A stretch of 13,936 nucleotides of DNA from Candidatus Heimdallarchaeota archaeon (lineage in GTDB: Archaea; Asgardarchaeota; Heimdallarchaeia; Hodarchaeales; Hodarchaeaceae), in the NCBI GenBank assembly GCA_011364965.1, contig RDOB01000001.1, forward strand, positions 252,026 through 265,961. Direction: 5' to 3'. The position numbers were made by a program, and so were the translations under genes. Under the pieces are notes generated by a model that searched no databases, was not told the origin of the DNA, and saw nothing but the letters and a program-made list of their open reading frames with translations. Positions within the stretch are counted from its first letter, which is position 1; every line of letters starts with the position of its first letter. Shown piece after piece: positions 1 through 13,936 of this stretch.

Positions 1-362
1 TACAGATCTGGTGAAAAAATTCATTATATAGCTTCCTAAACTCAAAAGAGACATAAAACTGAATTAAATTTTCATCTATTTTCTCTTCAATTAATCCATT
101 GTACCTCATGTGAGTTAATAACGGATTTCCTAATGATCGAGATTAAAGGTCTCTAAGCTAGTAGAATAACTGCATAAGAGAACAACTCACATAAAAACTA
201 GGTATACTAAACAAAAAACTTTAAACATTGTTAGTGGTAAAAAAAGGACGACAGCCAAGGGGTATTTTAACTTCCTAAGAGCATAGGAGGGAAAAATGAA
301 ACCAAAAATGATGAAACTTCACTTAAAAAAGCTTAAACCGTGTTTTCCACAGAATGGAAACT

Positions 363-899
363 TTATCCTGAGCGGGAAAATGGGATCCTCTCAACCTGTA
401 AAGGATCTCCTATTAGATTCATCAGATAATGAACTTGTCCACAATGATATGCTTCATGATAGGAAAAATGCTCTAATAATTCATTAAAGGTCATTTCTTC
501 TCCCCAAGGAGCCTTAACTAATACTTGAAAAATCTGATCTTCAGCAGAATTAAAAAATTGAACAGATTTATCCGTAATCTCACAGGCTAAATTTTTAATA
601 TCAATAAGTGAATAATGAGAAGCTTCATTGGTTTTTAATTTATATTTTCCCACCCATTGCGCCCCTACACCAAAGGATGGAACAGGTACAGAATGATCGA
701 ACTTCTGGTGTATGTACATGACTTCTGAAGCAAGCATATGTCGCAGTATTTCATCGATGGACCATAAATGAGTCTTAGGCCTCTGAGTAAATTGCTGGTT
801 CGAAAGATTATACATATCCAGATGGCTCCAGAGCTGCTCACGATTGCTAACTAGACGAATGTATTGGGTTTTCCAGAATGTACTGTAAGAGGTGATCAA
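363..899 (-). CDS. DinB/YfiT-like family metal-binding protein
   Basis: 178-aa ORF with the DinB-type pattern WSIDEILRHMLASE...LLEHFSYHEAYHCGQV (His triad) and a 'PWG..MT...LL.H' segment. Confidence 0.85.
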   Translation of the reverse strand: MITSYSTFWKTQYIRLVSNREQLWSHLDMYNLSNQQFTQRPKTHLWSIDEILRHMLASEVMYIHQKFDHSVPVPSFGVGAQWVGKYKLKTNEASHYSLIDIKNLACEITDKSVQFFNSAEDQIFQVLVKAPWGEEMTFNELLEHFSYHEAYHCGQVHYLMNLIGDPLQVERIPFSRSG

Positions 900-1677
900 A
901 CATAATTCCTCAAAAATTATTGTTTTTGAATTGCGTATATTTTACAGTGAGTTTTTAATTATAGCTTTAGGTGAACAAGGGAATAAGTCGTAAAGTCAGA
1001 TAAAAACTTAAAGATTCATAAAGCACATAATAAAGGGGCTTTAAAATTACTGATGTGCAATTAGCGTTCTCTGAAAATTCTGTGACTTCAGCGAAACTAC
1101 TAATGGCAATGTAACCCACATTGGGGAGCGTGAGGGGGGTAAGTATAATGCATAGGAATGGCAAATATACGATCTGAAGAACCTTTTAGAGTCATGATAA
1201 CCTCTACCGTCAAGATGCTAAAATAATCCATTCAGGGAATGTCTTCATCTTTGTGATTTATAAGACATTACCAGATTAATGTTAAAAAAACCTCCTTATA
1301 TAAGAAATAACTCAGAATTAAAGGGTATTAGACATTCATTGGGAAGAAAGATATTAAATTTTGGAAATCAAGGGGATAAAACACAACAAACAATAAATTA
1401 TAATGAAAGCAAATAGAAAGGAAACTCAGATATTCATGCACAATCTGAATGGGATTTATATAATTATTATTAATGGTAAGAAGCAAAAGATACCCAAAAA
1501 AACCGCTAAAATTTTCATGTATCAATTTCATTTCACCTCTTTTGGGCTAAAAAGTTTATTAATAATTGAAATCATAGAATGGGAGATCAACCATTTGAAG
1601 TCGTCTAATTTCCATTAGATTCCCTATTTTAAACAGAATTGCCAAAATTATTAACCTCAGCTTTAGGAGGCTTAAGA

Positions 1678-4674
1678 TTGATACGATTAGGACTGAAATT
1701 TGGATTAAATGATTTATTAATTTCGTGTATCATCTTGGGAGGTATTTTTAGCACAATATTAGATATTGGTGTCATATATGAGGAACAATTAACGATTGAA
1801 GACGAACTGAAGCAAACTGCAATGATTGCCGCCGATTATGTTCTTCAACAAGCTATTAGTCCCGCAGTAGATGAACTAACTTGGCCAATAGCATATAGTC
1901 CGTCTCAAAATATTACTACTGTATTTAATTTTGAATTGTCCATCATTAATGAAACTTTAGGTCAGGTAGAAGATGAAGCAGTGACCAGTATAGCTCTTGG
2001 AGATGCAGATAATGATGGAGATAATGACATTGTCGTGGGAACGAGTCCAAAGGGTTTAGTTGTTTTCTATGAAAATATTGCTACCAATTACACAGCCCAG
2101 TTTAATTCGAGTCTCATTGCTAACTTTAGTCACCAATATGGAAGGATCCCAATCCAGGTAGGGGACATCCTTATTGCAGATATAGAAAATACAGGTAGTA
2201 ATAACATCCTTGTAGGAACTGGATACTGGGATGGACAGTATATTGGTGATGTATTTTCTTTTGAAAAGTCTGCTAGTGAATGGATACAGAGAGGAGCATT
2301 TAATGAGATGGCTAATCCTGTTATTGGAGGTGTTTACAGCCTTGCTTTTGGAGAATTTGGGGAAGATTCTAAACTTATCATCGCTTTGGGGAATGGAATA
2401 ACTAATGTATTTGATAAAAGCAATATAACCATTTATTCAAAAGTACAGGACGTGTGGGAAGAAACACAATTGGTTGTAACTAATCAATCAAGACCCAAAA
2501 TATGCATTGGGGACTATACATCTGCTTTTGATGGAAATGAGATAATCTATTGTACCTATAGCGATAATAGTACCTTAGGATATATTTCATATACCAATGG
2601 CTCTTATACTCACCATATAATTGATAGCTATCTAATAAAATCAGGTGATCCCCCGCCATATACAAGATATATGAATATTGGAATAGGAGACTTTGAAGGA
2701 GACAGCTCTAATGAGCTAACAGTAGCTATTGATGGGGATGGTCCAAATCAAGATAGGTTAAAATTCTATTCAGATACCTCTAATGTAACAATTATTGAAA
2801 ATCTCGAATTTATAAGTGATGTAGAGTTTGAATTTGCTGACTTTGATAATGATGGGCGTGATGAGGTTGTTTATTGTTTTACAAACACAACCTTGTTTCC
2901 TGATACATATTTAATGGTTTATGACTGGAATAACACAGAAAGCCATTTAATATATCTTGAAACTACTATTGAGACATTCATTTCAGAATTGAAAGCTGGA
3001 AATATAGACCTAGATGATGATATAGAGTTTCTTTACGGGACAGAAGGGAATGGATGGTTGAGATTATGGGATCATCCAAAACATGCAGATTACTCCTTTG
3101 AGAAATTAGCATTTAACGTGAGTTTCATACAACATAAACCATGGATTTATGAAGATGAAACCTATCCATTTACTGTAATTCTTCAATATATAGACGGGGT
3201 AAATAGTGTTTATGATATTAATTTAACACCAATACTTCCAGAATATATGGATTATTTAGGCCCCTCACCATGGATTAATGAGCTAACTCCAGGCTCAAAA
3301 CGGATATTAAACTTTAATCTGAGATCTGAAACCTTTGGAAGCTATCCAGTAACCCTGAGAATTGCTTTTCAACAAATTAGATTATTTGAGGTACAATTAC
3401 CTTTTATTCCTCGATTTCCCCTTCAAACACAGATCGGCCAGTCTTTACTTGAATTAGCACTTTATACAGGAGACGATAAATATCTCAAAGCTGCATTAAA
3501 AGTGGGAAATTGGCTTGATTCTGTTGGTATTCCATGTGGACAGTATCGTGCATGGAATCTGAATTCCAACTACACAGAGACCTTGATGCCAGGCTATATT
3601 CGCTCGACTATGAGGGCAGGACAATATTTCCTCAACCTATATAAGGTTACGGAAGACGCAAAATTTCTCAATGCAGCTTTAGATGCAGCTAATTTCCTAG
3701 CAAACATAGAAGAAGGAAACTTTACTCAGGTCGCAGAGAAGGGGATTACATGGGGATTCTCGGAAAATGCAATAGCCGAAACTGCTGAAGTGGGAAAATT
3801 TCTCCTGGAAATAATAAAATTAGGACTAGGCAATTTTTCAGAGGTAATCACTGGCATTGATGACTATTTAATAGCTATTGCTAATTATAATGGAGAATCA
3901 ATAAACTGGTTCGAATCTCCAGGTCTTACTCAAGCTGCTGGAAATTTCTTTATTATGAGAAGTACCGAAGGAAAAATCATTGCAGAACAAGCTGCAAATT
4001 GGATTTTGAACAAAATAAATACAAATATTTCATGGTTTAATAGCTTAAGCCCTTCAATGCGTTCAAATGAAATGTATATGCATTATACGGGAACTGGGCT
4101 GGCAGGAATTGGACAATTCTTAATTGATGTCGAAAGTAAGATAAACAAAAGTTATTCCGATGAGTTAGAGAATATCTTATCAAGATTATTAAATATCACA
4201 TATATAACAGAAAAAGGCCTCAATTGGTACACTCCCATATGGACTACAAATGCAACAGACCTTCTTTACTCTATAAATTACAAATGGGGAGCAGCAGGTA
4301 TCGCCTCATTCCTTATCAATTTATACAATAAAACCAAAAACCCTGTTTTTCGTACATATGCAATAGGTGCTTCGGAATGGATTAATGCAAGTCTTCCCAT
4401 AATTGGGTGTCTCCCCTATTATTCAACAGATACTATAGAGACTTTTGGTGACATTATAAGCTCCTTAACCAAAATTTTATACGTTATTAAGCCTCCCATT
4501 TATCCAACAACCTCCACAACTTCGACAACTGTTTCGCTTACCTCAAAGAGTTCTGCAATGGCATCAACAACCTCTCCCACCACAAAATCAACAACATTTC
4601 CAGGAGTTACATTAATTTTATTCATGTTTGTCCTCACAATTATTACAAATAGGCGAAGAAAGGAGGTTAAGTGA
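1678..4674 (+). CDS. Large cell-surface protein: N-terminal hydrophobic segment, 7 FG-GAP (integrin-alpha-like) repeats, Ig-like/CARDB-type domain, LanC-like (alpha/alpha)6 toroid, Ser/Thr linker, C-terminal sorting signal
   Basis: Repeats GDADNDGDNDIVVG, ADIENTGSNNILVG, GEFGEDSKLIIALG, GDYTSAFDGNEIIY, GDFEGDSSNELTVA, ADFDNDGRDEVVY, GNIDLDDDIEFLYG. LanC-like helices LLELALYTGDDKYLKAA, FLNLYKVTEDAKFLNAA, GTGLAGIGQFL, WGAAGIASFLINLY. Ends TTFPG-TM-RRRK. The ORF track starts at 1639, but AGGAGG at 1665-1670 precedes an in-frame TTG at 1678, which is the preferred start. Confidence 0.85.
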   Translation: MIRLGLKFGLNDLLISCIILGGIFSTILDIGVIYEEQLTIEDELKQTAMIAADYVLQQAISPAVDELTWPIAYSPSQNITTVFNFELSIINETLGQVEDEAVTSIALGDADNDGDNDIVVGTSPKGLVVFYENIATNYTAQFNSSLIANFSHQYGRIPIQVGDILIADIENTGSNNILVGTGYWDGQYIGDVFSFEKSASEWIQRGAFNEMANPVIGGVYSLAFGEFGEDSKLIIALGNGITNVFDKSNITIYSKVQDVWEETQLVVTNQSRPKICIGDYTSAFDGNEIIYCTYSDNSTLGYISYTNGSYTHHIIDSYLIKSGDPPPYTRYMNIGIGDFEGDSSNELTVAIDGDGPNQDRLKFYSDTSNVTIIENLEFISDVEFEFADFDNDGRDEVVYCFTNTTLFPDTYLMVYDWNNTESHLIYLETTIETFISELKAGNIDLDDDIEFLYGTEGNGWLRLWDHPKHADYSFEKLAFNVSFIQHKPWIYEDETYPFTVILQYIDGVNSVYDINLTPILPEYMDYLGPSPWINELTPGSKRILNFNLRSETFGSYPVTLRIAFQQIRLFEVQLPFIPRFPLQTQIGQSLLELALYTGDDKYLKAALKVGNWLDSVGIPCGQYRAWNLNSNYTETLMPGYIRSTMRAGQYFLNLYKVTEDAKFLNAALDAANFLANIEEGNFTQVAEKGITWGFSENAIAETAEVGKFLLEIIKLGLGNFSEVITGIDDYLIAIANYNGESINWFESPGLTQAAGNFFIMRSTEGKIIAEQAANWILNKINTNISWFNSLSPSMRSNEMYMHYTGTGLAGIGQFLIDVESKINKSYSDELENILSRLLNITYITEKGLNWYTPIWTTNATDLLYSINYKWGAAGIASFLINLYNKTKNPVFRTYAIGASEWINASLPIIGCLPYYSTDTIETFGDIISSLTKILYVIKPPIYPTTSTTSTTVSLTSKSSAMASTTSPTTKSTTFPGVTLILFMFVLTIITNRRRKEVK

Positions 4675-4999
4675 AATTATGGGATTGGAGGTATTTACGA
4701 CCAAGATGAAGGCCGACTATTATTCCACCAATTCCATGCAATAAAGACAGACCTGTCTCGTGTGGAGCAACCTATCTGGAATCTAGACCTATTACCTGAA
4801 TGCTCCTCTCTAGAGGAAGCTTTTAGCTTTTTAAAAATCAATAGCTTATAATTGCCATATTTCCGACGCTTTTATGCGTTCTCTCCCCTCCGAACCTTGT
4901 GAATATTCAGAATGCCATTCGCTCTATTACAAGCAAAGGAAGTTCTGAAGGTGAGACGAGAAATCTGACAGAAGGAAATCATCAATAGAACCTCCAAAT

Positions 5000-5039
5000 C
5001 CAAGACCAGCTGGATTCTCATTTTTTTTATTAGGAGGTG
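5000..5039 (-). repeat. Degenerate copy A of the 16S 3'-end/trailer element
   Basis: + strand CCAAGACCAGCTGGAT (5000-5015) is identical to 6316-6331. TATTAGGAGGTG (5028-5039) is identical to 12157-12168, the 16S anti-SD end plus the first trailer bases. Confidence 0.75.
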
Positions 5040-5154
5040 CGTTGGGTAACCATTCTCACTTTTATTCAACATGTCCTTCTTCAGATTTGGAGAAAGATGA
5101 TTATAACAATCACCCCAAGATAATATCGTTATAAAGAATTAAGAAATTGGCGGA

Positions 5155-5190
5155 GCTAGCAACCGAAGTTATTCCTAGTAAAAAAAGGGA
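5155..5190 (-). terminator. U-run plus C(UUCG)G hairpin downstream of the 220-aa gene
   Basis: Minus strand reads CCCTTTTTTTACTAGGAATAAC-TTCG-GTTGCTAGC: an oligo-T tract followed by a UUCG-capped stem. Confidence 0.5.
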
Positions 5191-5205
5191 GAAAGACCAC
5201 AATTA

Positions 5206-5868
5206 TTATTGCGGTCCTCCACCACCTATTGCTGTATAAATGGTTTGAGAAAAGCTATGTGTTATTGTAAACGTTTCATAAAGGATTGATTTGGACATCT
5301 CTCCTTTCACAATAACATCAGCATAAATATATAATTTCTGTCCATTTTGAATTGTAATATCAGGATTATAATCATCCCCACATGTCCACAGAAGATCTAC
5401 TGGAAGGAAAGCATACTTATTATCGAAGTAGTCAAACTCATAATAGAAATGAGTCCCTATAATCGTATTCAAACCAATATACTCATCATGCATAAATCCC
5501 CAATAATATTTATTATGAATTGAGTCATATATTGTTATGCTATCCCTTTTAATTCTAAGTCTGGTATATATATCTTCTATAGCTGACCAGTAACGATAAC
5601 CACAGATCATATTACCAAATGTTCCCTTGTCAAAGAGTTCAGATCTAAGCTGAACATACCTGATTATCTTTTTTTCACCATTATTATAAGAGTCTAATCC
5701 AATCTCTAAATCACTATCTACCATGACAAGAAGTTGACCATCAGCGTCTTTAATTTCGTTATACTTACTTTGTGTAATAGTCGATGCTTGTGCTATCACT
5801 GGGACAAGGAATATGACTATCAAGATGATAGCTGAAAACACCAATTTTTCTAGTTTTAACGACTTCAT
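5206..5868 (-). CDS. Secreted hypothetical protein
   Basis: 220-aa ORF with a basic N-terminus, hydrophobic core and AQA cleavage-like motif. No recognisable domain. Confidence 0.75.
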   Translation of the reverse strand: MKSLKLEKLVFSAIILIVIFLVPVIAQASTITQSKYNEIKDADGQLLVMVDSDLEIGLDSYNNGEKKIIRYVQLRSELFDKGTFGNMICGYRYWSAIEDIYTRLRIKRDSITIYDSIHNKYYWGFMHDEYIGLNTIIGTHFYYEFDYFDNKYAFLPVDLLWTCGDDYNPDITIQNGQKLYIYADVIVKGEMSKSILYETFTITHSFSQTIYTAIGGGGPQ

Positions 5869-6293
5869 TTTTTTCCCCTAACACTTTATATTCAGTTGTT
5901 TGCTAATAATTCCAAAGATGGATTTGTGTCATATTAACAATATTGAGAAGAATTGATTTTATCCAATAAAAGAATATTAGAATTCACTCCGAGCTTTTAG
6001 ATATCTCCAAATCCATGGAATCCATGAATTAGATCATTTCACAATTTATAAATGTATCTAAGGCTGACTCTCTTCTATCAATTAAATAATAATGTTCTCA
6101 TATAACAAATATGAAAAAATATACTTTTATTTGTGAATTGAGTTAACTAGAGAAATGAGAATGAGTTTTTCGCATAAAGATATCTTCAATTACCTTTCAG
6201 AATTTAATAATGAGGGTGAGATAAGTGACATGCTCTCAGGGGAGTTGTGAGTCCCAATAAACTCCAGATTTAAACCCTTGCAGGGAAAGGATC

Positions 6294-6465
6294 GACCTCG
6301 GCCTCATGATTGAAGCCAAGACCAGCTGGATATTCCCAATAGATTCAGGAAATTTTCTGTTCATCAGGTTTTTCTCTTCGATCAACCGATGTGGATCGAA
6401 AATATCCCATTCATGTCGTTAGGCTGTGGATTTGCCATACAAGAACCCAAAAAACCTATTAGAAA
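6294..6465 (-). repeat. Degenerate copy B of the 16S trailer element (structured)
   Basis: 6301-6332 matches 12073-12104 at 30/32. It has a 13-bp hairpin at 6294-6323. A 13-bp stem (6333-6345 with 6453-6465) is homologous to the stem at 12132-12165. Confidence 0.85.
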
Positions 6466-6702
6466 AGAAAAAATAAGCCATATATTAGTTAATCAAATTA
6501 AATAAGGAATTTAATTTCCTCTTTAAAGGATTTTTTCGGTCTCCTACTATTTCTACCTCATAGATTACGACACTAAGGTTACTATCAACATTTTAGCTGC
6601 TAATGGTGAATGTTGTTTGAATGATTGCCAAAGATATACATATAAATAACCGAATTCCAGGTCATTACCGAGACAAAGCAACTCAATCTGTTCAGTATAA
6701 AA

Positions 6703-6933
6703 GTGAATCAAATGAGATTCCATATTCCCCAACGAAGGTTAGAAGGTATTAGAAAAGATATTGAGGCATTAGCACATACAGGGATTTCTTCTTTAGAAAC
6801 AGGAGTTGATATGACTACGGATATAATGACTCTTTTTATAGATCGAATTCGAGCAGAGAACCCTACTTTAACAGAACCAGAAATTTTAAACCATGCTCGT
6901 GAATACATTTATCTTGGTCGGTCGAACTCTTGA
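6703..6933 (+). CDS. Putative antitoxin, MenA1 (Rv0078B)-like small helical protein
   Basis: 76 aa with 'RIRAENPTLTEPEI', resembling my recollection of MenA1-type antitoxins. Overlaps the downstream NTase start by 4 nt (TTGA). Confidence 0.6.
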   Translation: MNQMRFHIPQRRLEGIRKDIEALAHTGISSLETGVDMTTDIMTLFIDRIRAENPTLTEPEILNHAREYIYLGRSNS

Positions 6934-7499
6934 CTGTTGATGTTAAACTGAAGGATTTTATTCAGACTACGATAAGCTGTTTAGAAGAAAGCAGAATAAA
7001 ATATGTTTTAGTGGGTGGAGTAGCAGCTCTTATTTATGGCCGTCCTCGTACAACTCTTGATGTCGATATAGTGATAGATAGTGCTAATATTGAGGATGTT
7101 AAGAGATTAGAAACAACTTTGAAAGCCTATGGATTCTCATTACGAGATAATGAAATAGCTGAAGCACTAGGGGAAAAATCAAACTGTTCTGTCTTTCTAA
7201 AAGATTGTATCTATCGAATTGACATTCAGGGTACTTACTCACCTTTAGATTCCCGGTGTTTAAACAATCGATTATTGATGAAGATCTATGAACAAGACAC
7301 CTATATCCAGAAAGCAGAAGATTTAATTGTAGCAAAATTGGTCTATAGAAGCCCACAAGATTATGAAGATGTTCATGCTATCTTACTTCGGCAAAAGGAG
7401 AAATTAGATTACAATTACTTGAGATCCGTTGCTGCAATAGAGGGGATTGAAAGGCAATTAGATAAAATCCTATCTAGACTGAAAATCAAACCTATGTAA
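6930..7499 (+). CDS. Nucleotidyltransferase toxin-like protein (DUF6036 / MenT1 / AbiEii-like)
   Basis: YVLVGGVAALIYGRPRTTLDVDIV (GG...DxD NTase motif), EDLIVAKL and QDYEDV C-terminal motifs. Confidence 0.85.
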   Translation: MTVDVKLKDFIQTTISCLEESRIKYVLVGGVAALIYGRPRTTLDVDIVIDSANIEDVKRLETTLKAYGFSLRDNEIAEALGEKSNCSVFLKDCIYRIDIQGTYSPLDSRCLNNRLLMKIYEQDTYIQKAEDLIVAKLVYRSPQDYEDVHAILLRQKEKLDYNYLRSVAAIEGIERQLDKILSRLKIKPM

Positions 7500-7889
7500 A
7501 AAACATGAAAAAGACTAAGAGCGGACAGACAACAGACCTACAGCTCTGAGAAGGCTTAGATAGGGAGGAGAGCAACAATAAGAGAGACTATGGAGACTCC
7601 AACGAGAGATAGAGGCGAGAGGAAGAAGCATTCAGAGAAAATACAAAAAGAAAGAAATAATGATTGAGTATTTCGTTGAGATCGATTCTCTTGTAAGAGA
7701 AGAGAATCAAAATACACTTCCAAACTAATTAAATCAGGTTGATTCGGAATATAGAGAGATTTTTAACTACTAATAAGAAAATGATATAGTTTGTTAACGA
7801 TAGTTTTATAAATGAAAACATTGTACAATGATTTGAGAATTATTTGTAGACTAGCAGGTTAATAATAATATAAAAAACGTGACTAAAAG

Positions 7890-8204
7890 ATGAAAACAAC
7901 AGAAAAAGCCACAAAAGTATCACGAGCGAAAAGAATCTTAGAAGGGGAGAAACAACGGAGACATCTACTATTCTTAATAGAAGATAACCCAGGATTAACA
8001 GCGTACCAAATCTCACAGCGATTAGGATGGACAAGAGGGAAGGTAACCTATCATTTGAACAAACTCACCAACCAAGGAGAGCTCAGAAAAACAAGTATAG
8101 AAAATAACCCTCATCCCAAAAAAGTCTACCATATAGTCAAGTGGGAGAAGATGATAAACTGGGGTACCATTCCAGAGGAACAGAAGCCGAAAAAAACTAA
8201 GTAA
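7890..8204 (+). CDS. Winged helix-turn-helix transcriptional regulator (ArsR/HTH_24-like)
   Basis: IEDNPGLTAYQISQRLGWTRGKVTYHLNKLTNQGEL. Confidence 0.85.
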   Translation: MKTTEKATKVSRAKRILEGEKQRRHLLFLIEDNPGLTAYQISQRLGWTRGKVTYHLNKLTNQGELRKTSIENNPHPKKVYHIVKWEKMINWGTIPEEQKPKKTK

Positions 8205-8239
8205 ATAAGAAAAAGGGCAGGAAAACGCTCTTTAGCGAC

Positions 8240-8488
8240 CTAAATCCCTACCTCTGTTGGATAGTAAGTTACGCCTCCAGCTGTAGGGTGAGCTCTAAGT
8301 AACCCTTGAGCTACAAGAGACTTCAAAGGTTTTTTCAGCTTCCATTGCGCACGAGGCACAAGTTTTTTGCGAATACTCTCCATAGGAATATGCATGTTCA
8401 TCCGTGAGTCTAACAGCGAATAAGCAGCAAAAAGTACAGCGACTTCTTTTTGCGTTAAACGATCATCAGGTACAATACCAGTACTCAA
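8240..8488 (-). CDS. Small winged-helix protein
   Basis: LKSLVAQGLLRAHP...TYYPTEVG wing motif. GAGGAG precedes the TTG start, and a TTTATAT box lies at ~8531-8537 on the minus strand. Confidence 0.65.
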   Translation of the reverse strand: MSTGIVPDDRLTQKEVAVLFAAYSLLDSRMNMHIPMESIRKKLVPRAQWKLKKPLKSLVAQGLLRAHPTAGGVTYYPTEVGI

Positions 8489-8561
8489 GCTCCTCTAATC
8501 CTCCATCTCGAGTATCAATTGAGGGTGGACATATAAACATTTTGGTCAGAAAAATACTCTA

Positions 8562-8588
8562 AAGCCACTAAGAGCTGCTGGATAATCC
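8562..8588 (-). repeat. Possible highly degenerate copy D of the trailer core
   Basis: 8570-8588 AAGAGCTGCTGGATAATCC matches 6318-6336 AAGACCAGCTGGATATTCC at 16/19 and is preceded by AAGCC. Intergenic and in the same orientation, but the 13-bp hairpin is not evident. Confidence 0.35.
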
Positions 8589-8665
8589 TGAGATAGTTCC
8601 TGAAAGGAATCTAGCAAGTATCAGCTACATTTTCAACATCTAGGTCATAAATCCTTCTAATTCGC

Positions 8666-9277
8666 TCACTCTTCACGTTTCCTTCTGCGCGGAATGTTAA
8701 TCAAAACAAGGAATCCAAGAATTAGAAATTCCAAAGTGAATGCAGGAGTCGCCTGTGGGGGAATATGGTAATCTGATACATCAGTCCAAGGGGTGCGTAG
8801 ACCTAATGAAGGAACTCCCTCACTAATCACTCCAAAATCAATGAGAGTTTCGTCCACCAGAACTTGAAGATTAGTTTTATACGTGCAACGAGGGATGGTA
8901 GTGAAATTGTAAGACCAATACCGCAAGGGATGAAGAGTTACCGGTAGATCACTCACATTTAGAAGGATAATTTGACTCAAAAATTCAGTTCTATTCGTTT
9001 CATGGGTTCCAGAGAATGTCACATTCACCTGCTCAAGACGATGGGATTCTACATCCAAATTAGCAATAGCAAGGGTGAAAAAATCCAACGTGATCGTATC
9101 CCAGCATGTTTCATTAATACATCCTCCACACCAGCTGTATTCATGATCAGGAACCCGAATCTGGATAATAGATGAATTGGGAGGAGCTGTAGCAGGAATG
9201 GGACGACCGTGGACAATTAAAAGGAAAAGTAACGGTATAATACTCCATTTAAAAACAAATGAACAGCTTTGATTCAT
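8666..9277 (-). CDS. Secreted/cell-surface protein with C-terminal sorting signal (PGF-CTERM/Heimdall-CTERM-like)
   Basis: Signal peptide, GGCINETCWD motif, and C-terminus TPAF-TLEFLILGFLVLINIP-RRRKREE. Confidence 0.8.
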   Translation of the reverse strand: MNQSCSFVFKWSIIPLLFLLIVHGRPIPATAPPNSSIIQIRVPDHEYSWCGGCINETCWDTITLDFFTLAIANLDVESHRLEQVNVTFSGTHETNRTEFLSQIILLNVSDLPVTLHPLRYWSYNFTTIPRCTYKTNLQVLVDETLIDFGVISEGVPSLGLRTPWTDVSDYHIPPQATPAFTLEFLILGFLVLINIPRRRKREE

Positions 9278-9322
9278 CGTTATTCTCCTAAATTATCCTT
9301 ATTTCATTAATCATGTTACATA

Positions 9323-10309
9323 TTAAGGTTTTATAAAGATAATCACGGAAAAAGAAGGGAAATAAAGAGACTTACTGTCTTTCACTCCATCGAATTTTAT
9401 CTCATATTGCACTATCCAATCAAAGGTTATTGGATGTATTCTCACACTTTCATATTTGTTATCCCAGGTTTCTGCGCCGTCCATGATAACAGCTTCGATG
9501 TTAGGGTAGATAGTGGCGTTGTAGAGGTCTATTGCAGCATAGAGATGACAAATCTCATGAAGGATTGCACATTTCGTGCCAAATAATGGATTCTCCTCAA
9601 AATACACCCACCACTGAATGTATACGTATGTTCCTCTTGATACAGCCAAACAGCTTCCACAATATTCTTGTGCTTGAAAAGCTAACCCTATATCAAATCC
9701 ATGATTTTTCGGGGAGATCCCATAGGAATTGATCGTATAAATCGCATTTCAATCCCAATAATATTCAGAAAGATTTAATGCACAAGCTAACGCGTGTCTA
9801 CCATCATTAAAATAAGCATTAGTATTCCCCAACATCGCTGGATTCCAATCAAAGACAACTAAAGGCATAAATTGTTGATCTAATAGCTCAAATAACCCTT
9901 GAGACCAGTTATAGCCATTAGACATATTAGAGATTTTTAAGTTGTTGACATCAGCGATAAGCCCGTAGATATCCGTCCCATTGTCATCTAATATGGCTGA
10001 GAAATTACTTTCCAACATAATGGTTTGATAAACAATGTGTTTGGTGAGATTTTGCAGGATAGTGAACTCACTGTTAGCTGGTGCGCTAAGAGAATACCCC
10101 CAATCCTCACTAGCAGAGTAAATGTCCGTCACATCGTAGTTGCCAACGTTGAGAGCAAACCACCCATCCCAGGTAGAGCCTGAATAATCACTAGTGCCTT
10201 CAAAAACTTTAGGTATAACAATATCTGGGAGGAGGGGGATTTGTGTAGTAGATAACATCAGATCAGCGTGTACGATAGCCTGAGGAGAAATATCCAAATG
10301 AATGACCAA
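9323..10309 (-). pseudogene. Zinc metalloprotease (metzincin-like) reading frame interrupted by one in-frame TGA
   Basis: ORFs 9749-10309 and 9323-9649 are in the same frame. After the TGA (9749-9751) the frame reads NAIYTINSYGISPKNHGFDIGLAFQAQEYCGSCLAV without stops into the second ORF. It contains HEICHLYAAIDLY (HExxH...D) and a downstream IMD putative Met-turn. The true 5' end is uncertain. Confidence 0.75.
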
Positions 10310-10760
10310 TTATTCCATAATTTATCACAGTTTCATCGATTAACAACTGGACAGAAATGGTGGAAATACAACGGGGTAACCGCGTAAAATTACCCTGTCA
10401 GTAATAATGGGGATAGAGGACTACAGGAAGGTCTTTTGTGTCATTCAATATAATTTGGACAGTAAACGGAGCTTTATCTGTTTCATTAACCCCCTTGAAA
10501 GTTAATGTCACCTGTTCTAGAGTATGAACCTCAGTATCAAGGTTGACAACTATGAGTGCAAAATATGTGACTGTAATATAATCCCAACAATCTGTTCCAT
10601 TAATACAGCCTCCAGAATACCCTGATTCTGATTCAGGTATGCAAATACCAATTACTGACGAATCAGGAGGAGAAAGCACCGAAACGGGGGTAATCCCAAA
10701 CGAAATAAGGAAGTATATACTCAAGACCCAGTATAATTTTAGAAAATGCTTATGATTCAC
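10209..10760 (-). pseudogene. Paralog of the 8666-9277 protein with two in-frame TGA codons and no C-terminal anchor
   Basis: Homology continues past the ORF stop: HYY*QGNFTRLPRCISTISVQLLIDETVINYGII...GYRTR*SDVIYYTNPP versus LRYWSYNFTTIPRCTYKTNLQVLVDETLIDFGVI...GLRTPWTDVSDYHIPP. Ends at TAA 10209-10211. Confidence 0.85.
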
Positions 10761-10916
10761 TTAAGTCTCAATCCCAATTACTTTTTACCGTACAGGCTCG
10801 TTTTATACGGTTTACTAGAACCAAAAAGAGAACGAGAGAGCCTTATTTGTACATATAAGTCAAGGATATTAGCCTTAAGGAGGAGGTTGGTATATAAAAA
10901 CTTCTATGAAAAATCA

Positions 10917-11250
10917 TCAAGCATTTATGCGCGTTTTACGGATACTATACAGAATGACACCCAAAATCAGGGGAACAACTAGGAAACCAGAATTGGGGTG
11001 AGAACTAGTAGAAGAGGAAGATTGGTTACGTAATTCTAGCCATCTAGTAATATTGCTGACATAGAGGTGGCCTGTTCCTACATTGATGAAATAACCTAGG
11101 CGTATTATTTTAGTTTCTGGTGGAAGGTAAAAACATCGACTACCAATAGAATGTATTCTTCTTGCTTGTCCATATATTCACATGGACACGGATTAATTTC
11201 CTATCAACTCGTTCTGTAAATTCCAATGCTTGTTTCCAATCCCTTTAGTA
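10917..11250 (-). pseudogene. 3' remnant of a surface-protein gene with C-terminal sorting signal (not in ORF track)
   Basis: Minus frame ...FYLPPETKIIRLGYFINVGTGHLYVSNITRWLELRNQSSSSTSSHPNSGFLVVPLILGVILYSIRKTRINA*. The upstream part is broken by stops or a frameshift near 11140-11195. The 5' limit is approximate. Confidence 0.6.
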
Positions 11251-11313
11251 TAAATTCAACCGACCAGAGTAAGTGGGGATGTAAGGCGATTATATAAATG
11301 AAATTTATCAGCA

Positions 11314-11730
11314 TTAAGCTGTATACGTGAAATAAGAGAGCTTAAATAGCTTTTCAGAGAAGAAAAAATAGTTAGGAAAATCATCCCAATTCCAGTGATC
11401 CGCAAATGCTTCCAAGGTCTCAAATTCAGTATAAGTTACATCTTTCCAACTTTCGTTTTTAGAATCGTTAGATATGAGTTTGAGAACCATGGTATAAAGA
11501 AAGGGGACTGAATCGAAGTCAGAAGCAGTAAGATTAACAACAGAGTTAGTATTCATTTCAGAATTACTAATTCTAGTAAGTACAAGCATATATTGGATCG
11601 GTCCTCCGACGTCAGGAGCAAACAACATCATGCAAAGAAAAATACTTCCACAAAATGCAGAGAACGTGATAATACAAATTAAACTGGAAAAGATCACCTT
11701 TTTTTTGCCAACCAGATTCAACGTAATCAC
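11314..11730 (-). CDS. Membrane-anchored hypothetical protein
   Basis: 138 aa: KKK plus an N-terminal TM helix, then a small soluble domain (VVNLTASDFDSVPFL). Confidence 0.7.
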   Translation of the reverse strand: MITLNLVGKKKVIFSSLICIITFSAFCGSIFLCMMLFAPDVGGPIQYMLVLTRISNSEMNTNSVVNLTASDFDSVPFLYTMVLKLISNDSKNESWKDVTYTEFETLEAFADHWNWDDFPNYFFFSEKLFKLSYFTYTA

Positions 11731-11854
11731 GTATATCTAATAATTCAAATTCAATAAACCTAATTGGTCAAAGGGATTAATATAGCTATTGACTAGAGAA
11801 AGAGACGAAGGATAAAGAGTGCAAATTTTCAAAACCTAGACTTTGAATCAATCA

Positions 11855-12019
11855 CTAATTAATAATTCTATTTACTCAAGATGGTCCATCAAAGTACTCA
11901 ATATAGGTAGTGACGTCATCATCTGTATCCTCATGTAAATACCAACCACTAAAAACAATTGTTGAACTCATAATATAACCAAGACCGCCAACATGTCCTC
12001 CTCCGTTAATTGCATGGAA
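11855..12019 (-). pseudogene. Possible gene remnant (extracellular beta-rich fragment)
   Basis: Frame FHAINGGGHVGGLGYIMSSTIVFSGWYLHEDTDDDVTTYIEYFDGPS*VNRIIN* looks protein-like but has no clear start. Confidence 0.35.
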
Positions 12020-12049
12020 TTAAAGATTGACTCATGCATTTATCACCAA

Positions 12050-12160
12050 AAACAAGAAAAATCTAGGCCCCAGCCTCAGGATTGAAGCCAGGACCAGCTG
12101 GATAGCCAAGCTCGAAACCTCGAACCTGCTTCTCCCAATAGATGTGAATCTATATCTATT
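12050..12160 (-). ncRNA. Structured 3' trailer of the 16S fragment (copy C): three hairpins and a U-rich end
   Basis: Stem 12154-12165/12132-12143 (12 bp, overlaps the anti-SD), hairpin 12104-12130, 13-bp hairpin 12066-12095, then TTTTTCTTGTTTTT. G-U pairs favour a minus-strand RNA. Confidence 0.65.
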
Positions 12161-12305
12161 AGGAGGTGAGTACTGTCCCAGAGCGGCGTACTCGGGAAAT
12201 CCAGCCGCAGGTTCCCCTACAGCTACCTTGTTACGACTTCAGCCTACTCAACAAGAGTACCATCGAATACGATATTATCCTGTAGCCTCTAGCAGATCCG
12301 TCTCG
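12161..12305 (-). rRNA. rrs: Isolated 3'-terminal fragment of archaeal 16S rRNA (h44 from ~1416, h45, anti-SD) containing an intron
   Basis: Minus strand ...TGAGTAGGCTGAAGTCGTAACAAGGTAGCTGTAGGGGAACCTGCGGCTGGA[30 nt]TCACCTCCT. Upstream CGAG-ACGGATCTGCTA-GAGGC...TTCGA-TGGTACTCTTGT-TGA fits helix 44. The universal CACACCGCCCGTC and everything 5' of it are absent from the adjacent sequence. Confidence 0.93.
12170..12199 (-). other. 30-nt bulge-helix-bulge (BHB)-type rRNA intron
   Basis: Insert TTTCCCGAGTACGCCGCTCTGGGACAGTAC between GGA and TCACCTCCT. Central 4-bp helix GCUG/CAGU, 3-nt bulges GA^U and AC^U, and intron stem UCCCGAG/CUC(U)GGGA. Cutting after the second bulge nucleotide on each strand restores GGCUGGAUCACCUCCU exactly. 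Confidence 0.8.
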
Positions 12306-12348
12306 AGATACCTAGATTGAAATATAACCTGATCTGTCTCTAGTGGGG

Positions 12349-12381
12349 AGGAAAAGAAGGAAAAAAAGCGGATAAACTCCG
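12349..12381 (-). terminator. Putative terminator of the 330-aa gene
   Basis: Minus strand CGGA-GTTTA-TCCG-C-TTTTTTT-CCTTCTTTT. Confidence 0.55.
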
Positions 12382-12438
12382 TAAGGTGCATCTCTGTATG
12401 GAACAAAAGAAAAGAATAAATCAAGTTGGTGGATGAAA

Positions 12439-13431
12439 TCACTCCTCAAGTCTTTTGAGCATTCCAAAAAAAATCAAAACAAGAAGCAAGGAGCAGAGGA
12501 AAATTATCTGAAAAAAACGAGTTCCAGAAGGGAATGAAACCATTGGATTAGAAGAATGGACGGAAGACAGGGAAGAAGTATGGTGATTACTTATTATTTC
12601 ATAAGTATAATTAAGAAGAGATTCAAAAAAGTATTTGGCACATAAAGAAACGTAAATTCGTTGCCCTGTGCCACTATCGTTATCTATTGTCGTCCAAATA
12701 TAATCAATCGAACCATCCCACTGAGTTCTCAGACTTAAAATGGTTCCTCCTTTGTTAAGAAGACCAGTATGAGAAGGAGAATAAATCCAGAACTGCCAAT
12801 CACGTGAAGAATTTACTTGAAGGTAATTTTCAAACAATGTCCAAACAGCGGAATCAAAGGTAACAGTAAAAGAGAAGGAGCGATTATACGGATATAGGGA
12901 GGGAGGAACTCCAGCAATAACTTCATAATCGATTAAAACGGTACAATCATCAAAGTAAATGGCCTCTAAAAAAGTTCGTGATTCTGAATCATTTAGATAC
13001 CACTCATACGTGAGTTCCATACGAGTGAGTTCTTCTAAATCCTGATAATAACGAACCCACATAATGTCATAGGTAAAGAAATTAGATCCATTAATAGATA
13101 GTGAGACAAAACCAGTCTGTTCTTCTGATGGAGGAGAATCAGGGGTTTCTATCCAAAAAAGGAAAGGTTCACTATCAGTGAGGGAGGGAAAAATAAGAAG
13201 GGAGGAGAAAAATCCCCAAGAGGTATTGATCGTAACATTATGAGTGAAATACCTTGAATAAAAACCAATTGGAAATGAGGAATCTTTGATTAGGTCAGTA
13301 GCAAACCAGTAGACCTCTAAATCATCATTTGGGACAGAAATTGTAGGAGAAGGGAGAGTCATGATGCTTCCAGCCCAGATGAGGGTTAAAAGCACAAAAG
13401 AAAGGAAATTTAGTGACTTTCTTGGATACAC
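12439..13431 (-). CDS. Cell-surface hypothetical protein (signal peptide, Ser-rich linker, C-terminal TM plus basic tail)
   Basis: 330 aa with a hydrophobic N-terminus, many NxS/T sequons, and C-terminus SFP...FFQIIFLCSLLLVLIFFGMLKRLEE. Confidence 0.8.
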   Translation of the reverse strand: MYPRKSLNFLSFVLLTLIWAGSIMTLPSPTISVPNDDLEVYWFATDLIKDSSFPIGFYSRYFTHNVTINTSWGFFSSLLIFPSLTDSEPFLFWIETPDSPPSEEQTGFVSLSINGSNFFTYDIMWVRYYQDLEELTRMELTYEWYLNDSESRTFLEAIYFDDCTVLIDYEVIAGVPPSLYPYNRSFSFTVTFDSAVWTLFENYLQVNSSRDWQFWIYSPSHTGLLNKGGTILSLRTQWDGSIDYIWTTIDNDSGTGQRIYVSLCAKYFFESLLNYTYEIISNHHTSSLSSVHSSNPMVSFPSGTRFFQIIFLCSLLLVLIFFGMLKRLEE

Positions 13432-13481
13432 TAATTAGTCTCCAGAAGGTATCAATGCTTTTCAAAATGAACTTTCTGATA

Positions 13482-13936
13482 TTAATTCTTTTTCAAGCGA
13501 TCCTTTAATTGGGGCCTTTTATAGACAAGAACTAGTAATATAGAGGTTATTAAAATAAAGAGGGAAAAAATCACAATAGAATTGGGAATGGAGAGGTTTG
13601 AAGGTAAAGTGGTTGTTTTGTCTACTCTTCGCAATTGCAGGATGATAAAACCAGCTGATCCATGAGCTAAATAAAGGTACGACCCCTGGATAACAATATC
13701 AGAACCAGATCCAAAAACAGAAAGAAATCTGGTCATTTCTATTGGATCAAAAGAATCATCAATGTTTATCATCCTCACTCCATCTTCTGTGGAAACATAA
13801 ATGTAAGAATCATTGATAACCACAGAATAAGCGCAAAAATAATCATGTAGAGTACCATTGTATTGAACTACTTTTGCAGGTCTAATAATATTCCCTACAT
13901 ATATGATTTCCAAACCTTTCTTTCCATATGCAATAA
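13482..13936 (-). CDS. LVIVD-repeat surface protein, 3' part (5' end beyond window)
   Basis: SVVINDSYIYVSTEDGVRMINI and DIVIQGSYLYLAHGSAGFIILQL. The frame stays open to the window edge (IAYGKKGLEII). C-terminal TM plus KR tail. Confidence 0.85.
   Translation of the reverse strand, partial: IAYGKKGLEIIYVGNIIRPAKVVQYNGTLHDYFCAYSVVINDSYIYVSTEDGVRMINIDDSFDPIEMTRFLSVFGSGSDIVIQGSYLYLAHGSAGFIILQLRRVDKTTTLPSNLSIPNSIVIFSLFILITSILLVLVYKRPQLKDRLKKN

Follow-up and report, generated by a model that had tools for sequence, protein, structure and literature searches.

Why should archaeal DNA that encodes no intact 16S ribosomal RNA (rRNA) gene carry, between genes for surface proteins, repeated copies of the tail of one? 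The question is posed by a stretch of 13,936 nucleotides (nt) from a Candidatus Heimdallarchaeota archaeon, which we call the window. In tRNA and tmRNA 3′-end islands, both archaeal (SSV/pNOB8-type) and bacterial, incoming DNA restores the end of the gene and the displaced ends remain as co-oriented direct repeats; where such islands form tandems, older units decay and remnants lacking an integrase are common. A first-pass annotation of the window, made from the sequence letters, had proposed successive insertions at the 3′ end of a 16S gene. Here we propose, with a probability of about 60%, that the window is the old, decayed part of a fixed array that grew by accretion of 16S tails.

Repeats derived from the 16S end

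The 13-base core RGACCAGCTGGAT has exact matches at 5003, 6319 and 12091, all on the + strand of the window as first annotated, and none elsewhere in the 2.97-Mb genome. With up to two mismatches allowed, there are six matches against 0.41 expected, a number reached in none of 200 shuffles. Read on the minus strand, the three surrounding sequences (copies A, B and C) are derivatives of the 16S 3′ end and trailer of the genus. Their intergenic placement holds, the 66- and 97-amino-acid (aa) frames that overlap A and C both being likely spurious. An nhmmer tail profile, built from three sequences including B, found only B and C, with A marginal, in the 2.97 Mb. Because the core is confined to the window and the profile finds nothing beyond these copies, a MITE, a dispersed repeat and a generic terminator are excluded, and the repeats stand as first described: co-oriented copies of the 16S end and trailer, confined to this locus. 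The weaker match that had been listed near 8570 found no support. A string with two mismatches to the core does lie at 8571–8583 (+), but nhmmer did not report it and its local alignment to the full tail scored 16 against a shuffle mean of 16.7, so it shows no detectable homology to the tails.

Sequence from the body of the rRNA is found only in copy C, as had been claimed. Its first part (12199–12305, −) is a decayed 16S 3′ minor domain, comprising most of h44 together with h45 up to the terminal GGAT. This fragment begins 8 nt past the universal CCGCCCGTC box. In real 16S genes of the genus, the 107 nt that immediately precede the terminal GGAT align with it gap-free (window 12305–12199, −; 82–90% identity). 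Four of its 33 consensus pairs are broken, compared with none or one in seven real genes; its consensus-fold energy is −22 rather than about −44 kcal/mol; and two substitutions fall at positions that are invariant in eight aligned real 16S sequences of the genus. Exactly between the GGAT and CACC of the 16S terminus sits a 30-nt insert (12169–12198, −) predicted to fold into a hairpin with a 6-bp outer stem, of which the genome holds no second copy at up to six mismatches. The broken pairs, the changed invariant bases and the splitting of the terminal GGAUCACCUCC by this insert lead us to reject a functional 16S gene or a functional split piece, and Rfam gave no SSU match in the window. The second part of copy C (12053–12168, −) consists of the last 12 nt of the 16S gene and about 100 nt of trailer. 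It includes the core (12091–12103), a conserved hairpin (12066–12095) and a 28-nt insert formed by internal tandem duplication (about 12104–12131), and is detected by both nhmmer (E = 3.4e-21) and the covariance model (E = 6.5e-8).

Copy B (6234–6353, −) is a 120-nt trailer copy that begins about +20 past the 16S end, reaches the CCCCTGA box and contains no 16S sequence. It can be aligned with authentic trailers from the genus, sharing the invariant core and a second box (covariance model, E = 3.3e-12; nhmmer, E = 1e-44, B itself being in the profile) and is 79% identical to C across 52 nt. A sister assembly of the same species contains a fifth tail copy, E, at a distance of 8.5 kb from the window. 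B and E are 82.5% identical over exactly 120 nt, with unrelated flanks on both sides, which argues that the tail is a discrete recombination unit.

Copy A (4997–5036, −) does keep the 16S terminus, as first noticed: the last 12 nt of the gene (5025–5036) are followed, after 12 nt, by a slightly extended core (4997–5015), which gives a 12-nt 16S end plus about 30 nt of trailer. The arrangement is much like the authentic junction of 16S end and trailer in L041. On its 5′ side the copy stops precisely at GGAT|CACC, the same bond that the 30-nt insert of copy C occupies. The gene-end flank of copy A recurs together with the 12-nt terminus, inverted and lacking the core, behind a paralog at L034:1177-1276 (87% over 101 nt). 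Finally, relic F (7502–7540, −), which directly abuts the end of a nucleotidyltransferase gene, preserves only the terminal part of the trailer, a processing-stem box and a T-rich run; over 38 nt it matches the final part of tail E (L034:3980-4015; score 37, shuffle maximum 31). The same box terminates every 23S tail, at least 18 of which occur, co-oriented, in the same genome, and is complementary to the 16S leader box of relatives.

A, B, C and E all align with authentic 16S ends and trailers from the genus, which marks them as copies of the 16S gene's 3′ region. The orphans follow in the order E, C, F, B, A, and all significant tails share one orientation, whereas the genes between them point both ways. 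The tails have ragged boundaries at both ends, which vary between −120 and +20 when counted from the end of the 16S gene, with no single core.

Gene blocks between the tails

Upstream of copy C, a block at 12439–13934 (−) encodes a 330-aa secreted, anchored ORFan and, truncated by the contig end, the C-terminal portion of a 698-aa LVIVD-repeat surface protein. The block behind tail C (11357–12068, −) starts right at the end of the tail and includes the ORF of a 138-aa membrane protein (11314–11730). It is 70.9% identical over 731 nt to L034:5385-6104, a paralog found 7 kb further upstream in the sister assembly, with no tail ahead of it. The first 183 nt of the block (11885–12067) reach 95% identity to the paralog and form a recent conversion tract that starts at the tail/block junction. 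Next comes an ORFan cluster (8666–10760, −) with no Pfam domains, composed of a 203-aa secreted, C-terminally anchored ORFan, a broken 120-aa paralog and fragments of 186 and 108 aa from an HExxH-motif family, a full 509-aa member of which is encoded upstream in the sister assembly.

Opposite to the tails, a two-gene module (6703–7499, +) pairs a 76-aa ORF with a 189-aa DUF6036-type nucleotidyltransferase (Pfam DUF6036, E = 3.9e-9; weak AbiEii and DUF2204 matches), the two overlapping by 4 nt; from its sequence it looks like a toxin–antitoxin pair. The block upstream of tail B ends in segment X (6381–6478, −), which is 88.8% identical over 98 nt to L034:6088-6185, directly after the paralog of the block behind tail C. 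The last block (5064–5868, −) encodes a secreted 220-aa ORFan (ORF 5206–5868), followed by an out-of-frame relic of what was once its C-terminal membrane anchor (about 5064–5140). A 220-aa gene of L020 and L034 has a 3′ end that matches 5064–5120 of this relic at 82%; at the protein level that gene is a 39% paralog of a 216-aa ORF in L034. The 220-aa ORF of the window gave no protein-level match to either of these and no homologs were found outside the species. The cargo agrees with the first-pass annotation: ORFans that are secreted or anchored in the membrane, fragments of pseudogenes and, reading the other way, a nucleotidyltransferase pair. This stretch of surface-protein and toxin–antitoxin-like genes is species-specific.

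A Pfam scan of the 10 longest window ORFs and 8 sister-locus ORFs detected no recombinase or nuclease domain, confirming the earlier statement that the window has no recombinase, and no integrase, reverse transcriptase or homing nuclease is encoded in the window or the sister locus. A linked tyrosine or serine recombinase or reverse transcriptase, which had been predicted, was found neither in the window nor in the 10.5 kb beyond it. The two PF00589 genes of the genome are on other contigs, as are its LAGLIDADG matches, which lie inside large ORFs (about 1,250 aa). The ORF adjoining copy E is an ORFan with a low-confidence predicted fold.

A collinear arrangement in one species

An independent NCBI assembly of the species carries all 13,936 bases at 99.8% identity and continues for a further 10.5 kb. 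Copies A and B are also spanned by Logan and JGI contigs of several samples, and wherever short Logan contigs cover the locus they show the same arrangement. Altogether, the same-species contigs (10–14) are collinear at 99.6–100% identity, with no gene-content variation at the repeats. The strain differences that the first-pass annotation had expected to break at the repeats are therefore absent within the species, and there is no sign of ongoing cassette turnover. Nor did the 16S gene expected to adjoin the array appear in either assembly: no intact copy is present in the metagenome-assembled genome (MAG) or in the 20-kb sister locus, where the contig covers 12 kb upstream of C without a 16S gene and stops 3.8 kb upstream of copy E.

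Across the genus, we found no orthologous locus and no synteny between the array and the 16S loci of relatives. The real 16S genes of two genus members are followed by a single trailer, with no further tail in 18.7 kb (G016) or 40 kb (G001) downstream, and the proposed covariance-model scan, run on 22 genomes of the genus, recovered no other array.

Fresh arrays behind intact 16S genes

The same build is found in three other Heimdallarchaeia lineages. There, direct repeats of the 16S tail (93–347 nt, 95–97% identity) sit directly behind an intact 16S gene and bracket 6.6–38 kb of accessory DNA. An intact 16S heads the array in G024, G042, G028 and G038, and the clustering of tails behind 16S genes that had been foreseen is evident, with intact genes, in G024, G042 and both Ca. 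Heimdallarchaeum genomes. In G024, 347-nt repeats of 97.4% identity stand 14.2 kb apart behind the 16S gene, accompanied by a third copy, and SIR2-STAND and HEPN genes are among the cargo. On the 16S gene, the G024 repeat and copy C of the window start within 1 nt of each other. G042, a sister species of G024, has three tails with different cargo, one 1-kb block being shared but placed elsewhere; the anticipated cargo differences between tails thus exist between these sister species, and presence/absence differences of this kind were seen only in this other genus. The scanned ORFs of the fresh inserts gave no integrase match.

In Ca. Heimdallarchaeum aukensis, a 134-nt tail repeat (95.5% identity) that starts 20 nt inside the 16S gene brackets 6.6 kb, and in Ca. 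H. endolithica 93-nt repeats bracket 38 kb; the 93-nt repeat and a further one of 68 nt are 96–97% identical. The inserts lie between the 16S gene and a tRNA gene (ARAGORN anticodon read: tcta). This is the site of the published HeimM2 and HeimV2 insertions, located between the single 16S gene and tRNA-Arg(TCT), for which a homing-endonuclease homolog (HeimM2) and viral and giant genes (HeimV2) were reported (Wu et al. 2022, PMC8813620). The terms 'direct repeat' and 'att site' have no occurrences in the text of that article, and tandem arrays are not described in it (PMC8813620). We find that same-direction 16S-tail copies flank both insertions.

Proposed accretion of tails behind the 16S gene

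The window is a worn-down version of the layout found directly behind intact 16S genes in related archaea. We propose that the final bases of a 16S gene, or its trailer, took up blocks of DNA time and again. With every new block a working 16S end would have been brought in or regenerated, and the end and trailer that had stood there would have moved downstream to become a same-direction orphan. The orphans E, C, F, B and A would later have been truncated, interrupted and mutated, while cargo was duplicated and pseudogenised, until the arrangement became fixed in the species. Insertion may have been homologous, site-specific or nuclease-driven; we favour recombination without a dedicated integrase, either by Campbell-type single crossover of circles carrying a tail or by repair of a break after a nuclease cut near the 16S end. 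The real 16S gene probably lies, or once lay, upstream past the ends of the assemblies.

Several observations support repeated insertion: the core and the terminal 12-mer agree with authentic 16S ends and trailers from the genus, the helix that covaries in real genes persists in B, C and E, and C holds 107 nt of 16S; the repeats are co-oriented and confined to this locus, and B and E share the tail but not their flanks; a conversion tract of 95% identity meets tail C at its junction with the block, and the gene end with the 12-nt terminus recurs behind a paralog; fresh arrays stand behind intact 16S genes, with the boundaries of C and the G024 repeat within 1 nt of each other; and the same genome has its many co-oriented 23S tails. 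The first-pass proposal of successive insertions is accordingly upheld by the 16S-tail repeats and the arrays of relatives, and weakened by the missing 16S neighbour and the lack of strain variation. Also counting against it are the single trailers in G016 and G001, the absence of other arrays in the 22 genomes and of synteny to relatives' 16S loci, the ragged limits, the tail-less paralog of the block behind C and the inverted upstream part. If correct, the reading suggests that the tail of an rRNA gene is a reusable landing site for new genes.

Alternatively, the window may be a wrecked rRNA locus from which the ancestral 16S(–ITS–23S) body was deleted, the tails having multiplied through ordinary local events (segmental duplication, inversion, gene conversion) within an island of surface-protein genes that evolves fast, with no insertion aimed at them. 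The locus is indeed rich in paralogous segments of 70–89% identity, with broken copies and one inverted block upstream; copy C is a decayed pseudogene piece, the flank of copy A was duplicated along with its gene, and both strain variation and mobility genes are absent. However, block duplication predicts shared flanks, whereas B and E have only the 120-nt tail in common. Nor does a wreck account for significant tails in a single orientation among genes that are not, for the coincidence of the copy C limit with the G024 repeat, or for the same build, fresh behind intact 16S genes elsewhere, with cargo that differs between sister species. We consider this origin unlikely.

Still less probable, in our view, is that the tails were retained by selection as RNA signals for neighbouring genes, acting in transcription stop, in processing or 3′-end protection, or as an alternative partner for the rRNA leader stem. 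In its favour, B, C and E keep the trailer helix that covaries in real genes of the genus, in E and F a T-run still follows the processing-stem box, the hairpin and T-run at the junction of tail C score as terminator-like, and 9 of the 12 longer ORFs point in the tail direction. However, the copies are cut at different points, A and F preserve non-overlapping scraps, and identity among copies is only 79–83%. A useful terminator should also have spread, yet the element is absent elsewhere in the genome, and terminator-like sites are not enriched (5 found, 4.6 expected). Misjoining of real rRNA operon fragments into an unrelated contig, for which one could cite the frequent misassembly of rRNA regions, the contig end at the window end and Logan unitig breaks at 12082 and 12210 inside copy C, is ruled out by the agreement of two independent assemblies and of the Logan and JGI contigs over A and B, and the copies have diverged from each other and from real 16S, unlike chimeras of a true operon.

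Comparison with known systems

The accretion proposed here shares with tRNA and tmRNA islands the use of a stable-RNA gene 3′ end as target and repeats that copy its 3′ part. It differs in that the target is the 16S end with its trailer, the limits are ragged rather than set by one core, and no tyrosine or serine recombinase occurs in the window or the further 10.5 kb. Integrons possess an IntI integrase, an attI site and attC imperfect hairpins with R/L boxes that close each cassette. Like sedentary chromosomal integrons and CALINs, the window has small, mostly co-oriented accessory blocks, a toxin–antitoxin-like module and repeated non-coding separators; unlike them, it has no IntI and no attI or Pc architecture, its repeats are rRNA tails and not attC, and its blocks are often multigene and in both orientations. 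With ragged boundaries, no integrase and repeats of another kind, the initial wording of 'att scars' and an 'integron-like' archive survives as analogy.

HeimM2 and HeimV2 are closer: both place accessory DNA directly behind 16S, with repeats of the same kind as A, B and E. They have an intact 16S and young repeats, whereas the window has old, truncated repeats and no 16S in reach, and it contains neither a homing-endonuclease homolog nor viral or giant genes. The WHO elements at FBA1 of Torulaspora and Lachancea yeasts offer a further parallel, where an essential gene has its 3′ end replaced over and over (Coughlan et al. 2020, PMC7282813). Each earlier 3′ end is displaced downstream, leaving a row of same-direction orphan fragments and decaying cargo with no integrase; the units encode the driving endonuclease, whose cleavage was demonstrated at the bench (PMC7282813). 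The window likewise has orphan 3′ fragments that are all co-oriented, with C and A starting inside the 16S gene. It differs in having no recognisable nuclease gene and an RNA gene as target.

By analogy with WHO, the tails could be traces left by a nuclease-driven homing system whose target is the final 16S bases, a version of the mechanism that we regard as doubtful. A cut near the 16S end would be repaired from a donor carrying a cut-resistant 16S end and cargo, and the old end would be orphaned. The cleavage site would then be GGAT|CACC, where copy C has its 30-nt insert and copy A its 5′ limit, and the hairpin inserts of about 30 nt that we observe in the intact 16S ends of G024 and G040 might be immunity devices. 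If such homing took place, repeated rounds of it would also explain the unlinking of 16S and 23S in some members of the genus.

16S-derived tails in the window

The 13-base core that the first-pass annotation had placed at 5003, 6319 and 12091 occurs there exactly and co-oriented (+ strand in 3/3 in the window search), and these three sites are its only exact occurrences in the 2.97-Mb genome, of which the window makes up the last 13.9 kb of contig C13. Allowing up to two mismatches raises the number to six, where 0.41 would be expected; none of the shuffles yields as many. Genuine 16S genes of the genus carry, 3–22 nt past the gene end, an invariant 10-mer around CCAGCTGG, beyond which follow a helix that covaries between species and then a CCCCTGA box. 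The core therefore belongs natively to the pre-16S trailer, which in some members of the genus is also the beginning of the 16S–23S spacer.

Three copies of this tail (the 16S 3′ end and/or the trailer behind it) lie on the minus strand of the window. In copy C, positions 12305–12199 align gap-free to the final 107 nt that precede GGAT at the end of genuine 16S genes, taken from four same-genus genomes and seven metagenome contigs; a 30-nt insert (12198–12169) separates this fragment from the last 12 nt of the 16S terminus (12168–12157), which are directly followed by about 100 nt of trailer with the core inside. Copy B (6353–6234) repeats 120 nt of the trailer and has no 16S sequence; in copy A (5036–4997) the last 12 nt of the 16S are separated from the core by a 12-nt spacer. 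Alignment to genuine genus 16S ends thus bears out the earlier proposal that the repeats are 16S ends and trailers. Scanning metagenomes with a 16S 3′-end pattern gave seven genuine 16S genes from other species and none from this one.

The 16S piece of copy C is decayed. It breaks 4 of 33 consensus base pairs (0–1 in seven real genes), its energy on the consensus fold is −22 kcal/mol as against about −44 kcal/mol in real genes, two genus-invariant bases are altered, and the 30-nt insert interrupts the universally conserved 16S terminus. The broken pairs and weak fold rule out a functional or split 16S piece. Rfam reports no rRNA in the window, either at gathering thresholds or at E ≤ 1, and no small-subunit rRNA is present anywhere in the metagenome-assembled genome (MAG); the fragment, to which Rfam is blind, is seen solely through comparison with relatives.

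A profile built from copies B and C and from tail E, a fifth copy described below, finds no further match in the genome, copy A coming next-best at an E-value of about 1. With exact cores and profile matches confined to this locus, a miniature inverted-repeat transposable element (MITE) or other dispersed repeat is ruled out. The weaker copy proposed at 8571 did not hold up: the tail profile does not recover it, and its alignment is no better than those of shuffles.

A further relic and a fifth tail

Relic F (7540–7502, minus strand) matches the terminal 38 nt of a complete trailer, made up of a box followed by a T-run, with an alignment score of 37 against a shuffle maximum of 31. In addition, every one of the many 23S tails in the genome closes with this box, sharply limited on its 3′ side, and the 16S leader of relatives carries its complement; the box is therefore the 3′ strand of the rRNA processing stem.

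Another assembly of the species, GCA_016839295.1, is 99.8% identical across the entire window and extends 10.5 kb beyond it. This extension holds tail E, which matches copy B at 82.5% identity over exactly 120 nt and then runs on to the terminal box; B and E have the tail alone in common, with unrelated DNA on both flanks. The gene-end flank of copy A and its 12-nt terminus are also present there inverted, without the core, behind a paralogous gene. Completeness varies with position, E being the fullest tail and farthest upstream, and A the shortest and farthest downstream.

Blocks between the tails

With few exceptions, the open reading frames (ORFs) of the blocks are ORFans specific to the species, bearing signal peptides, C-terminal membrane anchors or both, and they group into small paralog families with broken members. 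These comprise a 203-aa gene and a 120-aa wreck of the same family; fragments of an HExxH-motif protein with a full 509-aa copy upstream; a 138-aa and a 143-aa gene; and a sister-locus pair of 216/220 aa with gene-end DNA that recurs as a relic behind the window's own 220-aa gene. Searches for homologs of the 220-aa protein and of the 336-aa ORFan adjoining tail E (exhaustive HMMER for the latter) returned self-matches only, and the AlphaFold model of the 336-aa protein (pLDDT 50) is too poor for a fold search.

Between relic F and copy B lies a two-gene DUF6036 nucleotidyltransferase module in the opposite orientation, which looks like a toxin–antitoxin pair. A 48-nt piece of the nucleotidyltransferase gene (6956–7003) is 90% identical to a segment upstream in the island (8670–8717 of the sister-locus sequence L034), a scrap of a second copy of the module. 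The block behind copy C starts exactly where homology to B and E ends; a paralogous block matches it at 95% identity over the first 183 nt and at 71% otherwise, and the 183-nt stretch marks a recent recombination tract beginning at the junction of tail and block.

Farther along is a 1011-aa surface protein (1639–4674, + strand) that combines FG-GAP-like repeats with a linker rich in Thr/Ser and a C-terminal anchor, behind which come basic residues. It has no match at E ≤ 1e-20 among 21 genus genomes, and the species-specific island therefore extends past copy A. A 160-nt non-coding stretch (1027–1189) has a 75% identical repeat on another contig of the MAG (G000:C1:97,766–97,927). Separately, Logan contigs have an intact 698-aa LVIVD-repeat gene that the NCBI assembly annotates as separate genes of 384 and 297 aa (L024:1495–2388 and L024:293–1447 versus L020:1308–3404), a split that is either a frameshift or a strain difference.

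Tail arrays behind intact 16S genes

The last 70 nt of the 16S fragment, searched against 83 genomes of the class, led to G024, a genome from another family, in which the end of an intact 16S gene and its trailer recur 14.2 kb downstream as a 347-nt direct repeat of 97.4% identity. A third copy of 154 nt follows 1.5 kb beyond the second, and the inserted cargo comprises a SIR2–STAND–TPR protein, a HEPN protein and a 1625-aa ORF, with no integrase. In its sister species G042, three tails follow the 16S, with other cargo (AbiV, HEPN and a histone-fold protein); the two species share one 1-kb block of 95% identity, but at a different position. Limits of the repeats recur across families: the G024 repeat starts 7 nt, and copy C 8 nt, past the CCGCCCGTC box of 16S, and the third copy of G024, the third tail of G042 and copy A all start 8–15 nt ahead of the 16S end.

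In the two closed Candidatus Heimdallarchaeum genomes the tail is likewise repeated 6.6 kb downstream (134 nt, 95.5%), running from 20 nt inside the gene, with additional repeats at 38 kb (93 nt) and 41 kb (68 nt), both at 96–97%; these repeats precede a tRNA whose anticodon is read by ARAGORN as tcta. HeimM2 and HeimV2, the one published neighbour of the phenomenon, were placed at the same site by Wu et al. 2022 (PMC8813620), who reported a homing-endonuclease homolog in HeimM2; the terms ‘direct repeat’ and ‘att site’ are absent from the text of that paper. About 190–240 nt past the 16S end of Ca. H. aukensis (L067, G028), inside the published HeimM2 site, the 16S 3′ end also recurs in inverted, degenerate form, 77% identical over 48 nt.

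Arrays of a related kind occur in the window's own genome at another rRNA gene. The 23S end and trailer are present in at least 18 co-oriented copies on contigs C12 (485,900–525,100) and C8; their 5′ limits are ragged and their 3′ limit falls sharply just past a conserved box. A 3′ fragment of about 250 nt within this array is all the 23S sequence that the MAG contains.

Proposed accretion at the 16S 3′ end and its alternatives

We put a probability of about 0.6 on the window being an old section of a 16S-tail accretion array. In this history, DNA blocks would enter at the end of a 16S gene, each entry pushing the old 16S end and trailer downstream, after which tails and cargo would decay; the fullest tail lying upstream (E) and the shortest downstream (A) fits this order of decay. 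The first-pass annotation had read the locus as successive insertions at a 16S 3′ end. Its identification of the repeats stands and the pattern that it predicted is found in relatives, but the locus itself yields no adjoining 16S, turnover or enzyme. No intact 16S occurs within 12 kb upstream of copy C, where the sister contig ends; protein look-up past the contig end gained the 10.5 kb, again without 16S, and further look-up led to the same contig. Same-species contigs from several samples are all collinear. Neither integrase, reverse transcriptase nor homing nuclease is encoded in the window or the 10.5-kb extension; the two tyrosine recombinases and the LAGLIDADG matches (inside large ORFs) of the genome are on other contigs, no reverse transcriptase was found in the genome, and Pfam, PHROGs and NCBIfam scans of the cargo proteins here and in G024 and G042 found no recombinase or nuclease.

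Within the genus, DNA-level matches to the window are limited to its DinB gene and the 16S piece, and the real 16S loci of the relatives G016 and G001 have a single trailer, with no second copy in 18.7 kb and 40 kb downstream, respectively. A trailer covariance model run on 22 genus genomes returned genuine trailers and one weak in-ORF match, and no other array. An orthologous locus was found neither by synteny against the 16S-downstream regions of relatives nor genus-wide with the 1011-aa protein, the whole window and the preceding 20 kb as queries.

Local duplication in the remains of a former rRNA locus would account for the paralogs and the decay, yet it leaves unexplained why homology is confined to the tails, why these share one orientation and why fresh arrays exist elsewhere, and we consider it improbable. 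Still less credible is selection of the tails as RNA signals: the kept helix and the box with its T-run fit such a role, which is at odds with the non-overlapping scraps A and F and with the element's absence from the rest of the genome. An assembly artefact is excluded by the independent assemblies.

As to how blocks would enter under the accretion reading, ragged repeat limits, long fresh repeats (up to 347 nt) and the lack of an integrase speak for homologous entry by single crossover of a tail-carrying circle. The recurrence of two 16S positions as limits in different families speaks for a site-specific cut, as does the bond between GGAT and CACC that is shared by the 30-nt insert of copy C and the 5′ limit of copy A. 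This second route resembles that of yeast WHO elements at FBA1, where the 3′ end of the gene is replaced and orphan fragments are left behind (PMC7282813).

A literature search found no description of rRNA-tail repeat arrays, which we regard as another form of the accretion known at stable-RNA gene ends. If rRNA tails are landing pads, Asgard archaea gain a gene-capture route without a recognisable integrase, and a docking site among the most conserved sequences in biology would ease exchange across species. Such a route would also offer a concrete mechanism for accessory defence and surface-gene islands behind rRNA genes, for small inserts that some Heimdallarchaeia 16S genes carry in their 3′ ends and for the physical separation of 16S and 23S in these lineages. 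To this the window would contribute a late stage, an array out of contact with any assembled 16S, decayed and fixed in the species. Annotators of such genomes should take short 3′ pieces of 16S or 23S neither for rRNA genes nor for contamination.

Other features of 16S loci

Operon layout varies in the genus: 16S, spacer and 23S are linked in some members (L040 and L041 versus L043/L044), with spacers of 250–520 nt, and G016 has no 23S detectable by Rfam within 18.7 kb downstream of its 16S. In G024 (L062, G024:C23) and G040 (L010), 16S genes that appear intact contain, a few bases ahead of the terminal GGAUCACCUCC, hairpin-forming inserts of about 31 nt, and G040 has another in h45; G042, the sister species of G024, lacks the insert. 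Such inserts may be mini-introns or tolerated expansions. The 16S of G008 (L008, contig C9) is 2,225 nt long for 1,478 model positions, the roughly 750 inserted nt probably being an intron, and the same genome has an isolated scrap of the h44/h45 junction (~22–30 nt; L019, G008:C39:116,027–116,056) far from its own 16S gene.

Follow-up and report, generated by a model that had tools for sequence, protein, structure and literature searches.

In archaea, the leader and trailer of pre-16S rRNA form a helix with a bulge-helix-bulge site, and Nob1 matures the 3' end of the 16S rRNA at site D (PMC8339473, PMC10351888, PMC3326319). Two further kinds of described systems resemble the locus analyzed here: attR-type remnants of tRNA, tmRNA and rRNA gene ends, and HeimM2 of Ca. 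Heimdallarchaeum, a mobile element that sits precisely between the sole 16S gene and a tRNA gene (PMC8813620). Here we describe an intergenic segment of an Asgard genome, denoted copy B, that is homologous to the real 16S trailers of the same genus. Copy B is probably a partial and orphaned paralog of the 16S trailer, with inherited hairpins and no function of its own.

The window, that is, the whole stretch of 13,936 nucleotides that was analyzed, is the final 13.9 kb of contig C13 of an archaeal metagenome-assembled genome (2.97 Mb, 35% GC, 87% complete), which encodes Ras-family GTPases. The locus was also recovered via exact-protein look-ups in an NCBI assembly (contig JAEOUP010000001.1, denoted L061 and L071) and in Logan contigs that stem from several studies. 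Archaeal SSU and LSU rRNAs are present in related genomes. In the assembly searched, there is no 16S gene, and 23S is represented by an orphan 3' piece only (G000:C12:515019-515329, minus strand, equivalent to L056 9420-9730; model positions 2721-2973). This piece is flanked by protein-coding genes, with Ras-family GTPase genes close by, and no further LSU pieces were found within 10 kb on either side of it on contig C12. No tRNAs were found in the window.

Copy B occupies positions 6225-6477 of the window on the minus strand, and no ORF of at least 50 aa crosses it. An assembly artefact as its source was ruled out, because G000, the NCBI assembly and five spanning Logan contigs all carry the same sequence. 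Hairpin H3 of copy B (6294-6323, minus strand) consists of 13 bp and a 4-nt loop, GGUCUUGGCUUCA-AUCA-UGAGGCCGAGGUC; its counterpart in another trailer copy of the window, copy C, is GGUCCUGGCUUCA-AUCC-UGAGGCUGGGGCC (12095-12066, minus strand). As stated in the initial annotation, all pairs are kept, and both sequences fold as perfect 13-bp hairpins, at -15.1 kcal/mol in B and -20.0 kcal/mol in C (folding z of -3.0 and -3.3, respectively, with 0 of 200 shuffles as good). The outer stem, H1, was identified by reading the sequence and in the MFE structure. Its 5' strand, UUUCUAAUAGGUU (6453-6465, minus strand), comes from the 16S tail CCUCCUAAUAG and corresponds to CUCCUAAUAGAU in copy C and CUCCUAAUAAAU in copy R, the trailer of the organism's own 16S gene; its 3' strand, AAUCUAUUGGGAA (6333-6345, minus strand), has the homologs AUCUAUUGGGAG (C and R) and GUCUAUGGGGAA (copy D). 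The MFE of the segment 6290-6470 (-53.1 kcal/mol, z -2.5) includes this stem, with 13 bp that enclose exactly 107 nt (6452-6346), matching the second stem around ~107 nt that had been noticed before. Given that 13 consecutive Watson-Crick or G-U pairs within ~150 nt have a chance of about 4e-4 by our own estimate, the outer stem is not random.

The core, ATCCAGCTGG (6322-6331, minus strand), occupies invariant columns in the alignments of all copies and real trailers and is mostly single-stranded in the MFE of copy B, between the outer stem and H3. A hairpin previously proposed inside the loop, TTCGATC/GATCGAA (6377-6400, minus strand), can be read in the sequence as a 7-bp complement, but it is outside the MFE, straddles the junction of the two modules described below, and is broken in the paralogous copy E. 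Further downstream, AACTCCCCTGA (6236-6246, minus strand) aligns with the sequence that, in relatives, provides the 3' half of the processing stem between leader and trailer and reads GAACCCCCCUGAYAAAGA. The post-H3 regions of B and D fold no better than shuffles, and a candidate fourth hairpin in this region (GGAGUU/AACUCC, with a change from G-C to A-U between B and D) was rejected for lack of folding support (z above 0). Copy B is adjoined, on the opposite strand, by what looks like a toxin-antitoxin pair, a small ORF coupled to a gene for a DUF6036/AbiEii-like nucleotidyltransferase (6703-7499, plus strand).

Three genomes of the same genus, G016, G001 and G008, contain a full 16S gene with the trailer motif immediately after it, in which CACCTCCTAATA is separated by a short spacer from (GGGA)ATCCAGCTGG and a GC-rich hairpin. 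Copy R, which consists of the 16S 3' end and trailer of the organism itself, was found at the ends of contigs L076 and L077, about 12.9 kb upstream of copy C and about 18.7 kb upstream of copy B. Its layout is like that in the relatives, with the canonical GGTAGCCGTAGGGGAACCTGCGGCTGGAT, a 29-nt insertion, and then TCACCTCCTAATA, H1, H2, the core and H3. The comparison with 16S trailers that the initial annotation had recommended shows that copy B is homologous to those of G016, G001, G008 and R. The core AUCCAGC is complementary to the 16S 3' end GCUGGAU, which is universally conserved, and the same complementarity is read in G016, G001, G008 and G002. In the MFE of copy C, which includes a piece of the 16S end, GCUGGAU is closed with AUCCAGC around the anti-Shine-Dalgarno tail, H1 and H2, with H3 directly adjacent (z -5.0). 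In G002 and G008, GAACCCCCCUGAYAAAGA is predicted to pair with the leader sequence CUUUCUUCAGGAARGAGGGUUC, with energies of -27 to -29 kcal/mol and internal loops of 3 nt; this is the processing stem expected of archaeal pre-rRNA. A pattern scan of GTDB for the trailer motif returned only the three known genomes of the same genus, and two metagenome scans, one with a 30-mer from the R flank and one with a 23-mer common to B and D, yielded no matches.

The insertion at the 16S 3' end is 29-30 nt long and lies between GGAU and CACCUCC (window 12169-12198, minus strand; L077 about 6178-6206, minus strand). It forms a 10-bp hairpin in R, is degraded in copy C, and could be a mini-intron or an expansion of the 3' tail just before the anti-Shine-Dalgarno sequence. 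A genome of another family, G024, contains an insertion of ~31 nt in a full-length 16S, 7 nt further upstream. In addition, one 16S of the same genus, L023 (G008:C9:1695-3919), spans 2225 nt for 1478 model positions, which implies an insertion or intron of ~750 nt.

The hairpins H3 of the three real trailers (G016, G001 and G008) and of copies B, C and D were aligned with ungapped stems. In this alignment, 96.1% of the cells are paired, and both sides have changed at 7 of the 13 pairs, all in one shared register; the score was not matched by any of 500 shuffles, and registers slid by at least one column are paired in no more than 56% of the cells. This covariation in a single register across six sequences, of the kind that the initial annotation had named as a check, indicates that H3 is a conserved pre-rRNA structure of the genus.

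The H3 stems of B and C differ by one U-A/C-G double change and two G-U/G-C swaps, in agreement with the original minus-strand reading, and there is one additional change in the loop. The stem differences between the two copies, in H3 and H1 alike, all maintain pairing, and all 13 pairs are formed in H3 of copy B, so that some constraint on the orphan copy may persist. In simulations, however, four random substitutions in the H3 stem left 13 of 13 pairs in 4-20% of the runs, and therefore the B-versus-C comparison on its own is weak, non-significant evidence of selection; the strong support for the hairpin comes from the six-sequence alignment. The proposal that selection acted on the fold thus holds for the trailer family, through the covariation of H3, but nothing shows selection on copy B itself. 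Among the three variant H3 pairs of B, U-A and G-C are also found in the trailers of G016 and G001, and G-U at the second pair occurs in B only. The direction of the U-A/C-G change is ambiguous, with C-G in G008 and U-A in G016 and G001. Population diversity is too low throughout to be informative on constraint, and copy B is identical in all 6-10 independent public contigs. The fold of copy C (z -5.3) contains three hairpins, H1 to H3, and the middle one, H2 (about 12128-12106), is missing from copy B, as was recognized from the outset.

Copy B is a mosaic. Its 5' module (6380-6477, minus strand), which supplies H1's 5' strand along with the larger part of the 107-nt loop, is 88.8% identical over 98 nt to copy E (L071 6088-6185); copy E reads TTTTCTAATAGGTT as in B and continues into unrelated sequence, without the H1 3' strand, core or H3. 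The 3' module (6225-6378, minus strand), which comprises the A-rich part of the loop, the H1 3' strand, the core, H3 and the post-H3 sequence, is a paralog of copy D (L071 3780-3960), with 82.5% identity over 120 nt (L071 3833-3951) and flanks that are 86-87% identical. The junction lies at about 6374-6380. The 5' module matches E and the 3' module matches D; the two were duplicated separately, and the loop of ~107 nt, which had been taken for a swapped one, consists of ~75 nt of E-like sequence and ~30 nt of the D-like A-rich loop.

Both B and D lack H2 and read GGGAAYATCCAGC, as do the real trailers of G016 and G001; H2 is present in R and C. The flanks of the B/D type are 59-75% identical to those of R (64-75% for B alone). 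In the core and H3, identity to R is 85% for B and 95% for D, and given that the flanks of D resemble B, this suggests that D was converted by R. Of the options raised in the initial annotation, a trailer from another operon or version comes closest to these observations. A rival reading is that copy B is an in-place remnant of a second rRNA operon, without H2 and with its 16S deleted, that was not copied from the surviving operon. The 25-40% difference between the B/D type and R in the flanks, the lack of H2 as in other species, and the orphan 23S fragment on contig C12 are compatible with such an operon. We nevertheless find it improbable, considering that two copies of the B/D type and E lie within ~15 kb of R, amid a patchwork of duplications, and that no 16S sequence was found upstream of B or D.

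In a covariance model search, copy B scored 72 bits, compared with 72-81 bits for the real trailers, and yet it lacks the sequences with which a working trailer pairs. The window gave no match to SSU rRNA with the threshold relaxed to E<=1, and the sole 16S-like stretch (12305-12199) is 5.7 kb away from copy B. No GCTGGAT was found upstream of copy B within its unit, which leaves the core without a partner in cis. For the CCCCTGA region of B and D, no plausible leader partner was found by searching for fuzzy complements and for the leader motif of the relatives in the assembly, L071 and L062, where the 5' side of the organism's real 16S is unassembled. Without a 16S gene upstream and without a leader partner, copy B cannot pair in cis with the end of a 16S or build the stem of leader and trailer. 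In the 22 genomes of the genus searched with the covariance model, a single copy was detected beside the 16S gene in G016, G001 and G008, and additional copies were present in this organism only. No orphan trailer copies were identified by pattern and covariance model searches in the 21 other genomes of the genus, many of which have no assembled 16S. A trailer-like match in G015 (L041) was rejected because a 235-aa ORF contains it and its folding does not exceed that of shuffled sequences, and the remaining matches to the core with one mismatch lie in coding sequence.

Copy B, and D with it, might instead work at the RNA level, as a small RNA or decoy in which AUCCAGCUGG, the complement of the 16S 3' end, is displayed between two stems. 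In its favor, the MFE of B leaves most of the core unpaired, flanked by the outer stem on one side and H3 on the other; neither H1 nor H3 is disrupted, pairing survives every difference from C, and the G-U pairs imply a minus-strand-specific fold. However, neither the window nor L071 yielded a relevant match in Rfam scans, orphan copies are lacking in the 21 other genomes of the genus searched, and the 5' strand of the outer stem sits in a module found by itself elsewhere, as copy E. Moreover, the outer stem is not used in the MFE of D, and the post-H3 regions show no folding beyond that of shuffled sequences. The trailer copy family does decay, given that the insertion hairpin of C differs from that of R and that copy A lacks H3, which also argues against a working RNA. 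We therefore regard a small RNA or decoy as unlikely; a cis-acting processing or termination signal of the neighboring genes, the other form of the same reading, is similarly doubtful. The stand-alone non-coding RNA or processing signal suggested in the initial annotation thus found no support. There is, likewise, little reason to expect that B and D are in use in some other way, namely, as transcripts that imitate the 3' flank of pre-16S and either bind the 16S 3' end or titrate maturation factors such as Nob1, or as sites of recombination of a cassette system by which surface-protein genes are loaded downstream of the single 16S gene.

Copy B is part of an island of ~20 kb, directly downstream of the real 16S, that contains at least five co-oriented partial trailer copies (D, E/DR1, C, B and A), is variable among strains and harbors surface-protein genes. 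In the sense of the trailer, the order is 16S with R; genes for the LRR protein and for proteins of 132, 216 and 509 aa; copy D; a 336-aa gene; DR1; copy E; eight genes, including those for an LVIVD-repeat protein and a 330-aa protein; a 16S fragment with copy C; DR2; a gene cassette; copy B; a gene for a 220-aa paralog; copy A; and a 1011-aa gene. Copy C (12066-12305, minus strand) begins with the 16S end of ~107 nt (12305-12199), which shares 82-84% identity with 16S sequences of the same genus, followed by the 30-nt insertion (12198-12169), CACCTCCT (12168-12161) and the trailer part with H1, H2, the core and H3 (12095-12066). A giant 16S intron was ruled out as the origin of this arrangement: ordinary surface-protein genes lie upstream of the fragment, and the real 16S end is elsewhere. 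At window position 12068 (L071 about 12415), the 3' arm of H3 in copy C reads GGG in the NCBI assembly and GGGG in the window; the GGG variant would bulge one base of the stem, which could hint at a loose constraint on the hairpin of C or at an assembly error. Copy A (4991-5040, minus strand) is degenerate and consists of CACCTCCTAATA, an A-run and ATCCAGCTGGTCTTGG, without H3. The ~100 nt upstream of it (window 5023-5120), including CRCCTCCTAATAAAAAA, recur with 82-87% identity at L071 1177-1276 and 8497-8553, at the ends of the genes for the 216-aa and 220-aa paralogs, and therefore what looks like the 16S tail of copy A may partly belong to a gene-end repeat.

The region between copies B and C contains tandem paralogous genes for secreted or membrane-anchored proteins (8666-10760, minus strand). 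A 120-aa ORF (10760-10398) is similar to the N-terminus of a 203-aa ORF (9277-8666), and the ORFs of 186 aa and 108 aa that follow the 120-aa ORF look like its broken continuation.

DR2 (11885-12067, minus strand) is a 183-bp direct repeat that starts at the last two bases of H3 of copy C and is 95% identical to DR1 (L071 5385-5567), which begins exactly at the 3' end of H3. A 6.85-kb piece ending in copy C is absent from contigs L076-L081 (six runs), where the sequence is joined across DR1/DR2; this piece was lost through recombination between the two repeats. The repeats abut H3 of copy C and are distinct from the core, and no variant junction was seen at B. Gaps in contig coverage were set aside as evidence of absence, given that ~60-76% of each run was read and that one apparent absence is contradicted by L072. 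The placement of homology breakpoints at hairpin bases, as with DR1 at the end of H3, could indicate a site-specific process rather than random duplication.

One alternative is that the trailer copies mark att-type scars or act as sites of recombination, with mobile cassettes repeatedly inserted after 16S via the palindromic core and H3, each insertion duplicating a part of the trailer and displacing the older copies, including B, farther away. R, D, C, B and A are all co-oriented downstream of 16S within a variable island and share an exact common core of 15-16 nt (ATCCAGCTGGTCCTG in R, C and D; ATCCAGCTGGTCTTGG in B and A), the start of DR1 coincides with the base of H3, and HeimM2, in a comparable position next to 16S, provides a precedent, with an LRR protein gene adjoining R here. 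Against insertion through the trailer, a Pfam search of ~27 kb (ORFs of the window and of the neighboring contig) detected no integrase, transposase or homing endonuclease, nor do precomputed Pfam lists show a recombinase or integrase, and the sole proven presence/absence polymorphism is bounded by the 183-bp repeats DR1 and DR2 and not by trailer cores. Furthermore, divergence from R does not rise with distance, C being nearer to R in sequence than D, and B is a two-module mosaic with no clean attL or attR. On balance, we consider this scenario to be a minority possibility, although a better one than an operon remnant or a working RNA.

Under the preferred reading, copy B is an inherited relic. 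In the working gene of this organism and its relatives, the core AUCCAGC forms a helix with GCUGGAU at the base of a junction that contains the anti-Shine-Dalgarno tail; H3 is the immediate neighbor of this helix, and the CCCCUGA motif further downstream pairs with the 5' leader to form the processing stem. Copy B retains the core, H3 and the CCCCUGA motif, without a 16S end or a leader as partners. It was probably assembled through recombination of E-like and D-like modules, each of which had been duplicated separately. B and D represent a version of the trailer without H2, resembling that of other species, and R and C the version with H2. The structure-keeping differences between B and C would then reflect the divergence of two working trailer versions under selection on H3, which were copied later. 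The lack of H2 in the B/D version and the presence of two of the three variant H3 states of B in real trailers suggest that the compensatory differences most likely predate copy B. This order of events, like the absence of a function of copy B, we infer from the comparisons described above.

As a relic, copy B is ordinary, and its value lies in defining, by comparison, what makes up the 16S 3' flank of an Asgard genus: the core paired with the 16S 3' end, H3 next to it with its strong covariation, and, farther away, half of the processing stem. If the copies did serve as recombination sites or trans-acting RNAs, this would be a new use of rRNA flanks. The region just downstream of 16S emerges as a hot spot of duplication and gene turnover.

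Compared with the described systems, copy B shares with the 3' spacer of archaeal pre-16S its homology to the trailer, the core that pairs with the 16S end, the covarying H3 and the 3' half of the processing stem; it differs from this spacer in having no upstream 16S or leader partner and in carrying a composite insert of 107 nt in H1. Unlike attR-type remnants of tRNA, tmRNA and rRNA genes, the locus has no integrase that could be found, its proven indel is bounded by DR1/DR2, and B contains no rRNA sequence proper. As in such remnants, however, co-oriented partial copies of a 3' end lie downstream of an intact gene, within a variable island, and have a short identical core in common. HeimM2 carries a homing-endonuclease-like gene, none of which was detected at this locus, and duplicated trailers are not reported for it in the available part of PMC8813620. 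HeimM2 lies directly downstream of a single Asgard 16S gene and encodes an LRR protein, much as the LRR gene adjoins R in the island described here.

Follow-up and report, generated by a model that had tools for sequence, protein, structure and literature searches.

The orphan 16S rRNA fragment of this Heimdall-group archaeon is probably a non-functional, decaying partial duplicate of the 3' end of its own small subunit (SSU) gene, made by repeated recombination in the DNA behind the 16S. The fragment duplicates a gene end that is found upstream of it, it is one of a series of repeats, it has decayed, and it is present in one haplotype of the population and absent from another. Host homologous recombination, rather than a dedicated site-specific recombinase, probably made the copies. 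The window, by which is meant the whole stretch of 13,936 nt that was analysed, is positions 252026-265961 of contig C13 (RDOB01000001.1), with its right end being the end of the contig, in an assembly (G000) of 2.97 Mb in 16 contigs that is 87% complete and has a GC content of 35%.

Homology to the SSU 3' end is confirmed on the minus strand of the window at 12161-12305. When the stretch is isolated cmscan finds a 5'-truncated SSU 3' end (45.8 bits, E 9e-12), a lineage SSU profile matches it over profile positions 1364-1471 (nhmmer, E 2.6e-19), and blastn against four SSU genes of the same genus aligns 107 nt with 82-84% identity. Rfam scans of the whole window, at gathering and E<=10 thresholds, gave no match to the orphan, because cmscan allows truncated matches solely at the ends of the input sequence. 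The earlier note had recognised the decoding-site strand, helix 45 (h45), the anti-Shine-Dalgarno (anti-SD) and a trailer from the letters alone, and these searches bear it out. Its abrupt stop of similarity is equally real: the homology begins sharply at 12305 (CGAGACGG) with distal helix 44 (h44), and upstream of this position there is no rRNA homology, decayed or otherwise, with alignment scores equal to those of shuffled sequence. The small details it listed can also be read in the sequence, these being a palindrome at the breakpoint (TCTCGAGA, 12301-12308), an 11/13 direct repeat (12295-12307 vs 12331-12343), a TATA-like TTATAT at 12322-12327, ~20 nt upstream of the fragment start, and a terminator-like element. 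The orphan and its surroundings are made up of the following parts.

12161-12305, minus strand: orphan SSU rRNA 3' fragment, from distal h44 to the anti-SD tail (cmscan, nhmmer, alignments first with 7 functional SSU genes and later with 12).
12240-12305, minus strand: degraded h44 remnant, without the 5' strand of the helix base (stem mismatches, z = -0.6, changed invariant sites).
12200-12239, minus strand: decoding-site AAGUCGUAACAAGG (12239-12226), h45 with a GGGGAA loop, and GGAU (alignments).
12170-12199, minus strand: 30-nt hairpin insert between GGAU and CACCUCCU, a candidate bulge-helix-bulge (BHB) mini-intron (same-site insert in the upstream gene end; BHB layout read by hand).
12157-12169, minus strand: UCACCUCCUAAUA, the SSU 3' terminus (anti-SD) with the first genus-conserved trailer bases (alignments).
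12069-12156, minus strand: native SSU trailer, cut after its first hairpin (alignments with functional trailers and the upstream copy; motif statistics).
11886-12068, minus strand: right-hand copy of a 183-nt direct repeat (~98% identity to 5385-5567 of the sister assembly L038).
12069-13936, minus strand: right-hand 1.87 kb of a 6.85-kb present/absent segment (missing in the run assemblies L060 and L061, composite positions 5568-12418).
12361-12382, minus strand: terminator-like hairpin and T7 run, downstream of a 330-aa ORF and upstream of the orphan (sequence reading).

The 1.87-kb part holds the 330-aa ORF (12439-13431), the orphan and the C-terminus of a 698-aa LVIVD protein (13482-13936). 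The orphan occurs once in the 2.97-Mb assembly, no other SSU sequence was found there, and it is absent from 21 other genomes of the genus. An exact-match scan of JGI metagenome contigs for the orphan h44 gave no match, and the same-genus single-contig genomes G010, G007 and G015 are uninformative as they lack even AAGTCGTAACAAGGTA.

The fragment had been described as well preserved, and whilst the SSU homology is significant the description holds only in part. Against 12 functional SSU genes the orphan is changed at 7 of 85 lineage-invariant columns, all from G/C to A/T, with six of the seven changes read without the species' own functional h44, which is unassembled; in leave-one-out comparison each of the 12 functional genes differs at 0-1 invariant columns. 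The changed invariant sites in the h44 remnant are 12297, 12291, 12272, 12256, 12253 and 12246, and in h45 there is a U at 12221 where all functional genes, and the upstream gene end described below, have C. The GC content of the orphan is 49.5%, compared to 57.4% for functional genes. Functional relatives form a clean h44 hairpin in 7/7 cases, whereas the canonical h44 of the orphan has three consecutive outer-stem mismatches and a folding energy no better than that of shuffled sequence (z = -0.6), and at the base of h44 the 5' strand (GUCGCAGCACG) is absent. The orphan is decaying under relaxed selection.

The junction between non-rRNA sequence and h44 is reproduced in four Logan assemblies from different runs, at 99.9-100% identity, and likewise in the separately deposited GCA_016839295.1 from the same population, which is 99.95% identical over 8 kb. 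The insert and anti-SD tail are also covered by three of the five assemblies that reproduce the junction.

The source of the duplicate is found upstream. Two run assemblies, L060 and L061, start in the rRNA sense with a second SSU 3' end, in the order AGGTAGCCGTAGGGGAACCTGCGGCTGGAT, a 30-nt insert, CACCTCCTAATA and a complete trailer. This upstream end has the functional h45 sequence GTAGCCGTAGG, is identical in L060 and L061 over 160 nt, and matches the orphan at 144 of 160 positions over the shared visible part. It is co-oriented with the orphan and lies 615 nt upstream of the end of the sister contig, which places it ~12.8 kb upstream of the orphan. It is visible only as the last ~68 nt of the 16S, as the contigs begin inside a universally conserved stretch, which is expected where assembly graphs branch; it is presumably attached to a complete 16S gene. 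Homology, truncation, relaxed constraint and an intact-looking upstream copy, of which the last ~68 nt can be seen, together make the orphan an rRNA pseudogene fragment. As both the insert and the trailer are kept, the orphan, which runs over ~240 bases from distal h44 to the first trailer hairpin, was copied from genomic DNA.

L060 and L061 represent a short haplotype that is without the 6.85-kb segment carrying the gene for the 698-aa LVIVD protein, the 330-aa ORF and the orphan. The orphan is therefore dispensable, being absent from a natural haplotype. In the long haplotype the segment is flanked by the ~98% identical 183-nt direct repeats, with the short haplotype keeping a single copy, so that the segment comes and goes in the population through recombination between the repeats, and repeat-mediated rearrangement is active at this locus. 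The paralogous copy of the orphan's downstream region at L038 5385-6104 is preceded by nothing rRNA-like. The LVIVD-repeat protein is intact in the Logan assemblies (L038 8910-11005), and in the deposited sister genome (L034 1308-3404) its gene is called as two, of 384 and 297 aa, which fits a 1-nt indel. Other short intergenic repeats of 48-120 nt, 82-90% identical and in both orientations, are scattered in the locus (window 5023-5123, 6233-6477 and 6956-7003; L038 1177-1347, 3833-3951, 6088-6185, 8423-8553 and 8670-8717).

Comparison of the two gene ends also bears on the 30-nt insert before the anti-SD, which is found in the orphan (12170-12199, minus strand) and at the same site in the upstream end (L060 rc nt 31-60). 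As the real gene end has a same-site insert, it is a native feature of the SSU of this species and not a product of decay. The inserts differ at 11 of 30 positions, and within the 7-bp insert stem pairing is kept at three pairs that have changed on both strands (U-A to G-C, G-C to A-U and A-U to G-C), with one further pair becoming a wobble and one broken. Read by hand, the flanks of the insert give a relaxed BHB fit. GCUG is paired to CAGC, for which the orphan has CAGU; the bulges, of 3 nt each, are GAU and AGU (the latter being ACU in the orphan), and the inner helix is 8 bp long. Were the RNA cut and ligated as this layout predicts, GGAUCACCUCCU would be restored. The insert is thus a candidate mini-intron between h45 and the anti-SD, for which the covariation gives support. 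In G021, another genome of the class, a 31-nt insert sits a few bases further upstream, the SSU being intact otherwise.

The orphan is not the only trace of the SSU end in this region. Within its trailer AUCCAGCUGG (12103-12094, minus strand) is complementary to the SSU's own CGGCUGGAU. The motif ATCCAGCTGGTCY, which is conserved in pre-rRNA because it is the complement of CGGCUGGAU, has exactly three occurrences in the 2.97-Mb assembly, each of them on the minus strand of the window (5003, 6319, 12091), with a chance expectation for the window of 0.15, and a fourth co-oriented copy is found upstream in L038. Four co-oriented SSU-end/trailer copies (R1-R4), with the orphan being R2, punctuate the accessory-gene region downstream of the 16S. 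The two that lie at lower positions of the window than the orphan, identified by alignments and motif search, are as follows.

6232-6394, minus strand: R3, a co-oriented SSU trailer copy with no rRNA kept, its core running from 6344 to 6232 through to CAACUCCCCUGA.
4995-5039, minus strand: R4, a short co-oriented relic consisting of CACCTCCTAATA, an A-run and GAGAATCCAGCTGGTCTTGG.

Aligned to functional trailers, the four copies all have different 5' and 3' extents. R1 and R3 keep ~130 nt or more of trailer and no rRNA; the orphan keeps the most rRNA of the four, yet its trailer is cut after the first hairpin; and the start of R4 is exactly the CACC at which the insert of the orphan stops. Other assemblies gave no alternative junctions at R3 or R4, L071 and L075 being collinear. 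The SSU and large subunit (LSU) trailers and several of the repeat copies end in the same motif, GGTCTGATGTCTGTNCGCTG (SSU trailers at L060 rc ~262-281 and L038 ~4020; LSU for example at C12 ~514900), possibly a signal common to both for pre-rRNA processing, or a K-turn-like one.

A comparable series lies behind the LSU. The sole LSU sequence in the organism's own genome is an orphan domain VI (C12:515019-515353, 228 bits) in which the sarcin-ricin loop is intact and there is an expansion of 56 nt. There are ~17 co-oriented LSU-end/trailer copies on C12:461000-525507, running to the contig end (of which L031 covers C12 505508-525507), and 3 more on C8. These consist of the last ~20 nt of LSU rRNA with ~140 nt of trailer and are spaced 1-6 kb apart, the blocks between them holding 1-6 genes save for one 24-kb block with 17 ORFs. 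Ten isolated LSU domain VI pieces are found in 7 genomes of the genus, with conserved trailers, one sharp common 5' boundary and unrelated upstream flanks. Two contigs each carry two such pieces in direct orientation, several pieces are visibly degraded, and a search of 41 genomes of the class showed no such piece beyond the genus. One relative has a contiguous genus-type LSU (G005:C44).

Across the repeats the blocks contain 1-9 genes in mixed orientation, and paralogs in other blocks are found for about one ORF in four, at least 8 Ras-like GTPases among them, which shows that duplication is at work here. Other block genes are toxin-antitoxin, surface-protein and hypothetical genes, and an LRR protein gene adjoins the 16S end. 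Some VapC toxins are known to cleave the sarcin-ricin loop, and PIN-domain (VapC-like) genes end 24-48 nt upstream of LSU domain VI orphans that bear this loop (G013:C70:10288-10692, L030; G001:C52:6638-7033, L028); the adjacency could be coincidence in toxin-antitoxin-rich regions. A native downstream gene for the LSU orphans was considered and rejected, as the flanks are not syntenic.

The downstream flank of the LSU orphan on G002:C65 (L027) has 89% protein identity over 593 aa to the upstream flank of that on G013:C70 (L030), inverted, which suggests inversions with breakpoints at LSU orphans. In other families of the class two contigs, G030:C1 at its end (136836) and G044:C49 at its start, stop at ~2702-2717 of the LSU model, which is also where the domain VI orphans have their 5' boundary. 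These may be assembly breaks at the repeat boundary, which is only suggestive, and the ending of the G030 LSU at model position 2717 was rejected as a real end because the contig stops there.

The genes that flank the intact SSU in the relative G016:C20 (L032) are present in the organism's own genome at C12:389000-413000, rearranged, with one flank inverted and a 5.7-kb segment interposed. No rRNA trace was found in this syntenic slot (C12 ~389-413 kb), so the SSU locus was relocated or reorganised between these species. That the orphan is an in-situ relic of a former SSU locus was rejected, as it shares no genes with the SSU loci of relatives, and so was a link to the ~750-nt SSU insertion of G008, which lies at about position 731 and not at the orphan boundary.

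How then might the orphan have arisen? It is envisaged that DNA would be inserted or duplicated repeatedly just behind the 16S via recombination within the 16S end/trailer sequence, either by a Campbell-type insertion of circular DNA carrying homology to the end or trailer or by unequal crossing-over. Each event would leave a displaced copy of the homologous stretch downstream, and these copies, being unneeded, would decay under the AT-biased mutation of the genome, with the orphan now riding on a 6.85-kb segment that comes and goes through its flanking 183-nt repeats. Recombination within the rRNA end and trailer is favoured because no recombinase was found on the orphan-bearing contigs or between the 16S end and the orphan, and the extents of R1-R4 all differ. 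Against this reading, the only documented polymorphism uses the 183-nt repeat and not the trailer repeats, and no trailer repeats are found downstream of intact SSU genes in relatives, including 10 kb beyond the G016 SSU.

The earlier note had proposed that the fragment is the displaced original 3' end, or att site, left when an element integrated into a 16S gene and supplied a replacement end, and had pointed to a complete co-oriented 16S upstream with a recombinase nearby as the evidence to look for. Part of this was found, as a co-oriented 3' end is present ~12.8 kb upstream, albeit with only the last ~68 nt of the gene in view, with accessory DNA between and further scars beyond; the recombinase was not found and the boundaries vary. 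It is unlikely that the orphan and its sister repeats are att scars of integrative elements that have a dedicated recombinase, target rRNA 3' ends and carry a replacement end, with the recombinase gene lost or located at the head of the array, which is not assembled. Accessory DNA is indeed flanked by direct, co-oriented repeats of the target 3' end, R4 begins exactly at the CACC of the orphan's insert boundary, and the ten LSU orphans of 7 genomes share their one 5' boundary despite unrelated upstream flanks, for which a site-specific process or a single ancient event is the easier explanation. The compensatory differences in the insert are those expected if one copy came from the functional gene of another lineage. 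In Heimdallarchaeum the elements HeimM2 and HeimV2 have a specific integration site directly behind the 16S (PMC8813620), and a dedicated site-specific system is possible given this integration, the common LSU boundary and the unassembled array heads. On the other hand, PF00589 has no match on the orphan-bearing contigs of 5 genomes, its matches in the organism's own genome being confined to C9 and C1, and no recombinase or endonuclease domain is found in the genes between the 16S end and the orphan or beside the orphan. The extents of R1-R4 differ at both ends, and the blocks are paralogous duplicates rather than self-contained elements.

A more speculative suggestion, and a doubtful one, is that the co-oriented rRNA-end/trailer repeats behind both the 16S and the 23S are the recombination sites of an undescribed rRNA-anchored, integron-like gene-capture system of Asgard archaea, with trailer hairpins as portable attachment sites; if so, the 16S orphan would be a cassette boundary that happened to keep more of the gene. 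Archaeal integrons are known (Ghaly et al. 2022, PMC9668308). In common with integrons and CALINs, many co-oriented structured repeats part short accessory blocks, one end is anchored and there is no integrase inside the array, but here the repeats are rRNA ends and trailers rather than attC and the blocks hold 1-9 genes in both orientations. No IntI was found in the rRNA-end repeat arrays, the heads of which are unassembled.

It is improbable that the orphan or the trailer repeats are kept for an RNA or DNA function, be it as a 3'-UTR or terminator/processing module of the 330-aa gene, as an anti-SD decoy or as a folded gene-capture recombination site. The insert stem and the first trailer hairpin stay paired through compensatory changes (R2 vs R3 in the case of the hairpin), but these changes may all belong to the functional gene copy. 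The TTATAT upstream of the fragment is unremarkable at 35% GC, and whilst most LSU orphans have the end of a co-oriented ORF immediately before them, the 16S orphan is missing from a natural haplotype and from the 21 other genomes of the genus, and its invariant rRNA sites are decaying toward A/T.

Fragmented rRNAs occur in organelles and protists, and split or permuted archaeal tRNA and SRP RNA genes are joined via BHB processing. The orphan resembles these in being an rRNA piece encoded apart in an organism with BHB-type RNA processing, and archaeal BHB splicing could in principle join separate pieces. The earlier note had accordingly suggested an independently transcribed part of a split or trans-spliced 16S, or the last exon behind a multi-kb intron, and the lack of another SSU in the assembly, together with an LSU likewise present solely as its 3' domain, might seem to favour the orphan being a working part of a 16S that is split, trans-spliced or interrupted by an intron. 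Both suggestions are refuted and such a part is extremely improbable, as h45, insert, anti-SD and the entire trailer are all present at the upstream gene end itself, so that the main gene has no gap to fill, and as the orphan is dispensable, being missing in two runs of the short haplotype besides the other genomes of the genus, and is decaying, with the 5' strand of the h44 base absent, h44 degraded and invariant sites mutated. In contrast to fragmented rRNA genes, the break also falls inside a conserved helix strand and not in a variable loop. Missing rRNA genes are ordinary for an 87%-complete MAG, and the LSU orphans are multiple and partly decayed per genome with a contiguous LSU in G005:C44. 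Lastly, a chimeric assembly artefact, which the earlier note had kept open, can be dismissed almost with certainty, for although the orphan sits 1.6 kb from the contig end and breaks at a conserved/variable rRNA boundary, where assembly graphs tangle, the identical junction in four independent run-level assemblies and one deposited genome contradicts it.

The preferred reading, a decaying duplicate made by recombination behind the 16S, has a close likeness in Haloquadratum walsbyi, in which an imperfect, 5'-truncated copy of tRNA-Thr lies 6.7 kb downstream of the intact gene with no integrase nearby (PMC3119063, which also documents repeat-mediated deletions). As there, the orphan is a 5'-truncated, imperfect and co-oriented copy of a stable-RNA 3' end lying kilobases downstream, with accessory or hypothetical genes between and no integrase. 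It differs from the truncated tRNA or tmRNA remnants of att sites in being rRNA, in having four copies of differing extent that reach far into the trailer, and in that no element core or integrase has been identified for it. A second likeness is with Ca. Heimdallarchaeum, where HeimM2 and HeimV2 are described in the relevant passages of Wu et al. 2022 (PMC8813620) as integrating directly after the single 16S gene, between the 16S and tRNA-Arg, with a homing-endonuclease-like gene. The host is again a Heimdall-group Asgard with foreign or accessory DNA immediately behind the 16S, but the orphan locus has neither a homing-endonuclease-like gene nor a tRNA, and those passages do not mention duplicated 16S ends or a series of trailer repeats (PMC8813620). 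No description of a series of rRNA-end/trailer repeats behind rRNA genes was found in the literature searched.

The orphan itself is therefore an ordinary object, a decaying partial gene duplicate, in the unusual setting of an rRNA-anchored repeat series in an Asgard genome. An Asgard 16S that is split or trans-spliced no longer comes into question, and the orphan is best annotated as a pseudogene remnant. Binning by 16S, estimates of copy number and primer or probe matches can all be misled by such orphans. Set against the real gene end, it has a use of its own in lending covariation support to the 30-nt candidate mini-intron. In this lineage genes are gained, duplicated and lost at a hotspot directly behind each of the two rRNA genes, and the repeat series that mark it could help to explain accessory-gene flux and the breaks at rRNA operons in Asgard assemblies.

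Follow-up and report, generated by a model that had tools for sequence, protein, structure and literature searches.

Two questions are raised by a 30-nt sequence that lies between helix 45 (h45) and the anti-Shine-Dalgarno (anti-SD) end of a 16S rRNA sequence in a Candidatus Heimdallarchaeota genome: is it a BHB mini-intron, and does it act in ribosome assembly at this locus? A sequence-only reading had proposed both. The DNA analyzed is a stretch of 13,936 nt (GenBank assembly GCA_011364965.1, contig RDOB01000001.1), referred to below as the window. The features that frame the question are the following.

12161 to 12169, minus strand: 3' exon UCACCUCCU, the anti-SD end of 16S.
12170 to 12199, minus strand: 30-nt insert, a putative BHB mini-intron copy (RNA UUUCCCGAGUACGCCGCUCUGGGACAGUAC), absent from same-genus 16S genes, in BHB register and present in independent assemblies.

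The insert lies between GGCUGGA and UCACCUCCU, following E. coli A1531 (between 1531 and 1532). As minus-strand RNA, positions 12215 to 12155 read ...GGAACCUGCGGCUGGA, then the 30 nt, then UCACCUCCUAAUAG. On this strand, the sense strand of the rRNA, the 5' exon reads ...GAAGUCGUAACAAGGUAGCUGUAGGGGAACCUGCGGCUGGA, with the insert running from 12199 down to 12170 and UCACCUCCUAAUAG following it. Four 16S genes of the same genus carry an uninterrupted GGCUGGAUCACCUCC, so deletion of 12199-12170 restores the universal 16S 3' end exactly, and excision of the insert is predicted to give GGA+UCACCUCC. The insert and its junctions recur at 99.9-100% identity in independent Logan assemblies of other runs (L089, L092), and four DNA runs, drawn from four studies, contained no joint lacking the insert. 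These agreements show that the insert is no assembly artefact: the observation of a 30-nt insert at A1531 is confirmed.

To describe the BHB we used the canonical topology, in which the central helix, H, pairs 5' exon positions -6 to -3 with intron positions -6 to -3; the cut in each 3-nt bulge falls after the second nucleotide. Applied to the window, this register gives the parts below (a slash marks the predicted cut).

12202 to 12205, minus strand: H1 (GCUG), contributed by the exon to the central 4-bp helix and also the 3' strand of h45.
12172 to 12175, minus strand: H2, the intron half of the central helix (CAGU).
12201, 12200 / 12199: 5' bulge, G,A / U.
12171, 12170 / 12169: 3' bulge, A,C / U.
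12176 to 12198, minus strand: intron stem-loop h', with arms 12198-12190 and 12184-12176 and a 5-nt loop, ACGCC.

All four pairs of the central helix GCUG/CAGU can form, one of them G.U. Stem h' starts at intron nucleotide 2; its first 4 bp join 12198-12195 with 12179-12176, and its pairs in order are U-A, U.G, C-G, C-G, a C.U mismatch, G-C, A-U, G-C and U.G. The exon-side helix, h, consists of G-C, a mismatch and G-C, and nothing more. Both exons are universal sequence, so this helix cannot form, and the motif is therefore of the relaxed HBh' type. This agrees with the sequence-only reading, which had described BHB geometry with a weak exon-side helix and cut sites that regenerate the universal end; both points hold in the canonical register, and the same-genus genes are indeed uninterrupted. 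When the insert was shuffled 200,000 times, H with 4/4 pairs together with an h' of at least 4 bp arose at a frequency of 0.0015.

Folding predictions depend on how much of h45 is included. For the 61-nt piece, which lacks the 5' strand of h45, the RNAfold minimum contains H and h' as in the canonical register, the register differing in its 5' bulge, which is 4 nt. When the 5' strand of h45 is added, the minimum-energy fold forms h45 and the BHB is absent. The BHB and h45 are mutually exclusive, because the BHB takes the 3' strand of h45 and the fold with the 5' strand present is h45. It had been argued that splicing would require this strand to be unfolded, and the exclusion of one fold by the other agrees with that, H1 being the strand in question. 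With h45 as the predicted minimum-energy fold, BHB formation in vivo would need explanation, a point that weighs against the reading we prefer below. As for the enzymes, the host genome encodes two EndA paralogues (PF01974) on C13, in the regions 74167-74421 and 105545-105805, and RtcB on C9.

The sequence-only reading had called for a search of other 16S genes for gapped 3' ends. Our gapped-pattern scans covered one genome per prokaryotic species and JGI metagenomes, and then 400 genomes of the phylum, and they returned same-site inserts from other lineages, in complete 16S genes. At this site (GGA/UCACC), a Thorarchaeota MAG (L038) has a 30-nt insert, and five metagenome contigs of a third lineage (L048, L050, L060, L073 and L077) have a 31-nt insert. 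L038 and L077 are complete 16S genes according to Rfam, and L077 adjoins a complete 23S. The scans also found inserts at other sites. After 1527 (GCGGA/UGGAUC), inserts of 31-32 nt occur in about nine distinct sequences from 'Candidatus Heimdallarchaeota' MAGs and metagenomes, and one contig with two 16S genes has the 1527 insert in both. After 1499 (GUCGUA/ACAAGG, just upstream of AACAAGG), L025 (at ~100-157) and L061 have 32-nt inserts with H GUCG/CGAU. A sample contig has a 33-nt insert with H GCUG/CGGU after 1513, a site in the 5' strand of h45 that corresponds to the point between window positions 12217 and 12218.

All inserts at 1499, 1513, 1527 and 1531 have 4/4 H pairs in the canonical register, 3-nt bulges and a stem that starts from intron nucleotide 2. 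Those at 1499, 1513 and 1527 each have their own exon-complementary 4-mer, at -6 to -3, and the chance of H plus h' estimated by shuffling is 0.0006-0.002 per insert. The 1531 site shows covariation at H3: the L077 lineage has C-G there, in a helix of GCCG with CGGC, and U-A occurs in Thor and in both the window insert and its strain variant, where GCUG pairs with CAGU or CAGC. Conservation of the 4-bp helix and 3-nt bulges in homologous inserts had been named as the feature to look for, and both are kept, with the exon base covarying. The strain variant of the window insert (runs X10 and X12), rebuilt from the difference tables of these runs rather than read as one contig, has a perfect BHB with H2 CAGC and a 9-10-bp stem. 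Compared with the window h', it has three double compensatory pairs: G-C to U-A, A-U to G-C and G-C to A-U. Separately, a loose end in X3 at window position 12200 leads to another 16S end, with GGCUGGA followed by an unrelated sequence of ~35 nt (CAAAUUGAAUUG...), perhaps another allele of the intron at 1531.

The comparison supports assigning the window insert, by its sequence features, to a real class as a relaxed (HBh') BHB mini-intron between 1531 and 1532. From the homologues we infer that such inserts are spliced, which is the economical reading because a retained hairpin needs no exon-complementary 4-mer at a fixed 3' distance. The expectation that inserts of this kind would cut rRNA annotation short was also correct: in both L034 and L038 the Rfam SSU match ends within the insert or ahead of it, so that the 3' exon with the anti-SD is lost.

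Several other matches of the scans were set aside. Bacterial matches were false positives with a second CACCTCC inside the spacer, and a viral-contig match was a bacterial SSU gene. On L101 (6900-7949), an IMG/VR contig classed as viral, a bacterial SSU match spans 1533 model positions in 1050 nt. L034 and L046 were considered as tandem 3' ends and rejected, as two separate 16S genes lie on one contig. Neither the orphan fragment described next nor a 1531 insert was found in any other genome of the genus or order searched.

In the window, the insert interrupts an isolated piece of 16S.

12200 to 12305, minus strand: orphan 16S piece found by blastn, comprising helix 44 (h44) from ~E. coli 1416, the decoding-site AAGUCGUAACAAGG and h45 to A1531.
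12439 to 13431, minus strand: 330-aa ORF immediately upstream of the 16S piece, belonging to no known family; ordinary coding DNA.

The 16S in the window amounts to ~150 nt of the 3' end, from ~position 1416. No SSU rRNA reaches the Rfam gathering score in the window, nor does any in the assembly as a whole (2.97 Mb, 87% complete), and at E up to 10 the sole Rfam match is a 25-nt stretch of h45. In a blastn search of the genome with three 16S genes of the genus, only 12199-12305 matched, at 82-84% identity; the homology begins exactly at CGAGACGG, ~E. coli 1416. The assembly is scaffolded with gaps, and the host's real 16S is not in it. The window ends where the scaffold ends, and the independent contig L089 continues 2.9 kb beyond; this extra 2.9 kb contains no 16S and holds a 698-aa LVIVD-repeat gene, upstream of the 330-aa ORF, and three small ORFs. 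Ordinary protein genes occupy at least 4.6 kb upstream of the fragment. We rejected the 1.65 kb upstream as a large 16S intron because L089 adds 2.9 kb of ordinary genes and no 16S; the 330-aa ORF (12439-13431) was considered both as 16S and as a homing endonuclease and is neither.

The fragment is partly decayed. Its h44 has a minimum free energy of -18.5 kcal/mol (z -0.28). Among ten real 16S genes, nine have h44 energies of -24 to -44 kcal/mol (z -2.8 to -6.7), or -32 to -44 kcal/mol (z -4 to -6.7) without L002; the outlier among the ten is Thor L038, with z -0.21. Canonical pairs remain at 18/27 positions of the fragment h44, compared with 25-27/27 in the genus genes, and the homologous part contains three breaks in a row. 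Contigs in X3 and X4 match 12212-12305 at ~93% and then continue into ...CACACCGCCCGUCGCAGCACG, the canonical 1400 region. Coverage of these full-length 16S contigs is 1.5-3 times that of the orphan contig. The orphan has U at 12246, 12253 and 12272, where the X3/X4 contigs and the genus have C. The X3/X4 contigs imply that a complete 16S of the host or a very close population exists and that the orphan is drifting to A+T.

Not all of the fragment has changed to this degree. The universal GAAGUCG-to-GGA stretch (48 nt) differs at one position in the orphan, where h45 has a C-to-U wobble, and no change affects the anti-SD. This preservation exceeds what simple neutral decay would suggest and counts against our preferred explanation. 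On the minus strand, an oligo-T tract (12358-12366) follows the 330-aa ORF and is itself followed by a TATA-like TTATATTT (12327-12320), ~20 nt upstream of the first 16S-like base. The oligo-T tract and TATA-like box may be a terminator and promoter pair, and the orphan or the downstream block may be transcribed. ARAGORN found no tRNA in the trailer. The sequence-only reading had further suggested that splicing could gate anti-SD placement and small-subunit maturation. At the window locus this is not supported: the host is an orphan, part-decayed 3' end of 16S, the body of the gene is missing for at least 4.6 kb, and so the insert cannot gate maturation here.

Downstream of the anti-SD, the 16S trailer is part of a repeat family.

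12053 to 12160, minus strand: 16S trailer with a conserved AUCCAGCUGG element, shared with 16S trailers of the genus; its distal part is repeated.
6281 to 6332, minus strand: second trailer-repeat copy (79% over 52 nt), a direct repeat with 12053-12104.
5000 to 5042, minus strand: third copy, with the CACCUCCUAAUA and AUCCAGCUGG trailer core and no other 16S sequence.

All trailer-repeat copies are in one orientation. Co-oriented copies of the trailer-core CCAGCTGGAT split the region into blocks, at 12067-12069, 6281-6332, 5000-5042 and, weakly, 8568-8583. Contigs of other strains have a breakpoint at 12067/12069. The DNA from ~6296 to 12068 is a strain-specific insertion of ~5.8 kb, the far end of which is the 6281-6332 repeat. 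In a variant strain 12069 abuts a flank resembling 6276-6294, and this junction represents the empty site of the 5.8-kb block. Direct repeats of a gene end that bound inserted DNA and an empty-site allele are therefore both present. The window's left flank joins other DNA in variant strains. Right of 12067, other strains have a different sequence in place of the fragment, and a search of this genome did not turn it up. In X10 and X12, the region of the 330-aa ORF is uncovered and the variant insert is present, so the variant insert is not in the orphan context. No integrase, homing endonuclease or other informative family was found in the window or neighbouring ORFs using Pfam and PHROGs; because no recombinase was recognised, the mechanism of integration is one that we infer. 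Two other stretches of the window, 5064-5120 and 6956-7003, both intergenic, have counterparts at 895-951 and 1068-1115 of L089, as 48-57-nt repeats of 82-90% identity.

Isolated rRNA ends are not confined to 16S. The 23S of this genome is a 3' tail only, covering model positions 2721-2973 (~250 positions; G000:C12:515019-515329, minus strand). Same-genus relatives (G001, G002 and G008; L015, L018 and L019) have two isolated 23S tails each, 9-18 kb apart and in direct orientation. The 23S orphan tails parallel the 16S orphan pattern. In the single-contig genus genomes G007, G010 and G015 there was no SSU rRNA or 16S 3'-end pattern, and in G010 (96% complete, and the only one of the three searched with the LSU model) no LSU match. 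The rRNA genes of these three genomes may be missing, masked or heavily interrupted.

We consider it probable that the window insert is a genuine BHB mini-intron copy, left as a fossil in a decaying orphan 16S 3' fragment that stems from integration. In a working gene, the 3' end of the intron (CAGY) would pair with the 3' strand of h45 (GCUG), this pairing would present two 3-nt bulges to an (alpha-beta)2 EndA, and RtcB would rejoin GGA to UCACCUCC. The 16S 3' fragment and its trailer would have been duplicated, or carried along, as mobile DNA integrated behind 16S, and would now be decaying. The fossil copy would thus record a 1531 intron in a 16S gene of the lineage and exert no control of maturation at the locus. 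The absence of other 16S sequence from the 2.97-Mb assembly, the intact decoding-site, h45 and anti-SD nucleotides and the TATA-like box just upstream would also suit an active intron in a functional 3' end, the 150-nt piece being an exon of a split 16S that is joined or assembled in trans, with splicing gating the placement of the anti-SD. We think this very unlikely, given the degenerate h44 pairing and the presence in the same samples of a full-length 16S with a ~93% identical h44 at higher depth. Moreover, the assembly is 87% complete with gapped scaffolds, the trailer repeats and insertion polymorphism point to integration scars, and 23S tails are orphaned too, once here and twice in each of the relatives. 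It is unlikely, too, that the orphan with its insert has a function of its own, as a cassette recombination site or as an h45/anti-SD small RNA acting as a decoy or regulator. Such a function would account for a locus 99.9-100% conserved across assemblies from several sediment studies, for h45 and anti-SD that are well kept while h44 decays, for trailer cores that recur between gene blocks and for a terminator-like oligo-T and TATA-like box upstream; however, no recombinase was identified among the window ORFs, fragments like it are absent from the other genomes of the order, and the high identity across samples may reflect one population.

The remaining alternatives concern the insert rather than its host. 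If it were an expansion hairpin between h45 and the anti-SD that is retained and never spliced, the lack of a BHB in the minimum-energy fold with h45 would be expected, and expansion segments are a known trait of Asgard rRNAs (Penev et al., 2020, as cited in PMC12918454). However, a retained hairpin would need neither the exon-complementary 4-mer at -6 to -3 nor the 3-nt bulges, which are kept at four sites and covary, and pairing with the 3' strand of h45 would destabilise h45 in the mature ribosome; we regard this reading as very unlikely. A chance insertion or assembly artefact that resembles a BHB is extremely improbable and was disfavoured already. There is one copy, it is short and its motif is relaxed, but independent assemblies agree on it, the shuffle probability is 0.0015, and both same-site homologues in complete genes and a compensatory strain variant exist.

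Beyond the fossil-copy reading, a broader and speculative proposal can be made for the class. BHB introns of 30-33 nt at 1499, 1513, 1527 and 1531, all in the last 45 nt, use h45 or decoding-site strands, and their splicing would exclude folding of the 3' minor domain. EndA could then be an obligatory checkpoint, passed before h45 forms and before dimethylation and placement of the anti-SD, and the orphan might still be transcribed from the TATA-like promoter and cut. We offer this as a long shot. The competition between the BHB and h45 makes the order of folding and splicing testable. Introns at these four sites would implicate EndA in late small-subunit maturation in Asgard archaea, the closest prokaryotic relatives of eukaryotes. 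There are also practical consequences. Genes with such inserts are missed or cut short both by the usual 3' primers (the 1492R family and the AAGGAGGTGATCCAGCC site) and by annotation with covariance models, so that the annotated rRNA seems to be without an anti-SD. The window copy itself is a cautionary case: as a detached, decaying scrap beside integrated DNA, it informs on history and not on ribosome assembly at the locus.

Introns of this general kind have been described, none 3' of 1391 in the literature covered and most of them in thermophilic Thermoproteales. A 2015 catalogue lists 13 loci of 16S introns, from 374 to 1391, with hairpin-only introns of <50 nt at seven loci, including 901, 978 and 1205; hairpin-forming BHB 16S introns of <50 nt occur in Thermoproteales, Desulfurococcales and Aigarchaeota (Jay and Inskeep, 2015, PMC4496867). 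Like these short introns, the window insert has no ORF, is 30-odd nt long, forms a hairpin closed by a BHB and is located at a universally conserved primer site; cleavage by EndA and ligation by RtcB are presumed in both. Unlike them, it lies between 1531 and 1532, outside the 13 catalogued loci, in Asgard archaea from cold sediments. Its sister introns at 1499, 1513 and 1527 fall within the last 45 nt of the gene, its helix draws on the 3' strand of h45, and the window copy sits outside a complete gene. The sequence-only reading had raised the possibility that the position is new, and 1531 does lie 3' of all loci in the 2015 catalogue (374 to 1391). In the literature searched, which lay outside subscription journals, we found no published 16S introns 3' of 1391 and no Asgard or Thorarchaeota rRNA mini-introns. 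The intron sites from 1499 to 1531 are thus unmatched in the earlier reports found, and the class of short BHB 16S introns is already known.

The relaxed motif has a precedent in tRNA. Asgard EndA is reported to be a broad-specificity (alpha-beta)2 type with an L1 loop that permits relaxed HBh' substrates (PMC5829648). As in HBh' tRNA introns, the window motif lacks the exon-side helix, and the host lineage has a two-subunit EndA; unlike in those introns, the substrate is rRNA and cleavage is a prediction.

Partial 3' ends of genes are left at integration sites. In Heimdallarchaeum, elements are integrated right behind the 16S gene (HeimM2 and HeimV2; Wu et al., 2022, PMC8813620). The window resembles these in having foreign gene blocks behind a 16S 3' end, with trailer repeats as bounds and a 5.8-kb block that is present or absent depending on the strain. 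It differs in the length of the duplicated piece, which is ~240 nt here, from 1416 through the trailer, in that no integrase or homing endonuclease was recognised and in that the intact gene lies outside the assembly. Archaeal pre-16S rRNA also has a BHB in its processing stem, formed by pairing of leader and trailer, which yields circular pre-rRNA. The enzyme, the logic of the motif and the location at the 16S 3' end are the same as for the insert. In contrast to the processing-stem BHB, which is outside the mature rRNA, the insert is inside the mature sequence, and its removal would restore GGAUCACCUCC.
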